A stretch of DNA of 53,758 nucleotides from Candidatus Woesearchaeota archaeon (GTDB lineage: Archaea; Nanobdellota; Nanobdellia; Pacearchaeales; GW2011-AR1): assembly GCA_964482665.1 (NCBI GenBank), contig CAYZYW010000002.1, forward strand, positions 1 to 53,758. The letters are read 5' to 3'. Position 1 is the first letter of the stretch. The number at the start of each line of letters is the position of its first letter. A program made the translations under genes and the position numbers. The notes beneath the pieces were generated by a model. That model was not told the origin of the DNA and searched no databases. It worked only from the letters and a program-made list of their open reading frames with translations. Shown here piece after piece: positions 1-53,758 of the stretch.

Positions 1-1
1 A

Positions 2-385
2 GTTTATTCGAATGAGTTGAATCGTGAAGCAAATAAATATGCTAAGTTGAATATTCAATTAAATAAAGTTCAGGATAAAGTTGAGTTGGTTCCGGGTGAT
101 ATAAAAAAGGTTTCTGAGAAGTTAAAGAGTAAGTTTGATGTTATTGTTATGCCGCGTCCGAATTTGAAACCGACTTTTTTGAAGCAGGCGTTTGATTTTT
201 CAAAAAAAGGTACCGTGATTTATTATTATGGTTTTTGTAAGGTTGATGAAATTGATTTAATAAAAAATCAAATAAAAAAAGAGGCGATTGAAAATAAAAA
301 GAAAATAAGAATTCTTAGGTCAAAAATTGCTGGTGATATCGCTCCGTATAAAGCTAGGGTTAGAATAGATTTTAAAGTTGTTTAA
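2..385 (+). CDS. SAM-dependent methyltransferase, Trm5/Taw2-like, C-terminal part (5' end cut by window edge)
   Basis: Frame is open from nt 2 (the track start at 17 is an internal TTG). The SNELN motif, VIVMPRP and the DIAPYKARVRIDF tail resemble archaeal Trm5-type tRNA methyltransferases. Confidence 0.55.
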   Translation, partial: VYSNELNREANKYAKLNIQLNKVQDKVELVPGDIKKVSEKLKSKFDVIVMPRPNLKPTFLKQAFDFSKKGTVIYYYGFCKVDEIDLIKNQIKKEAIENKKKIRILRSKIAGDIAPYKARVRIDFKVV

Positions 386-557
386 TGCTTTTTTCTAAAG
401 TTGATAGATTGTCTGGTTGAGATTTAAGGATTTTGTGTGGTTTGCTTTCTGTATATAAAATTCCACAACTATCACATCTTATTTCCCCTTCTGCACTTGG
501 GCTTAAAGCTTGCAATTCCGTACATTTTGGGCAAGAAGTATATTCATCGGTTATCAT
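372..557 (-). CDS. small zinc-ribbon protein
   Basis: 61-aa ORF with two CxxC pairs (CPKC, CDSC). A TATA-like box lies about 26 nt upstream on the minus strand. Confidence 0.5.
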   Translation of the reverse strand: MITDEYTSCPKCTELQALSPSAEGEIRCDSCGILYTESKPHKILKSQPDNLSTLEKSIKQL

Positions 558-639
558 GAAGAATTAAGAAATTTTAAATTTAAAAGATTATTGGTTTATT
601 TAATTTAGTGTCTTTTTTTAAAAGTAACAAAATAAAAAG

Positions 640-649
640 TTTTATAAAG
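640..649 (+). promoter_or_regulatory. TATA box (ttttataaag) about 25 nt upstream of the ATG at 670
   Basis: Matches the recurring cTTTAWAWA box at a fixed distance from start codons in this window. Confidence 0.45.
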
Positions 650-669
650 TAAGTTTTTGTAGAAAAGTT

Positions 670-1548
670 ATGGCACCAATTTATGAAATTAAAATGAGCG
701 AAAAAGAGGCAGAAGGGTTTGAGAAATTAGGATATAGTTTAACTGAATTAATTGAAACTCCAATAAAACCGATTGAACAAGTAGCTGAATTAGATAGAAG
801 TGGTTGGATAAACATTCCATATGAACATTTAAGACAAAGGTCTCATGTTGGTGAAAAATCTTCGATGACTTTTAATCCTGCAAGATTAGCATATTCGCCA
901 GAAGTTCAAAAAGCAGGTGAAAAACTTGAAGTGAACTATCAAGATACATCAAAAGATTTATTGGGAAGAGGTTTTATTGGAAACAATAATTGGTTTAATT
1001 CGTTAAAATTTAATTTAGCATTAGGTAATAAAACTCCAAATTTAGCAGAATTTAACAATATAGGATTTGTTTTATTTCAAGGAATGCAGGGCAAACTAAA
1101 ACTTTATAATGTTTCGGGGAAAGAAATAGATAAACAAACTCTTAAAAATTATTTTAATGATATTTATGCTGTAAAATCCCCTTGGAGAGCAGAATGGATT
1201 GATACAGATTTTAAAGTTGAAGATAGAAAACTATATCTTAAGGATAATCATATATTGGATAAAAATGGAAATTTAATTTCTTCTCGAACAAAAGAGCTAC
1301 AAAAAAATACATTAATGAAAGATAAAGTTTCAGGAATTTCTTTAACTGATTTTTTGACAAATCCAACACAACAAGGATTACCAAGAAAAACTACAAAAAA
1401 AGGAGAATTGTATTATTGGAATCCTTTAAGCGACAACAATTCTGTCGCGTGGTTCAGTGCTGACTCGAGTAGGGCGGGCCTGGGTTGTGACAGGAGTCCT
1501 TCCGATAGGAACGCGAATCTTGGGGTACGTGCCGTTAGGCACGAGTAA
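670..1548 (+). CDS. FGE-sulfatase / C-type-lectin-fold (DUF323-like) protein
   Basis: 292-aa ORF. PWRAEWIDTDF (compare NVWEW..D) and the C-terminal R-x-P-x2-R-x3-LGVRAVR resemble the FGE/SUMF1 C-terminal signature. The function call is weak. Confidence 0.45.
   Translation: MAPIYEIKMSEKEAEGFEKLGYSLTELIETPIKPIEQVAELDRSGWINIPYEHLRQRSHVGEKSSMTFNPARLAYSPEVQKAGEKLEVNYQDTSKDLLGRGFIGNNNWFNSLKFNLALGNKTPNLAEFNNIGFVLFQGMQGKLKLYNVSGKEIDKQTLKNYFNDIYAVKSPWRAEWIDTDFKVEDRKLYLKDNHILDKNGNLISSRTKELQKNTLMKDKVSGISLTDFLTNPTQQGLPRKTTKKGELYYWNPLSDNNSVAWFSADSSRAGLGCDRSPSDRNANLGVRAVRHE
1430..1548 (+). other. GC-rich, A-poor 3'-terminal module of the 670..1548 CDS, bounded by two perfect 6-bp hairpins (DGR-VR-like)
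   Basis: Hand count gives roughly 58% G+C and 18% A over 1441-1548, against roughly 30% G+C elsewhere. Hairpins are gcgaca-7nt-tgtcgc (1430-1448) and cgtgcc-gtta-ggcacg (1527-1542). Confidence 0.4.
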
Positions 1549-1714
1549 TATTGTTCGCTGAAAGATAAAAAGCAAATTTGTTTTGTTCTTATAGTTGTTG
1601 GCGTTTCTCCTTATTCGGACTTTGTGAAAGATTCTTTAAACTTGTTTTTGAATTTACTTGTTTATTAGAATTTTCAAAAGTTTCTCACCATGCCATATTG
1701 TACTCTGTCGAAGC

Positions 1715-3025
1715 TTACAGCTCTTTTTTTGTTCTTATAGCTGTTGGCGCTTCGCCTCCGTGCCAAGTAAATCTTGGTCGCATTCTCATCGGATAGATTC
1801 TTTCAGAGTTGTCGTCTAAAATTATTGCAGAACCTTTTAGATGAGGTAAGTCGTCCATGTGTTGCTTGATGCTTGAATATAGATAACTTTGCATGATTCG
1901 ATTTAAAGCTTCTAGGTCTTGTGCGGATGTTACTCGATGTGAAATTACAACATCCGATTGTGTCATAACATCTGTGTGGATTTTTCCGGGTTGTTGAGTT
2001 GCTAATATAACTGAAACTCCAGGTTGTCGTCCTTCTCGTAATAATTGGATTAAAGCATCTGTTGCGATTGTTTTTTCTTCGCGTGGTAAAAATTCATGAC
2101 ATTCATCAATAAAAAGCCAAACTAATGGGTTTTCTTTTTTTTCAAAACTTGATGAGAAATTTAGATTTTGAGTTAGAGCTTTGACTTCTTCTTTTTTTCG
2201 TGATTCCATTCGTTCGTTAAATATTTTTTTAGAAACTAAGCTTATAACTAAAGCCCTTACATTAAATGCTCCTACTGAACTATAAACACTTAAGTCTAAA
2301 ATAGACGTTGTTCCCCCTGTGATTAAATCTTTTACTTTTGTAGCATGTTCAGATTCTTCTGCGAAAATTCCCCACGTGCTTGCGACTTCAAATAAATTTT
2401 GTGCTGCGTTTTTTACATCGCGTGAACTTTTTTTATCTCTTTCAATTCCTTCAATAATATCTTTTATATTATAATATTCGAAATTTTTTAGTTTTGCAAT
2501 TGTTTGCTGGATTAAAACTGAAATTGGATCAATTATTTTTAAATTGAAAGTTGTAATCCAATCTTCTGCTCCTAGTTCACTTATATTTAAAGCAAATCTT
2601 TTATCTGCTGGAATTCCTTTTGCTAAATAATTGTCATAATGCCCAGTTGGGACGAATATTTTTACAGGTAAATTTTTTGGAGACAAATCCCATTCTTGTA
2701 ATAATTCTGAATCTTTTTCGTTTGCAAATTTCATTGTCCAATAAATTCCCATTGTGTCAAAAATTAAAGATGCGATATTTTCTCGGATTTCTTTTTCTAG
2801 GTTTGATAATTCTTCTGCTAAAACTCCTAATGTGTATGATTTTCCTGATCCCCTTTTTCCGCTAACTAAAATTACATGACTTTTTGCGACATCTAATAAT
2901 ATTTTATTACTTAGGGAACTGTATTGCCCCATTTTAACAAAAGTTTTTCCAATGTTTATTAGTCCTCTGTTTCCTAATTTTTTTTGGGTGTCTTTATCTC
3001 TTCCTATAATTACATCATATGACAT
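1715..3025 (-). CDS. P-loop ATPase of the HerA/DUF87 (FtsK-HerA) family
   Basis: Walker A GKRGSGKS, Walker B LFIDECHEF, and ILATQQP...ISHR typical of COG0433-type ATPases. TATA box about 30 nt upstream. Confidence 0.7.
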   Translation of the reverse strand: MSYDVIIGRDKDTQKKLGNRGLINIGKTFVKMGQYSSLSNKILLDVAKSHVILVSGKRGSGKSYTLGVLAEELSNLEKEIRENIASLIFDTMGIYWTMKFANEKDSELLQEWDLSPKNLPVKIFVPTGHYDNYLAKGIPADKRFALNISELGAEDWITTFNLKIIDPISVLIQQTIAKLKNFEYYNIKDIIEGIERDKKSSRDVKNAAQNLFEVASTWGIFAEESEHATKVKDLITGGTTSILDLSVYSSVGAFNVRALVISLVSKKIFNERMESRKKEEVKALTQNLNFSSSFEKKENPLVWLFIDECHEFLPREEKTIATDALIQLLREGRQPGVSVILATQQPGKIHTDVMTQSDVVISHRVTSAQDLEALNRIMQSYLYSSIKQHMDDLPHLKGSAIILDDNSERIYPMRMRPRFTWHGGEAPTAIRTKKEL

Positions 3026-3107
3026 ATACTAAATATGTAAATAGGTTTTTTATAGTTTTAGAAAATATGAATGGCTGGGAAGTTCCCAGCCAAAATAAAA
3101 AAATAAT

Positions 3108-3245
3108 TTATAGTACCGTCCTTTCGCCGATCTCTTTTGACATTACGTCAATATAGAAATTTAGAGATCTCAGTTCGCCTTTTAGCGCCGATTTTCTCTC
3201 TATCACCTGGTACAATTCTTCTTGTAATTGATTTACTAATTGCAT
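3108..3245 (-). CDS. 45-aa coiled-coil micro-protein, or an sRNA (below the ORF-track cutoff)
   Basis: ATG..TAA ORF (MQLVNQLQEELYQVIERKSALKGELRSL...). TATA (cttatatatag, 3265-3275) is centred about 25 nt upstream and a T-run follows the stop. The segment is GC-richer than its flanks. Confidence 0.35.
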   Translation of the reverse strand: MQLVNQLQEELYQVIERKSALKGELRSLNFYIDVMSKEIGERTVL

Positions 3246-3368
3246 AATATATAGAAATACAAATCTTATATATAGTTTCATTTTCACTTCAAAATTTAAA
3301 TGAATAGTACCACAAAATAGGACGACATTTTTAATTAAGTTTATAAGGGAATATGATGTTTATTTAAT

Positions 3369-3560
3369 ATGGAACTTGAAGAAAATGTTAAAAATAGGGA
3401 AAATTCCTCTGTGTTTAAAGATAACATTGATAGATCTGAATTAAAAGTAATAGGATCTGAACATAATGGATATTGGTTAGCCAGGAAAGTTTCTGAACAT
3501 GGTTCGGCATATATTCCTTTTGAGATAGATTGGTATAAGTATATTATTGGTGAGAGATAA
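3369..3560 (+). CDS. hypothetical protein (63 aa)
   Basis: ORF with TATA (gtttataagg) centred about 26 nt upstream. Confidence 0.45.
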   Translation: MELEENVKNRENSSVFKDNIDRSELKVIGSEHNGYWLARKVSEHGSAYIPFEIDWYKYIIGER

Positions 3561-3601
3561 GTTTAAGTAAAATTTAAAAAAAATTAAAATTTTAATAATA
3601 A

Positions 3602-4381
3602 ATGAAAAAACGAAATTTGAAATTTCTTTTAACTTTTTTATGTGTTTTATTTTTCGCTTTGAATTATAGTTTTCTTGATAAAGCATTGGTAAATTTTTTG
3701 GATGATTCAGAGGTTATTAAAATAGATTCAGTTATTGATGGCGATACGGTTGTTTCAAATGGAACTTCAATAAGGCTTCTTGGAGTTAATTCGCCTGAAA
3801 AAGGTAAGCCTTATTATGAAGAGGCTAAATTGTTTTTGGAAAATAGGATTTTGGGTAAAAAAGTTAAGTTGGAGTTTGGGTCAGATAAATATGATAAATA
3901 TGATAGGATTTTGGCGTATATTTATTTAGATAATGTGAATGTTAATTTTGAGATTGTTGAGAATGGTTTTGCGAATTGTTATTTTTATGAAAAGGGTTTG
4001 AATTATTATAAATGTCAGGAGGTATGGAAAATGTGTGTTGATTTGGATTTAAATTTTTGTAAAAAGTCAAAACATAAATGTTCAGATTGTATTAAGATTA
4101 TAGAATTTGATGACAAGACAGAGATTTCTAAATTTTTGAATAAATGTAATTTTGAATGTGATTTGACAGGTTGGACAATTAAAGACGAGGGTAGGAAAAT
4201 TTTCAAATTCCCAGATTTTAAAATAGATTCAGGTTTGGAGTTTTCTGTTATTGTTGGAAGTGGTGTTTCAGATAATAAGAAATTATATTGGGAAAGAAAA
4301 GATTATGTTTGGACATCGACGGGAGATACTTTATTTTTGAGAGACAATTTGGGCGGGTTGGTTTTGTGGGAAAGTTATTGA
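3602..4381 (+). CDS. membrane-anchored or secreted thermonuclease (SNase) with C-terminal lamin-tail-like domain
   Basis: N-terminal hydrophobic segment. The DGDT...RLLGVNSPE...YDRILAYIY motif is typical of staphylococcal nuclease homologues. The C-terminal CDLTGWTIKDEGRKIFKFP resembles an LTD. Confidence 0.8.
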   Translation: MKKRNLKFLLTFLCVLFFALNYSFLDKALVNFLDDSEVIKIDSVIDGDTVVSNGTSIRLLGVNSPEKGKPYYEEAKLFLENRILGKKVKLEFGSDKYDKYDRILAYIYLDNVNVNFEIVENGFANCYFYEKGLNYYKCQEVWKMCVDLDLNFCKKSKHKCSDCIKIIEFDDKTEISKFLNKCNFECDLTGWTIKDEGRKIFKFPDFKIDSGLEFSVIVGSGVSDNKKLYWERKDYVWTSTGDTLFLRDNLGGLVLWESY

Positions 4382-4505
4382 TTGTATCATTTTATCACAA
4401 TAATCTATATAAATAAATGAGCCTCCGTTTTAATATGGTGATAAAAAAAGGTGCACTTTTTCTGTTTCGCAGATGTTATATAGAGTTGAAAGGAGGTTTA
4501 AAATT

Positions 4506-5915
4506 ATGAAAAAATTAATATTAATTTTTATGTTAGGAGTTATGTTGATGAGTGGCTTGATGGCTGTTAGTTTTACAAGTCCGGCGAATAATGCGTTTGT
4601 TGCAGGAGAGGTTGCAGTTGAATGGGATAATCCTACGGATGTTCCGGCAATGTGGCTTCAATATGCAGAAGGGAATTGTTCAGCTTCAGGATCGTGGTCT
4701 AATGAGCATGAAATTACATCGACAACAGAATTAAGTTATGTTTGGGATACGGATAATTTAGAAGGTCAGTATTGTATAAGATTACAACAAGGTTTAGTCA
4801 CATATGATTCTCGAGATCTTTTTCTAGATAATACAGCTCCGGAAGCAGATTTCGACGTATTGACTTTAAATCCTATTGTTTATGAGCCGGTTTTGTTTGA
4901 TGGTGCTAAATCGTCAGATGTTGGAAGTGGAATAGAATTTTATTCATGGGATTTTGATGAAGATGGCGTTGAGGATAGTAATTTGGTTGCCCCAAGCTAT
5001 ACATACGATGAGGCAGATAGATATGAAGTAACTTTGACAGTTACAGATTATGCTGGAAATTATGATACACATCATGAAGAAATTGTTGTTGCAGATTTAC
5101 CCATAGAAGATGAGGTTGTTTATGAGGCTGGGATAAAGTCGCTTTTAGATTTAGATGAAACTTTTGATTCAGGTATGAGTAGTCCTGTAACATGTACATA
5201 TTTAGGAACAGTTCCAACAGGTTTGTTTGTTTCAAATAATGGAGACAATTGTACATTGACGTGGTCAAATATAGATTATGATTATAGAGGAGAGCATTCT
5301 TTTGTGATTCGAGCTACAGATGGGAGCGATGTTAAATATTTTCCAATAGACTTAATTGTTTATACATGGATGATAGATTTAACAGAAGGTTGGAACTTGG
5401 TTTCAATTCCTATGATGCCAGAAGATTCAGGTTATCAAGAAGTTTTATCTGGAGTTAGAGAAAATTTAGCTGAAGTTTGGACATATGCTTATAGTGAAGA
5501 TGATGGTCAAAACATTTGGCACAAAAGAGCAACTACAAGTTCAAGTTGGTCAACAGCTTCTTCAAATAATAAAGGTGATTTAGATAATGTTGTACCAGGT
5601 CAAGGTTATATGTTGAAAATGGATGCTGTTGATACATTAAAGGGATTCGGTAATATGATGCCTGAGGCAGGTGGAGCATTACTTGGAGTAGAAGTTTCAA
5701 ATGGATGGAATTTAATTGGACATTATGGTTTAGATGATTTATCTTATGGTCAAGCACTTTCAAGTTTAGTTGGAAATATACAATATTGGGATTTAGTTGT
5801 TTCAACTACAGGTGATATGAAAAAATATATCGGATATTGGATGACTGCCAAATTTCTTCCAGAAGGAAAAACTTTATACACACCCTCACAACAAGCTTTA
5901 GAGTCAGTTCTATAA
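4506..5915 (+). CDS. secreted PKD-domain surface protein
   Basis: GGAGG sits 8 nt before the ATG at 4506. Signal peptide MKKLILIFMLGV. PKD signature FDGAKSSD...YSWDFDEDG...YTYDEADRYEVTLTVTD. Confidence 0.75.
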   Translation: MKKLILIFMLGVMLMSGLMAVSFTSPANNAFVAGEVAVEWDNPTDVPAMWLQYAEGNCSASGSWSNEHEITSTTELSYVWDTDNLEGQYCIRLQQGLVTYDSRDLFLDNTAPEADFDVLTLNPIVYEPVLFDGAKSSDVGSGIEFYSWDFDEDGVEDSNLVAPSYTYDEADRYEVTLTVTDYAGNYDTHHEEIVVADLPIEDEVVYEAGIKSLLDLDETFDSGMSSPVTCTYLGTVPTGLFVSNNGDNCTLTWSNIDYDYRGEHSFVIRATDGSDVKYFPIDLIVYTWMIDLTEGWNLVSIPMMPEDSGYQEVLSGVRENLAEVWTYAYSEDDGQNIWHKRATTSSSWSTASSNNKGDLDNVVPGQGYMLKMDAVDTLKGFGNMMPEAGGALLGVEVSNGWNLIGHYGLDDLSYGQALSSLVGNIQYWDLVVSTTGDMKKYIGYWMTAKFLPEGKTLYTPSQQALESVL

Positions 5916-5920
5916 ATTTA

Positions 5921-5948
5921 CTTATTTTTTTTATTTTTTATTTTTTTT
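5921..5948 (+). terminator. oligo-T tract after the PKD gene
   Basis: cttattttttttattttttattttttttaa lies immediately after the stop. Archaeal termination uses T-runs. Confidence 0.4.
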
Positions 5949-6468
5949 AAACATGTCCTGGACATAAAAATTTGTAATTTATTTCTGTTAATTTTTCAAG
6001 TGATTTTCTCATTTCTCTTGGTGAACTTCCAGGTAAATCGACTCGTCCATATATTCCGTGCTCAAATAAAGTATCTCCTGAAAAAAGGATTTTTGGTTTT
6101 GTAAAATATATACAAATTCCGCCTTTTGAATGTCCAGGTGTTTCAATTAATTCCATGTCAGATAATTTTAATTCTTGTATGTCTGTTATTTTTTTATTCT
6201 TGAAGTCATTTTTACTTCCATAGATTTTTGCGTTTTTGAAAATGATCCAGTTTCCGGTGTGGTCGAAATGATTGTGTGTTAAGATTACGATATCAATGTC
6301 TTCAGGTAAAATTTTCAATTCACTTAAATCATTTAAAAGTTCACTTCTATTCCATCTTGAACCTGTATCTATTAGAATTAATTTCTTGTCATGTTTGAAA
6401 ATATATACACATGAGCCAAATTTAGAGAAAACAATTCGTTGTAAATTTTTTGTTATTTGAGTTAGCAT
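5947..6468 (-). CDS. MBL-fold metallo-hydrolase
   Basis: THNHFDHTGN (HxHxDH) plus downstream GH and D motifs. Confidence 0.8.
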   Translation of the reverse strand: MLTQITKNLQRIVFSKFGSCVYIFKHDKKLILIDTGSRWNRSELLNDLSELKILPEDIDIVILTHNHFDHTGNWIIFKNAKIYGSKNDFKNKKITDIQELKLSDMELIETPGHSKGGICIYFTKPKILFSGDTLFEHGIYGRVDLPGSSPREMRKSLEKLTEINYKFLCPGHV

Positions 6469-6518
6469 AGAAAAATGTGTTTAAGAAAATATATAAAGAT
6501 TCTGATTGTTAGAATAAA

Positions 6519-6917
6519 ATGAAATATGAAGTTGCTTCTGATTTGCAGAAAATTGCTGATGAGATTTCGGAAATGTTGTTTCCTCATGTTATAATTGAGA
6601 GAGTTAAATGTTTTAGGAGTTATGGTTCGTCGGCGAGGATGACGGTTGCTCGATGTCATGCTTTGGGAAAATTGATGCAGAAAGCAATTGGCGTTAAGGC
6701 GTATTATGCAATGGAATTTTTGTCGGAGAAGTTTGATAAGTTTTCAAAGGAAGATCAGATAAAAACAATTATACATGAACTAATGCATATTCCTGGGACA
6801 TTTGGTGGTGGATTTAGACATCATGATTATGTGTGTGAGAAAAATGTTAATATGTTTTATAAAACATATTTAGCAAAAAAGAAAGAAAAGGAAAAGGTCG
6901 AAAATTGGTTTGGATAA
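6519..6917 (+). CDS. predicted zinc metallopeptidase (HExxH)
   Basis: IIHELMHIPGTFGGGFRHH motif, small cytosolic protein. Confidence 0.55.
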   Translation: MKYEVASDLQKIADEISEMLFPHVIIERVKCFRSYGSSARMTVARCHALGKLMQKAIGVKAYYAMEFLSEKFDKFSKEDQIKTIIHELMHIPGTFGGGFRHHDYVCEKNVNMFYKTYLAKKKEKEKVENWFG

Positions 6918-6922
6918 GTTTA

Positions 6923-7276
6923 TTATTTTTTTAATCTAGGGCTTGGATTAAGTCTTAAAATTCTAGGATTTGTATAAAGTGTCAGATTTTGACATTCTTT
7001 ATTGTATTTTTTTCCAAGTTCTTGGAGATCTTTTTTATTATTTTTGTGATGATTTTCTACTACTTTAAAAATATATCCAGGTCCAGAATTAGGAAAGGTA
7101 TCCGAATGATTTTTTACAGTAGATTCTAAATCATACATTTCCCAATGGAGAGTTCTACAATCATGCATTTTACATTTTTTTTCATAAGCCATTCTTTTAT
7201 TTTCTTCAGATGGTTCGCATCCGGTCAAATATGTTAAAACTAAAGGTACAAGTAAAAGGTAGCTAATTGATTTCAT
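6923..7276 (-). CDS. small lipobox lipoprotein
   Basis: Signal peptide ending in LTGC. Confidence 0.55.
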   Translation of the reverse strand: MKSISYLLLVPLVLTYLTGCEPSEENKRMAYEKKCKMHDCRTLHWEMYDLESTVKNHSDTFPNSGPGYIFKVVENHHKNNKKDLQELGKKYNKECQNLTLYTNPRILRLNPSPRLKK

Positions 7277-7337
7277 ATTAATTTCAATATTTTTGATTAT
7301 AAAAAGTTTTAGATAATTAAGGATAAGTTGAAATTGT

Positions 7338-7580
7338 TTAATTAAATTGCTTGCAGTACGCCATATGCATTTTGCTTATACTTTTGATTTTTCTTTTTGT
7401 TTGATCATAATTTTTAGGTTCATGATCAGGGGAGCAGACTAGTGAGGAAGAATACATCGATTCTTCTAGTTGTTGAATTTCTGATTCAAAAGTTTTACAT
7501 TTTTCATTTAGAGGCTGACATCCTAATAAAAAAGGTGCAATTGTAATAGATAGCCCAATTTTACATATTAAATTTTTCAT
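7338..7580 (-). CDS. small lipobox lipoprotein (paralog)
   Basis: Start moved to the internal ATG (MKNLICKIGLSITIAPFLLGC). Confidence 0.5.
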   Translation of the reverse strand: MKNLICKIGLSITIAPFLLGCQPLNEKCKTFESEIQQLEESMYSSSLVCSPDHEPKNYDQTKRKIKSISKMHMAYCKQFN

Positions 7581-7620
7581 AAAAAGCAATATAATGATAA
7601 CTATAAAAATATTTAGGTAA

Positions 7621-7857
7621 TTAATATTCACAATATTTTAATTGTTTTAATTTGAGTTTTTTTAATGATCTTAGGTTTAAATTATTTATTTGACATTTGA
7701 TTTCTTTTCTTGGATCTTTTTCAATCAATAAAGAGTTTTCAATTTTATGAATCATGTGTTTTGTTTTAGTGCAGGTATCATAATTGGAGGAATTACATCC
7801 TAATAATGCGGGTAATACTAAAGCAGATATTCCGATGCCATATAATACTTGTTTCAT
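7621..7857 (-). CDS. small lipobox lipoprotein (paralog)
   Basis: Start moved to the internal ATG (MKQVLYGIGISALVLPALLGC). Confidence 0.5.
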   Translation of the reverse strand: MKQVLYGIGISALVLPALLGCNSSNYDTCTKTKHMIHKIENSLLIEKDPRKEIKCQINNLNLRSLKKLKLKQLKYCEY

Positions 7858-7887
7858 TTGAATTTTAGATATTTCGAGTATAAAAAG

Positions 7888-7897
7888 CTTTATATAA
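7888..7897 (+). promoter_or_regulatory. TATA box (ctttatataa) upstream of rbcL
   Basis: About 34 nt before the ATG, with a GGTGA Shine-Dalgarno-like motif in between. Confidence 0.4.
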
Positions 7898-7926
7898 TTA
7901 AGAATCAAATTTTATTTGGGTGATAA

Positions 7927-9201
7927 ATGACAAAAATACATTATGATAGTTTTATAGATTTGAAATATAAGCCGAAGGCTACAGATCTTATATGTCAGTT
8001 TAAAATTACGCCAGCAAAAGGTTATACTTTTCGAGAAGTTTGTTCGATTACGGCGGGTGAAAGTTCGATTGGAACATGGACAGATTTGAAAACTATAAAT
8101 AAAAAAACACAATTAAAAATTACACCAAAAGTTTATTATTTAGATAAGAAAAATTTAAGATGTAGAATTGCATACCCACTCGATTTATTCGAATTAGGAA
8201 ATCTTCCTGAAATTTTGTCGTCGGTTGGTGGAAATATATATGGAATGAAATCAGTAAAAGGAATTTTATGGGAAGATATAAACATTCCAAAAAAAATGTT
8301 AAAAAGTTTTAAGGGACCTCAATTTGGAATTAAAGGATTAAGAAAATATTTGAAAGTTTACGGAAGGCCCTTAGTTGGAACAATTGTAAAACCTAAAGTT
8401 GGATTAAATGAAAAAGAGCACGCAAAAGTTGCATATGATTCATGGGTTGGAGGATGTGATGTTGTAAAAGATGATGAAAATTTAACTTCTCAACCATTCA
8501 ATAACTTCTACAAAAGAATTCCTTTAACATTAAAAGCCTGCAAAAAAGCTGAAAAGAAAACAGGTGAGAAAAAAGTTTACTTAGCAAATTGTACTGCATC
8601 TGTTGATGAAATGGTTAAACGAATTAAATTCGTAGAAAAAAATGGTGGTAATTATATTATGCTTGATATTTTAACATTAGGTTGGAGCGCATTACAAAAA
8701 GCTAGAGATGTGACCAAATTACCAATTCATGCACATAGGGCAGGTCATGCAATGTTTGATAGATCTCCAATTCATGGAATGACAATGGAAGTAATCGCGC
8801 AACTTGCAAGAATGGTTGGTGTTGATACATTGCATATTGGAACAGCTTATGGAAAAATGGTCGGAGGAAAAGATATGGTTTTACATATTGAAGAAGAAAT
8901 AGAATCTGAATTTACAACTCAAACAAAAGAATATTTAGCCCAAAAATGGCATGGAATGAAAACGGTTTTTGGAGTAGCTTCAGGTGGAGTACATCCAGGA
9001 ATGGTTGATAAAATTATGAAATTTATGGGCAACGATGTAGTAATTCAAGCAGGTGGTGGAGTTCACGGACACCCAGATGGAACAATCGCAGGAGCTATAG
9101 CAATGCGACAAGCAGTTGATGCAACATTACAAAAAATTAGTTTAAAAAAATATGCAAAAGATCATATTGAATTGAAAAAAGCATTAGACAAGTGGTTGTA
9201 A
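7927..9201 (+). CDS. rbcL: ribulose-1,5-bisphosphate carboxylase large subunit, form III (archaeal type)
   Basis: GTIVKPKVGL, GGCDVVKDDENL, HAHRAGHA and GGGVHGHP active-site motifs. 424 aa, with no small-subunit gene. Confidence 0.9.
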   Translation: MTKIHYDSFIDLKYKPKATDLICQFKITPAKGYTFREVCSITAGESSIGTWTDLKTINKKTQLKITPKVYYLDKKNLRCRIAYPLDLFELGNLPEILSSVGGNIYGMKSVKGILWEDINIPKKMLKSFKGPQFGIKGLRKYLKVYGRPLVGTIVKPKVGLNEKEHAKVAYDSWVGGCDVVKDDENLTSQPFNNFYKRIPLTLKACKKAEKKTGEKKVYLANCTASVDEMVKRIKFVEKNGGNYIMLDILTLGWSALQKARDVTKLPIHAHRAGHAMFDRSPIHGMTMEVIAQLARMVGVDTLHIGTAYGKMVGGKDMVLHIEEEIESEFTTQTKEYLAQKWHGMKTVFGVASGGVHPGMVDKIMKFMGNDVVIQAGGGVHGHPDGTIAGAIAMRQAVDATLQKISLKKYAKDHIELKKALDKWL

Positions 9202-9202
9202 A

Positions 9203-9922
9203 TTACTTTTCAAAAGTTTTCAAATAATCTTTTTCAACAAAATGTAATTTGCTTGGTATAATTATACAATAGGGTCCAAACATTCCTTGAAATTCTTCAA
9301 GTTCTTCAATATCTCTATAGACAATTGATCTTTTCTTTGTTCCAAGTGCTCGACATACTAATATTTTTTTTAATGAGATGTCTTCTTTTTTTGCAGCTTT
9401 TTTTAGTTGAAATATTGCGTCTTGAAAATCTAGTCCGATATCTATTAAAATTAAACTATGTGCTTTCATTGACATATTTTCATGAACGATTTTCATAAAA
9501 CTTGTTGGAGTAAAGCTTTTTTGCCATGTGGGCATACTTGCGATTTTTCCGAATTTGTAAAGTTGTAAACCTGTTTCAGCAACAGCGTCTAAAATTGATG
9601 CGTTATAAATTATTTTTGTTCGAACTTTTGAAAGTTTAGCTTCTTGTAGTAATGTTATATGTGTTGTTGCTGTTAATGGACTTCCGTATATTAAAAGTAC
9701 AACATCTTTTTTTGCAGCTTCATCTACAATAGAAAGATTTTCAACAAATTCTCTATTTGCAGGATAAATTTTTTTCCCTAAAACATCTTCAAGTTCTTGA
9801 TGGGTATATGGAAATTCAACAGTATAATTTTCAAGATAAATTTTTTTCGCACGTTTCACTACTTCTAAACCATATGTTGAAATTCCGTCAACATTTAAAC
9901 CTAATCCTATTAAGTATAACAT
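9203..9922 (-). CDS. dph5: diphthine synthase
   Basis: MLYLIGLGL N-terminus and tetrapyrrole-methylase-fold motifs typical of archaeal Dph5. Confidence 0.85.
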   Translation of the reverse strand: MLYLIGLGLNVDGISTYGLEVVKRAKKIYLENYTVEFPYTHQELEDVLGKKIYPANREFVENLSIVDEAAKKDVVLLIYGSPLTATTHITLLQEAKLSKVRTKIIYNASILDAVAETGLQLYKFGKIASMPTWQKSFTPTSFMKIVHENMSMKAHSLILIDIGLDFQDAIFQLKKAAKKEDISLKKILVCRALGTKKRSIVYRDIEELEEFQGMFGPYCIIIPSKLHFVEKDYLKTFEK

Positions 9923-9976
9923 AGAAAAAAATGGCTTGAGAGGTTTAATAGGTTTTTGGTTCGAAAATTTACAAAA

Positions 9977-9988
9977 CTTTTATAAAGG
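9977..9988 (+). promoter_or_regulatory. TATA box (cttttataaagg), centre about 27 nt upstream of the ATG at 10009
   Basis: Position and sequence match the window-wide promoter pattern. Confidence 0.5.
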
Positions 9989-10008
9989 TTTTTTTCTTGA
10001 AATAAAAC

Positions 10009-10989
10009 ATGGAAAATAAAGAGGTTCAAAAACAAGAAAATAATTCTGAGGAGTGCAATCCAGTTAATCCATTAAATAAGCATTTAGAAAAAGTAAAAAA
10101 TAATCCTTGGATGGCTTCGACTATAGTTTTAGCGATTGTTAGTTTGATTTTATTATTAAGTAGTTTTTCAGGTGGAGTTATTACAGGTGGAGTTATTTCA
10201 GAAGTAGATGCAAGCGAAATGCTTTTAGATTTTTATACAACAAGTGGAGCTCAGGGATTAGAGATTGGTTCAGTTGAAGAATTGAGTGGAGTTTATCAAG
10301 TTAATTTTTTATATAATGGTCAAGCTGTTCCAATGTTTGTGACAAAGGATGGTAAGTTAGCAGGTCAATTGACACCCTTGAGTGCTCCTGAAGTTCCAGC
10401 ACAACAACCAACTACAACAACTATTCCTAAAACAGATAAACCAAAGGCAGAATTATTTATTATGACACATTGTCCATATGGAACACAAGCTGAAAAAGGA
10501 TTTTTACCAATGATGAGATTAATGGAGAATATTGCAGATGTCAAAATTAGATTTGTTCATTACTTTATGCATGATCCTGAAGAAACTGAAACACCTAGAC
10601 AAGTTTGTATAAGAGAAGAGCAATCAGATAAATATTTAGATTATTTAGAATGTTTTTTAGGTGAAGGAGATTCTGAAGGTTGTTTGGTTAACGCAGCTAT
10701 AGACCAAGTTTCAATGAATAACTGTATTGATAATGGAAACGCAGAAAAATATTATAAAGAAGATTCAGTATTAAGTGAAACTTATGGAGTTCAGGGAAGT
10801 CCTACTTTAATTATTAATGGTGTTAAATCAAATGCCGGAAGAGATGCGGCTTCATATTTAGATGGTTTATGTAAGGCATATACAGATAGTTCAGTTCCAG
10901 TACAATGTGGTGAGAAATTATCAGACGCTGCACCAACGCCAATGTGGGGATGGGATGGAAGTGGTTCAAATTCAGATGCACAGTGTTAA
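10009..10989 (+). CDS. membrane-anchored thioredoxin-fold (DsbA-like) protein
   Basis: One N-terminal TM segment, a CPYG redox-like motif, several extra Cys, and GSPTLIING typical of thioredoxin-like folds. Confidence 0.55.
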   Translation: MENKEVQKQENNSEECNPVNPLNKHLEKVKNNPWMASTIVLAIVSLILLLSSFSGGVITGGVISEVDASEMLLDFYTTSGAQGLEIGSVEELSGVYQVNFLYNGQAVPMFVTKDGKLAGQLTPLSAPEVPAQQPTTTTIPKTDKPKAELFIMTHCPYGTQAEKGFLPMMRLMENIADVKIRFVHYFMHDPEETETPRQVCIREEQSDKYLDYLECFLGEGDSEGCLVNAAIDQVSMNNCIDNGNAEKYYKEDSVLSETYGVQGSPTLIINGVKSNAGRDAASYLDGLCKAYTDSSVPVQCGEKLSDAAPTPMWGWDGSGSNSDAQC

Positions 10990-11015
10990 TATAATATATT
11001 TCTAATCACAACAAT

Positions 11016-11025
11016 CTTTAAATAT
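11016..11025 (+). promoter_or_regulatory. TATA box (ctttaaatat) about 26 nt upstream of the ATG at 11046
   Basis: Position and sequence pattern. Confidence 0.45.
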
Positions 11026-11045
11026 AAATAAGTATTATAATTTAT

Positions 11046-11498
11046 ATGGAAGATTTAGAAAATAAATTAGATCAAGTAGAGCAAGATAAAAAGCAAATTT
11101 TAGAAGAAATAGATGAAAGAAATAAAGATAGGGAGATTTTATGTGGTGGGTGTAAAGGTTATCATAAAATTAAGGATCTTACGGCAATTCAATATTATTG
11201 GCATGTTTCTCCACATGGATGCACAGGGGGGGATTATTGGAGAGAGGGAGAGTTGATATTTGTTTGTCCTGAAAATGGTATGGTTAATAGGTTATTGTTC
11301 GATAACAATGATGTCCCATTTGAAGATAGAAAAATGTATAAGAATGATCCCGAAGAACAATTTAAAAGAAATTATAAAAAATTATTTTTGGAAGTTGTAG
11401 ATAATTTTGATGAAACAATTCATGGTAAATGGGTAAATAATTTTTATGTTGATAAAAATCGTGAAAAGTTTGGGCTTGTCGAAAAAATAAAAAAATAA
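11046..11498 (+). CDS. hypothetical Cys-containing protein
   Basis: 150-aa ORF with CGGC...HGC...CPENG. No family recognised. Confidence 0.5.
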   Translation: MEDLENKLDQVEQDKKQILEEIDERNKDREILCGGCKGYHKIKDLTAIQYYWHVSPHGCTGGDYWREGELIFVCPENGMVNRLLFDNNDVPFEDRKMYKNDPEEQFKRNYKKLFLEVVDNFDETIHGKWVNNFYVDKNREKFGLVEKIKK

Positions 11499-11505
11499 AA
11501 TTTAT

Positions 11506-12693
11506 TTATCTGGTAATATATTCAATTTCTTCGTTGCTTAATTTAAGTTCTCGATGAATTTTTGGATTTGATTTTAAGATTTGTTTTATTACGGGAAAAT
11601 CTTTCATTGCACGTTTTTTACTTATGTGAACCAAGGGTGCGTATTTCATACATATTGATTTTTTCTTTAATGTTTTCATATTGTTTAGCCAAATTTTTAA
11701 AATTCTTTCAGGGCGTTTATATGCTGTGAATCCTGGCTTTTGTTTAGATTTTGCAGTAGATATAGCATAACTTAGAAAAGCATTTTCATAAACCAAGAAT
11801 CTCCAATATTGTTTTTTGTAAATTCTACCTTTGAATCGATCTGCTCTTGCCACAGCTTCGTATGCTTTCATTAATTCTTCTTTGTCATACTCAAGAGGAA
11901 TATTTTCTTCAACCCATAACATTATTTCGTCTAATTGCATATTCACAGAATCATAAACTTTTAGAGTTTCATTTGTTGGTTTTGTTTTAAATACAATTTT
12001 AAGTGCGTTGAAAATATCTGTTTCTTTGTTTCTTTCAGATAATTCGATTTTTGATGGGTCATCCATACTTGCCGCTGTTTGTAGGTCATTTATTGCAGCA
12101 CGCAAGTCACCTTTTGCATTTATTGCGATTTTAGAAATTATATCAGTTTCAATAGATTTGTTTTCTTTTTTTAGGATTACATTTAAGACATTTTTTACAA
12201 TTGAATATTCAATATCTTTTAATTGTAAAAGTTCTACTTTTTTTCGTAGTGGACTTAGTTTCTTTTTCCAAATGTCGTTTGCCGTGATAATTATAGGATG
12301 CGATGAGCTTGGCAATAATGACATTAGTTCAGACAAACCTCCTCTATCAACAGCAGAGATTCCATCTACTTCATCAAGTAAGATAATTTTTTTAGTTTTT
12401 GTTAAAGATTTTTGTTCGATTGCAGGTCGTAAAATTTCATATAATTTTTTTTTGTTTCTCAAATCAGATGCGTTTAATTCAAATATTTCTGAATTTGTTT
12501 CTTTAGCGACAACATGAACCAATGTTGTTTTTCCTGTTCCGGGTGGTCCATGTAAAACAAGTGCTTTTTTTTTGGCGTATGAAAATTGGGTAACAAATGA
12601 TTTAATTTTAGTTATTGCAAAATCTTGTCCTTTTATTTCTAGAAAACTTTTTGGTCTATATTTTTCAACCCAATTAGATTTATTGTTGGTCAT
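11506..12693 (-). CDS. rfcL: replication factor C large subunit
   Basis: WVEKYRPKSF, GPPGTGKTT and DEVDG motifs. Lies directly downstream of rfcS. Confidence 0.85.
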   Translation of the reverse strand: MTNNKSNWVEKYRPKSFLEIKGQDFAITKIKSFVTQFSYAKKKALVLHGPPGTGKTTLVHVVAKETNSEIFELNASDLRNKKKLYEILRPAIEQKSLTKTKKIILLDEVDGISAVDRGGLSELMSLLPSSSHPIIITANDIWKKKLSPLRKKVELLQLKDIEYSIVKNVLNVILKKENKSIETDIISKIAINAKGDLRAAINDLQTAASMDDPSKIELSERNKETDIFNALKIVFKTKPTNETLKVYDSVNMQLDEIMLWVEENIPLEYDKEELMKAYEAVARADRFKGRIYKKQYWRFLVYENAFLSYAISTAKSKQKPGFTAYKRPERILKIWLNNMKTLKKKSICMKYAPLVHISKKRAMKDFPVIKQILKSNPKIHRELKLSNEEIEYITR

Positions 12694-12695
12694 TA

Positions 12696-13655
12696 TTATT
12701 CTTTTCCTAGTCCAGCCAATACAAAGCTAGCAAGTAAAGCTTGAAGTTGAATAAATGGATCTGATCCTTCTGTTATTCTAAATTCTGTTTCACCTGTTTT
12801 TTCTGTTAGTCGAACTTTTAATTCAGGTTCTATTGGAAGATTCCATATTTCTTTTTGAATAGATTTGACAACATCTTGCCCTGCTACACTTTCTTTTAGC
12901 ATTATATCTAAAAGTTTTTCTTTTGATTTTTGAAAATCTCCAGATAAAGCATAATCTAAAACAATTTTGATATCTTTTGGTTTTGTATTTGAAATAATTG
13001 TTGAGACAAGTTCGGGAGTTATTGTTAGTGAAATTGGTACGGTTGATTGTAAAATATTTATACATCTTCGACAATCACCCTCGCTTCCTTCGTAAAGTAT
13101 TTCCATAGCATTTGGAACAATTGTTAAGTTTTCTATTTGTGCAATTCTTTGAATAACTTGTTCGATTGCTTTTTTTTCTAAAAGTTTAAATCTGAAGATT
13201 GCGCAACGTGATTGAATAGGGTCGATGATTTTACTTGAATAATTACATGACATAATAAATCGACATGTTGCTGAATAGTTTTCCATTGTTCGTCTTAATG
13301 CTTGTTGAGCTTCGGGTGTTAGGGCGTCTGCTTCATCTAAGAAAATAACTTTGAATGGAACACTTCCTAAAGCTTTTGTTCGTGCGAAATTTTTAACTTT
13401 TTCTCGAACAACTTGGATTCCTCTTTCGTCTGATGCGTTTAATTCTAAATATGATTCTTTCCAGTTTTTTCCAAATAGTTCTTTTACAACAATTAATGCA
13501 AGTGTTGATTTTCCTGTTCCGGCTGGACCTGCAAATAAAAGGTGTGGAATGTTCATAGAATTTGTAAGTGCTTCAACTCTTTTTACAATTTCATCTTGAC
13601 CAACAAGGTCTTTAAATGTTGATGGCCTAAATTTTTCTGTCCAAATTTCGCTCAT
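12696..13655 (-). CDS. rfcS: replication factor C small subunit
   Basis: WTEKFRPSTF, GPAGTGKST, LDEADALT and SRC motifs. Confidence 0.9.
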   Translation of the reverse strand: MSEIWTEKFRPSTFKDLVGQDEIVKRVEALTNSMNIPHLLFAGPAGTGKSTLALIVVKELFGKNWKESYLELNASDERGIQVVREKVKNFARTKALGSVPFKVIFLDEADALTPEAQQALRRTMENYSATCRFIMSCNYSSKIIDPIQSRCAIFRFKLLEKKAIEQVIQRIAQIENLTIVPNAMEILYEGSEGDCRRCINILQSTVPISLTITPELVSTIISNTKPKDIKIVLDYALSGDFQKSKEKLLDIMLKESVAGQDVVKSIQKEIWNLPIEPELKVRLTEKTGETEFRITEGSDPFIQLQALLASFVLAGLGKE

Positions 13656-13737
13656 GGTATATTGAATTCCATTTTGCTTATAAAGATTTGGATACTCTAG
13701 TAGAGAATTACTTTAGGGTTATGAAAAAATGGAATTA

Positions 13738-13750
13738 AAGATTTAAATAT
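13738..13750 (+). promoter_or_regulatory. TATA box (aaagatttaaatat) about 26 nt upstream of the ATG at 13771
   Basis: Position and sequence pattern. Confidence 0.45.
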
Positions 13751-13770
13751 GAGTTTTTCATGAGGAGTAT

Positions 13771-14571
13771 ATGTATGAGGTGTTTTTTTTATTGCTTGCA
13801 GGTGTTGGTGCTGGAATTATTACAGGTTTAATTGGGGCGAGTGCGGTTATGATTTCGGTTCCAATTATGGTTATTTTTTTGGGGTATGATATTTTTCTTG
13901 CGATTGGATTGAGTTTGGGGATTGATGTGGTAGCTTCAATAATGGCTGCTCTGGTTTATAAAAAATATGATAATATTAATATTAGAATAGGGATTCATAT
14001 GTCTTTTTTTGCAATTATAGGTGTTTTAATTGGAACATCTGTTTCGTTTTATATCCCGAAGGCATTGTTAACTGGATTAACAGGTATAGCGATTTGTTTT
14101 TCAGGTTTGAATTTTATGACTAGAAAGATTAGAGATGAAATAGAGGATGTTGTTGAAGATTTGAAATTAGATTATAAGAATAAAAGGTATTTAGTTACGA
14201 TGTTTGCGGCTTTGATTGTTGGTTTTATTGGTGGGTCGTTTGGTGCAGGAGGTGGCTTGTCGATGTTGTTGATATTAACATTTGTTTTACATTTTAAAAT
14301 TCATAAAGCAATTGGGACATCTATTTTTGTTATGATATTTATTGCATTATCAGGAGCAGTAAGTCATTATGTTTTTTTACCTTTTCCTATATATGCATTA
14401 GTGATTGCATGCATAGGTGCAGTTGTTGGCTCAAAATATTCAGCGAAAATAGCGAATCTTTTGAGCGAGAAGCAACTTAATAAATTGGCAGGAGTTATTT
14501 TCTTTGCGTTAGGGTTGGCTTTGATGATTCAACAAGTATTTAGTAATGGATATTTGAATTATTTATTTTAA
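13771..14571 (+). CDS. TSUP/TauE-SafE family membrane transporter
   Basis: About 8 TM segments with duplicated glycine-rich GAGGG-type motifs. Confidence 0.7.
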   Translation: MYEVFFLLLAGVGAGIITGLIGASAVMISVPIMVIFLGYDIFLAIGLSLGIDVVASIMAALVYKKYDNINIRIGIHMSFFAIIGVLIGTSVSFYIPKALLTGLTGIAICFSGLNFMTRKIRDEIEDVVEDLKLDYKNKRYLVTMFAALIVGFIGGSFGAGGGLSMLLILTFVLHFKIHKAIGTSIFVMIFIALSGAVSHYVFLPFPIYALVIACIGAVVGSKYSAKIANLLSEKQLNKLAGVIFFALGLALMIQQVFSNGYLNYLF

Positions 14572-15689
14572 ATTTTATAAATAAATTTGTCAAGCATTCC
14601 TTCAGCCTTTGCTCTTCTTTCTTGATGTTTTTTCAAGAAAGTATTCAATTTATCAATTAGTATTTTCTTTAATTCTCCAGATAATAATTTTCCTGATTCA
14701 TAATCTTTTTTTATTTGTTCAAGTTTATCATCGTCGTATTCAAAATATCTTAACCATTGATATGAAACATCTATATCTGTATTTCCGCCTTTCTTTCGAT
14801 GCTCTTCAATTGTATCTTGGCCACCTGAGAATGCATATTTGTTTATCTTTTTCTTTATTGTTTTTGGGTCATCTGTTAAAAGAATAGTTTTATCTGAGCT
14901 AGAGGAATCAATTTTACCATCTATTCCTGTTAGTGGCATCATCATTTTTGAATGAATAATTGAAGGTTTTTGATGTCCCAATTTTTTAATAACATCCCTT
15001 GATAATCTGAAGTGCGGGTCTTGGTCAACTCCTAGTGGAATTAAGCATCTTTGGTTTTTACCCGACAGAACATTTGGCAAGAATATTGGGACAGTTTGCA
15101 TTGCTGTGTAAAATATACTTCCAATATTATTTGTGTTTGTAAATCCAAAGGCTGCTTTTATTGAGGAGAATGTTATTTTTTTTGCAACTTTTATTGCTTC
15201 GGGATACATGATTCCTGCATGCTTAGTGTCAATTAAGAAATGTGTTTTTTTCGGATCAAATCCCAATGCAATTACATCTAACATATTTTCATGTGTCCAT
15301 TCTTGAATTTCTTCATATGTTTTGTTTTTATATAGGAATTTTTCATCATCTGTAAATTGAAACCATAGTTCTAAATCAAATTTATCTTGTAACCATTTTA
15401 CAAATCTCCATGTTCCCACATGTCCTAAATGTATTGGACCTGAAGGTCCTCTCCCAGTGTATAAGAACCCTTTATTTCCTTTATCGTATTCGTCTAAGAA
15501 TTCTTTTAAGTCTCTATGGGCAAAGAAAATTCCCCTTTTTATAAATGGGTGAACTTCTCCTGCTATTTTTCCAATTCGTTTTATTAAAGTTTTGTCAAGT
15601 TTTTTTACGCCGAATTCATTAATTAGTTTGTCATAATTTATTTTACCTGAAACTTCGTATGGATTCACCTTCATTTTTTGTTTTTGCAT
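14568..15689 (-). CDS. trpS: tryptophan--tRNA ligase (archaeal/eukaryotic type)
   Basis: YTGRGPSGPIHLGH, GVDQDPHFRL and AFSGGQDTIEEHRKKGGNTDIDVSYQWL. Confidence 0.85.
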   Translation of the reverse strand: MQKQKMKVNPYEVSGKINYDKLINEFGVKKLDKTLIKRIGKIAGEVHPFIKRGIFFAHRDLKEFLDEYDKGNKGFLYTGRGPSGPIHLGHVGTWRFVKWLQDKFDLELWFQFTDDEKFLYKNKTYEEIQEWTHENMLDVIALGFDPKKTHFLIDTKHAGIMYPEAIKVAKKITFSSIKAAFGFTNTNNIGSIFYTAMQTVPIFLPNVLSGKNQRCLIPLGVDQDPHFRLSRDVIKKLGHQKPSIIHSKMMMPLTGIDGKIDSSSSDKTILLTDDPKTIKKKINKYAFSGGQDTIEEHRKKGGNTDIDVSYQWLRYFEYDDDKLEQIKKDYESGKLLSGELKKILIDKLNTFLKKHQERRAKAEGMLDKFIYKI

Positions 15690-15740
15690 GGTAATTTGAG
15701 TGAAAGATTATTTTTAATACTTGTGGAATTTTACGAGAAA

Positions 15741-15750
15741 GTTTATAAAT
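15741..15750 (+). promoter_or_regulatory. TATA box (gtttataaat) about 26 nt upstream of the ATG at 15771
   Basis: Supports the internal ATG as the true start. Confidence 0.45.
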
Positions 15751-15770
15751 ATATTTTCATAGGTTATGTC

Positions 15771-17798
15771 ATGAGAAAAGAGATATCTGTTTTGCTTGGG
15801 TTTGTTTTTTTAATTGGAATGGTTTCTGCGAGTATAATTTTAACAGAACAGCCTGATGAGATTTATAATTTGGGTGATTCTTTTATGATTCCCGTTACGA
15901 TAAAATCATTGGAAGAAACGACAGGAGTTTTCTCAATGGATTTGATTTGTAATGGAAATACGATTAATTTTTATAAAGCTGCGATTATGCTTAAAGCTGG
16001 AGATGAAAAAAAACAAGATCCTTTGTTGATTTTGACACATGAAATGATAGGAGACTTAAAAGGAACATGTAATATTAAAGCGAGTTTGAATGATGAATAT
16101 ATTTTGACTGAAAATGATTTTAAGCTTTCAGATTTGTTGGTAGTTGAGTTGGATGAATATGTGGATAATTTGAATCCTGGTGAAAATATTTTGTTTCAAG
16201 GAAATGTATTGAGGGAGACTGGTGAAAATGCAAATGGAATAGTTGAATTAGAATTAATAAATAATGACGTTTCTCAATTAAGTCAGATTGGAACAATTAA
16301 TAATGGTTTTTTTGAAGTTGGTTTGAATATTCCTGAAGATTTTATGGCTGGAAATTATTTAATACGTTTGAATTTTTTTGAAGAGGAGATGTCTAAAGGA
16401 GAAGTTGTTAAAACAAATAATGGATTTACAAATTTTAATATAGGAATTAATTCAGTTCCCACAAGTTTAGAAATTATTTTAGAAGAAAGTGAAATTGTTC
16501 CTGGAAATAATTTAAAAATTAGAACTATTTTGCATGATCAAACAGGAATAAGCATGGGTGCAGTTAGTATAATCGAAATTAAAGATTCAAGAGGCCAATT
16601 ATTAGAACAGGTTGAAATTTCTACAGATAATGTTCACGAATTTGTAACACAGTATAATACATTGCCTAGTGGTTGGAAAATAAATGCAAAGTCAAATGAT
16701 TTGATATCAGAGGTTGGGGTTAAAATTTTAGAGAATAAAAAAGTGGATATTTTGTTTGAGAATGAAACAATTGTTTTGATAAATAAAGGGAATATTCCAT
16801 ATAATGATTCTGTTTTAGTAAAAATTGGAAACGAGTCGATTAATATAGAAACATATTTAGAGATAGATGGAGAGAAAAGATATGTAGTGACTGCGCCAGA
16901 TGGTGAATATAGTTTGAATATACTTGCAGACGGGGAAGAAAAATATTCAGGCAATGCTTTACTTACAGGAAAAGCTGTGAGTGTCAAAGAGGTTTCTAGA
17001 GGTGTTGTGGCAATTGTGTCTCATCCTCTTGTATGGATTTTTGTAATTGTTATATTTGGATTTATTGTTTATATTCTTTTGAAACGATTTAGAAAAAATG
17101 GAAAAAGTTTTTTCAGTATTTTTTCATGGAAAGGAAAATCTTTAAATAAAAATAATTTAGAAAATAAAACTGGATTTTTGAAGCCTGGATCGTTGGTGGA
17201 TAGTTTAAGTCCTGCCGTGCTTTCATTATCTATTTCAGGACAAAAGCAAAATACAAGTGTTGTTTGCTTAAAGATTAATAATTTTAAAGATTTGCAAAAA
17301 AATAAAATAAAGAATGAAAGTTTGAAAAAAATTGTGAGTTATGCGGAAGATAGAAAAGCTCATACGTATGAAAATGGTGGTAATTTATTTTTTATATTGG
17401 CTCCATTGAAAACTCGAACTTTTAAGAATGATATGGTTGCAGTTGAGATTGCACAAGGAATTAAGGAAATTTTAGATAGAGATAATAAATTGTTTAAACA
17501 AAGAATTGAATATGGAATAGGTTTGAATAATGGATATGTTATTGCGAAACAAGAAGGAGAAGTTTTGAAATTTATGAGCATTGGAACATTAATTACGAAA
17601 GCTAAAAGAATTTCATTAGCTTCGAAGGAAGAGATTTATTTAAGTAAAGATATTAAAGATAAATTGATGACAAATGTTAAAACAGAGAAGGTTAAAAAAA
17701 GTGGAGTTGATGTATATACAATTAAAGAAATAAAAAAGAATTCAGCTGAAAATAAGAAATTTATTAATAATTTTTTGAAGAAATTGCATAATGATTAA
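15771..17798 (+). CDS. single-pass membrane protein with a large extracellular domain and a cytoplasmic degenerate class-III-cyclase-like domain
   Basis: Signal peptide MRKEISVLLGFVFLIGMVSA and TM segment VWIFVIVIFGFIVYILL. The C-terminus aligns by eye to the cyclase fold (IEYGIGLNNGYVIAK...IGTLITKAKRI) but lacks the metal-binding Asp residues. Confidence 0.5.
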   Translation: MRKEISVLLGFVFLIGMVSASIILTEQPDEIYNLGDSFMIPVTIKSLEETTGVFSMDLICNGNTINFYKAAIMLKAGDEKKQDPLLILTHEMIGDLKGTCNIKASLNDEYILTENDFKLSDLLVVELDEYVDNLNPGENILFQGNVLRETGENANGIVELELINNDVSQLSQIGTINNGFFEVGLNIPEDFMAGNYLIRLNFFEEEMSKGEVVKTNNGFTNFNIGINSVPTSLEIILEESEIVPGNNLKIRTILHDQTGISMGAVSIIEIKDSRGQLLEQVEISTDNVHEFVTQYNTLPSGWKINAKSNDLISEVGVKILENKKVDILFENETIVLINKGNIPYNDSVLVKIGNESINIETYLEIDGEKRYVVTAPDGEYSLNILADGEEKYSGNALLTGKAVSVKEVSRGVVAIVSHPLVWIFVIVIFGFIVYILLKRFRKNGKSFFSIFSWKGKSLNKNNLENKTGFLKPGSLVDSLSPAVLSLSISGQKQNTSVVCLKINNFKDLQKNKIKNESLKKIVSYAEDRKAHTYENGGNLFFILAPLKTRTFKNDMVAVEIAQGIKEILDRDNKLFKQRIEYGIGLNNGYVIAKQEGEVLKFMSIGTLITKAKRISLASKEEIYLSKDIKDKLMTNVKTEKVKKSGVDVYTIKEIKKNSAENKKFINNFLKKLHND

Positions 17799-17829
17799 TC
17801 ACAATAATCTTTAAAAAGTAGTTTTTATT

Positions 17830-18300
17830 ATGGTTTTAATGATAAATGTAGGAATAGTTGAAGATGATATGAGTTGGATTAGATATGGTGACATTGGAAA
17901 AAATCATAATGTTTTTGCTTATTTTATAGAGGATACGGGTTCTTTTTTAGATAAAGGTTATTTGGATATATTTAAAGAAGGTACAGGTTGTGATGCTGAA
18001 GTTTTAATTAAATCTCAATTTGGAGATTCAAAAAATTTAGAAAAAGGAGTTAAACATTTTAAGGATATAATTGTGCCAGAGAGAGATATATGGTTTGTTG
18101 ATGGACTAAGAGGATCGTGGAAAGATGTGGTTAAGTGGCTGCCAAAAGAAAAAGTTTATGTTTGTTCAGATAGTTCAAAATATATGCATGAAGCAAGAGA
18201 AATGGGTTACAATACTATTGATGATTCGCAAATAGAGAAGGTAGCTGATAATTTTGGAAAACAATTGGGTCTTAGTTATACAATTCCAGGTAGCCGTTAA
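17830..18300 (+). CDS. hypothetical protein
   Basis: 156-aa ORF, no recognised motif. Confidence 0.5.
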   Translation: MVLMINVGIVEDDMSWIRYGDIGKNHNVFAYFIEDTGSFLDKGYLDIFKEGTGCDAEVLIKSQFGDSKNLEKGVKHFKDIIVPERDIWFVDGLRGSWKDVVKWLPKEKVYVCSDSSKYMHEAREMGYNTIDDSQIEKVADNFGKQLGLSYTIPGSR

Positions 18301-18823
18301 TAATTGCTCGTTTTATTTCAGGGTGTTTTTTTTCTAAATCGTTTATGAATTTTGAGATTTTTGTTGGTTTTATTTTTGGTGTTTTGAATTTTAATTTTTT
18401 TATTTTTGCATAAAGTAAAATTTCACAATCTAAAAAAATGTAAAATGGTTTGATTGTTTTTTTATAAATTGGTCCGAATGTTTCTAGTTTTTTAGCGTTT
18501 GAATTCATAAGTATTTTTAGTATCTCTTGAGCTTCATCATCAGTTGATGTTGTGATTGCTATTTTTGAATATTTCTTTTTTGTTGAAAATTTTAATAACT
18601 GAATTCTTGATTTTTCAGAGAACATTTGAAGAAGTTTTTCTAAAACAACATTTTTTAGTTTGGTGGATTTCTGGTATGTAATTATGTCATTTTGTTGTAT
18701 TAATTTGAATTTTCGTATTGTGTAAAGAAATTTTTTTTCAAACCAATTGATAAAACATCGTTTACAAAGTTGACGTTTATTTGTGAAAATATATACGGGG
18801 TTTGTTTGACATTGTTGACACAT
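18272..18823 (-). CDS. TtuA/NcsA-like N-terminal zinc-finger protein lacking a PP-loop
   Basis: MCQQCQ...LCKRCFINWFEKKFLYTIRKF resembles the TtuA/Ncs6 N-terminus, but there is no SGGxDS. The start is 1 nt after the upstream stop. Confidence 0.4.
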   Translation of the reverse strand: MCQQCQTNPVYIFTNKRQLCKRCFINWFEKKFLYTIRKFKLIQQNDIITYQKSTKLKNVVLEKLLQMFSEKSRIQLLKFSTKKKYSKIAITTSTDDEAQEILKILMNSNAKKLETFGPIYKKTIKPFYIFLDCEILLYAKIKKLKFKTPKIKPTKISKFINDLEKKHPEIKRAIINGYLELYN

Positions 18824-18824
18824 T

Positions 18825-19730
18825 TTATAATTTAAATTCCTCAAATTTTTTTCTATCTTCTAAGTTTCCTTTTGTGGAATAAGCTTTAATTATTTCATTA
18901 ACTTTTTTAAGCGTTTTTTCTTTTGGTTTGTTTAAAATTAAGGCACTTGGTCCTGCAAAGTCAGGTTGAATTAAAGTTCCTATTTTTTTATATTGTTCTA
19001 ATAATGTATTGTCTTTTTGATCTTTTCCTAATATTGTCCAACAATTATTAATCATAAAATGTCTTCCTGTGTTTATCAGATGTGTTTCGTCACCTGTTAA
19101 TCCTCTTTCGAAAAGTTTTTCAAATTTACATTGTAGTGCTTTTTCGCAAAGTAAACATCCTCCCGTGGGATAAGGGAATTCTATGTTGAATTTTTCAGCT
19201 AATGCTATTTGTTTTTTTCTTTGCCTTCCGTGAATATCATAATAATCGTTTTTATCTATACCTTCTACATTGGGTAAAAGTTTTGCAGATAATGGTCTAA
19301 GTAATTTTCCACTTAATCCAGAAGATTTTTCAATAATTTCCATTGAGCTTTTCATTTGAGACATTGGCCTTTCTCCTAAAACATCACCATTTACAATTAA
19401 GTTAATTTTTAATTTATCTGCATATTCTTTTGCTTTAGAGTGAATAAATATTTTACAATCACGACAGGGGTTTATTCCAGCGCCTCTTCCGTGCTTTCCT
19501 TCTTTTATTATTTGAATATATTCTTGTAAAAGTTTTCCCTTTGTGCAATTAAATATTTTTAAATTTATATTATGTTCTTTTGAAAATTCTATAACCTCAT
19601 TATAGTTTGAACATCCGAATGGTAATTTAAAATATACAGCTAAAACATCATAGCCTTTTTCTTCCATTATTTTTATAACAAGTCTTGAATCAAGTCCTCC
19701 GGAAAATAATATTAAACATTTTGGTTTCAT
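18825..19730 (-). CDS. PP-loop ATP pyrophosphatase, ThiI-like tRNA sulfurtransferase domain
   Basis: SGGLDS PP-loop, NPCRDCK, GDVLGERPMSQ and LRPL motifs as in the ThiI AANH domain. Confidence 0.6.
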   Translation of the reverse strand: MKPKCLILFSGGLDSRLVIKIMEEKGYDVLAVYFKLPFGCSNYNEVIEFSKEHNINLKIFNCTKGKLLQEYIQIIKEGKHGRGAGINPCRDCKIFIHSKAKEYADKLKINLIVNGDVLGERPMSQMKSSMEIIEKSSGLSGKLLRPLSAKLLPNVEGIDKNDYYDIHGRQRKKQIALAEKFNIEFPYPTGGCLLCEKALQCKFEKLFERGLTGDETHLINTGRHFMINNCWTILGKDQKDNTLLEQYKKIGTLIQPDFAGPSALILNKPKEKTLKKVNEIIKAYSTKGNLEDRKKFEEFKL

Positions 19731-19754
19731 GAGTTAAAAAGTGTGTGTGGGTTT

Positions 19755-20588
19755 TTAAGATTTTTGTGCCTTGTTTTTAGGTGAGGATTTTTTTATTTCT
19801 TGGTTTGGAATTTCTTTTGTTTTTTCTGTTTGAGATATTCCTCTAATTTTTTGGATTATTGAATTTATATAAAAACCTGCTTTGAAAAATTTTATAATTA
19901 TCCCTATTAAAATTAAAATTATTCCGAGAATTAACATTTTTGTGAAAACATTTGTTGAGCTTGATATGAAAACCGTAAAGAAAGATAATATTGAATCTTC
20001 TGAGAATTTTGAAAATAACCATTCTAGTTTTAGAAAAGGAAACGCTGAGATGATTGTTAAAATTCCTCCTACAATAAAAGCATTGCTTCGTGTTTCTGCT
20101 ATTAAAAGCATTGATAAAAATATTATAAAAGATACTGTTAGCATCCATTTAAATTTTCCATGCCAATAATCTTTTGCTTTTTGAGATACTAAATAAAAAG
20201 GTATGTCTGATTCTTCTTTGCAATCCCAGAAATCGCAATCATATTCTGCGTAATAAAACTTGTCAATATATTCAAATACTTGCTCTTGTATTATTGCTTC
20301 AGGGCCTTTTGCAATTGTTTCACATGAAATAGAGATATTTTGAGCAGCATTTTCGAAAGAGTAATCTGAGTTATTTTCGCAGATGATTTGCATTTGTTTA
20401 AATTCTGGACTATCGATTGTTAGGTTTATTTTTTCATGTAATAATTCTTTAACAACTTTTTCTAGTTCAGGTTTGATGTTGTTGTAGTCTAAAGAGTTGT
20501 CTATTGTTAATAATGTATTTGTTGCTAAAAGTGATACCAAAAGCAATACACATGTTATTACGAAAAGTATACCTCTTATAATTCCCAT
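19755..20588 (-). CDS. hypothetical membrane protein
   Basis: N-terminal TM segment, a Cys-containing extracellular part, and 3-4 C-terminal TM segments. Confidence 0.55.
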   Translation of the reverse strand: MGIIRGILFVITCVLLLVSLLATNTLLTIDNSLDYNNIKPELEKVVKELLHEKINLTIDSPEFKQMQIICENNSDYSFENAAQNISISCETIAKGPEAIIQEQVFEYIDKFYYAEYDCDFWDCKEESDIPFYLVSQKAKDYWHGKFKWMLTVSFIIFLSMLLIAETRSNAFIVGGILTIISAFPFLKLEWLFSKFSEDSILSFFTVFISSSTNVFTKMLILGIILILIGIIIKFFKAGFYINSIIQKIRGISQTEKTKEIPNQEIKKSSPKNKAQKS

Positions 20589-20643
20589 GATGAGTAGAAG
20601 AGAGTATCCTTTTTAAGATTGTTGGAGAATTTATTTGGAGTAA

Positions 20644-21528
20644 TCACATTCTTTCCAATGTAGAAATTCTTTTATCGATTGGCGGGTGTGTTGATCCTAT
20701 ACCTTTGAATGGATTTGCAAAAAATAAAGGAGCTATAGCTTTGTTTATTTTTTTCTCAGGTTGGACTGAGTCGTTTTTTATTTTCTTTAAAGCTTTAATT
20801 AATCCGTCAGGATATCGTGTGAATTTTACAGCTGAAGCGTCGGCAGTGAATTCACGTTTTCGTGAAATTGCTAATTGAATAAAGTGAACAGCTATTGGGG
20901 CCAATATTGCTAAAGCTATACCGATTAAAATGAAAACTATTTTCGCTTTGTCGTTATCACCTGAGCTTCTGAACCATAATGATCGTAAGAATATTTGAGA
21001 AATTATTGCAATCATTCCAACCATTACAGTTACGATTGTCATGTATCGCATGTCATAACTGGCGATGTGACCAAGCTCATGAGCCAATACAGCTTCGAGT
21101 TCGCGTTTGTCTAGTTTTTCTAAACATCCTGTTGTTACACATATAACAGCGTGTTGTGGATCTCTTCCAGATGCGAAAGCATTTATTTGAGATGATTTCA
21201 TAACGTAAAGTTTTGGCATCGGCATTCCTGAAGCAATTGTTAAACCTTCGATTAATTGATAAAATTGCTTGTGTTCATTTCGTGAAGCTTTTTTTGCGCC
21301 AACAGAAGCTACTGCTATTTTGTCGGAGTTGTGATAACTTATTAGAATATAACTTAATGAAAAAATTATTGAAATAATCATTATAATAAAAAAGAATCCA
21401 GGATCGAATGCAAATGAAATTACATATCCGAATATTACTAAAATTATAAAGATAAAAGACATAAGGAAAAATGATTTTCGTTTGTTTGATGAAATTTGAT
21501 CTCGGAAGTCAATGTGTTTATTTATCAT
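20644..21528 (-). CDS. htpX: M48-family zinc protease HtpX
   Basis: HELGHI motif and four TM segments in HtpX topology. Confidence 0.85.
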   Translation of the reverse strand: MINKHIDFRDQISSNKRKSFFLMSFIFIILVIFGYVISFAFDPGFFFIIMIISIIFSLSYILISYHNSDKIAVASVGAKKASRNEHKQFYQLIEGLTIASGMPMPKLYVMKSSQINAFASGRDPQHAVICVTTGCLEKLDKRELEAVLAHELGHIASYDMRYMTIVTVMVGMIAIISQIFLRSLWFRSSGDNDKAKIVFILIGIALAILAPIAVHFIQLAISRKREFTADASAVKFTRYPDGLIKALKKIKNDSVQPEKKINKAIAPLFFANPFKGIGSTHPPIDKRISTLERM

Positions 21529-21582
21529 GAGAAAATTAAGAAGAAGTTATTTTTAAGTTATTCTGTTAATTCGTTTTTAGCT

Positions 21583-21948
21583 TTAGAATATTTGATGTCT
21601 TTTGTATTTTAATTTTAATCGTTTTAATATTCCCAATGGAGATGTTCTAGTTATTCTAAAATCTCCTTTTCCGTGAGCCCAATAATAGGTAAATCTACCT
21701 TCACCGCCTGTTAATTCTTGTATAAGGTAATTTAGTGTTTTGGAATGTGATAAGTCTAATTCTATAATATCATACTTTGGAATATCCATTAGGTATTCGG
21801 TTTCTGCTGGAAAATAAATTATTTCAAATTTATTTATAGGAAATTTATGATTTTTCCAAAAAGCTAAACCATCCTTTCCGTCTGCATTTTTAATTTTTTC
21901 TTCAAGTATTTTGACTAGCTCCGATAGGTCGTTTTGGGTTTTTATCAT
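21583..21948 (-). CDS. hypothetical protein (121 aa)
   Basis: Start moved to the internal ATG (MIKTQNDL), because the longer ORF overlaps lemA. Confidence 0.45.
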   Translation of the reverse strand: MIKTQNDLSELVKILEEKIKNADGKDGLAFWKNHKFPINKFEIIYFPAETEYLMDIPKYDIIELDLSHSKTLNYLIQELTGGEGRFTYYWAHGKGDFRITRTSPLGILKRLKLKYKRHQIF

Positions 21949-22000
21949 ATAATTTGAATATAGAATTAGTTTATAAAAATTATTGTGATAGAAAGATAGA

Positions 22001-22552
22001 TTAAAATTCAACATTAACAACTTTTTTTTCAGCTTCTGTAATTTGTAAATATTTACGCGCTTTTCGTCCGTACATTTTTGCAAATATATTTCCAGGCATT
22101 GTTGTGCATAAAGTATTATAAGTTAAAATTGAATCGTTATAAAATTGTCTTGAGTATGCAACTTTGTCTTCTGTTGATGATAATTCTCTTTGTAATTCTA
22201 AAAAGTTTTGATTCGCTTTTAGATCAGGGTAACCTTCAGCTATTGCAAAAATTGATTTTAATGCTGATTGTAATTGATTATCTGCTTTTACCTTGTCCTC
22301 TACACCTTTTGCCGACATTAAAGCTTTTCTTGCTTCGGTTACAGCGTTGATTGCTTTTGTTTCATGTTTCGCAAAACCTTTAACTGTTTTAATTAAATTA
22401 GGAATTAGGTCAGCTCGTCTTTTTAATTGAACATGAATTTGAGATAATGAATTATCGATTCGATTCGATAAGATAGCGAACCTATTAAAATATACGAAAA
22501 ATATAGTTGCCAATAAAATAATTGCTGCGATTAAAATCCATAGCCATAACAT
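22001..22552 (-). CDS. lemA: LemA family protein
   Basis: N-terminal TM segment and LemA signature (QLKRRADLIPNL...AEGYPDLKAN...). Confidence 0.85.
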   Translation of the reverse strand: MLWLWILIAAIILLATIFFVYFNRFAILSNRIDNSLSQIHVQLKRRADLIPNLIKTVKGFAKHETKAINAVTEARKALMSAKGVEDKVKADNQLQSALKSIFAIAEGYPDLKANQNFLELQRELSSTEDKVAYSRQFYNDSILTYNTLCTTMPGNIFAKMYGRKARKYLQITEAEKKVVNVEF

Positions 22553-22602
22553 AGAGTATTTAGATTAATTAGTTTTATAAACCTTTCTTGTTTTTAATGT
22601 TA

Positions 22603-22779
22603 ATGGTAATTAAAGTTGATAAAAATACATGTATTGGATGTGGGCTTTGCGAGTCTATTTGCGAGGATGTTTTTGAAGTTGATAATGATGGGAAAGCACA
22701 AGTGAAAAAACAAAGTGATGATCCATGTGTTAATGAAGCAGTTGAGCAATGTCCAGTTGAAGCAATAAGCAAAAGTTAA
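22603..22779 (+). CDS. fdx: small ferredoxin (single Fe-S cluster type)
   Basis: CIGCGLCESIC ... CPVEAI. The start at ATG 22603 (or 22597) is preferred over the TTG at 22588. Confidence 0.8.
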   Translation: MVIKVDKNTCIGCGLCESICEDVFEVDNDGKAQVKKQSDDPCVNEAVEQCPVEAISKS

Positions 22780-22968
22780 GAAACCACTGGTTTCTTAATA
22801 ACTTCCTCATGTTCATGTTGGGCAGCATCTTTTTGTTGATAATCTTATAGAAAAAATAAATTTTTTCTATGTTTCTGTTGTCCAGGTGATGCCACATAGG
22901 CCCGTCGAGTGGTCCTTTTTCGTGTGCTGAATAAGTTAGGTTTATGGGTGTTGGGTAAGAAATGATTT
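22776..22968 (+). repeat. GC-rich hairpin element, copy 1 (carries an extra 10-bp hairpin insertion)
   Basis: Aligns to the copies at 43416 and 45115. It starts at the TTAA that contains the fdx stop codon. Confidence 0.75.
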
Positions 22969-23044
22969 GTGGATTGATTGAAGATAAATAGAAAATGTTT
23001 CTACAATTCAAAACATTTATTAAGTTTTTTTTGTAAGATTGTTT

Positions 23045-24439
23045 ATGAGAGGTAAAAGGGGGTTGTCGGCGATTATAATAACGTTATTAATGATAGCTTT
23101 TGTTCTTGTTGCAATAGGGATTGTATGGGCGGTGATTTCAAATATTTTGGATAAAAGCAAGGAAGATATTGAGGCTGGATTGAGTGATGTTAAATTAAAA
23201 ATTATTGAAGAACAGGTTTACATTCATATGCCTTCTAAAAATTTTGTTGAGATGAGAATTAAAAGAGAGATTGGAAAAGGAAATTTAACAAAGATAAAAT
23301 TTATTTTTACAGATGGGAAAAGTTCAAAAACTTTTGAAAGAGATGTTAGCATGGATGAATTGGGACATGAGGTTTTTGAGTTTGGTGATTTGGGCGGTTT
23401 TGATTTTAATGAAATTTCAATTGCTCCAATAATTCAGTTAAAGTCGGGAAAAGAATCTTTAAGAAATGTTGTAGATAGGTATATTGTTTCAGGTGGTGAA
23501 GGTGATTTTGTTCCAAGTAATGATTGTCAAAGTAATAATGATTGTAATGATGGAAAAATTTGTAATGATGGAACATGTATTTCTGAAAGTATTGATTGTC
23601 AAAATAATGATGATTGTGCTTCTGGCTATGAGTGTGTAGAGGGTAATTGTATTGAAATAACTGATGACTGTGAAGGATCGTGTGGCATTGAACAAACATG
23701 TGAAGATGGAGTATGTAAAAACAATTTAGGAGGAACGTGCTTAATTGATACAGATTGTTTAAGTGGGTTTACTTGTGTAGATGGGGTTTGTGGAATAAGA
23801 TCTGTATTAATAATTCCAAATGAGATTGCATCGTGGAGTTTTGAAAATAATGCAAATGACAATAGGGGTAATTATGATGGTACATTGGGGGATGGGGCAG
23901 ATAAGACAATGCCAGTATATACAGAAAATGGAAAAATTGGAGGAGCATATGAATTTGATGGTAGCTATGATTTTATTGAAACGCCGCAAGTTTATCCGTA
24001 TACGCAAGCGTATGATAGTTCAACATTTATGTGGATAAAGACAGGTGGGGTTGAAGATGTAGGCATGTTAATAACACAAGCGTCTGGTAGTAGTTATATA
24101 AGAATGGGTTTTTTCCTCCTTGAAAATGGAAATTTAATGTATAAAAGATGGGGTTATTATTGGGCTTGTGTGAGCTATGAAAGAAGTGTTAATGATAATG
24201 AGTGGCATTATGTTGGTTTTACTAAAAATAAAAATACGGCAGTTATAGCAATTTATATTGATGGAGTTATGGCTAATTCTTGTAAAGGAGATAGATGGGA
24301 ATATCAAGATACAACAACAATAATAGGAAATTATAGAGAGAGTGATGATGCATTTAATGGAATAATTGATGAGGTGTATATTTGGGATAAAACTTTGAGT
24401 GCTGAACAAATTTTGCAGAATTACAATGATCAGAAATAA
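23045..24439 (+). CDS. pilin-like (class III signal peptide) protein with Cys-rich repeats and a C-terminal LamG/ConA-like domain
   Basis: MRGKRGLSAIIITLLMIAFVLVAIG N-terminus, four DC..G..C..G.C repeats, and a LamG-like tail (FNGIIDEVYIWDKTLSAEQI). Confidence 0.65.
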   Translation: MRGKRGLSAIIITLLMIAFVLVAIGIVWAVISNILDKSKEDIEAGLSDVKLKIIEEQVYIHMPSKNFVEMRIKREIGKGNLTKIKFIFTDGKSSKTFERDVSMDELGHEVFEFGDLGGFDFNEISIAPIIQLKSGKESLRNVVDRYIVSGGEGDFVPSNDCQSNNDCNDGKICNDGTCISESIDCQNNDDCASGYECVEGNCIEITDDCEGSCGIEQTCEDGVCKNNLGGTCLIDTDCLSGFTCVDGVCGIRSVLIIPNEIASWSFENNANDNRGNYDGTLGDGADKTMPVYTENGKIGGAYEFDGSYDFIETPQVYPYTQAYDSSTFMWIKTGGVEDVGMLITQASGSSYIRMGFFLLENGNLMYKRWGYYWACVSYERSVNDNEWHYVGFTKNKNTAVIAIYIDGVMANSCKGDRWEYQDTTTIIGNYRESDDAFNGIIDEVYIWDKTLSAEQILQNYNDQK

Positions 24440-24487
24440 TAATTTTTAAACCAAAATGTTTATTAAGTTTTTTTAATTGTGTTTTTT

Positions 24488-27289
24488 ATGGAAAAGAGTG
24501 TTGATTTTGTAAAGTGGTTTTCAGAGTTAAATAAAGATTCAAAGAGTGTTGCTGGTGGTAAGGGTGCTAATCTTGCCGAGGTTTTTAATTTAGGTATTTC
24601 TGTTCCTGCAGGTTTTGTTGTTACAGCACAAGCGTACGATTATTTTATTGAAGAAGAAAAGTTGAAAGATAAGATTGAAGAGCTTTTGGCACGTATTGAT
24701 TATGAAGACACAAAACAACTTGACGAGATGACAAAGCAAATTCGAGTTTTTATAATGGATTCTAAATTTCCAAAAGAAATGGAAGATGAAATTCTTGAGG
24801 CGTATAGTCATTTGGATGTTGGAACGTTAGATCAGAAAACACGATCAGCTTTGTCTATTTTAAAAAATTCAAGTGAGCCGGTTTTTGTTGCTGTGAGAAG
24901 TAGTGCTACAGCTGAAGATTTGGCAGATGCAAGTTTTGCAGGTCAGCAAGATTCGTTTGTGAATGTTAAAGGGAATATTCAATTGTTAGAACATGTTAAG
25001 AAATGTTTTGCGTCATTGTTTACATCAAGGGCGACATATTATAGAAACAAAAAAGGTTTTGAGCATAGCAAGGTGAGTATAGCTGTTGTTGTCCAAAAGA
25101 TGGTTGATTCAGATAAGTCAGGTGTTATTTTTTCAAAAGATCCTTCGTATAAAAACGATGATGTAATTATGGAGGCAGTTTGGGGATTGGGTGAAGGAAT
25201 TGTTTCGGGGAAAATTACACCAGATAAATATATTATTTCAAGTGAAGGTGAGATTCTAGAAAAAAAGATTTCAGAAAAAAAATTAGCAATAACGAGGAAT
25301 GCTGGAGGAGGTAAAGAAGTTGTTAAGTTAAATAAGGATAGAGCTAATCAGCAAGTTTTAAAAAATTATGAAATTGAAAAGTTGGCGGAAATAGCTTTGA
25401 AGCTTGAGGATCATTATCAGAAGCCACAAGATATTGAATTTGCAATTGAAGGTGAAGAAATTTTTATTGTTCAAACTAGACCAATTACAACAATGGAAAG
25501 TCGTGTTGATATGAGTGATGTTAAAATAATTAAAGGTGATGCTATATTGAGTGGTCTTGCTGCATCTCCAGGGATTGGTGTTGGTAAAGTTAGGATTGTT
25601 GAAGAGATGTATGATTTACAAAAGATTCGAAAGGGAGATGTATTGGTTACAGAAATGACTAATCCAGATATGGTTGTTACGATGCAAAAATGTGCAGCGA
25701 TAGTTACAGATGAAGGTGGTTTGACGGCGCATGCAGCGATTGTGTCGAGAGAAATGGGAATTCCGGCTATAGTTGGTACGGGAAGTGCAACAACGGATTT
25801 GAAAGATGGTGAAATTATTACAGTTGATGGATTTTCTGGAAATGTGTATAGGGGTAAGACAGCAGAAGGGACGAAACAAGAAGTTAATCCTGTGAAGATT
25901 AAAACTAAAACAAATTTAAAAGTTATTGTAGATTTGCCGAGTTTTGCTGAGCGTGCTGCTAAAACAAAGTTGAATAAAGTTGGGTTAACACGAATGGAGG
26001 GAATTATTGCAGAGTCAGGAAAACATCCTAATTATTTTTTGAAGCAAAATAAATTAGAAGAGTATGAAGAAGTTATTTTTAAAGGTGTTAAAAAGATTTC
26101 AAATTATTTTGATGAAATTTGGGTTAGGACATCAGATATTCGTAGTGATGAATATGAGAATCTAGAGGGTGCTCCATCTGAGAAAGAAGCTAATCCGATG
26201 TTAGGAATGCATGGGATTCGTTATGGTTTGAAAAATCTTGGAATATTAAAATCTGAATTAAAAGCGTTGAAAAGAGTTTCAAGTGACATTAAGCGTATCG
26301 GTATTTTAATGCCGCAAGTTATTAGCGTTGATGAATTAAAAGGTGTGAAGAAAATTTTGAAGGAAATTGAGTTTGAAGATGTTAAGGTTGGGATAATGAT
26401 AGAGACGCCTGCTGCTGTTCAGTTGATTCGTGATTTTTGTGAAGAGGGAATTGATTTTATTTCTTTTGGAACGAATGATTTGACACAATATATGTTAGCG
26501 ATTGATAGGGGAAATAGCGATGTTCAACATCTTTATGATGAAATGCACCCTTCGATCTTGTATCAGCTGTCGTATGTTATCAGAGTTTGTAAGAGATATA
26601 ATGTTGAAACAAGTATATGTGGACAGGCTGGAAGTAAGCCAGAGATGGTTAAATTTTTAGTTGAAAAGGGAATAGATAGCATTACGGCTAATGCAGATGC
26701 GGCTGAGAAAGTTTCGGAAGTTATTGCGGACGCAGAATATTCAAAAATTGAAGGAACAGATAAGGAGCCAAGGCAATATCAGCCTAGCAGTTTAGGGGAA
26801 AATGTTGTTGATATAATTGAGGAGAATATAGAAAAAGGGGAGGAAATTATTGAGGAAGTTGTGCATAAGATTGAAGATACATTAAGGGGAGAGGTTTTTG
26901 AAAAAGAAGGTAATGGAGAAGATGTAATTGAAGAAAATAGTTCAAGTGAAAGTGTTTTGGAAAAGATTGAAACAAAAGTTAATAATGAAATTGAAGAAAA
27001 GCATTTTGCACCTGAGGGCGTACCTCGAGATATTTCTAAAGAAGTGTCTACAGGTGACAATAATTTAGATGAGGAAAATGAAGAAGAAGTAATTGAAGAT
27101 ATTAAGGAAGAGGATAAGGAAGATGTAATTGAAGAGATTGAGGAAGATAATAAAGAGGATGATGTTATTGAAGTTGAGAAAAAACCCGAAGATAATTTGA
27201 ATAATGATGATGGTTTGCCGAGTATTGGTGGAGCGGTTGAGGTTGAAGAAAATAAAGAATTTTCAGATGAAGAACTTGGAATTTATTAA
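24488..27289 (+). CDS. ppsA: phosphoenolpyruvate synthase (pyruvate, water dikinase) with a long acidic C-terminal extension
   Basis: GGKGANLAE, the phospho-His motif GGLTAHAAIVSREMGIPA, and GTNDLTQY. The last roughly 180 aa are E/D-rich low complexity. Confidence 0.85.
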   Translation: MEKSVDFVKWFSELNKDSKSVAGGKGANLAEVFNLGISVPAGFVVTAQAYDYFIEEEKLKDKIEELLARIDYEDTKQLDEMTKQIRVFIMDSKFPKEMEDEILEAYSHLDVGTLDQKTRSALSILKNSSEPVFVAVRSSATAEDLADASFAGQQDSFVNVKGNIQLLEHVKKCFASLFTSRATYYRNKKGFEHSKVSIAVVVQKMVDSDKSGVIFSKDPSYKNDDVIMEAVWGLGEGIVSGKITPDKYIISSEGEILEKKISEKKLAITRNAGGGKEVVKLNKDRANQQVLKNYEIEKLAEIALKLEDHYQKPQDIEFAIEGEEIFIVQTRPITTMESRVDMSDVKIIKGDAILSGLAASPGIGVGKVRIVEEMYDLQKIRKGDVLVTEMTNPDMVVTMQKCAAIVTDEGGLTAHAAIVSREMGIPAIVGTGSATTDLKDGEIITVDGFSGNVYRGKTAEGTKQEVNPVKIKTKTNLKVIVDLPSFAERAAKTKLNKVGLTRMEGIIAESGKHPNYFLKQNKLEEYEEVIFKGVKKISNYFDEIWVRTSDIRSDEYENLEGAPSEKEANPMLGMHGIRYGLKNLGILKSELKALKRVSSDIKRIGILMPQVISVDELKGVKKILKEIEFEDVKVGIMIETPAAVQLIRDFCEEGIDFISFGTNDLTQYMLAIDRGNSDVQHLYDEMHPSILYQLSYVIRVCKRYNVETSICGQAGSKPEMVKFLVEKGIDSITANADAAEKVSEVIADAEYSKIEGTDKEPRQYQPSSLGENVVDIIEENIEKGEEIIEEVVHKIEDTLRGEVFEKEGNGEDVIEENSSSESVLEKIETKVNNEIEEKHFAPEGVPRDISKEVSTGDNNLDEENEEEVIEDIKEEDKEDVIEEIEEDNKEDDVIEVEKKPEDNLNNDDGLPSIGGAVEVEENKEFSDEELGIY

Positions 27290-27325
27290 GTTAATTTTTT
27301 AAACTAATTTTATTTTTATATTATT

Positions 27326-27688
27326 ATGTCAAAAAAAACATGTGCGGATTGTAATGGAAAGTGTTGTAAATATGTTGCAATGGAAATTGATATTCCTGAG
27401 GTGATAGAGGATTTTGAAAATATTAAATGGTACGTTGCACATGAAAATATTCATGTTTATATTGAAGAAGATGGAACATGGAACATTGAATTTATTACGA
27501 AATGTAAATATTTAGGTAAAAATAATAAATGTGAGAATTATGAAAATCGTCCCGAGATTTGTAAAAAATATGGTCAAGATGAGTGTCCGTTTCATAATGA
27601 TTATGAAGAGTCGTATAGTTTTAGGTCAATTGAGGATGTTGAAAAATATATTGAAGATGTTTTTAAAAAGGGAGGAGGTGGGAAATGA
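27326..27688 (+). CDS. YkgJ/UPF0153-type cysteine-cluster protein
   Basis: CADCNGKCCKY and additional Cys motifs. Confidence 0.6.
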   Translation: MSKKTCADCNGKCCKYVAMEIDIPEVIEDFENIKWYVAHENIHVYIEEDGTWNIEFITKCKYLGKNNKCENYENRPEICKKYGQDECPFHNDYEESYSFRSIEDVEKYIEDVFKKGGGGK

Positions 27689-27894
27689 AAATTAAAATAA
27701 AACTTCATCCAAATTCTTCGCAGGAAAAAATAGAGAAAATCGATTCTAATAATTATGAAGTTTGGATTAAGGAGCAACCGATTAAGGGAAAAGCTAATAA
27801 ATATTTGGAAAAGTTTTTGAAAAAGTATTTTAAGAAAGAAGTGAAGATTATTTCAGGTTTAAGTAGTAGAAAGAAGATTGTTGAGATATTTTGA
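27685..27894 (+). CDS. DUF167 (YggU-like) protein
   Basis: Size and the pattern ..KGKANKYLEKFLKKYF...V.IISGLSSRKKIVEI. ATGA overlap with the upstream gene. Confidence 0.7.
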   Translation: MKIKIKLHPNSSQEKIEKIDSNNYEVWIKEQPIKGKANKYLEKFLKKYFKKEVKIISGLSSRKKIVEIF

Positions 27895-29076
27895 TCATCG
27901 AGTTATAATTTCCAACGCATCTCGATGTTTTAATTCGTAATTTTTTCCTAATGCTCGTTTTGTTCTGGCGTCGATTGCTTTTATAAAATTGTTTCCGAAG
28001 TCTGTATGAAGAAAAAATGCAAAGTCTAATGCTGTTGATCCTTGTGGCAACAAGAAACAATCAGGTAAAATATTTCCCTTGCTATCTCCTAATTTGTTTG
28101 CGGATGCTGGGAAAATTGCTATGTATTTTAATAAATCAAATATAGCTGAATTTAAAATTTCTTGAACACCCGTTCCATTGTAAATATCTAAAACATTTGT
28201 TTTTATTTTTTCTAGTGCCTCGCTTTGTTCCTTGCTTAAATCTTTTAATATTTCAAAATGTTTCTCTCCAGGAATATAATTAATTAATTCAGCTTTTGCA
28301 GCTTGTCTTAATGCTAATTCTGAATCAGCAGAGCATGGATAAATTAAAAGGTTTGGGTATTCTTTTTGCATTTTTTCAATATTTGTTTTTGAGTTTTCTT
28401 TGTCACATTTGTTTGCTGCAATAATCATAGGTTTGCTAATATTTCGTAAGGCTGATGCAAACTCTCTGACTTGTTCTTCGCTCCACATTGTGGGTTTTTC
28501 AGGCAAATTCAATTTTAATAAAACTTCTTTGACTTGGAATTCTTTAACTTTTAATCCTGAAAATTGTTTCGCGATAGCTTCAGAAAATTTTGATTTTTCC
28601 ATTTCTGTTTTTCGTGCGAAACTTCTCCATACTTTTTTTAAAATATTGTAATACCAATTTCCCAATTCTTCATCTAGGAATTTAATATCTTCGCATGGAT
28701 TATAATTTTTTGTTGGTTTTCCTTCTATATCTGTTTCTCCAGACGAATCTACGATGTGAATAAATATATCAGCTTGTCTTAAGTCATCTAGGAATTGATT
28801 TCCCAATCCTTTCCCTTCTGATGCTCCAGGGACTAATCCTGCTACATCCATCAAATCAACTGGGACAAATCTTTGATGATTTATGCAAAATCCATGGCTT
28901 GGATTACATTGTGTTTTGAATTCTTTATCTATACAATCAACTTTAACATACCCTACTCCGTGATTTGCTTTTATTGTTGTAAATGGATATGATGCAATTT
29001 CAACTTCGGCCATTGTCGCGGCTTTAAAAAATGTTGATTTTCCACATGAGGGTTTTCCTACTAATCCTATTAACAT
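27895..29076 (-). CDS. Obg-like GTPase/ATPase of the YchF/Ygr210 family with TGS domain
   Basis: GLVGKPSCGKST G1 motif, DVAGLV G3 motif, NKCD G4 motif, and a C-terminal TGS-like segment. Confidence 0.8.
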   Translation of the reverse strand: MLIGLVGKPSCGKSTFFKAATMAEVEIASYPFTTIKANHGVGYVKVDCIDKEFKTQCNPSHGFCINHQRFVPVDLMDVAGLVPGASEGKGLGNQFLDDLRQADIFIHIVDSSGETDIEGKPTKNYNPCEDIKFLDEELGNWYYNILKKVWRSFARKTEMEKSKFSEAIAKQFSGLKVKEFQVKEVLLKLNLPEKPTMWSEEQVREFASALRNISKPMIIAANKCDKENSKTNIEKMQKEYPNLLIYPCSADSELALRQAAKAELINYIPGEKHFEILKDLSKEQSEALEKIKTNVLDIYNGTGVQEILNSAIFDLLKYIAIFPASANKLGDSKGNILPDCFLLPQGSTALDFAFFLHTDFGNNFIKAIDARTKRALGKNYELKHRDALEIITR

Positions 29077-29175
29077 GAAAAACAATAAGAAAGAGTATAT
29101 TTAAGAATTGTGGAGATTGTTTTCGGGTGAAAGGGAATAAAAAAATAAAAAAAGAAGTAAAAAATTGTTGAAGAA

Positions 29176-29793
29176 TTATTCTTCGGTTTCGTCAGATTCG
29201 CTAGCTAGAAATGCCCACCATGGCTTTTGAGATCTAATGATTTCACCTGTTTCAGCATCAACTTGAGCTTGAACATTCATATTAGCTTTGAATAATCCAA
29301 AAACTTTTGATTGCTTTTGTGTTTTAATTTCATAAGCTGCTCGTGTTTTATTACCTTTTCCAATTTCTTTAAGTTCAATTGTGCAATTTTCATTACAATT
29401 CCTTAATCTAAGTCTTGCTAGCGCAGTTTCGGAGGCTGTGCTTGGCATTATTTTAATTTCAGCATTTCTTCCATTTGAAAGCTTCATTTTTAATTGACTT
29501 TTGTTTTGAATCATTTCACGAGTCAAATTGTTTAGACATGTTGCAGAAATATTTTCAACTTCTAGGCGACATTGATTATTGTTTTCTCGAGAAACTTTCA
29601 TTTTTTGACCTTTATTATTGGTATATTCTCCATCTTCAATTCCTTGACCTGTTCCTTGGTTTTCTGCTTTTAGTTCTGGATTGTTTATACCAGTTCCGGG
29701 TTCATGAACACCCTGTTGATTTTGCGCAAAAGCAAATCCTGTCATAAAAATTAATCCGATAAGTGCAATTAATATTAAATTTATATTTTTCAT
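29176..29793 (-). CDS. secreted hypothetical protein
   Basis: Strong AGGAGGT SD, a signal peptide, and a C-terminus with a PepSY-like VDAETGEII pattern. Confidence 0.55.
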   Translation of the reverse strand: MKNINLILIALIGLIFMTGFAFAQNQQGVHEPGTGINNPELKAENQGTGQGIEDGEYTNNKGQKMKVSRENNNQCRLEVENISATCLNNLTREMIQNKSQLKMKLSNGRNAEIKIMPSTASETALARLRLRNCNENCTIELKEIGKGNKTRAAYEIKTQKQSKVFGLFKANMNVQAQVDAETGEIIRSQKPWWAFLASESDETEE

Positions 29794-29857
29794 TTTTACC
29801 TCCTTACGGGAAATGTAGGAATAGGGTATATTAAAATGTTTTTATAAAAATGGTTAT

Positions 29858-31456
29858 TTAATCCTGTCCTGTTTGTTCTAGATAATCAGAATAATTTCCA
29901 GGATAACTTGAAATTTTTTTATCTTTGATTTCCATAATTCGTGTTGCTATTTTGTCTACAAAATATCTGTCGTGAGATACAAAAACTATTGTTCCTTGGA
30001 ATTTTTGTAAAGCTTTTTCTAATGAGTCAACTAGGTGAATATCTAAATTATTTGTTGGTTCGTCTAAAATTAAAACATTATTTTTTTCTATACTAATTCT
30101 TAAAATATTTAATCTACCTCTTTCTCCACCTGAAAGATATTTTATTTTTTTATTGAAAACATCTTGATGAAAACCGTATTTTTTTAGCATTGATATTAAT
30201 TGATTTTCATTTTTTCCAGTTTTATCCATCATAAAATCAATTATTGTTTTTTCTTTATTAACATCTTCAAGCTCTTGATCAAAATATCCAATTTTAATAT
30301 TTTTTCTTTGTGAAACACTTCCTTCACTTGGATTCATTTTACCAATTAGCATTTTTAAAAAAGTAGATTTTCCCATTCCATTTTCACCAAGGATACAAAC
30401 CTTTTCCCCAAAATCAATTTCGGAATTTACTTTTTTGAATAAAAGCTTATCGTCAAATTTTTTTTCAACATCTTCCATTCTAAAAATATTACAATTATGT
30501 AAACCTTCATTGTTAAAATATATTTTAATATTTCTTATAAAATCAAATGGATTTTCTACGTCGTCTAATTTTTTTGCATCAGCTTCAAGGCGTTTTGCAA
30601 CTATCACCATTTTTTTACTTGTTGACCATTGTCTTTTTTGTTTTGCTGATTCTAATAATCTTTTCTTTTCTTTTTTAACATTTGTATAATTTCTTTCTAA
30701 ATTTTTTAGATAATCTTCTTTTCGTTCTGCATATTTTTCAAATTTATATTTCCATTCTTTTATTCTTTTATTCTCTAAATCCCAAACTTTTTCAGATACT
30801 TGATTTAAAAAATATCTATCATGTGAAATTACTATTAAACTTTCTATATTTTTATTTATATAATCTTCAAGCCATTTACGTGTTCCTAAATCTAAATTGT
30901 TTGTTGGCTCATCTAATAAATATAGATCTGCTTTTTTTGAAAGACATTCTGCTAATCTTAATTTTGTTTTTTGTCCGCCGCTTAAATTTTTTATTTTTTG
31001 ATTTAAAGCTTCTTTGTCGATCCCTAAAATATCTAATAATTTTTGAATATTTTCTTGTTCAATATCAAAAGACGAATCTGTTAATAATAAATTATATTTA
31101 TCCATAAGTGAATCAAATTGAGCTTCGTTTTCAAAGATGTCCGGATTCCCAATTTCTTTTTCAAGTTTTATTTTCATTTTTTCTAATTGTTTCTTTTTGT
31201 CTTCTAGATAGCTTCCAAAAGTTTTATCTAAATTTGCAAAATTTTGATCTTGTTCCATTAAACTTATTTTCATGTCCGAAACCATAATACGTCCTTGAAA
31301 ATTTTCTTTACCAGATAGGCAATTGAAAAAAGTTGTTTTTCCAGATCCGTTTTTTCCAATGAATGCGATTTTGTCTTTTGAGTGAAAAATTAAATTTACA
31401 TTTTCAAATAAGTTTTCTCTTTCAAATCCTTTGGATAATTCATGGATGTTTATCAT
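29858..31456 (-). CDS. ABC-F family ATPase (two ABC domains, no TM domain)
   Basis: Two Walker A motifs (GKNGSGKTT, GENGMGKST), two LSGG signatures, ISHDRYFLN and VSHDRYFVD, an inter-domain linker, and GNYSDYLE. Confidence 0.85.
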   Translation of the reverse strand: MINIHELSKGFERENLFENVNLIFHSKDKIAFIGKNGSGKTTFFNCLSGKENFQGRIMVSDMKISLMEQDQNFANLDKTFGSYLEDKKKQLEKMKIKLEKEIGNPDIFENEAQFDSLMDKYNLLLTDSSFDIEQENIQKLLDILGIDKEALNQKIKNLSGGQKTKLRLAECLSKKADLYLLDEPTNNLDLGTRKWLEDYINKNIESLIVISHDRYFLNQVSEKVWDLENKRIKEWKYKFEKYAERKEDYLKNLERNYTNVKKEKKRLLESAKQKRQWSTSKKMVIVAKRLEADAKKLDDVENPFDFIRNIKIYFNNEGLHNCNIFRMEDVEKKFDDKLLFKKVNSEIDFGEKVCILGENGMGKSTFLKMLIGKMNPSEGSVSQRKNIKIGYFDQELEDVNKEKTIIDFMMDKTGKNENQLISMLKKYGFHQDVFNKKIKYLSGGERGRLNILRISIEKNNVLILDEPTNNLDIHLVDSLEKALQKFQGTIVFVSHDRYFVDKIATRIMEIKDKKISSYPGNYSDYLEQTGQD

Positions 31457-31487
31457 TGTTCTTGTAGAATATTAAGAAATTGGGGTT

Positions 31488-31630
31488 TTAAAGGGTGTGG
31501 GGCACCAAGGTTCCCCTTACAATAACCCCTCCTTCTCTGTTCCGGCTAGTGGTATCTTTTAATTGCCTCCGATGGATACCACGAGAGGTTGTCAAGCAAC
31601 CTTTTTATGTGTGCTGTATAAGTTAGAGTT
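31488..31630 (+). repeat. GC-rich hairpin element, divergent copy 4
   Basis: Same architecture as copies 1-3 (TTAA, hairpin, CCTCC tract, hairpin ggttg-tcaag-caacc, T5). The tail TGTGTGCTGTATAAGTTAGAGTT is nearly identical to the other copies. Confidence 0.6.
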
Positions 31631-31647
31631 ATGGATGATTTGGTTAT

Positions 31648-31670
31648 ATCCTACTGAGATTTTAACTCAG
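31648..31670 (-). repeat. 23-nt exact duplicate of the tRNA-Ile T-arm and 3' acceptor end (att-like)
   Basis: atcctactgagattttaactcag is identical to 33909-33931. Confidence 0.85.
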
Positions 31671-31710
31671 TTATAAAAAATCACTCACTGGGACAAATTG
31701 TAATAAAAAA

Positions 31711-32016
31711 TTATTTAATCACGTAAACTTCGCCACTTATATCAATGCCAGTAACTTTCTCTCTTCCTATTGAAGAAGGTATTTTATTAAGGACATATTC
31801 TGCAAACTCATTTGCATCATTATAATTTTTAGGGGCTTTGTAAACAAATTGGACGCCAAATCTATTTTTAGAAGTTCTTCGAACATACATTAATTTAACC
31901 AACGGATCTTTTTTTAGCTTATGTCCTAATTTTAAAATTTGTTCTTTTGACACACTTTCTGAAAATCTTATAACCCCACATACAATTTTACTTCGTTTGA
32001 TTACATTTTTATTCAT
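31711..32016 (-). CDS. hypothetical protein (101 aa)
   Basis: ORF with an upstream TATA-like box. No family recognised. Confidence 0.5.
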   Translation of the reverse strand: MNKNVIKRSKIVCGVIRFSESVSKEQILKLGHKLKKDPLVKLMYVRRTSKNRFGVQFVYKAPKNYNDANEFAEYVLNKIPSSIGREKVTGIDISGEVYVIK

Positions 32017-32107
32017 AATTTATAATATGCGTTGAATTATTTAAATATTTCTAATATATTTAAATAATTTACAATAATATTTTAAACTATCAACTCATCT
32101 CTATATT

Positions 32108-32317
32108 ATGATAGAACTAATTCCTTATTTAGTAATTGCAATGATAGTTTATGATTTATCTATTCACTTTGTTTATTTTTTAAATCTTGATGAATGGGTG
32201 ATCAAAAAAAAATTGAATTGGTGGTTTAATTGGTGGGGTAATAAGTATCAAATATTTTGGATTACTTATTGGTTAATTGTATTAATACTTCTAATAACTT
32301 ATGTTATTCTTAGATAG
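32108..32317 (+). CDS. small membrane protein (69 aa, Trp-rich)
   Basis: Two hydrophobic segments. TATA centred about 26 nt upstream. Confidence 0.45.
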   Translation: MIELIPYLVIAMIVYDLSIHFVYFLNLDEWVIKKKLNWWFNWWGNKYQIFWITYWLIVLILLITYVILR

Positions 32318-32347
32318 ACACCATATTATTCTTATTTGAAATATTAT

Positions 32348-32518
32348 CTAACCAATATGTCTTAAAATACGTTCAAAAAAATTAATAACTTTCTCAAAAA
32401 AATTTGACCAACGCTTATTATCAACATAATAATGTATTGCAACTATAATCATTAATAATGCAAACATTATTCCAACAATGCTATAATAAATCAGTGCAGG
32501 CCTATCCCAAAATGTCAT
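32348..32518 (-). CDS. possible 56-aa membrane micro-protein (below track cutoff)
   Basis: ATG..TAG ORF MTFWDRPALIYYSIVGIMFALLMIIVAIHYY... with one TM segment. Confidence 0.3.
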   Translation of the reverse strand: MTFWDRPALIYYSIVGIMFALLMIIVAIHYYVDNKRWSNFFEKVINFFERILRHIG

Positions 32519-32563
32519 ATATATTTATATGAAATATTATTATTAAATCTTTTCACCCAGTTA

Positions 32564-33022
32564 TCACCAAAGTTTTTTCATCATAACTTTATCTTTTGAT
32601 TTAGATTTTCCAATTACCCAATATCCTGACGGCATAAGGTGATAACCTCTTTTTTTATAAAAATTAAGTGCAGATTTTGTAGAATATAGTCTTACTTGTC
32701 TTATCTTTTTCGAACGAGCATAATTTTCAATAAAATCCATTAATTGAGCCCCGATACCTTTTCCAACCTCAGAGCTCTTGATAAATAATCCTGCAATTTT
32801 GTCTCCACTCAAATCAACAGTTCCCAATAAAGTATTATCTTCCCATGCACAAAATATATTTTTATCTTTCATTTTATTAATAGTTCCCTGTGTAGAATTT
32901 TCATTTATTAAAAATTGAATGAATACCTTAGGATAACCATTTTTATTTATTTCTCTAATGGTCTTTCTTCTTAATGCACTAATTTTTTTCGCATCTTTTT
33001 TTCTTGCTTTTCTAATTATCAT
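32564..33022 (-). CDS. GNAT family N-acetyltransferase
   Basis: GKGIGAQLMDFIENYA...FYKKRGY acetyl-CoA-binding motif. Confidence 0.8.
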   Translation of the reverse strand: MIIRKARKKDAKKISALRRKTIREINKNGYPKVFIQFLINENSTQGTINKMKDKNIFCAWEDNTLLGTVDLSGDKIAGLFIKSSEVGKGIGAQLMDFIENYARSKKIRQVRLYSTKSALNFYKKRGYHLMPSGYWVIGKSKSKDKVMMKKLW

Positions 33023-33126
33023 CTTTTGTAATCAATTGAATCCCGGGTTATTTAATTATTTAACTCAGATGTAAAAAGTTATTTGGTGAGGCAAATTGAA
33101 GGGGAGTTGGAACATAGTTGATAAAT

Positions 33127-33651
33127 TTATTTTACAACTGCCCAATACATATTATCTAAATATTTTCCATTTTTAACAAATTCTTTCCGAAGGATGCCTT
33201 CAAATTTATATCCTGCTTTTTCAAGAACTCTTGCAGAGGCTTTATTGGATGTTCTACACCTACCAACTAATCTTTTCAACTTATATTTTTTAAACACATA
33301 CTTAGTAAATAATTTGAGAGATTTAGACATTAGACCTTTACTCCTGAAATCTGGATGCATACAATAACTAATGATCGCCTTATGTTCAGCATATTTTTTA
33401 TTTAAATCGTGAACAACTATATATCCAGCAAATTTTCCTTTAACATCAATTACAAATGTCTCTTCATGAGGTTTTTTTGTTTTAAGATTTACAATTTCCT
33501 TTCGAATTATAGTTTTAATTAAATGAACAGATATAGAAGTGGTCATAGAATTTTCTATTGATAACGGATCAGTTTCACATTCAACATATTTTTCAGCATC
33601 AGATAATTTTATTGGTCTTAAAATAAATCCTTTACTTTTAATAATCACCAT
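33127..33651 (-). CDS. GNAT family N-acetyltransferase (RimJ/RimL-like)
   Basis: RSKGLMSKSL...NKASARVLEKAGYKFEGILR signature. Confidence 0.8.
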   Translation of the reverse strand: MVIIKSKGFILRPIKLSDAEKYVECETDPLSIENSMTTSISVHLIKTIIRKEIVNLKTKKPHEETFVIDVKGKFAGYIVVHDLNKKYAEHKAIISYCMHPDFRSKGLMSKSLKLFTKYVFKKYKLKRLVGRCRTSNKASARVLEKAGYKFEGILRKEFVKNGKYLDNMYWAVVK

Positions 33652-33723
33652 ATTAAGACAGAAACATTTGTATTATATAAATATGATTAAAATAAGTTTC
33701 TTATCTGGTTATCACCAAGTAAA

Positions 33724-33906
33724 ATGATCCTACTTGCTCGCACATCGCAAAATCTTCTTTAAATTCACTTCGTTCATTTATTCGAAATTTTGGAAATGTT
33801 CGGATTTTAACAGGATTGAATTTTCAATTCAAGAAAGTTGTCGGAATTTGCAAAGCATAAAATCTCAGAATTAAATAATAGAGTTGAATCTATTCAACTC
33901 TAGATA
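33724..33906 (-). repeat. tRNA-Ile trailer module A (10-bp hairpin plus about 150 nt homologous to module B), ending in an 11-nt duplicate of the tRNA-Ile 3' end
   Basis: Hairpin tagagttgaa-tcta-ttcaactcta at 33879-33902. atgatcctact occurs at both 33724-33734 and 33906-33916. About 70% identity by eye to 34226-34400. Confidence 0.6.
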
Positions 33907-34035
33907 TGATCCTACTGAGATTTTAACTCAGGACCTCTGGCTCTCTTAGATTCTTTGGGGATTCCAAAAGATAACAACCCTGACGGATTGCATTCATATA
34001 AGACCAGCGCTCTGAACAGACTGAGCTATAGGATC
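33907..34035 (-). tRNA. tRNA-Ile (anticodon UAU) with a 54-nt intron at the canonical 37/38 position
   Basis: Hand-folded cloverleaf: acceptor GATCCTA/TAGGATC, D stem GCTC/GAGC, anticodon stem CTGGT/GCCAG, loop CT-TAT-A[intron]A, T arm CTGAG-TTAAAAT-CTCAG. Confidence 0.8.
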
Positions 34036-34046
34036 TTTGTTTGTAT

Positions 34047-34112
34047 TCCTATAGTGAAGCCCGTAAGACTGTGGTTTACGTTAATAGGCCATTCCTGTGG
34101 GAAGCTATAGGA
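34047..34112 (-). other. 66-nt structured element closed by an 8-bp stem (tcctatag/ctatagga) just upstream of tRNA-Ile
   Basis: Terminal inverted repeat plus internal hairpins cgtaa/ttacg and ttcc/ggaa. Its minus-strand 5' arm repeats the tRNA-Ile 5' end (ATCCTATAGCT). Confidence 0.45.
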
Positions 34113-34179
34113 TTTAATAATTTTTCAAGTATATTCAGTTATTTAAAGTTTTTTAGTATTGAAAAGTACAAAAAGATAT

Positions 34180-34224
34180 AGTATATGATTCAATCCCTAT
34201 TTTGAACCATATACTAACGCTCTC
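34180..34224 (-). repeat. 14-bp hairpin with loop AATAGGGA plus a degenerate copy of the tRNA-Glu 3' end
   Basis: Paralog of 34401-34445. Four compensatory stem changes, and the single mismatch is a G-U pair only on the minus strand. Confidence 0.65.
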
Positions 34225-34225
34225 T

Positions 34226-34438
34226 TCTTTTCACATGTCGTAAAATTTTTTATAAATTCGTTATACTCATTTATCTAAAAATTTCAGAAATGTTTGGACC
34301 TTGAAAAGGTTTTTGTGATCCTTGGGGTTATTCGAAATGGGTTGAATTAAAAATTCAATAAATCTTTTTGAATTTGTAGAGTGTAGAATATCAGAGATAT
34401 AGAGTATAACTCAATCCCTATTTTGAGTTACACTCTAA
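34226..34438 (-). repeat. tRNA-Glu trailer module B (homologous to module A) including the 14-bp hairpin at 34401-34436
   Basis: Aligned by eye to 33737-33878. The hairpin lies directly 3' of tRNA-Glu. Confidence 0.6.
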
Positions 34439-34585
34439 CGCCCTCACCGAGATTCGAACTCGGGTCACCGCCTATCTCCAAAGAAAGGCTGCATTTAGAT
34501 GCTAGACTTCCACTCTCCTCGAGATTTCATCACCTCTTCTTCAATTTTGAGAGGGCGGCATACTTGGCCTCTGTACTATGAGGGC
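34439..34585 (-). tRNA. tRNA-Glu (anticodon CUC) with an intron of about 74 nt at 37/38
   Basis: Hand-folded: acceptor GCCCTCA/TGAGGGC, D stem GTAC/GTAT, anticodon stem CCGCC/GGCGG, loop CT-CTC-A[intron]A, T arm CCGAG-TTCGAAT-CTCGG. Confidence 0.8.
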
Positions 34586-34608
34586 ATATAAAAATAACTC
34601 AAAGATGT

Positions 34609-34616
34609 TTTATAAA
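34609..34616 (-). promoter_or_regulatory. TATA box (TTTATAAA on minus strand) centred about 27 nt upstream of tRNA-Glu position +1
   Basis: The spacing would place the transcription start at or next to the mature 5' end. Confidence 0.45.
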
Positions 34617-34645
34617 TTTTTACAATATTTTAGAATAGTGAACTA

Positions 34646-34762
34646 TTATCTACTTCTAGCACGTCTTAGTTTACGTTTGTGTTTTTCTTTCCTTAATCTT
34701 TTTCGTTGCCATTTCCAACGCATCTGTCCTTTCTTTTTCCATCTACGGCTTGATCTTTTCAT
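34646..34762 (-). CDS. rpl41e: ribosomal protein eL41 (L41e), 38 aa, missed by the ORF track
   Basis: MKRSSRRWKKKGQMRWKWQRKRLRKEKHKRKLRRARSR matches the archaeal L41e RRWKKKGRMRWKW signature. Confidence 0.85.
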   Translation of the reverse strand: MKRSSRRWKKKGQMRWKWQRKRLRKEKHKRKLRRARSR

Positions 34763-34800
34763 ATATGATTTTGGTAAAATTCGTTTTTAAAGATTTTGGT

Positions 34801-36360
34801 TTATTGCTGAATTCCGAATTCTTTCAAAACTCCAGATTGATCTTTATAATATCTATTAATAATGTTTTGAACATCTTGGAATTTGAATATTTTTTTATTA
34901 AGTAGTTTATGCATTAATTGTGTACGTATTTGAAATTCATGTTCAAGTTTTTGTATTGAAATTCCGTGTCGTTTTGTTATTTTTTGGAAAATTTGATTGT
35001 TTCTTTTGAAGTAAAATTGATCTTCTGCTGGGTTCCATATCGATGGCGTATTGGTTTGTGCGATTCCATTTGATTTAACGTTTACGATTTCGACTATTTC
35101 TTTTAATTTACGTGTTTCTTGGTCATTTACAATTGCATGAGTCATAATGCAAACACAATCTAAAACGTTTAACAATGTTGGAGAAAGTTCGATTGGTGGG
35201 GTTTCTAATCTTTTAATTAAAGTTTCAACCGAGTCTGCGTGAATGGTATTTATTGATGAGTGCCCTGAGGCCATTCCTTGGAATAATACAGATGCCTCTT
35301 TTCCTCTAACTTCACCAACAATTACATAATCTGGGTTTTGTCTGAATGAACTTTTTAATAAGGTAAACAAATCTATTTCTCCTGTGTCTCCTACTCCGGT
35401 TGCACTTCTTGCTACACTTGGTAACCAATTTTCTCTTGGAAGATTTAATTCTCGCGTATCTTCAATTGAAACAACTCTTGATTCGGGGGGAATAAAAAAT
35501 GCTATAGCGTTTAATAAAGTTGTTTTTCCCGATGCTGTTCCTCCTGCAATTAAAAGATTCATTTTATATTGAATTAATAACCAAAGATATGCAAGCATTT
35601 CTGGACTTAATGTCCTGAAGGATAAAAGTTGAGTTGGTGTCCATGGTGTTTTTGTAAATTTACGTATGGTAAATGTTGGACCACGACTTGTAATATCTTT
35701 TGTATATGTTGCATTTACACGACTTCCGTCTGGAAGGCTTCCGTCTAAAATTGGTTTTGCATATGAAATATATTTACCACATCTCTGTGCTAATTTTTCA
35801 ACAAAACTTGCTAAGATAGGCATGTCATTAAATATAATATTTGTTTTTAAATTACGGTAAATTCTGTGGACAATATAAATTGGAGTATCAGATCCATTAC
35901 ATTCAATATCTTCAACAAAATAATCTTTTAGTAGCGGTTCTGCTTCATTGAATCCTATAAAATCTCGTACAAGATAATAATATATTTTTTTATAACTTTC
36001 ATATGAAATACTCATCCCTAATTCAACTGCTAAAATTTTAAACATTCTATCAATGTATTCTAAAAGTTTTTCTTGATCTCGTTCAACAATTGAATCAAAG
36101 CTTATCATATTGCTCATTGCTTCAACTAATTCTTTTTTATATGTTTTTTCAGATTCGGTTAAAATTGGTTCTTCAACTTCATACATTAATTCGAATGTTT
36201 TTTTATTCCAGTAAATATGAACAAAAACAAAGGGATCAATTAAACAATATCTTACATCTATTTTTGTTTTGTCTTTTAATTTTTTTAAAGGGGGATTTTT
36301 AGGTGTAAAATTTATTTTTATACGAGGATAATTTTGTATGCTTAAATTTTTTTCAACCAT
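34801..36360 (-). CDS. type IV pilus/archaellum-type assembly ATPase (FlaI/PilB/GspE superfamily)
   Basis: Walker A GGTASGKTT, Asp box, Walker B VIVGEVRGKEA and a His box. Last gene of the pilin operon. Confidence 0.85.
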   Translation of the reverse strand: MVEKNLSIQNYPRIKINFTPKNPPLKKLKDKTKIDVRYCLIDPFVFVHIYWNKKTFELMYEVEEPILTESEKTYKKELVEAMSNMISFDSIVERDQEKLLEYIDRMFKILAVELGMSISYESYKKIYYYLVRDFIGFNEAEPLLKDYFVEDIECNGSDTPIYIVHRIYRNLKTNIIFNDMPILASFVEKLAQRCGKYISYAKPILDGSLPDGSRVNATYTKDITSRGPTFTIRKFTKTPWTPTQLLSFRTLSPEMLAYLWLLIQYKMNLLIAGGTASGKTTLLNAIAFFIPPESRVVSIEDTRELNLPRENWLPSVARSATGVGDTGEIDLFTLLKSSFRQNPDYVIVGEVRGKEASVLFQGMASGHSSINTIHADSVETLIKRLETPPIELSPTLLNVLDCVCIMTHAIVNDQETRKLKEIVEIVNVKSNGIAQTNTPSIWNPAEDQFYFKRNNQIFQKITKRHGISIQKLEHEFQIRTQLMHKLLNKKIFKFQDVQNIINRYYKDQSGVLKEFGIQQ

Positions 36361-36980
36361 CAGTTTACCTCTAAGTTGATATTAAGTTTACTTTGAACTA
36401 TACATCTGTCTTCTGTATTACAATATGAATTTTCTATTGGACTTCTGCATCTTTTTGGATTTCCAGCACAAGCTCCTACATCTGTTTCAGTTTTTCCATT
36501 ATTTGATATTGAAATTTTGTAAGGTGTTGATGCTTTTGCTAATGATTTTATTTCGTCTTTTGATTTTACAGTTATATTGTATTTATCTGAATAATTTAAA
36601 GTTAAAGTAATTGTGTTGAATTTTCCGTTTGGTGTAGTTAATGCTTTAATTCCACCTATTTCTATAATGCTTCCTGGTTCACTATAGACATGTTTGCTTT
36701 CCATTTCAAATATGAAAAGATTGTTTTCTCCATCTAGATGAAGTGTTCCTTTTTTTAATCCGATATCAATTATTCTTTTGTTCGCTGGTCCAAGTTGTAC
36801 GACTGATAAAATTAACATATCTATATCTTCAAGTATACTAAGAGATTGTTCTATGATTGCTTTGTCTTGAATTTCTTCTATTTTTGGTTTTACGAAAGAT
36901 AAGACTGCTCCAATTAAAACAAATGCGATTAAAGTATATATAACTGTTTCAACCCAAACTTGTCCATTTTTTTTAAACAT
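36360..36980 (-). CDS. pilin-like protein (class III signal peptide)
   Basis: Start at the internal ATG preceded by GAGGTGA. MFKKNG|QVWVETVIYTLIAFVLIG has Gly at -1 and Glu at +5. Confidence 0.6.
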   Translation of the reverse strand: MFKKNGQVWVETVIYTLIAFVLIGAVLSFVKPKIEEIQDKAIIEQSLSILEDIDMLILSVVQLGPANKRIIDIGLKKGTLHLDGENNLFIFEMESKHVYSEPGSIIEIGGIKALTTPNGKFNTITLTLNYSDKYNITVKSKDEIKSLAKASTPYKISISNNGKTETDVGACAGNPKRCRSPIENSYCNTEDRCIVQSKLNINLEVN

Positions 36981-37029
36981 ATTCACCTCAAAAGTATAAG
37001 ATAAATTTAGTTTAATAATGTTTTTAAAG

Positions 37030-37512
37030 TTAGCAAGTTCGAATAGATAAAATTGAATCAACTATTTCACATTGATTTGAATTAATTGTGGGTGCGATTT
37101 CTATTGAAGTAATATCTCCAAAACCTGTTGTGTCAAATGTATAGGTTTTTCCTGAATTTGCGGAAGGAAGCTTTATTATATTGTTTCGTCCTGTTAATAG
37201 TGGATCTTCAAAATTGTCTTTTAGCCTAAATGTTTTTGTGTTATCTTTTGAAGATATTGCTACGAGTAATTCATCTACTTTAATATCTTTAAAGCTGATT
37301 GAGAAATTGAATTGATTTAAATTTTTATTATAGCATGTGTAATCGTTGTTTAAAGTTATTTTGTCGAGAATTGCAAAACATGATTCAGATTCATCTATTT
37401 TATCTTTTACAATATTATTTACAATTCCCCAAACAACAGAAGTTATTACCATTACTAATGCTATCATTAAAATTGTTGCGACCACGCCAGACATTGCTTT
37501 TTTTGATTTCAT
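37030..37512 (-). CDS. pilin-like protein (DUF361-type N-terminus)
   Basis: MKSKKAMSGVVATILMIALVMVITSVVW. An alternative start lies at 37524. Confidence 0.65.
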   Translation of the reverse strand: MKSKKAMSGVVATILMIALVMVITSVVWGIVNNIVKDKIDESESCFAILDKITLNNDYTCYNKNLNQFNFSISFKDIKVDELLVAISSKDNTKTFRLKDNFEDPLLTGRNNIIKLPSANSGKTYTFDTTGFGDITSIEIAPTINSNQCEIVDSILSIRTC

Positions 37513-37513
37513 T

Positions 37514-37960
37514 TTATATTTCATAAGGTTCTAATGAAGAACATTCAAATTCTTTTTTTCCTTCATTGTCTAATCCAAGTAAAATTGGTATTAGTTCTAT
37601 TTTGTCATATTCCCCAAATGTTTGTATTTCTGAAAATGTTGCACTAATAGGTAAACCCTTTGATGGCCAGTTAAATATTTCTTTAACGCTATGTTCTCCA
37701 CCTGAATAAATTTTTGCCATCATTTTATAGATTGGGACATTTCCTGAATTTACAATATTTAATATATTGCTATCATAAGTTGCTTTAAATTCGATGTCTT
37801 CACATGTTTGTTCAGCATTTTTTCCAAATTTGATTACTGTTTCTTGAATCATTCCTCTGAACCATAAAAAAATTATCAAACCTAATACAACAACGATTGC
37901 TATCAATAAAACAGTTGCTACGACGGGCGAAATTCCTTTTTTGTTTATCCTCTTTTTCAT
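37514..37960 (-). CDS. pilin-like protein (DUF361-type N-terminus)
   Basis: MKKRINKKGISPVVATVLLIAIVVVLGLIIF. Confidence 0.7.
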   Translation of the reverse strand: MKKRINKKGISPVVATVLLIAIVVVLGLIIFLWFRGMIQETVIKFGKNAEQTCEDIEFKATYDSNILNIVNSGNVPIYKMMAKIYSGGEHSVKEIFNWPSKGLPISATFSEIQTFGEYDKIELIPILLGLDNEGKKEFECSSLEPYEI

Positions 37961-37996
37961 AGTTGTTTAATGTAATTTTGTTTTAAATATGTTATG

Positions 37997-38506
37997 TTAT
38001 TGACAGGTTATCTGTTCGCTTATTTTTGCGTCTCCGCAATTTATTTGTTTTCCTGTTTCATCTATAATAATTGGTAAGATATCAATTGATGTTGGGTCTA
38101 TATTTATATTTAAAAAATTTTGTTCGTTAGAAATTTTTCCAACTCCAAAGGGTGATAGGAATTTTATAAAATTTTTAGAACCTTCATTGAATTTTGAAAG
38201 ATCATATACAGCTAATTCTTGATTTTCTGTTGCTGCATGAATGTAATATCCGCTGATATTAAATCGTCCGTTATTTTTTAATATTAAATTTATATTAAAT
38301 TTTCCGCTTATGGATGTGCAAGATAATTCAGAAATTGTTAATGAAATTCCGTCGGGGCATTCAATAGGATCGTTTGGTACATATGATTTCATCCATGTGT
38401 AAACAATGCCTCCCATTACAACTGCTATTGAAACTAATAAAATATATCCAATCATTGCGCTAACAGCTTTTTTTGATTTCTTAACCTGTAACGACATATT
38501 TTTCAT
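37997..38506 (-). CDS. pilin-like protein
   Basis: VKKSKKAVSAMIGYILLVSIAVVMGGIVY. Confidence 0.6.
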   Translation of the reverse strand: MKNMSLQVKKSKKAVSAMIGYILLVSIAVVMGGIVYTWMKSYVPNDPIECPDGISLTISELSCTSISGKFNINLILKNNGRFNISGYYIHAATENQELAVYDLSKFNEGSKNFIKFLSPFGVGKISNEQNFLNINIDPTSIDILPIIIDETGKQINCGDAKISEQITCQ

Positions 38507-39002
38507 CTCCTATTTCTTGTGATACAATAAAGTAAAAATTTTCACCGGGCTTAATTCCGAATTCATAATCAACACCATCTATATCTACAACAACTTTGTT
38601 ATTTGTTATTTCTAAATTTTCATTAATTTCTCTATTTTTATTTTTTATAATTAACTTTGATCGTCCTCCGATTTCAACGCTGAATTGTCCGTGTGTTGCT
38701 TCGGTATATTTGTAAAGATTAATTTCGCTTTTGTCTCCTATGATGAAATACATATTTTTTCCCTCACCTGCAAAATCAGTATATGTTCCGCTGAAATGAA
38801 CTAATAGCGCTTCAACGGTTTCACCTTTTTTTATTCCATAGTCAATCACTTCTACACTTTCAATATTTAATTCTTGTTTTAAATCATAAATTGTGTAATC
38901 TGATGCTTTTTTTGAGGTGTTTGATACAACTGAAAATCCGATAATTATTGCAACGATAACGATTGCAGCTAATAAATAAAATTGACCTCTTTTATTTTTC
39001 AT
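38481..39002 (-). CDS. pilin-like protein
   Basis: MKNKRGQFYLLAAIVIVAIIIGFSV. First gene of the operon. Confidence 0.55.
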   Translation of the reverse strand: MKNKRGQFYLLAAIVIVAIIIGFSVVSNTSKKASDYTIYDLKQELNIESVEVIDYGIKKGETVEALLVHFSGTYTDFAGEGKNMYFIIGDKSEINLYKYTEATHGQFSVEIGGRSKLIIKNKNREINENLEITNNKVVVDIDGVDYEFGIKPGENFYFIVSQEIGDEKYVVTG

Positions 39003-39053
39003 AAATAAAATAAGAGAAAGTGGTTTAAATATTTTTATAATTAAAAATAAAAT

Positions 39054-39311
39054 GTAGACCGAGCAACTAGCTCAAGGATTGTCAAGAAGCTACCTTTATT
39101 TTTTCTCAGTTCTGCTACCTGTTAAGCATCTGTGTGGATGTTTAGGGCTGCTCCGATCAAGGTCTGACCCGGTTCGCATCTACAAGATCAAAACAGACAA
39201 AACGTCAACGTCCAAATAAAGACTTTTCGACGCACATATCACGCATTGCTCGTAGTCTGCCATAAAGCCCGTTTGCAAATAGCGGAGGGCTAACCCGCTG
39301 ATCTAGTCTAC
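39054..39311 (-). ncRNA. signal recognition particle RNA (7S/SRP RNA), short form
   Basis: GC-rich island. Minus-strand GGTCAGACC..TCGGAGCAGCC (39145-39172) resembles the helix-8 GGUCAGGUCCGGAAGGAAGCAGCC motif. The 5' GTAGAC pairs with the 3' GTCTAC. TATA lies at -25 and a T-run follows the 3' end. Confidence 0.65.
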
Positions 39312-39330
39312 GAAAATATGAAGAAATAAG

Positions 39331-39340
39331 GGTTTAAATG
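39331..39340 (-). promoter_or_regulatory. TATA box (CATTTAAACC on minus strand) about 25 nt upstream of the SRP RNA 5' end
   Basis: Position relative to the terminal helix of the RNA. Confidence 0.45.
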
Positions 39341-39350
39341 ATTTGTGGGT

Positions 39351-40067
39351 TTACTTTTTTCGTTTTAAAATTAAGCTTAAAATCAATATTAAAATTAAGG
39401 TTATTAAGATATTAAAAATTAAAAATATTGGTATAATTTGATTATTAGTATTTTTGGATTTAAATGTTAGTTCGCAAGCCATTGTTTCAATTGGTTTATT
39501 GTATGAAATTTTACAATGATTTGTATCAAGGCATGTTCGATACATCATTCCATCTGATGTGCACTTTGTCCATGAACCACATTTCCAATTTGAATCGCAA
39601 TATTGTTTAAATTTTATAGAACCGCATGATGATCGATTTGAAATTACTTGTGTTGAGTTTGTTTGATTTGTACCAGGATCTGTTTGGTTGTTTTCAGTTT
39701 CGTTTATATGTGGGCCGAATATAAATTTGTACCATGATGTTTCAGATGTTCCGTATGAGTTTTTTGCAGATATTTTGTATGAAACTTCTTTTCCTTCGAT
39801 AGCTTCGAAATAAGATGATGTTAAGTTTCGACAATATAATTCATTTTCAGAATATAAAAAGAGATTTGCACTATGTGATTCCCATTCTAATAAAATTCGT
39901 GTTTCGATTAATTCTGAATCGTTTTGAATTTTTGCACAAATTTTTAAAGTTCCATCATAAGCAGGAATTTCAGGTGAATGTTCTATGTTTAAAATAGTTG
40001 GAACCGTGTTTGCGCAAATAAAATTAAGTAGGAAGATTATAGAGAATATTAATAATATTTTATTCAT
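39351..40067 (-). CDS. secreted Cys-rich surface protein with C-terminal TM anchor
   Basis: Signal peptide, N-glycosylation sequons, a Cys cluster, and a C-terminal hydrophobic helix followed by KRKK. Confidence 0.6.
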   Translation of the reverse strand: MNKILLIFSIIFLLNFICANTVPTILNIEHSPEIPAYDGTLKICAKIQNDSELIETRILLEWESHSANLFLYSENELYCRNLTSSYFEAIEGKEVSYKISAKNSYGTSETSWYKFIFGPHINETENNQTDPGTNQTNSTQVISNRSSCGSIKFKQYCDSNWKCGSWTKCTSDGMMYRTCLDTNHCKISYNKPIETMACELTFKSKNTNNQIIPIFLIFNILITLILILILSLILKRKK

Positions 40068-40923
40068 TTTTTTTAGTAGTTTTTTTTAATTGTAAGAAGA
40101 TTATAATTGTTCCACATATTAAAATCATTGTTGCGAAAATTACTCCAAGTCCTGTTTTTGTTTTTATAAAACCTATAACTGATCCTGTAATTCCAAATGA
40201 TTTTTTTCTATCTTGTTCTGTGTTTATTTGTGAAGTTATTTTTATAGGATTTTTATTTTCTGTATTTTTATCTGTTGGTGTTTTTATAGTTGAAATTATT
40301 TTTGAACCACTCGATCCGCCAGATCCTCCTGAGTTACCACCACTTGAACATGTTCCGCAATCTTGTAAGCAGCTTGAACATGTTTCTCCATTATTACATA
40401 TTCCGTCTCCGCATGTTTCTTTTGCTAATGAGCAATTTGAATAATCTATTAAGCAAAAAGTATCGCAGGAAATTGTTCCTATGAATCCGTTCCCGCATGA
40501 AGTTCTTCCTGCTAGATTTATTCTATCGCATTCTTCTCCTAAATCAATGATTGTGTTACCGCAGGTTGTTTCCTCGTCAGGTTTTTCACCTACGGATAAG
40601 TTTAGTTTTTCACCTACACCCCAATCTTCTTGCCCAGTATAATAGCCATTTTCATTTGTTGCTATATTGTTTATTGAAAAAGATAATTCTCCACTAGATC
40701 CGAAACACGGTGAAATGTCAATTTCATATTCACCATTTAAAACTTCACCAATTCCTATTGTGCTTCCGCTCATTGTTGCACGTATTTCGTAGCTTCCTTT
40801 TAATAATAAATCTTCATAAAAAACAAATCCGGAATATGTCTTAGGAATACTTGGTGGACAGTTTGCGGCTAAAATAAAACCCAATGTTAAAATTAAAATC
40901 ATTAAGGGTAGTATTTTTTTCAT
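40060..40923 (-). CDS. secreted Cys-rich repeat protein (CGNxxxDxGEECD type) with Gly/Ser linker and C-terminal TM anchor
   Basis: Signal peptide, CGNTIIDLGEECD and CGDGICNNGETC repeats, SSGGNSGGSGGSSGS, and a C-terminal TM segment. Confidence 0.6.
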   Translation of the reverse strand: MKKILPLMILILTLGFILAANCPPSIPKTYSGFVFYEDLLLKGSYEIRATMSGSTIGIGEVLNGEYEIDISPCFGSSGELSFSINNIATNENGYYTGQEDWGVGEKLNLSVGEKPDEETTCGNTIIDLGEECDRINLAGRTSCGNGFIGTISCDTFCLIDYSNCSLAKETCGDGICNNGETCSSCLQDCGTCSSGGNSGGSGGSSGSKIISTIKTPTDKNTENKNPIKITSQINTEQDRKKSFGITGSVIGFIKTKTGLGVIFATMILICGTIIIFLQLKKTTKKNE

Positions 40924-41037
40924 ATATTAAAAATATTGTTTCAGTTTAAAAGTATTATTGTGATTAGAAGTATGTTTTGGAATGAGAGAGTTGTTTTTAT
41001 ATCTAAATATTTATAATGTTTAAAGTTAGGAATTTTT

Positions 41038-41685
41038 ATGAGAAAAATGGAAAAGCCGTGGTGGGTTCCGCATCCAAATAGAATTAGTGCTGTAGCTTTG
41101 CTTTGTACGGGGGCTGGTGTTGGAATTGTTTATGGAGCAGATAATTGTGTTTCAGAATTGGGAGGATTGGCTTTGATAATTGCGGGAGATATTGGAGATA
41201 AGGTTGATGGATTTGTTGCTAAGAAATATGAAAATATGAAAACAAAAGAGGGTGCTAAGTTGGATCCATTATTTGATAAAGGAAAAAATCTTTTGGTTGG
41301 AGGATATTGTGTTGCAAAAGAATGTTTGAAAGAAAATGTGATTTTTCCAGCATCGATGATTGCGAATTGGGGTGTTAATTATTATTCTCAAATGAAGCGT
41401 GGTAATATTGTTAATCAAATTGAGGAAGCTACAGGTGCAATTATATTTCCTGAAAATTGTAAAGTTGATAATGATAAAAATTCTACAGATCGAGCAAATA
41501 GTTTTGGCAGAGTTAAGGCGTTAGGTCAAGTTTTGGCTGCAGATACATATATTCTTTATGATATTTTGCAAAGTCATAATATTATTAATACAAATACAAC
41601 AGAATGGGTGCCATATGTTTTGGCAAGTATTCTGGGAGTTTCTGCAGGATGGGGTTATTTGGGAGTAAAGAAAAGAATTAATTAA
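41038..41685 (+). CDS. CDP-alcohol phosphatidyltransferase family membrane protein
   Basis: DKVDGFVAK..(9)..GAKLDPLFD fits the D-G-x2-A-R...G-x3-D-x3-D motif. Several TM segments. Confidence 0.55.
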   Translation: MRKMEKPWWVPHPNRISAVALLCTGAGVGIVYGADNCVSELGGLALIIAGDIGDKVDGFVAKKYENMKTKEGAKLDPLFDKGKNLLVGGYCVAKECLKENVIFPASMIANWGVNYYSQMKRGNIVNQIEEATGAIIFPENCKVDNDKNSTDRANSFGRVKALGQVLAADTYILYDILQSHNIINTNTTEWVPYVLASILGVSAGWGYLGVKKRIN

Positions 41686-41723
41686 TTCATTAATTATATA
41701 AATTAGGTTTTGTATTTTTAACT

Positions 41724-42419
41724 ATGAGAGGTGTTTTAAGTAAAAAGGGTTCGCATGTTGGAATGATTTTGTCGTTTTTGATTTTCGTGACTTTTATTGC
41801 TTTTCTCTATAGTGCGATTGCTCCCGTTACAAAAATGCAAAAAGATAAGCAGGTTGTTTTAGATTTTTTAAAAATGGCTTTAGTTGAAAATTCGTCAGGC
41901 GATTTAACAATTGTTACAGTTTCGCTTGGGAATGAAAAATGTGGAGAATTAAATGTTGATGAAATAGATGTTAATAATTTAAATATTATTGTAAAGGATA
42001 GTGATGGAGGAATTTTAGATTTTAAAAAGAGTGGTAATAATGTTAAATTTTCAAATGAAGCGTTTAAGGTTTATTTTTCAAAGGATATTGAAAGTTTAAG
42101 GGAGGGCTATTTTGATAGTGGTAGTGTTAAATGTAAAAAAATTGATCCAAGTTTAGTTAAAACAGAAACAGAGGTTTTCGAATCAAAAATAGGTGATATG
42201 TTATATATGTATGAAAATAATTATGAGGTTTTAAAAGAAGGAATGAATGTTCCAGCGGGAAGTGATTTTGGCTTTGAGTTTGTAGATACTTTAGGTGATT
42301 CAATTAAAACTGAAGATAAAAATATTAGAACAGATATTTATGCAGAGGAAATTTCGTTTTTGTATATTGATTCAGAGGCAAATATTTTGCAGGGCTCGAT
42401 GATTATAAAAGTTTGGTAG
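41724..42419 (+). CDS. pilin-like protein
   Basis: MRGVLSKKGSHVGMILSFLIFVTFIAFLY N-terminus. Confidence 0.5.
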   Translation: MRGVLSKKGSHVGMILSFLIFVTFIAFLYSAIAPVTKMQKDKQVVLDFLKMALVENSSGDLTIVTVSLGNEKCGELNVDEIDVNNLNIIVKDSDGGILDFKKSGNNVKFSNEAFKVYFSKDIESLREGYFDSGSVKCKKIDPSLVKTETEVFESKIGDMLYMYENNYEVLKEGMNVPAGSDFGFEFVDTLGDSIKTEDKNIRTDIYAEEISFLYIDSEANILQGSMIIKVW

Positions 42420-42442
42420 TTATATTGAAGGAGAAAAATAAA

Positions 42443-42961
42443 ATGAGTATGGAAAATAAAATTTTAGTATATCATGGAACAAGTGTAGAGAATGGAATTA
42501 AAATTGCAAGAGATGGTAAAATACTTTCACCTTATGAGCAAAAATTAAAAGTAATCAAGAAAGATTTTCCCAAAAAAGGTTTTTTTGAGAAATATTCAAA
42601 TGGACAATCAATTGAAGATGTTGCAATGTATTGGGCATCTGGTGGTTTCCATGAACGAGAAATTGAATTTAGAGTAAAATGTTTCTCAATTTCATTGGAT
42701 AAAAAAGAAGCTTTTCGCTATGCAAAAAGATATGAAAATATGAATGGGGGATTGGTTTTTGGGGTTGAGATTAATGCTGAAATTTTAGCGGGCTTTAAGG
42801 GAGATCATCCCTCTATAAGGTTTGTTTCTAAAAAACTAAGTCTTAATGGATTAAAGGAAGTTTATCTTACCTCAAGAGCTTTAAGTTTAAAGATGCAAAT
42901 AAAGGCGGAATTTCAAAAATATAATTTAAATTTTTTTAAATTCATTAATTATATAAATTAG
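42443..42961 (+). CDS. hypothetical protein, possible divergent ADP-ribosyltransferase (H-Y-E-like) fold
   Basis: Start at the ATG after GGAG. ILVYHGTSVENGIKIARDGKIL, AMYWASGGF and GVEINAE loosely match PARP/Tpt1-type motifs. Confidence 0.3.
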   Translation: MSMENKILVYHGTSVENGIKIARDGKILSPYEQKLKVIKKDFPKKGFFEKYSNGQSIEDVAMYWASGGFHEREIEFRVKCFSISLDKKEAFRYAKRYENMNGGLVFGVEINAEILAGFKGDHPSIRFVSKKLSLNGLKEVYLTSRALSLKMQIKAEFQKYNLNFFKFINYIN

Positions 42962-42978
42962 TTTTTGTTATTATTTTT

Positions 42979-43419
42979 ATGATGAGGAAAAATAAGAGAG
43001 GTTGGATAAAAATTATAGAGGCGTTTATTGCGATTTTGTTGATTGCGGGTGTGTTGCTTGTTGTTATAGATAAGGGTTATATTAGTAAAGGTGGTGTTGG
43101 TAAAAAAATATATGAAGCTGAATTGTCAATACTTAGAGAAATTGAATTGGATGATAAATTAAGAAGTGAAATTTTAGAAATAGATGAGGATAAGCTTCCG
43201 AAAAAAGGTCCTCCAGGAGTTGTTCTTAAATTAGATATTCGAACTCCAGATTATCTTGAATGTGTTTCAATGGTTTGTGCAACAGATGTTATTTGTTTGG
43301 CTGATGTATATCATAATATTCCTTTGGATAAAGATGTATATTCAAAGGCGGTTCCGATTTTTGCAGAGCTTGATAAATATTCTCCACGACAATTGAAGTT
43401 GTTTTGCTGGACTGATTAA
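42979..43419 (+). CDS. pilin-like protein
   Basis: MMRKNKRGWIKIIEAFIAILLIAGVLLVV N-terminus. Confidence 0.55.
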   Translation: MMRKNKRGWIKIIEAFIAILLIAGVLLVVIDKGYISKGGVGKKIYEAELSILREIELDDKLRSEILEIDEDKLPKKGPPGVVLKLDIRTPDYLECVSMVCATDVICLADVYHNIPLDKDVYSKAVPIFAELDKYSPRQLKLFCWTD

Positions 43420-43635
43420 GAAACCCCTGGTTTCTTAATAACCTAAAGGTCACAAGCAACTTCCTCACGTTCATGTTGGGCAGCATCTTTCTTGCACTTT
43501 GGGATACTACATGGGCCCGTCTAGCGGTCCTTTTTCGTGTGCTGAATAAGTTAGGTTGTTGATGACAGGTAATAAATGGTTAACGAAAGGGAAGAAAAAA
43601 TTTTATGGGGTAGGTAGATTATTTGAGGGGGAATG
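43416..43635 (+). repeat. GC-rich hairpin element, copy 2 (upstream of rtcB)
   Basis: Aligns to copies 1 and 3. Its TTAA contains the stop codon of the pilin-like gene. Confidence 0.75.
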
Positions 43636-43640
43636 TAGAG

Positions 43641-43650
43641 TATTTTAAAA
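43641..43650 (+). promoter_or_regulatory. TATA box (tattttaaaa) about 27 nt upstream of the rtcB ATG
   Basis: Position and sequence pattern. Confidence 0.45.
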
Positions 43651-43672
43651 ACTACTTCATCTTCATTTTTTT

Positions 43673-45118
43673 ATGGAAGTTAAAAAAATATCTGAGAATA
43701 TATATGAAGTTTCTAAAGAAGGAAATATGAAAGTTCCTGGAAGGATTTATGCTAGTGAGAAGCTTATGGATTTTATTAAAAAAGATAAAACTTTGACGCA
43801 GGTTTCAAATATTGCGTGTTTACCTGGAATTTTGAAGCATTCTATTGCTTTGGCTGATGCGCATCAGGGTTATGGTTTTTCGATTGGAGGAGTTGCGGCG
43901 TTTGATTTGAATGAGGGTGTAATATCTCCAGGTGGAGTTGGGTATGATATTAATTGTTCAGTTCGGTTATTGAAAACAAATTTGAAAAAAGAAGATATTG
44001 AAAAAAATAAAAATGAAATTTTAGAAAGTCTTTTTAGGAAAATTCCATCAGGTGTTGGTCGAGGTAGTGGGTTTCAAATTACAAAGGATGAGTTAAATAA
44101 ACTTTTGAAAGGCGGGGCGAAGTATATGGTCGAGAAGGGTTATGGAGTTAAAGATGATTATAAAAATACAGAGGCTGAAGGATGTTTGAATTCAGATGTT
44201 TCAAAAGTTTCAGAGCGTGCGATAAAAAGAGGAATTGGTCAAATTGGAACATTGGGTGCGGGGAATCATTTTTTAGAAATTCAATATGTTGATGAAATTT
44301 TTGATAAAGAAAAGGCAAAAGTTTTTGGAATTAAAGAGGGACAAGTTATGATAATGGTTCATTGTGGTTCGCGTGGATTGGGTCATCAGGTTGCTTCAGA
44401 TTATATTAAAAAAATGGAAGTTGAATATGGCTTTGAGGATTTGCCAGATAGGGAATTGATTAATGCTCCGATTAAAAGCGAGTTGGGTAAAGATTATTTT
44501 TTGGCGATGGGGGCTGCTGCGAATTTTGCGTTTGCGAATAAACAATTGATTACGCATTGGATTAGAGAAGATTTGAAATTTAGTTTCCCGGATATTAAAA
44601 TTGATGTTGTTTATGATGTGTGTCATAATATTGCGAAGTTTGAGGATCATTTGCTTGATACCCCCAAGGGGCACGAGAACCTGCAAGCAGGTGGTAAATT
44701 AAAAAAGGTTTTGGTTCATAGAAAGGGGGCGACGAGCAGTTTTGGTTCGGGGAGTAAATATGTTTCAGAAAAATATCGTGAGATTGGTCAGCCTGTTTTG
44801 ATTCCGGGTTCAATGGGTACATCATCGTATTTATTGGTTGGAACAAAGAAGGCAGAAGAATTGACATTCGCATCAACGGTTCATGGTGCGGGTAGAATTC
44901 ATAGTAGGGCAAGTGCAATGAAGTTGAAAACAGGTGAACAGGTTAAAGAAGATTTGTGTTGCAAGGGTATTGAGGTTAGGGCTGGAAGTATGAAAAGTTT
45001 GGCGCAGGAAAGTCCAGAGGCGTATAAGGATATTGATGAAGTTATAAAGACGGTTTGTGATTTAGGTTTAAATAAAAAAGTTGCACGATTGAGGCCTTTG
45101 GGTGTTATCAAAGGTTAA
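43673..45118 (+). CDS. rtcB: RNA-splicing ligase RtcB
   Basis: ADAHQGYGFSIGG, GYDINC, GAGNHFLE, HCGSRGLGHQ, HNIA, and the C-terminal ..GVIKG. Confidence 0.9.
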   Translation: MEVKKISENIYEVSKEGNMKVPGRIYASEKLMDFIKKDKTLTQVSNIACLPGILKHSIALADAHQGYGFSIGGVAAFDLNEGVISPGGVGYDINCSVRLLKTNLKKEDIEKNKNEILESLFRKIPSGVGRGSGFQITKDELNKLLKGGAKYMVEKGYGVKDDYKNTEAEGCLNSDVSKVSERAIKRGIGQIGTLGAGNHFLEIQYVDEIFDKEKAKVFGIKEGQVMIMVHCGSRGLGHQVASDYIKKMEVEYGFEDLPDRELINAPIKSELGKDYFLAMGAAANFAFANKQLITHWIREDLKFSFPDIKIDVVYDVCHNIAKFEDHLLDTPKGHENLQAGGKLKKVLVHRKGATSSFGSGSKYVSEKYREIGQPVLIPGSMGTSSYLLVGTKKAEELTFASTVHGAGRIHSRASAMKLKTGEQVKEDLCCKGIEVRAGSMKSLAQESPEAYKDIDEVIKTVCDLGLNKKVARLRPLGVIKG

Positions 45119-45324
45119 GAAACCCCTGGTTTCTTTATAACTTCCTCACATTCATGCTGGGCAGCATCTTTATTGCACTTTGGGATGCCACATTGGTCCG
45201 TCTAGCGGCCCTTTTGCGTGTGCTGTATAAGTTAGGGTTTTGGAGGTTGGGTAAGAGATGATTGATAAAAGGGAAAGAAATTAATTGGTTTTTGCGGGGT
45301 TGGTAAGAGATGGGTTGAAGAATG
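45115..45324 (+). repeat. GC-rich hairpin element, copy 3 (downstream of rtcB)
   Basis: Aligns to copies 1 and 2. Its TTAA contains the rtcB stop codon. Confidence 0.75.
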
Positions 45325-45337
45325 ATATTGGGTTTTT

Positions 45338-45487
45338 TTATTTTCTTTCATTTATTTTTCGTTTTGAATATTCAATTAAATCTTCGATCGCTGTGAATCC
45401 GGCTTTGATGAATTTTTTTATTAAAACTACAACACTTAATCCTACAAGTCCGATTCCGAATCCTACGATTTTTAATGCGTTTTTCAT
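45338..45487 (-). CDS. possible 49-aa membrane micro-protein (below track cutoff)
   Basis: MKNALKIVGFGIGLVGLSVVVLIKKF... with TATA (gtttattattaa) about 25 nt upstream. Confidence 0.4.
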   Translation of the reverse strand: MKNALKIVGFGIGLVGLSVVVLIKKFIKAGFTAIEDLIEYSKRKINERK

Positions 45488-45533
45488 ATTGGTTTGATGT
45501 TCAGATTAATAATAAACATTTTGCTTAATCGCT

Positions 45534-45546
45534 AAATTTATAAAAG
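45534..45546 (+). promoter_or_regulatory. TATA box (aaatttataaaag) about 25 nt upstream of the ATG at 45566
   Basis: Position and sequence pattern. Confidence 0.45.
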
Positions 45547-45565
45547 CTTTTTCATTGAGTTGTTT

Positions 45566-46486
45566 ATGAGCGTGAAAAAAGTTGTGATTGCATTGGGTCT
45601 TTTTGTATTTTTATTGGGTGGAATTTTTGCGATGGAGTGTGAGATAACTGAGAAAGATTGTGAGGACTTGGGTGAAATAAAAGAATATGTCGAAGTTATG
45701 AGATTATCTTCAGTATCAAATGGTCATGCAGAATATACATATAATACATGCAATGATTTGAAAAATGAAGAATCTTGTTCAGCTATTGATGAAAAATATA
45801 ATTGTGTTTGGAGTGGATTTCTTTTTTTTCCAAAGAAATGTAGAACTAAACCAGGGTATATTCCAATATTAAATGATTATTCACATAAATTATGTTGTTA
45901 TAGTGAGAAAAGTAATACGCGTATCTGCAATGGGAATAATCGTTTGTTAAGTTTATCGAATTATACAAATGCCCATGTTTCATTTGATAAAGTGAATTCT
46001 TATAATGTTGATGTTTGCTTTGGTGTTGGACAGAAATGTGCATTGTTTAAAGAAGATAGAGATCATCCTAATGATGAAATAAAGGTTATAGAAATGAGTT
46101 CATCTACAAATGCTCATGTTGGTGATTATGGTGAAAAATATAAACTTTATTGCAAAGAATATGAATCTAGTGAAGTTGGTCCATGTTTTAATCCAAAAAC
46201 AAGGGATGGATGTTGGGATGTAACAAGTGAAAATTGCACATGGACTCCAAGTCTTTCATATAGTCCAATGATGGCTGAAAGAGATAGGGGAAATTGTTGT
46301 CCGGAAGGAAAAAGGTGGAATGAAGAATATGGCGAATGTCGTGAAACAGAGGAAGAATTGTGTAATCCTATATGGTCACCCGAAAATCAAGGATCAGTAT
46401 CTGAAAGGGATGGTGTTAAGTATTATTGTGCTAAATTTTCGAATGATATAGATTATGGTATTTTAACGCCTGTAACAATATATTAA
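45566..46486 (+). CDS. secreted Cys-rich protein with three S-x-(S/T)N(G/A)H(A/V) repeats
   Basis: Signal peptide MSVKKVVIALGLFVFLLGGIFA, about 24 Cys, and the repeated motif. Confidence 0.6.
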   Translation: MSVKKVVIALGLFVFLLGGIFAMECEITEKDCEDLGEIKEYVEVMRLSSVSNGHAEYTYNTCNDLKNEESCSAIDEKYNCVWSGFLFFPKKCRTKPGYIPILNDYSHKLCCYSEKSNTRICNGNNRLLSLSNYTNAHVSFDKVNSYNVDVCFGVGQKCALFKEDRDHPNDEIKVIEMSSSTNAHVGDYGEKYKLYCKEYESSEVGPCFNPKTRDGCWDVTSENCTWTPSLSYSPMMAERDRGNCCPEGKRWNEEYGECRETEEELCNPIWSPENQGSVSERDGVKYYCAKFSNDIDYGILTPVTIY

Positions 46487-46491
46487 TTTTT

Positions 46492-47610
46492 TTAATTAAT
46501 AATATGTTTTGAATATGCTTCTTCTAGTCCTGTTGATATTTTTGTTCTAGGAGATCGTGAGAAATGTATTTTTGAAAGCATATTATCATAAATTGTCCAG
46601 TCATCGCTGTAATGTGGCTGATTAAAGACACTTATATAATTATTAGATTCACCACTTCCAAATATTGATGCTCCAAGTTCTTGCATTATTGTTCCTTTTG
46701 TGCTAGATGTTTTGAAATTGGAAGATGCAGAATTTATAATTCCATCTGAAAAGTATGATCCATTGCTGGGAGTATTGCTATTATCTAAATGTATTTCTAT
46801 GTGTCCATTTTCAGGTTGCTTGTCCATGGGTGGCAGTTTTTTGAAAATATTTATTTGATAAGATTGATCTTTAGGCAAATTTGCAAAATTAGCGATTTTA
46901 TCTTGAATTATAGATGTTATTTCATCTATTTTTTCTTGACCGATATATTCTCCGCTTTTATGTTCAAGTGTATATATGTCCCAAATTGGTGTCTCTGACC
47001 ATTTTAAAATATAATCATTATAATATAGAATTTCTTTTACGAATTTTTCATATTTTGTTGGAATTAATTTTGCATTTGTTTCTAAATTTTGTTCATCTTC
47101 TACGATTAAAATTCCTGGTATATATGCTAAATGGTCTGTTTTGAAATATTTAATTTCACATTCTCCTTTGTAGATTCCACATTGCTCCCAGTTTCCATTT
47201 TCATCCGTTTGTATATCATTTATTGTAAGACCATAAGGTGGAGAGGTGCTATTGCATAATAATTTTACATTTACATTTTCTAGTGCTTTTTCGTCAATTT
47301 CAGGATCGAATGTTTTTACATTTCCGCTTGCGCAATATGTTGTGGGTGTTTCTGTTTCGATTTCATTTTCAACTTCTGTATTTTCTTCTGCATATTCAGT
47401 TTCATTCTCAATTTCTATAATATCTTTGTCGCCGTCTATTAAAATATCTGTGTCTCCATCAATTGGATTTTCATGTTCTGAATATTCAGCTTTATCCCCA
47501 TCGATAGGATTGTTATTTGTTGGATTATATTCTGATACTGCTCCGCATCCATTTAACAATAAGGTTGTTCCAACTACACCTGTAATTAATATATCCTTTA
47601 AGCTTTTCAT
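46492..47610 (-). CDS. lipobox lipoprotein with acidic NPIDGD repeats
   Basis: LLLNGC lipobox and an Asp/Glu-rich N-terminal region. Confidence 0.6.
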   Translation of the reverse strand: MKSLKDILITGVVGTTLLLNGCGAVSEYNPTNNNPIDGDKAEYSEHENPIDGDTDILIDGDKDIIEIENETEYAEENTEVENEIETETPTTYCASGNVKTFDPEIDEKALENVNVKLLCNSTSPPYGLTINDIQTDENGNWEQCGIYKGECEIKYFKTDHLAYIPGILIVEDEQNLETNAKLIPTKYEKFVKEILYYNDYILKWSETPIWDIYTLEHKSGEYIGQEKIDEITSIIQDKIANFANLPKDQSYQINIFKKLPPMDKQPENGHIEIHLDNSNTPSNGSYFSDGIINSASSNFKTSSTKGTIMQELGASIFGSGESNNYISVFNQPHYSDDWTIYDNMLSKIHFSRSPRTKISTGLEEAYSKHIIN

Positions 47611-47673
47611 GAAATAACTATGTATTAAAACTATTTAAATGTTTTGTTATAGTGTAACTATACAGGGGGGACA

Positions 47674-48393
47674 TTATTGATGATGTTGATTGTAGTTTTT
47701 TGGAAATGGTTTAATAAGTAAGGACATTGATTTGTATATGTTTGATTTTGAATCTATTTTTTCAAAATAAGCTTCTGATGTTGCCCATGCTTCAGTTGGA
47801 TAATCTTCACAATCTCCAGAAAGTCCTGTTAAAACTTGCAGTCCTTTTGTGTCAAGATTATTATGAAATGTTTTTCTTCCTGTTATTAACATGGAATTTT
47901 CTTGAATACATCCATCAACATCAATTTTAAATGTTCCATTTAATGTAAAATTATCTCCAAGACCTTTTATTATATTGCCTCGTCCAGAACCTTGATTTTC
48001 TTTCATTTGAACATTTGCTCCTTGCTGATTGTAAAATTCAAATATTGAATCTATTCCTGATTTATAATTTTCGAATACATCTGTGAATTTTCCAGTTACA
48101 TGATATTTACCTTCGATATTTGGAGGACTTGGTCCATCTACAATTTCAAAATTTGAATCATCTATTGCTTTTTCTGTTGGAGCGTCAAAATTCCATGTTC
48201 CATATTTTGCACCAGATGTGTTATCCTCATTGTTCCCGGTATTACTTCCATTGTTTCCAGTGTTATTATTTCCTGAAGATCCATTACTATATTCTGGTTT
48301 TTTGGAATTTTCTTTTGGATCAAGTGATCCGCAATTTAGTCCAACAGTAGCTAATGCTGTAAATAAAATTATATTCACCAAACTCTTTTTCAT
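47674..48393 (-). CDS. lipobox lipoprotein with Asn/Gly-rich linker
   Basis: VGLNCG lipobox and GNNNTGNNGSNTGNN low complexity. Confidence 0.6.
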   Translation of the reverse strand: MKKSLVNIILFTALATVGLNCGSLDPKENSKKPEYSNGSSGNNNTGNNGSNTGNNEDNTSGAKYGTWNFDAPTEKAIDDSNFEIVDGPSPPNIEGKYHVTGKFTDVFENYKSGIDSIFEFYNQQGANVQMKENQGSGRGNIIKGLGDNFTLNGTFKIDVDGCIQENSMLITGRKTFHNNLDTKGLQVLTGLSGDCEDYPTEAWATSEAYFEKIDSKSNIYKSMSLLIKPFPKNYNQHHQ

Positions 48394-48433
48394 TATTATA
48401 TTAAATCATTATATTATTTAAATGTTTTTACAA

Positions 48434-49795
48434 TTAAGATAAAATTATTTTACTTAATCCCGAAATATAAGGATTTAATTTTCTTTTTGCTTTGGACGAC
48501 GTGTCATAATTTTCTAAAGAAGTAGTTTCCCCTTCTCCGATTGTTAAAATTTTTCCTATATCTTTTACATAGAAATGTTCATATTTTGTACTTGAATTTT
48601 CTCGTCCATTTATTGAAACATCTGAACTTTCTTCGATCAATAAACAATTTCCATAGCATGTTCCTGCTAGAATCTTGTCTTCTATTCCCTTACATTTTAA
48701 TTCACTATTAATCGTACCTGCAAATTCTCCATTTATTGAAACATCTGAATTAGATAAAAATGATTTTCCTTTGTGCATGTTTCCATCCCCCATTTTGACA
48801 TATGGAGTAAATAAAATTTCTTTTTTTTGGTTGGCATTATATACTCCAACTTGATATAGATTGTTTCCTTTAAATCCAAAAAATTCCTTATTTCCACTTT
48901 CATTGTGTTTTACTGATATTACATTTTGTCCATCAATATGTTCTTCGCAGATTTCCATTGTTCCATTGCCGTAATCCCAATTATTGCCGGGCTGAAATGG
49001 GAAAAGTTCTTCTGCTGAATAAGTTTCTCGTGAGTTTAATATTTGCGATATAATAAAAATTGGGACATCATTTACTTCGTATAAGCTAAATTTTTTATCT
49101 TTATTTATTTCTAATCCGGTTAATGGTTTAAATGAATTTATTGCATCTATTATATGATCAGCTACTTCAAGAACACCGCCTATTGAAGAAGTTGCAGCAA
49201 AAGTCCAAGGTGTTACAGGGTTTGGAGTTATGGTTGTTAATGTTAAACTTGTTTTCATTGCCAATGAATTTAAATTTTGAATACTATTAAAAGAATGGTC
49301 ACCTCGATATATTACACCTGGAGTTGTTGAAATTTTTGAAGTATCAAATTCAAGATAATCTTTTCCTAAAAAATTCATAGATACATTTCCCACTTTTTTA
49401 ACATCATCTGAATTTCTGTTTATAAATTTCAATAGAGATTGGAATGGTGTTTTTTTACTTGATGTTCTAATTATTGTTGGCTGATATTTTTTATTTGAAT
49501 CTTCTGCTAAAATCATTCCTCCGGTATTTTGTTTATATTTAATTGCGTCTATATTTAAAACAGGATTTCCAGACTCATCTTCACATGGATAATGTTGACC
49601 ATCTAATGTAATTTTGCCATTTGTTGTAGATGAATTTTGTAAAGTATATTGTGCAGGTTTATAGGGTGGATTATTTAATTGTTGTTTGCTTAATTCATTT
49701 TGAGATAATTCAGGTGCTCCACATGAAATAATTGTTGGACTTGTGATTGATGATATTGCTACCATTTTTAAAAATTCTCTTCTTGTTATCACCAT
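48434..49795 (-). CDS. lipoprotein with twin-arginine-like signal peptide
   Basis: MVITRREFLKMVAISSITSPTIISCG (RREFLK plus lipobox). Confidence 0.6.
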   Translation of the reverse strand: MVITRREFLKMVAISSITSPTIISCGAPELSQNELSKQQLNNPPYKPAQYTLQNSSTTNGKITLDGQHYPCEDESGNPVLNIDAIKYKQNTGGMILAEDSNKKYQPTIIRTSSKKTPFQSLLKFINRNSDDVKKVGNVSMNFLGKDYLEFDTSKISTTPGVIYRGDHSFNSIQNLNSLAMKTSLTLTTITPNPVTPWTFAATSSIGGVLEVADHIIDAINSFKPLTGLEINKDKKFSLYEVNDVPIFIISQILNSRETYSAEELFPFQPGNNWDYGNGTMEICEEHIDGQNVISVKHNESGNKEFFGFKGNNLYQVGVYNANQKKEILFTPYVKMGDGNMHKGKSFLSNSDVSINGEFAGTINSELKCKGIEDKILAGTCYGNCLLIEESSDVSINGRENSSTKYEHFYVKDIGKILTIGEGETTSLENYDTSSKAKRKLNPYISGLSKIILS

Positions 49796-49838
49796 AAATT
49801 TATTTGTTTTTAATATTTAAATAATTATCCATTCAAAA

Positions 49839-49848
49839 ACTTTAAATA
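49839..49848 (+). promoter_or_regulatory. TATA box (actttaaata) about 26 nt upstream of the ATG at 49870
   Basis: Position and sequence pattern. Confidence 0.45.
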
Positions 49849-49869
49849 CATATTAAATTATTTTATAAT

Positions 49870-50802
49870 ATGAAAAAAGAGGTTGTGTTAATTGTATTTA
49901 TGTTGATGACAGTTGGTTTTGTTTATTCTTTAGCGGTTAGTGGTCCGATTAGTGGAGCGGATCCTCAGGATCCATCAATAGAAAATGGTGTTTACATAAA
50001 TAATATAGCTTATTCATGTGACGATGATAAAGATGAAGTTTGTGCAGCATATTATGGAGCAGATTGTACAATTGATCAAATAAATTCAGATGATACATGT
50101 GAGGGAAAAGTGTTTACGCCATTCTGGAGAATTGATGGTAAAAGAACTGATTTGTTAAATTTAGAAATTGGTAATGTGGTTGAAATGTATGTTCCAAATA
50201 TGGGAATATCTCTTGATTTTAAAATTTATTTAGATAAACTTATTAGTGATAAGCATATAAAAACTATACCAGGTGAATTGATTGAAGGACGTGGTTCTGC
50301 ATACTGGACATTAAGTGAAGCAGACGTGACAGAATTAAAAAATGGTGATAAGGTTTATTTTTCAGTTGAAGGTGTTGATGAAAGTGCTCGATTAGAATTA
50401 AAAACATCGTCAACTTTTCTTCCAGACTGTGGAGTTATTTCAACATGTTATAATTATATAAGTATGTCTGATTGTAATCTTAATAGTTGCGAGGTAAAAA
50501 CACCTACTGCTGGTTGTTGGTGGAATGAAACTGCAACGATTAAATGTAGTCCAAAGGGTGAAAATAAATGTAAGTATACAACAATAAAAGAGGGAGATTG
50601 TGAAAATGAGGGGGATGAGATTATATTGAAATATACACCTTTAGATCCTACCTGTCCTGATCTTGAAGATCAAGTTGTTCCATGTATAGATGTTGCAAGA
50701 TTAAGTTTCTTTAGTTTCTTTAGTTTTATTTTAAGTATGAGTTTGATTTCGTTGATATATGTTATTTTAATTTTAAAAAAGAAAAATGGAATTAAAATTT
50801 AA
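49870..50802 (+). CDS. secreted Cys-rich protein with C-terminal TM anchor
   Basis: Signal peptide, Cys clusters, and a C-terminal hydrophobic helix followed by KKKNG. Confidence 0.6.
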   Translation: MKKEVVLIVFMLMTVGFVYSLAVSGPISGADPQDPSIENGVYINNIAYSCDDDKDEVCAAYYGADCTIDQINSDDTCEGKVFTPFWRIDGKRTDLLNLEIGNVVEMYVPNMGISLDFKIYLDKLISDKHIKTIPGELIEGRGSAYWTLSEADVTELKNGDKVYFSVEGVDESARLELKTSSTFLPDCGVISTCYNYISMSDCNLNSCEVKTPTAGCWWNETATIKCSPKGENKCKYTTIKEGDCENEGDEIILKYTPLDPTCPDLEDQVVPCIDVARLSFFSFFSFILSMSLISLIYVILILKKKNGIKI

Positions 50803-53398
50803 ATCTTGTATATTTGTAATGATTTTTTTAATCGTTAGTGTTAGTGCGAGTATTACATTGGGTGATCAAAACTCTAGTTTGCAAACAACATATGGTGTAA
50901 ATGAAAAAGTTAAGGGTTGGGTTAATTTTAGTTTGGAAAATGAGGATGCGAGAAAATTATTTAGTTCAGAAGATGATTCAATTTCATTAATGGATTTATT
51001 GGAGTTAAATGATTTGGAATATTTATGTAATCCTATAACATGTAAGCCTGAATATGAAGCAATAGGAGATTCAAGTGTTGTTAAAAATAAGAACCTGAAT
51101 AATGGAGAAAGCGTTGTTTTTGGAATTGTTTTTGAGGGAGAGGTGATAGACGTTACTTCGGTGAATTTTAATATTACTAGTGATGCTGGAGAGAGTTGTA
51201 ATAATCAAATTTATGTAGACCTTTTTGATGGTTTGTTAAATTATTCTAATGAAAAAATGTCTAATAGTGTATGTTCAACTGAGAAAGATTATAGCTGTTA
51301 TGATTCTTCGAACTCAAATGTTATTCCTATAATTTTGAAAGGAAGTATTTTTTGTCAAAAATTTATTTTTGATAAAAGCCCAGGTGTAAGAGTTGGTGCG
51401 ACTCTTAGTGGGAATGGAAATTCGCAGCCAATGACATTTTCATTATTAGATAAAGATAAGGATAATGTTGGATCTTGTTTAGTAAATGAAAATAGTGGGA
51501 ATATTGATTGCGATATAGATTTTTCAATTGAAACTAAGGATTATTATTATGTTTGTGCCGAGGGAGTCGCAGATACAACATATAAAATTAAAGGTTATCA
51601 AACTGAATTAGGATGTGGCTATATGGAAGGGGATTCGGAATTTGATACAAGTGCATATTCAATTTTTGCACAAGAGATGAAATATGAAAGTATTGGAGAT
51701 ATGGAATTTGATGAAGATGATTTAAGGGATTCTGCTATTTATTATTTGGATCAAAATTATAATAATGATTGTGAGAATGGTTGTACGATTCCAATAAAAG
51801 TTACATCATATATTTCAAATCAAGAGATTGAAATAAAGGATTTAAATATAGAATATCGTGCTGCCTCTATTGGGTCTAAGCCTTCTAGTAATATTTATAT
51901 TTTAGAAGAAGGGTCTGTATTAACAAATATGAACTTTTCATCTGTTTATTTAGATGATGCTAATTTTTCGGTTGGAAATGAATTGGGGTATTTTGATTTT
52001 AATTTAAAATATGATGATAAAAAATTTATTGATGAAAAATTTAGCATAGCTTCGGTTTCAAGTATTAAAGATATTTATCCGAAAAAAAGTCCTGCTGGTT
52101 TTCCAGCTAGATTTATTGCTAATGTTCAGTTGGCTGGAATTAACAATTCAATTACAAAATATGAATGGACTTTTGGAGACAATGAAATAGAAACAACATA
52201 TGATAATTTTGTGTATCATTCATATAATTCATTAGGAACCTTTGAATTATCATTGACAGTCACAGATTCATATGCTAAAACATTTTCACATAAAATTAAT
52301 GTTGTTGCAGAATCCCCTAAGGATAAACTTAATGATACTTTGAAAACTAAGTTAATTGATTTAAAAAATGTTAAGGCTCAAATTGAAACATTTCCAACAT
52401 TTGTTCAAACGGATTTGAATTCATATTTTGATTTTGAAAGTTCGCAGAAAAATTTGACGGCTATTCAATCTTTATTTTTTAAGGGAGGCAATTCAGATGT
52501 ATCATTAATTTCATTAATGATTGATTTAGTTAAATTAAATATTCCGAATTCTGTTAATTTTAGTTTTTCAGTTGAAAATATTCCTTTTTATACATCTAAA
52601 AATAATATTGATCTAGATGTTTTATCAAATATTTCACGCGGTGATTATGGAAACAAAAATTCAGAATATGAAGATGCAATTTTAATTTGGAATCAAGATT
52701 TTACAAGTGTTATTATGGATTTTGTAAAATATTCTGCTGTTTATGACAGGGGTTCTTCAAATATATTAAATAGTTTTGATATTAACGTTGACTCTAGAGA
52801 TAATTTTTATATTTTTATAGAAATGTCTGACATTAATTCAGATTTAGGATTTAAAAAAACAGGTGATTATTTTTATGCCGACGTAGAAGGTTCCGAATCT
52901 TTTTCATTTACAACTAATCCCAATGTTGAGTTTAAGGATCTTCCAATGTTTATTTCTCCAGGGATAAGTGATTTGAATATTGAGGATTTACCAGAGAAAG
53001 AAGAAAAAATTTCTAAATGGGTTATTTTTATTTTAGTGATTGTGTTTTTGATATTGCTTAGTATTGGTGTTTATATTTTTCTTCAAATTTGGTATAAGAA
53101 AAAATATGAATCACATTTATTTCTTAATAAAAATAATCTCTATAATATGATTAATTATGTTAAAAATTCTAAAGATAAAGGAATGGATAATAAAAAAATT
53201 GCTTTGAATTTGAAAAAGAGTGGTTGGAAATCTGAACAGGTTGCATATGTTATGAAAAAATATGGTGGGAAAAGGACAGGAATGGTGGAAATACCTATTG
53301 ATAAAATCACAGGTTTATTTAAGAAAAAGTCAGTTGAGAAAAAAATTGTTCCAAAAAGAGGATTTAATTCTAGATTTCAAAATCGTAGATTGAGATAA
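50786..53398 (+). CDS. large surface protein with PKD domain, C-terminal TM segment and basic cytoplasmic tail
   Basis: Signal peptide, PKD signature KYEWTFGDNE...YHSYNSLGTFELSLTVTD, and TM segment WVIFILVIVFLILLSIGVYIF. Confidence 0.65.
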   Translation: MELKFKSCIFVMIFLIVSVSASITLGDQNSSLQTTYGVNEKVKGWVNFSLENEDARKLFSSEDDSISLMDLLELNDLEYLCNPITCKPEYEAIGDSSVVKNKNLNNGESVVFGIVFEGEVIDVTSVNFNITSDAGESCNNQIYVDLFDGLLNYSNEKMSNSVCSTEKDYSCYDSSNSNVIPIILKGSIFCQKFIFDKSPGVRVGATLSGNGNSQPMTFSLLDKDKDNVGSCLVNENSGNIDCDIDFSIETKDYYYVCAEGVADTTYKIKGYQTELGCGYMEGDSEFDTSAYSIFAQEMKYESIGDMEFDEDDLRDSAIYYLDQNYNNDCENGCTIPIKVTSYISNQEIEIKDLNIEYRAASIGSKPSSNIYILEEGSVLTNMNFSSVYLDDANFSVGNELGYFDFNLKYDDKKFIDEKFSIASVSSIKDIYPKKSPAGFPARFIANVQLAGINNSITKYEWTFGDNEIETTYDNFVYHSYNSLGTFELSLTVTDSYAKTFSHKINVVAESPKDKLNDTLKTKLIDLKNVKAQIETFPTFVQTDLNSYFDFESSQKNLTAIQSLFFKGGNSDVSLISLMIDLVKLNIPNSVNFSFSVENIPFYTSKNNIDLDVLSNISRGDYGNKNSEYEDAILIWNQDFTSVIMDFVKYSAVYDRGSSNILNSFDINVDSRDNFYIFIEMSDINSDLGFKKTGDYFYADVEGSESFSFTTNPNVEFKDLPMFISPGISDLNIEDLPEKEEKISKWVIFILVIVFLILLSIGVYIFLQIWYKKKYESHLFLNKNNLYNMINYVKNSKDKGMDNKKIALNLKKSGWKSEQVAYVMKKYGGKRTGMVEIPIDKITGLFKKKSVEKKIVPKRGFNSRFQNRRLR

Positions 53399-53445
53399 TG
53401 TCTATAGTAGATAAATCTTTATAAAGTTAGAAAATATATTATATT

Positions 53446-53758
53446 ATGGTAATTAAAATTTTTAAGAATTTTTTTCAGAGAATCTTTTTTAGCATTTTTA
53501 AGAATAAAAAAGATATTCGTTTGGGATTTTATGGACCTCCTAATGCAGGAAAAACTAGTTTGGCGAATAGGATTTGTAAGGATTTTACAGGAGAAGAGAT
53601 TGGAAGTGTTAGTAAGATTCCACATGAGACGCGAAATGTTCAGTTTAAGGAAAAAGTAGAGATAAGTTACAAAGGTAAGAGCATGACGTTTAAAATGGTT
53701 GATACGCCAGGTATTTCAACTAAGATTGATTATGAAGATTTTTTAAAATATAGAGTTA
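53446..53758 (+). CDS. small GTP-binding protein, N-terminal part (3' end cut by window edge; absent from the ORF track)
   Basis: The ATG at 53446 opens a frame that runs to the window end. G1 motif GPPNAGKTS and G3 motif DTPG. Confidence 0.65.
   Translation, partial: MVIKIFKNFFQRIFFSIFKNKKDIRLGFYGPPNAGKTSLANRICKDFTGEEIGSVSKIPHETRNVQFKEKVEISYKGKSMTFKMVDTPGISTKIDYEDFLKYRV

Follow-up and report, generated by a model that had tools for sequence, protein, structure and literature searches.

Bacterial cis-mobilizable elements (CIMEs) and similar integrase-less derivatives of integrative elements, known from work on ICESt1 and ICESt3 of Streptococcus thermophilus, are flanked by attL and attR sites, have lost their recombination module and move by means of a recombinase from a related element. 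In archaea, the elements integrated at tRNA genes are kilobases long and carry an integrase and cargo. Their att cores at the tRNA 3′ end can be just 11–14 bp, as in Msmi-Pro1 and SNJ2, and may extend past the tRNA or sit in its 5′ half, as in pTN3-type elements; related integrases, moreover, switch tRNA targets (PMC8371274, PMC5861418). At the locus described here, two homologous modules, A and B, stand behind two neighboring tRNA genes, and each ends in a copy of the 3′ end of its own tRNA. Our leading interpretation, which we put slightly below an even chance, is that the modules are two diverged copies of a small (~170–210 bp), non-coding, non-autonomous insertion cassette, most likely placed there by site-specific recombination at tRNA 3′ ends.

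The window, a stretch of 53,758 nt to which all positions refer, comes from an uncultured Pacearchaeota-like archaeon. An independent assembly (ENA ERZ27315536), the only other one of the species, is identical over the whole 1.15-kb intergenic region, so the region is not an assembly artefact; both assemblies represent the same strain. On the minus strand, the order in the Glu part is tRNA-Glu, one T, hairpin H1, module B, GAGAGCG (34224–34218), one T, hairpin H2, TATATC and TTTTT, and in the Ile part a leader, tRNA-Ile, hairpin HA, module A and 11 nt that repeat the tRNA-Ile 3′ end exactly. The sequence, its repeats and ARAGORN run with introns all agree with this order, which the first-pass annotation had already given from tRNA-Glu to the 11-nt duplicate.

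34439–34585, minus strand: tRNA-Glu(CUC) with a 74-nt intron at the canonical position (Rfam RF00005, 45.9 bits; ARAGORN with introns enabled).
34400–34437, minus strand: hairpin H1, 15-bp stem with one G·U pair and loop AAUAGGGA (−19.7 kcal/mol, z = −5.5).
34225–34399, minus strand: module B, non-coding, homologous to module A (fold z = +0.1).
34179–34216, minus strand: hairpin H2, 15-bp stem with one G·U pair, terminator-like (−17.9 kcal/mol, z = −5.5).
34036–34114, minus strand: leader of tRNA-Ile, ~79 nt, from the sequence (earlier described as a 66-nt element).
33907–34035, minus strand: tRNA-Ile(UAU) with a 54-nt intron (Rfam, 55.2 bits; ARAGORN with introns enabled).
33879–33902, minus strand: hairpin HA, 10-bp stem and 4-nt loop (alternatively 11 bp and 2 nt), terminator-like (−11.2 kcal/mol, z = −4.1).
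33735–33878, minus strand: module A, non-coding, homologous to module B (fold z = +1.0).

Default-mode ARAGORN finds neither of the two tRNAs, because of their introns; Rfam and intron-enabled ARAGORN find both. When Rfam 15 covariance models were run over 33500–34800, the two tRNAs alone matched, and everything else fell far below threshold (ohsC, for example, at 29.8 bits against 50). Transcription of tRNA-Glu is apparently leaderless, since TTTATAAA at 34609–34616 lies 23 nt upstream of G1 in the promoter alignment. No TATA box belonging to tRNA-Ile itself was seen in the sequence or the promoter alignment. Its leader opens with an exact 11-nt copy of tRNA-Ile positions 2–12 (34103–34113), and TTTAAATA lies ~25 nt upstream of this copy. 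A split or permuted tRNA and a non-canonical intron were both rejected: the helices lack bulges and form no bulge-helix-bulge, and both tRNAs are complete without distal fragments.

Each tRNA 3′ end recurs downstream of its gene, and that of tRNA-Ile does so twice.

34395–34445, minus strand: 51-nt repeat, copy 1, consisting of the last 7 nt of tRNA-Glu, one T, H1 and CTATATCT.
34174–34224, minus strand: 51-nt repeat, copy 2, consisting of GAGAGCG (34218–34224), one T, H2 and TATATC.
33906–33916, minus strand: 11-nt repeat, proximal copy AGTAGGATCAT, tRNA-Ile positions 64–73 plus one T (100% identity between copies).
33724–33734, minus strand: 11-nt repeat, distal copy, exact (11/11), running into TTTT (33721–33724).
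31648–31670, minus strand: 23-nt copy of the T-arm and acceptor 3′ strand of tRNA-Ile (blastn-short 23/23, E = 8e-8).

The tRNA-identical direct repeats that an att footprint comprises, one copy intact and one displaced, are present for Ile (11/11), for Glu (10/11) and in the 23-nt fragment, and the 42 window ORFs scanned contain no integrase in or beside the modules. An exact 11-mer within 300 nt downstream is expected ~1e-4 times by a hand calculation at 30% G+C. The two copies of the 51-nt repeat are 78% identical (blastn E = 9e-8 within the window), and the single mismatch of the Glu repeat (GAGAGCG versus GAGGGCG in the tRNA) is a G70A change that would break the acceptor stem. In the A/B alignment, the Ile and Glu repeats occupy the same column. 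Each module ends in the repeat of its own tRNA; a single copied trailer would be expected to bring along the end of the donor tRNA instead. In relatives, a T-run stands immediately behind tRNA-Glu (L026) and tRNA-His (L071 and L072), and neither a hairpin nor a module is present. The distal Ile repeat runs into TTTT in the same way and so resembles the original end of the gene, oligo-T terminator included, displaced by 182 nt.

The 23-nt fragment lies 2.24 kb downstream of the tRNA-Ile gene, with module A, three small ORFs and two GNAT genes in between. Because this 3′ fragment lies downstream and the 11-nt 5′ fragment upstream, the tRNA-Ile locus has evidently been hit more than once by recombination at tRNA sequences. 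Extended homology following the two Ile repeats, or shared between them and the 23-nt fragment, was rejected as not significant. The 2.2-kb stretch from tRNA-Ile to the 23-nt fragment was likewise, though tentatively, rejected as an obvious foreign island, having no PHROG or integrase signal and showing a GNAT–ABC-F linkage found also in relatives. However, towards the genomes with this linkage the GNATs reach 70–84% similarity, far above the 52% of the ABC-F gene.

Modules A and B are 64% identical across a 208-column global alignment, in which a ~32-nt extra stretch is specific to B. Locally, a left block of 67% and a right block of 71% are parted by this 32-nt indel, so the identity of roughly 70% estimated by eye in the first-pass annotation describes the two blocks and overstates the whole. 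That annotation had also named non-significance of the similarity against shuffled controls among the grounds for abandoning its proposal. The local alignment scores z = 7.1 when 500 dinucleotide shuffles serve as the control and 6.5 when mononucleotide shuffles do, and the similarity stands. A 7-3-7 palindrome, TTGAATTnnnAATTCAA at 34342–34358 in B, has a counterpart at 33816–33832 in A; it was rejected as a common operator, not being enriched outside the two modules. The sequence behind H2 was rejected as a third module (z = 0.2).

The module bodies have no overall structure and fold like shuffled sequence. Neither do they share a conserved ORF: a 46-aa plus-strand ORF in A lacks a counterpart in B, and an encoded peptide was rejected on this ground. 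We also rejected a C/D-box RNA or other known RNA, the box arrangement being absent by eye and Rfam giving 0 matches. Non-coding, unstructured modules are what would be expected of a non-autonomous element. Terminal inverted repeats are absent: the ends, ATCTAGAGTTGAAT... and ...GCGATGTGCGAGCA and their equivalents in B, are not inverted copies of each other, and the inverted repeats found in the window include no pair of this kind. A casposon, defined by a 14–15-bp target duplication, Cas1 and a polymerase, was rejected because inverted terminal repeats are absent, the window has no Cas1 or PolB, and the size is 0.2 kb.

The hairpins start 1–4 nt behind a tRNA discriminator, H1 just one base past that of tRNA-Glu, and HA and H1 have the outer stem TAGAGT/ACTCTA in common. 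The stems of H1 and H2 had been described as 14 bp and are 15 bp in both; the 10 bp given for HA fit with a 4-nt loop, the 11-bp form being an alternative. As originally counted, H1 and H2 differ at 10 stem positions, through four double changes and two changes to G·U, and all 15 pairs are intact in both. Ten random substitutions in H1 preserve every pair in 49 of 2,000,000 trials (~2.5e-5). The covariation count was thus correct, for a comparison of two sequences. Less secure is the assignment of the hairpin to a minus-strand RNA, because both DNA strands can form it and chance alone would put two G·U pairs on one strand about once in four (our estimate). The apical 16 nt are conserved between H1 and H2 in direct orientation. 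The window, with three such hairpins in its whole 54 kb, holds no other copies, and a genome-wide repeat of the repetitive-palindrome type was rejected on that basis. A lox- or dif-like crossover in the loop was rejected as well: hybrid arms (H1-left/H2-right and H2-left/H1-right) pair at just 12–13 of 15 positions, whereas the real hairpins are perfect, which places any crossover 5′ of the hairpin. Nor do the hairpins qualify as integron attC sites, given their perfect 15-bp stems without bulges, the misfit of GTTAGAG and GTTAGTA to GTTRRRY (R″/R′ = RYYYAAC...GTTRRRY), the unpaired GTT and the absence of an integrase from the window.

Termination in archaea mainly needs oligo-T. Hairpins of intrinsic-terminator type, followed by oligo-T, stand behind archaeal stable-RNA genes, and HA and H2, with T-rich tails directly behind tRNA-type 3′ ends, resemble them. 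By sequence, a stable stem-loop with an immediate T-run is present in H2 (TATCTTTTTG; TATATC, then five T at 34170–34174) and in HA (the T-rich TTATTTAATT downstream) and absent from H1, behind which there is no T-run. Terminator-like sites number three, including HA and H2, against 0.5 expected. The likeness fails for H1 and in two further respects: relatives end these genes with oligo-T alone, and the conserved apical 16 nt are needless for a terminator.

These hairpins could belong to a host-encoded functional trailer, in which the hairpin, and perhaps the module, is a signal at the RNA level by which intron-containing pre-tRNAs are terminated, stabilized or processed at their 3′ ends, and was duplicated between genes. 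The first-pass annotation had raised a conserved tRNA trailer or processing module of this kind. Compensatory and G·U changes that preserve the stems on the tRNA strand would suit such a signal, as would the hairpin position 1–4 nt past the discriminator, the terminator-like character of HA and H2 and the identity of the region in two assemblies, although the last says nothing of constraint when both assemblies are of the same strain. However, neither hairpin nor module accompanies the orthologous tRNA-Glu of L026, a gene with the same acceptor and T arms, a homologous intron and a non-syntenic neighborhood, and the tRNA-His of L071 also lacks both. The bodies are unstructured and match nothing in Rfam, H1 has no T-run, and the tRNA-end repeats and module-end promoter are left unaccounted for. 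We consider a functional trailer quite improbable.

A derivative of a hairpin-dependent single-stranded DNA transposon would explain other features of the hairpins. Were element B a palindrome-associated element of IS200/IS605 type, or a substrate of some other HUH endonuclease, H1 would form its left end and H2 its right; two similar direct hairpins with a conserved apical 16 nt and covarying stems, foldable on both DNA strands, and the lack of terminal inverted repeats would all be in keeping. This family, however, inserts without target duplication, yet tRNA-end repeats flank both modules; module A has one hairpin only, the tRNA-Glu 3′ end would fall inside the element, no TnpA or TnpB gene occurs in the window, and 54 kb contain only three such hairpins. 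An IS200/IS605-derived palindrome-associated element was rejected on the single hairpin of A and the flanking repeats, and the wider single-stranded DNA explanation is very unlikely.

At the end distal to the tRNA, each module carries a TATA-like box.

34249–34256, minus strand: TATA-like box TTTATAAA in module B, 21 nt before G34227.
33756–33763, minus strand: TATA-like box TTTAAAGA in module A, 21 nt before A33734.

Such TTTAWAWA-type 8-mers occur once per 493 nt per strand, and one is found 20–23 nt upstream of 18 of the 44 start codons considered (43 ORFs and an L41e-like ORF), at exactly 21 nt in 13 of them. Both modules end on the right in this promoter pattern, an 8-mer with a 21-nt spacing, which predicts transcription from the base that opens the tRNA-end repeat (A33734 and G34227).

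A promoter abutting the core resembles the integrase promoters beside att sites of archaeal elements (PMC8371274), which leads to the possibility that the modules are decayed ends of two related full-length integrated elements, viruses or plasmids, with the module left as attL arm, the right as attR arm and the interior lost by independent deletions. The repeats match tRNA 3′ ends, the deletion junction could lie at the 32-nt indel between the 67% and 71% blocks, and the 42 ORFs scanned in the window include no integrase. Nevertheless, two independent deletions would have had to end within ~30 nt of each other on both sides, and the modules hold no recognizable coding remnant. We regard this origin as unlikely.

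A spacer between two tRNA genes would be expected to have the same anatomy, opening with a terminator-like hairpin and closing with a promoter that precedes a tRNA-like fragment by 21 nt. The modules could then be relics of tandem duplications, each the spacer between copies of the same tRNA, with the second copy deleted from +1 to about position 63 and its last 10 nt and terminator remaining. Tandem tRNA-Glu(CUC) genes do occur in other metagenomic organisms (three loci), and the 23-nt fragment at 31648–31670 could be a further decayed tRNA-Ile copy. But the Glu and the Ile gene would each have had to duplicate independently, yet with homologous spacers, and two deletions would each have had to remove exactly +1 to ~63 and leave the promoter spacing at 21 nt; the presumed junctions show no microhomology, and the homology of spacers behind two unrelated tRNAs stays unexplained. 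We judge relics of tandem duplication to be about as improbable as decayed full-length elements.

Searches beyond the two loci returned no further copy. Within the window, relaxed blastn with the modules, H2 and the leader recovers only the A/B and H1/H2 pairs and no further module copies, and an nhmmer profile built on the A/B alignment finds nothing above chance in the relatives' loci fetched. Among viral contigs, the exact 16-mer of the hairpin apex matches 22 times, never in a hairpin, the module and the tRNA-Ile 3′ end match 0 times each and the palindrome has 27 chance matches; the exact module pattern has one chance match among GTDB species genomes, in a coding region of an Omnitrophota contig, and the exact hairpin pattern has 0 in JGI metagenomes. 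Comparison by blastn with phage and plasmid collections gave 0 matches. No other trailer or genome in these searches thus carries the module or the hairpin, an outcome that the first-pass annotation had listed as counting against its proposal; the scans of viral contigs, GTDB and JGI used exact patterns, and the nearest relatives are distant (best protein identities 72–78%). Near homologues of the flanking ATPase, GNAT and ABC-F genes, there is no tRNA at the corresponding place in the 17 relatives' loci inspected. Profiles for integrase, transposase and Cas1 (Phage_integrase, rve, Y1_Tnp and OrfB) detect nothing in 42 window ORFs, which include nearly all of those of at least 200 aa.

The suggestion of small elements that target tRNA 3′ ends, made at the outset, fits best: each repeat comes from its own tRNA, a T-run follows the distal Ile repeat, and a third tRNA-Ile fragment is present. 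The repeats, the homology, the compensated hairpins and the geometry of the promoters are observed, as are the further tRNA-Ile fragment and the lack of modules behind relatives' tRNAs. From these we infer mobility, a recombinase, a direction of events and any transcription along the following lines. Each cassette copy would have inserted at the acceptor-stem 3′ end of a tRNA gene, most likely by site-specific recombination of the tyrosine-integrase type with the enzyme supplied in trans, using a short core of about tRNA positions 64–73 plus the first trailer bases. The cassette would then have a restored tRNA 3′ end on one side and, on the other, the original one, displaced but still with its native oligo-T terminator. 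The empty tRNA-Ile site would have been the tRNA-Ile body joined to AGTAGGATCA-TTTT (AGTAGGATCA-TTTTACTTGG), and the empty tRNA-Glu site GAGGGCG-T-H2. The tRNA-proximal stem-loop could serve as a new 3′ boundary or terminator of the tRNA transcript, the central 7-3-7 palindrome could bind protein, and the distal consensus promoter would fire outward from the base at which the target repeat begins. Were the cassette circular or in tandem, this promoter would read over the core into the hairpin; an element-encoded hairpin RNA, if made, would be ~55 nt long and consist of GAAGAGAGCGU, H2 and a U-run. H2 is most readily taken as the proximal end of an older, truncated family copy, displaced downstream by a later insertion at the same tRNA-Glu target, and the four compensatory and two G·U changes between H1 and H2 would represent divergence of family members under selection that retained the stem-loop.

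Several observations count against insertion of a cassette. Just two copies have come to light, separated by 0.5 kb in a single genome; they lack terminal inverted repeats, and the window ORFs scanned include no gene for an integrase, a transposase or Cas1. The core would have to differ between the cassettes, being Ile in one and Glu in the other. Moreover, the 51-nt Glu repeat can be accommodated only if an older copy, nested and truncated, is assumed in addition, and no module homology follows H2. Finally, a circle of ~0.2 kb is mechanically awkward as a recombination substrate.

More broadly, the modules could represent ultra-small (~0.2 kb), non-coding integrative cassettes of DPANN archaea. 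Such cassettes would home to the 3′ strand of the acceptor in tRNA genes, bring their own terminator-like stem-loop and an outward promoter starting exactly at the target repeat, and be handled by a trans-acting recombinase that reads the conserved-apex stem-loop as RNA or single-stranded DNA. We think this generalization doubtful. The cassette design, which provides the tRNA with a terminator hairpin and the opposite flank with a promoter, suggests how insertion into a very compact, leaderless-transcribing genome can be neutral. To our knowledge, almost nothing has been learned of recombinases or mobile DNA in Pacearchaeota and other DPANN archaea, and mobile cassettes would offer a handle on both; they would also indicate that tRNA-gene integration can be reduced to ~0.2 kb of core, stem-loop and promoter. 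In such genomes, annotation can easily overlook or mislabel intron-containing tRNAs and short repeats of tRNA ends. As two copies in one genome, the modules are a modest curiosity and, if merely local relics, they would be an ordinary footprint of recombination at tRNA genes.

Among described systems, MITEs share with these cassettes a small, non-coding, non-autonomous body and a short target direct repeat, and can carry outward promoters. By contrast, MITEs are defined by terminal inverted repeats, absent here, and they target short degenerate sites, whereas the cassettes are tied to the end of a particular tRNA. MITEs are dispersed through a genome in many copies; two copies are known here, in the 53.8-kb window. 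The integrated elements that target archaeal tRNA genes are closer. As at this locus, they have direct repeats of ~11 nt from the 3′-distal acceptor region, restore an intact tRNA and leave the displaced fragment at the far end; homology can extend past the tRNA, related systems target different tRNAs, and conserved arms flank the core. Those elements span kilobases with integrase and cargo, whereas the putative inserts here are 171–210 nt long and non-coding, and no integrase was found in the window. Like CIMEs, the cassettes would have kept both att sites, lost the recombination module and come to depend on the recombinase of a related element. We know of no CIME-like element this small, and of none in DPANN archaea. 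CIMEs are bacterial, kilobase-sized and still gene-carrying, whereas the cassettes here are archaeal, non-coding and ~0.2 kb long and, if truly integrative, would be the smallest site-specific integrative elements described.

Reading the minus strand of 33500-34700 established the layout of the tRNA-Glu/tRNA-Ile locus and bore out the order of elements proposed in the first-pass annotation, although both long stems, given there as 14 bp, actually have 15. Modules A and B are homologous non-coding stretches 3' of tRNA-Ile and tRNA-Glu, respectively; H1 and H2 are the long stem-loops of a repeat on the Glu side, and HA lies directly 3' of tRNA-Ile.

34585-34439 (-), tRNA-Glu(CUC), with a 74-nt intron
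34437-34400 (-), hairpin H1, one T after tRNA-Glu
34399-34225 (-), module B
34224-34218 (-), degenerate tRNA-Glu end GAGAGCG (the tRNA reads GAGGGCG)
34216-34179 (-), hairpin H2, preceded by one T and followed by TATATC and TTTTT
34036-34114 (-), 79-nt leader of tRNA-Ile
34035-33907 (-), tRNA-Ile(UAU), with a 54-nt intron
33902-33879 (-), hairpin HA
33878-33735 (-), module A
33734-33724 (-), AGTAGGATCAT, which repeats the final 10 nt of tRNA-Ile and the following T without a mismatch

Because introns interrupt both genes (74 nt in tRNA-Glu, 54 nt in tRNA-Ile), ARAGORN at default settings found no tRNA; both were recovered by Rfam and by an intron-aware ARAGORN run. A repeat search returned the Glu-side repeat (51 nt, 78% identity) and two exact 11-mers, one at the 3' end of tRNA-Ile and the other (tRNA-Ile positions 2-12) opening the leader. 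L001, an independent assembly of the same species, is identical to the window across the entire intergenic region.

The similarity of the two modules is real and non-random. Their local alignment scores 42, against 20.6 +/- 3.0 in dinucleotide shuffles (z = 7.1; z = 6.5 in a second test), and they share 64% identity over 208 columns in a global MAFFT alignment with a single 32-nt insertion in B, or 67% and 71% in two blastn blocks. H1 and H2 have the same 16-nt apex (TCAAAATAGGGATTGA) and flanks, and their stems differ at 10 positions with 15/15 pairs intact in each: four pairs are altered on both sides and two are altered to G.U. Ten random substitutions in H1 retained every pair in 2.5e-5 of simulated trials. 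The compensatory and G.U counts hold; coming from two sequences, they do not amount to a statistical covariation test, and the strand assignment is weak because either DNA strand can form the hairpin (-10.4 versus -9.2 kcal/mol for H1; -9.3 versus -7.9 kcal/mol for H2).

Relatives do not support the proposal of a conserved processing module. A search with the 3' 23-mer of tRNA-Glu found a single orthologue, in L026 (a JGI contig of 170 kb). Its acceptor and T arms are the same and its intron is homologous but longer; the gene continues directly into TTGGGTTTTTCTTTT and has neither hairpin nor module. A tRNA-His gene adjoining the ABC-F gene in another relative (L071/L072) has TTTTTG directly 3'. 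An immediate T-run is therefore the usual trailer in this lineage, and the distal Ile repeat likewise runs into one (AGTAGGATCA, then TTTT), so that this repeat and its T-run look like the original gene end, displaced. Searches of the window and relatives' loci, exact-pattern scans of viral contigs, GTDB species genomes and JGI metagenomes, and blastn against phage and plasmid collections gave no more than chance matches for further module or hairpin copies. The module bodies show no folding beyond that of shuffled sequence (z = +1.0 for A and +0.1 for B), match no Rfam family and have no ORF in common; even with the stem pairs preserved, a functional trailer RNA is distinctly unlikely. The tRNA-Glu intron itself is conserved (window 34480-34550 (-), 74 nt; L026 8600-8700, 103 nt), carries GGUGAUGA/GGUGAUCA and includes a segment similar to the T-arm and acceptor 3' strand of the tRNA itself (AAUCUCGAGGAGAG versus AAUCUCGGUGAGGG).

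Promoter signals help to define module anatomy. Of the 44 start codons surveyed (43 ORFs and an L41e-like ORF), 18 are preceded at 20-23 nt by a TTTAWAWA-type 8-mer, 13 of them at exactly 21 nt, whereas on each strand such 8-mers occur at a density of one per 493 nt; examples are 34762, 33651, 32016 and 13655 (-), and 670, 3602 and 11046 (+). This regular spacing implies leaderless mRNAs. The 8-mer also precedes G1 of tRNA-Glu by 23 nt, both in the window and in L026, a sign that tRNAs too may be transcribed without leaders, as they are in RNase P-free Nanoarchaeum. Whereas tRNAs of this lineage otherwise seem to begin at +1, tRNA-Ile lacks its own TATA box and appears to be transcribed with its 79-nt leader, which closes into an 8-bp helix (UCCUAUAG/CUAUAGGA). 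An uncalled 38-codon ORF (MKRSSRRWKKKGQMRWKWQRKRLRKEKHKRKLRRARSR; 34646-34762 (-)) that looks like ribosomal protein L41e occupies the interval from the pilus ATPase gene to tRNA-Glu and has a consensus promoter 21 nt upstream.

The box TTTATAAA of module B lies exactly 21 nt before G34227, where the tRNA-like repeat GAAGAGAGCG begins, and TTTAAAGA of module A lies exactly 21 nt before A33734, the start of the Ile repeat; the right ends of the modules thus look like promoters. Both modules hold a perfect 7-3-7 palindrome (TTGAATTnnnAATTCAA) with a differing centre, which shows no enrichment elsewhere in the window. HA and H2 are terminator-like, with T-rich tails (3 such sites in the scan versus 0.5 expected); H1 has no T-run and has the outer stem TAGAGT/ACTCTA in common with HA. 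From hairpins, palindrome and box geometry, a common plan emerges for the modules: terminator-like hairpin, palindrome, predicted outward promoter. An IS200/IS605-like hairpin element is highly improbable. Among 42 window ORFs scanned, including nearly all of at least 200 aa, there was no integrase, transposase or Cas1. Elsewhere, distant intergenic regions hold a near-identical pair of 11-bp palindromes, TTAAGAAACC(N3)GGTTTCTTAA (22775-22799 and 43415-43439), which may be a shared operator or terminator.

Further tRNA fragments lie nearby. The T-arm and acceptor 3' strand of tRNA-Ile recur as an exact 23-nt copy at 31648-31670 (-) (E = 8e-8), 2.24 kb downstream on the same strand, so that gene and fragment bracket module A, two GNAT genes and three small ORFs. 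It may mark the distal limit of an old integration, or be what decay has left of another tRNA gene. With the leader's 11-nt 5' fragment included, four partial tRNA copies are present at the locus. The modules might be relics of tandem tRNA duplications, an unlikely course in which the second tRNA body was exactly deleted; that they are decayed arms of two larger integrated elements is also improbable.

The two GNATs (32564-33651 (-)) are 70-84% identical to proteins at relatives' loci (L030-L035/L066), whereas the adjacent ABC-F there is only 52% identical to the window's, which suggests GNAT lateral transfer or paralogous ABC-F genes; GNAT-ABC-F linkage recurs in genomes with those GNAT homologues. 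At L066, an MCM helicase gene stands beside an archaeo-eukaryotic primase (AEP) gene (10942-14779), ~2.5 kb from the GNAT/ABC-F cluster, a pairing characteristic of archaeal plasmids or viruses that have integrated. In the ABC-F homologues nearest to the window's (70-71% identity), a conserved leader with a hairpin (CATGACAAGCGAA...AGCTGTGCTTGTCGAATAT) precedes the start codon (L067 5800-6000, L068 800-1000, L069 5800-6000); the window's gene lacks it. Between the 23-nt fragment and ABC-F, a ~130-nt G+C-rich island (31470-31600 (-)) may be a small RNA or leader; it matches nothing in Rfam and is not more stably folded than shuffles (z = -0.9). A hairpin of 14-16 A-T pairs (AATTATTTAAATAT...ATATTTAAATAATT; 32033-32071) overlaps the promoter region of a 101-aa ORF (31711-32016).

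Proteins encoded on either side (type IV pilus ATPase, GNAT, ABC-F) find their best matches in Pacearchaeota/Nanoarchaeota MAGs at only 72-78% identity, and these matches revealed no genus-level relative on record. The window has 30% G+C, RtcB and an archaeal SRP RNA match (39052-39313 (-); 72.9 bits, below the Rfam gathering score of 96.5). All 35 differences from L001 fall in the 5' part of this RNA (39171-39348), past which the assemblies have no common sequence. Either strains recombined with a breakpoint at the SRP RNA gene, or one assembly is chimeric there.

Both modules end in their own tRNA's 3' end at one alignment column, a pattern that favors a repeat linked to insertion (att core or target duplication) over one trailer having been copied. 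The earlier suggestion of a small element targeting tRNA 3' ends is the best available reading, although it draws on a single genome with two neighbouring copies, no recombinase in the ORFs scanned and no empty site seen. Most simply, tRNA-Glu would have been hit twice: H2 would be the hairpin of an older copy, since truncated, and the second insertion would lie upstream of it; the junction of module B promoter, core, H2 and T5 would then resemble that of a tandem or circular form. Crossover in the hairpin loop was rejected because hybrid arms pair at only 12-13/15 positions, yet H1 and H2 are both perfect. Archaeal tyrosine integrases use cores down to 11-14 bp at tRNA 3' ends (Msmi-Pro1, SNJ2), may have sites reaching beyond the tRNA and switch tRNA targets within a family (PMC8371274, PMC5861418). 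Given these habits, we tentatively favor a non-autonomous mini-cassette, possibly integrated by such a recombinase supplied in trans; on this reading the modules would be footprints that site-specific integration left at tRNA genes.

Follow-up and report, generated by a model that had tools for sequence, protein, structure and literature searches.

A TTAA-anchored, structured repeat family behind rtcB and unrelated genes in a Pacearchaeota-like archaeon

The DNA analyzed here, hereafter called the window, is a stretch of 53,758 nt from a DPANN (Pacearchaeota-like) archaeon, in which the rtcB gene is flanked by two direct copies of a structured repeat, copy A following a pilin-like gene and copy B following rtcB (Table 1). 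This pair had been reported in the initial annotation and was borne out. Both copies lie in the same orientation and share 85% identity across an alignment of 228 columns, copy A containing a single insertion of 18 nt (43440-43457) relative to copy B. The description of the pair as GC-rich islands in AT-rich DNA also held, since the core has a G+C content of 45-52% compared to 30% for the window. The proposed count of copies outside the pair disclosed a family of at least nine members in unrelated gene contexts, four of which (A to D) reside in the window and five (L020, L021, L033, L035 and L036) on further contigs of the same population. The units are about 125-220 nt long. All four copies of the window lie on the plus strand, and the orientation is uniform inside every multi-copy contig (4/4, 2/2 and 2/2).

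An 18-mer without any change was found four times in the window where 0.1 occurrences are expected, and the copies gave E-values of 1e-22 to 1e-35 with a covariance model. Thus, the resemblance of the copies is far above chance. The invariance of the 18-mer is partly given by construction, because the five copies on other contigs were retrieved by its exact sequence; copies lacking the 18-mer were not detected by the covariance model in 131 kb. Comparison of the 18-mer with the GTDB representative genomes and IMG/VR yielded nothing beyond chance matches, and two other motifs of the element gave no match in IMG/VR. The metagenome 18-mer scan revealed short copies only and no long, autonomous version of the repeat. 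An Rfam search, which had also been suggested, returned no match for the element: with the whole window at the gathering threshold we obtained noise and tRNAs elsewhere, and with copies A and D at E<=10 noise only.

Table 1. Positions of rtcB, the four repeat copies of the window and their parts
Feature	Position	Strand	Remarks
rtcB, 481 aa	43673-45118	+	flanked by copies A and B
Copy A, full long-tailed unit	43416-43635	+	covariance model 130.3 bits, E 4e-33
Copy A, TTAA junction	43416-43419	+	TAA terminates the pilin-like gene 42979-43419
Copy A, 5' hairpin P1 (AAGAAACC-CCT-GGTTTCTT)	43418-43436	+	
Copy A, H2 5' strand GGCA	43479-43482	+	predicted fold
Copy A, hairpin H3 (GCAUCU with GGAUAC)	43483-43488 with 43502-43507	+	variable loop; 2 double-change pairs
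Copy A, GC hairpin H5	43514-43530	+	3 double-change pairs, from copy D
Copy A, T-run after H5	43531-43535	+	
Copy A, invariant 18-mer GTGTGCTGAATAAGTTAG	43537-43554	+	predicted to form the 3' sides of H4, H2 and H1
Copy A, tail (GGTAATAAATGG, GGGAAGAAA, TTTTATGGGGT, GGGGGAATG)	43555-43635	+	C-poor, G/A/T-rich
Copy B, full unit	45115-45324	+	covariance model 136.6 bits
Copy B, P1	45117-45135	+	
Copy B, H5	45195-45211	+	
Copy B, 18-mer	45218-45235	+	
Copy C, short tail	22776-~22970	+	covariance model 112.1 bits
Copy C, 18-mer	22922-22939	+	
Copy D, divergent subfamily	31472-31647	+	covariance model 91.2 bits, E 3e-22
Copy D, 18-mer	31609-31626	+	

All nine copies start with TTAAGAAA, i.e. TTAA followed by GAAA. 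The 5' hairpin begins at nt 1-3 of the unit and takes in the TTAA; in copy A, P1 together with the adjoining bases constitutes a palindrome of 11 bp. Several parts described in the initial annotation for copies A and B were indeed found there, namely the leading TTAA, the perfect first hairpin, CTTCCTCAC, a GG(C/T)CCG-TCTA-GCGG(T/C)CC hairpin (H5) succeeded by a T-run, the near-invariant stretch GTGTGCTG(A/T)ATAAGTTAG, and a looser tail rich in G, A and T. The C/T difference of H5 resides at a position that is mismatched in both copies, and a run of at least four T follows the GC hairpin in all nine copies. The 5' hairpin and the 3' hairpin (GGNCCGU/GCGGNCC) are unrelated in sequence. A further 5-bp hairpin, ATG(T/C)T-GGGC-AGCAT, had been proposed but turned out not to be conserved, as copies D, L021, L035 and L036 read CCGG(C/T)T at this place. 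This segment is instead predicted to take part in long-range helices, one joining GGCA to UGCU inside the 18-mer and the other joining GCAUCU to GGAUGC.

The similarity between the copies fades step by step within the tail. It ends approximately 20 nt past the 18-mer in copies D and L020, 35 nt in copy C and 60-100 nt in copies A, B, L021, L033 and L036, the tail of copy B comprising two GGTAAGAGATG units. TTAA does not occur consistently at this 3' limit, which is imprecisely defined, and around four copies no shared terminal inverted repeats were found, the only inverted repeat seen being the internal 5' palindrome. The H3 loop differs in sequence and length from copy to copy and harbors in copy C an AT-rich insertion of about 45 nt (about 22833-22880). 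Copy D possesses a larger G/C-rich 5' module and its tail is cut off at about 31647; an alternative 5' module is common to this copy and L021. A protein-coding role of the element was dismissed, as copy A contains an in-frame stop after the TAA, the reading frame is shifted by indels from copy to copy, and minus-strand open reading frames crossing the element arise where neighbouring genes overlap it. Assignment to the C/D-box or H/ACA RNAs was dismissed as well, because the GAUGC/CUGA and ACA motifs are not kept (CUGU in copies B and D, no ACA in copies D and L020).

On the sense strand the copies share a branched core (H1-H5), in which 96.8% of the cells of the alignment are paired (33 of them as G.U), compared with 30-43% when the structure was slid along the sequences. 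Double-change pairs numbered five and 0.9 in shuffled alignments. On the other strand 82.9% of the cells are paired. These data show that the branched fold, as well as the 5' hairpin, has been kept on the sense strand by means of one-sided and double changes. The initial annotation had likewise named the plus strand as the RNA; its conclusion stands in view of these pairing values, but its argument, which relied on the non-conserved 5-bp hairpin, does not. In terms of folding energy, nothing was gained over shuffled sequences on either strand or with whole units of approximately 220 nt (z -1.6 to +0.9), so there is no energy signal for the fold. For the five long copies, RNAalifold suggested that the tail pairs back onto C/U-rich 5' segments (e.g., CCUCAC with GUGRGG), which we rejected as unsupported because the covariation term was positive and pairs were broken.

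The position of the repeat relative to genes was analyzed for all copies. In six of nine cases the TAA of the TTAA is the stop codon of the upstream gene. This applies to the pilin-like gene and to rtcB (TAA 45116-45118), whose stops had correctly been placed within the first 4 nt of the element, and to a ferredoxin gene (22588-22779) in front of copy C. In L036 the TAA directly follows the stop codon and in L035 the open reading frame ends at the second TAA of the palindrome. Stop codons are overrepresented among the positions of the copies when intergenic TTAA sites serve as the reference (P 2e-4 to 5e-3). A co-oriented gene lies directly ahead of the element in eight copies; the exception is copy D, which is situated 15 nt from the start of a divergent ABC-F gene (29858-31456). 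Seven copies reside away from rtcB, at genes for ferredoxin, a Rad50/SbcC-like ATPase, a DnaE-type polymerase, an M50 peptidase, a DUF424 protein, a protein of unknown function and the ABC-F protein, and the genes ahead of the copies have no function in common. On their downstream side, copies A and C precede the next gene's own promoter and copies B, L020 and L021 lie between convergent genes. Altogether the element follows four of the approximately 62 genes of the window, and the median intergenic spacer of this genome is 36 nt.

The occurrence of at least nine copies behind unrelated genes points to a lineage-specific, probably mobile repeat rather than to a partner RNA of RtcB. Copying was corroborated by a comparison of copy A with L035: the two are 94% identical without any gap and share the 18-nt insertion, while their flanks are unrelated. 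The presence of this variant at two unlinked loci indicates that units have been copied from place to place, though mobility is here deduced from paralogues only, because all copies may stem from one population. We favor, with roughly even confidence, a lineage-restricted family of short interspersed repeats that is best read as a non-autonomous, strand-specific mobile element, which may no longer be active. Such an element would insert immediately 3' of TTAA without duplicating this sequence, making use of hairpins formed by a single DNA strand, broadly as IS200/IS605 elements, PATEs or REP elements do, and the mobilising enzyme would be supplied in trans. Given the short median spacer and promoters situated about 30 nt ahead of leaderless starts, an insertion would be tolerated only in the gap of a few bases that separates a stop codon from the promoter following it. 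A T preceding a TAA stop codon would create a TTAA site inside this gap, which would account both for elements running in the same direction as the gene ahead and for their anchoring at stop codons. The palindrome TTAAGAAACC...GGTTTCTTAA would additionally offer TAA triplets to two of the reading frames, out of three, and the second of these triplets seems to serve the gene ahead of L035. Once inserted, the unit would become a transcribed 3' UTR of the gene ahead, in which the GC hairpin with the U-run probably terminates transcription or stabilises the 3' end. Such a secondary benefit may help to explain why the diverged copy D has retained the helices and the 18-mer.

If this interpretation is correct, a repeat present in at least nine copies at stop codons would show how selection confines mobile DNA to a single tolerated niche in a genome with so little space between genes. 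Such DNA can provide stop codons and 3' UTR structure, possibly terminators, and in copy D perhaps a promoter. As known at present, the repeat is a lineage-specific curiosity; identification of a mobilising enzyme could establish a new transposition system with specificity for TTAA and for one strand. Against mobility it has to be considered that no transposase, TnpB, integrase or reverse transcriptase was detected among approximately 50 open reading frames of the window and 20 of the other loci. The search for tnpA, tnpB and iscB proposed at the outset likewise gave no gene in these roughly 70 open reading frames on about 100 kb of the population, and neither there nor among the metagenome 18-mer matches did we find a tnpA (Y1)/tnpB element with related ends. 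Moreover, the 18-mer of copy D is intact, although the remainder of this copy is only about 70-79% identical, a pattern which looks more like host-level constraint than like the neutral decay of a dead transposon.

The initial annotation had put forward an IS200/IS605-type element as its second hypothesis, which was sustained in part. The TTAA in all nine copies, the lack of terminal inverted repeats and target duplication, structure on one strand, copying, uniform orientation and restriction to one lineage agree with it; the unrelated hairpins, the location of the 5' hairpin at the very end, the blurred 3' end and the absence of tnpA, tnpB and iscB from the DNA scanned do not. The same applies to palindrome-associated transposable elements (PATEs), non-autonomous derivatives of IS200/IS605 defined in Haloquadratum walsbyi (PMC3119063). 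PATEs and the repeat have in common a non-coding size, missing terminal inverted repeats, no recognisable target duplication, a fixed 4-nt sequence at the 5' end that is not duplicated at the 3' end, hairpins on one strand, subfamilies, internal indels and multiple heterogeneous copies in an archaeal genome. The fixed sequence of PATEs comprises 4-6 nt, a range that includes TTAA. However, the near-terminal palindromes at the two ends of a PATE are similar to each other and to their counterparts in IS605-type transposons, the one at the 5' side lying approximately 20-40 nt inside the element, and a well-conserved terminal oligonucleotide forms a sharp 3' boundary (PMC3119063). The repeat instead has two unrelated hairpins, the first of which includes the very end with the TTAA, and its best-kept block is the internal 18-mer followed by the decaying C-poor tail; an IS605-type transposon with related ends was not found for it in the scanned DNA. 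The suggestion of a MITE family had to be dropped, as terminal inverted repeats and target duplication are lacking, and a TTAA duplication of the piggyBac type was not found either.

In bacteria, short structured and lineage-specific intergenic repeats such as REP/BIME, ERIC/IRU, Correia/NEMIS, RUP and bcr1 often follow stop codons. They are co-transcribed with the flanking mRNAs and can provide terminators, stabilisers and stop codons, and most of them are long imperfect palindromes or possess terminal inverted repeats along with duplications of TA or other targets. Unlike these families, the repeat described here is asymmetric with a branched core, is anchored by TTAA at stop codons and occurs in a DPANN archaeon. 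A literature search yielded no comparable DPANN repeat family, and we know of none in the small, dense genomes of this group.

We consider it less likely that the repeat is primarily a host-selected, cis-acting RNA of 3' UTRs, structured on the sense strand and beginning at the stop codon, which terminates transcription through the GC hairpin with the U-run, insulates neighbouring genes in this very compact genome or protects mRNA 3' ends and, by whatever route it spreads, persists through its usefulness. Besides the co-oriented gene ahead of eight copies, this notion gains from the sense-strand pairing retained with many G.U pairs, from the compensatory changes in the GC hairpin and the T-run in every copy, which together have the anatomy of a putative intrinsic terminator, and from the helices and 18-mer retained by the diverged copy D. 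Also the sites of copies A and C before the next promoter and of copies B, L020 and L021 between convergent genes would be useful for an insulator or terminator. However, the family is limited to this lineage, relatives do with spacers of about 40 nt, and within the window so few genes are followed by the element. A special terminator seems unneeded, since T-runs are plentiful at 30% G+C; terminator-like sites were not enriched in our scan, whose counts did not exceed those of shuffled sequences and which is thus uninformative for an archaeon. The best-conserved block is located 3' of the T-run, and its predicted pairing partners lie 5' of this run, an arrangement that does not agree with simple termination there. 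The copy D site, where no co-oriented gene precedes the element, and the folding energies at shuffle level speak against a 3'-UTR function as well. Both readings would be combined, in a still less probable version, if the repeat were a new kind of single-strand, hairpin-dependent mobile DNA or of RNA-level module that specifically recognises TTAA at stop codons, is moved by an enzyme without relation to the known IS200/IS605 transposases and has been domesticated for termination or insulation in the 3' UTRs of an ultra-compact DPANN genome. The 18-mer and the TTAAGAAA end would then be the recognition sites of a new protein.

Independently transcribed small RNA genes, either trans-acting or encoding guides of the omega-RNA type with the H3 loop or the flank as specificity region, appear improbable. 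The structured core is kept on one strand, the H3 loop varies as a specificity region might, PATE-like elements reportedly often encode omega-RNAs acting in trans (PMC10055086), and the placement of copy D would demand a promoter of its own. However, the copies lack a conserved archaeal TATA/BRE-like box at a fixed position, L021 even being devoid of the AATAA segment of the others. Past the conserved block the copies are alike, so a locus-specific guide is missing, and no antisense match to the 18-mer was found in the window. The scanned open reading frames included no tnpB or iscB, neither gene is adjacent to the repeat, and Rfam returned no match, including none related to HEARO, by which we rejected a TnpB/IscB omega-RNA. 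A GC-rich island in an AT-rich genome is not necessarily a dedicated ncRNA gene.

The assumption that the units are integron attC sites (a CALIN or single attC) with rtcB and the pilin-like gene as cassettes is very unlikely and largely refuted. Integrons and CALINs have been reported in Nanoarchaeota, where attC sites are closer within than between genomes (PMC9668308). Similarly, the repeat forms a genome-specific family of units of about 100-130 nt directly 3' of open reading frames, whose 3' block ends with GTTAGG(Y), resembling the R' core GTTRRRY and being partly complementary to an upstream CCTCAC. However, the R''-like box TCCTCAC (TTCTCTG in copy D) exhibits CAC or CTG where AAC is required and a C/T mismatch at the central position, and the R'-like GTTAGGK matches GTTRRRY in some copies only. 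While attC sites fold and recombine as the bottom strand, the repeat folds better on the top strand, and its similarity continues for 45-100 nt beyond the R'-like box. The preceding genes are housekeeping genes, the rtcB neighbourhood is ancestral, and neither intI nor an array was found in the scans.

According to the first hypothesis of the initial annotation, the repeat would serve the RtcB ligase as an RNA partner or as a regulator, in analogy to the Y RNA-like ncRNAs encoded in rsr-rtcB operons of bacteria. This idea was suggested by the bracketing of rtcB by two copies and is refuted by the copy distribution with its seven further copies at unrelated genes; the surroundings of rtcB in relatives lack the element, no Y RNA of Rfam matched even at E<=10, and scans of the window disclosed no Ro/TROVE protein. 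Hence rtcB is a bystander of the repeats and not their functional partner, and adjacency to a gene of this kind can be coincidence. When 119 kb of DNA from relatives was scanned with the covariance model, no copy emerged, and their contigs did not contain analogous repeats either. In this archaeon rtcB has kept its ancestral neighbourhood with conserved synteny. The rtcB loci of relatives are tightly packed in the order archease-rtcB, and a plain AT-rich spacer of about 40 nt follows rtcB there. The RtcB protein of the relatives, which is approximately 72% identical, stops at the same residue, and because this is the ancestral stop of the gene, the TAA at rtcB is host sequence.

The 53.8-kb contig belongs to a DPANN archaeon, as its gene content (RFC subunits, form III RuBisCO, a PEP-utilising enzyme, aminoacyl-tRNA synthetases, a type IV pilus ATPase and RtcB), its two tRNAs with long introns and the labels of the best RtcB relatives (~72% identical; Pacearchaeota or Nanoarchaeota) indicate. 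The two direct repeats that the initial annotation had described on either side of rtcB were recovered on the plus strand with 85% identity over 228 alignment columns, copies A and B differing chiefly by an 18-nt insertion in A and in the looser 3′ tail. As described, both contain the leading TTAA, the perfect hairpin AAGAAACC-CCT-GGTTTCTT, the segment CTTCCTCAC, a GC hairpin followed by a T-run and the near-invariant block GTGTGCTG(A/T)ATAAGTTAG, and the TAA of each TTAA terminates the upstream gene, which encodes a 146-aa pilin-like protein in front of A and RtcB in front of B. The core is a GC-rich island (45-52% G+C vs 30% in the window). A separate 44-nt repeat (AATTCATTAATTATATAAATTAG...TTTTTATGA), situated immediately 5′ of two among the consecutive small genes preceding copy A, probably reflects duplication of the promoter and gene start in paralogous pilin-like genes.

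Coordinates of the repeat copies and of neighbouring features
Feature	Sequence	Position	Strand	Remarks
Copy A	window	43416-43635	+	insertion at 43440-43457
Copy B	window	45115-45324	+	
Copy C	window	22776-~22970	+	behind ferredoxin gene; AT-rich insertion of ~45 nt
Copy D	window	31472-31647	+	diverged
rtcB	window	43673-45118		
44-nt direct repeat	window	41684-41727; 42939-42982		84% identical
23-nt direct repeat	window	31648-31670; 33909-33931		exact
51-nt direct repeat	window	34174-34224; 34395-34445		78% identical
GNAT acetyltransferase genes	window	32564-33022; 33127-33651	-	
Longest non-coding stretch	window	33651-34578		
First intron-bearing tRNA	window	33907-34035	-	intron ~55 nt; Rfam 55.2 bits
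Second intron-bearing tRNA	window	34439-34585	-	intron ~75 nt; Rfam 45.9 bits
tRNA-Phe	L021	5664-5735	+	
PolD cluster	L033	5617-14152 (including the DnaE gene)	-	

Repeat and pattern searches disclosed two further copies in the window, C and D, and five more genuine ones (L020, L021, L033, L035 and L036, the last also registered as L034) were obtained from four contigs of two JGI samples by scanning public metagenome contigs for the most conserved block of the element, an internal 18-mer. The supposed pair is a family of at least nine. The 18-mer occurs four times in the window against 0.1 expected. Its remaining matches in metagenome contigs, GTDB genomes and IMG/VR are chance ones that have nothing else of the element. 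The outside contigs have nothing in common with the window except the element; since they show the same 30% G+C and one of them is 100% identical between the two samples, they probably come from elsewhere in the genome of the same population. R1, a covariance model built on the 3′ half that the copies share (118 positions, 24 pairs), recovered all copies with E values from 1e-22 to 1e-35 and no additional one in the 131 kb scanned. Since it was the exact 18-mer that led to the five outside copies, they show it unchanged by construction; independent support for its conservation comes from copy D and from the fact that R1 found no copy lacking it.

Copy A and L035 are 94% identical without a single gap and share the 18-nt insertion, and they reside behind unrelated genes in flanks without similarity. 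Copies D and L021 have in common a different, G/C-rich 5′ module. Subfamilies of this kind, defined by shared indels at unlinked loci, point to copy-and-paste spread, of which they are the signature. On each contig with several copies the orientation is uniform (4/4, 2/2 and 2/2), and D conforms to this rule though it is anti-oriented to its neighbouring genes.

Single copies fold no better than shuffled sequences on either strand; the alignment of all nine supports a branched fold, of RNA or of single-stranded DNA. It comprises the predicted helices H1 (CCUCAC with GUUAGG), H2 (GGCA with UGCU), H3 (GCAUCU with GGAUGC, the loop varying in sequence and length), H4 (CAC with GUG) and H5 (GG.CCGU with GCGG.CC, then four or more U). 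The invariant 18-mer provides H4, H2 and H1 with their 3′ strands. In the sense strand 96.8% of the alignment cells are paired (33 G.U cells), compared to 82.9% in the complement and 30-43% when the partners were slid, and double changes affect five pairs vs 0.9 in shuffles, a signal stemming mostly from D and L020. The fold thus belongs to the sense strand. The 5′ strand of H2 in copy D carries three changes, all of them transitions opposite U or G, so that pairing is kept, and the 5′ hairpin is retained as a structure in D and L021 despite its different sequence. The local hairpin ATG(T/C)T-GGGC-AGCAT proposed initially was not conserved among the copies, nor was any support obtained for pairing of the C-poor tail. 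This tail, which follows the 18-mer, is G/A/T-rich and almost free of C, and contains reiterated GGTAAGAGATGG and GGGAAGAA units. Its looseness was confirmed, as similarity fades at differing points among the copies; the longest tails (A, B and L036) end near GRGGGRAATG, close to the ends originally assigned. The copies have neither terminal inverted repeats nor flanking duplications in common.

All nine copies begin with TTAAGAAA. In six of them the TAA of TTAA ends a co-oriented gene upstream, in L036 the upstream gene's own TAA immediately precedes TTAA, and in L035 the reading frame continues for seven codons inside the element up to the TAA in the 3′ half of the palindrome. D alone lacks a co-oriented gene in front; the start codon of a divergent ABC-F gene is 15 nt away. 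The frequency of TTAA is 13 per kb, and since 87 intergenic sites compete with 24 stop-codon sites, six copies out of nine at stop codons represent an enrichment (P 2e-4 to 5e-3, depending on how orientation is counted). The genes directly upstream are functionally unrelated, encoding a ferredoxin, the pilin-like protein, RtcB, a Rad50/SbcC-like ATPase, a DnaE-type polymerase, an M50 peptidase, a DUF424 protein and an unknown protein. On L033 the copy follows the stop codon of a 1051-aa bacterial-type DnaE/Pol III alpha gene (PHP, DNA_pol3_alpha, finger and HHH_6 domains), which is placed directly behind an archaeal PolD cluster of the DP1 small subunit, an AP endonuclease 2/UvdE-like gene and the DP2 large subunit.

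In the nearest relatives rtcB has archease or another gene close by on one side and a PKD-domain gene on the other; their RtcB terminates at the identical residue (...VKG*), and an AT-rich spacer of ~40 nt containing the next promoter comes after it. R1 detected no copy in 119 kb around rtcB on seven relatives' contigs, which also lack comparable repeats. The element was thus gained in the lineage studied here. It sits immediately 3′ of the ancestral stop codon, which makes the TTAA at that site, or at least the TAA, host sequence and not part of the element. The distribution of the copies, which adjoin unrelated genes and are missing around the relatives' rtcB, refuted the suggestion of a Y RNA or another RNA partner of RtcB. 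The window's RtcB has 481 aa compared to 469-473 aa in nearly all relatives (L041-L047). Archease, which the relatives examined carry beside rtcB or close to it, is not its neighbour in the window, where the pilus/T2SSE cluster is inverted compared to theirs and the downstream order PKD-GTPase-OapB-OapC is kept.

Most likely, the element is a non-autonomous, strand-specific repeat. We infer that insertion takes place 3′ of TTAA by way of hairpins on one strand, with an enzyme supplied in trans. The genome is very compact (median spacer 36 nt), and the spacers carrying the element rank among the longest of the window. With promoters presumably ~30 nt before mostly leaderless starts (TTTTAAAA, for example, lies ~31-38 nt before the rtcB ATG), a co-directional spacer would tolerate insertion solely between the stop codon and the next promoter, where a T preceding a TAA stop would furnish the TTAA site; insertion on the opposite strand at such a site would land inside the gene. 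Anchoring and co-orientation would then result from this filter together with the strand rule, no function being needed. Once inserted, the unit would necessarily be transcribed as 3′ UTR, and its GC hairpin and U-run plausibly terminate or stabilise transcripts. The main rival explanation is that the element exists primarily because it benefits the host as a 3′ UTR module; the 18-mer and the helices, intact in the diverged copy D, favor this view. The insertion GGGGTTTTAAAGGG, specific to the subfamily of D, places a TATA-like box ~30 nt upstream of the divergent ABC-F start, which may be the reason why this copy was tolerated.

Of the IS200/IS605-type origin suggested initially, the targeting tetranucleotide and the lack of inverted repeats and duplication held, whereas the ends did not. 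Judged by published criteria (PMC3119063), the element resembles palindrome-associated transposable elements (PATEs) and other IS200/IS605 derivatives in these properties and in its small size, but its two hairpins are mutually unrelated, the 5′ hairpin lies at the very end and a sharp 3′ boundary is missing. In the window and at the other loci no partner transposon was seen, and the proposed search for tnpB, iscB and transposase genes was negative: Pfam disclosed no transposase, TnpB/IscB, integrase or reverse transcriptase among ~50 ORFs of the window and ~20 ORFs at the other loci. A mobile element is the best available explanation, yet one outside the IS200/IS605/PATE definition. The attC sites of archaeal integrons (PMC9668308) were ruled out by the absence of AAC in the R″ position, by a folded strand that is the top strand, by conservation running past the R′-like GTTAGG, by flanking housekeeping genes in conserved synteny and by the lack of an integrase among the ORFs scanned. 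An omega-RNA was dismissed since these ORFs include no tnpB or iscB and the scaffold is not followed by a locus-specific guide, and a MITE because terminal inverted repeats and target duplications are missing. The element is a small structured interspersed repeat, a familiar kind of object in an unusual host.

Some observations concern tRNAs. At ~31647 the tail of D gives way to 23 nt that exactly repeat the acceptor and T arm at the 3′ end (minus strand) of the first intron-bearing tRNA. The 23-nt repeats bracket 2.26 kb with two GNAT acetyltransferase genes, small ORFs and no integrase, and resemble the att footprint of an integration at a tRNA 3′ end, either by an element still present or by one of which a remnant is left. 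Downstream of both copies with the G/C-rich 5′ module comes a convergent tRNA gene or a piece of one (tRNA-Phe after ~130 nt in L021; the 3′ fragment after 22 nt in D), which may be a coincidence (n=2). The two intron-bearing tRNAs, matched only by the Rfam tRNA model (ARAGORN reported no tRNA in the window), sit in the longest non-coding stretch. There, one copy of the 51-nt repeat lies between both tRNAs and the other directly adjoins the second tRNA at its 3′ end; each contains a long hairpin, TAGTATATGATTCAA...TTGAACCATATACTA, and the second copy is overlapped by a weak, sub-threshold Rfam match to ohsC (29.8 bits vs a gathering score of 50).
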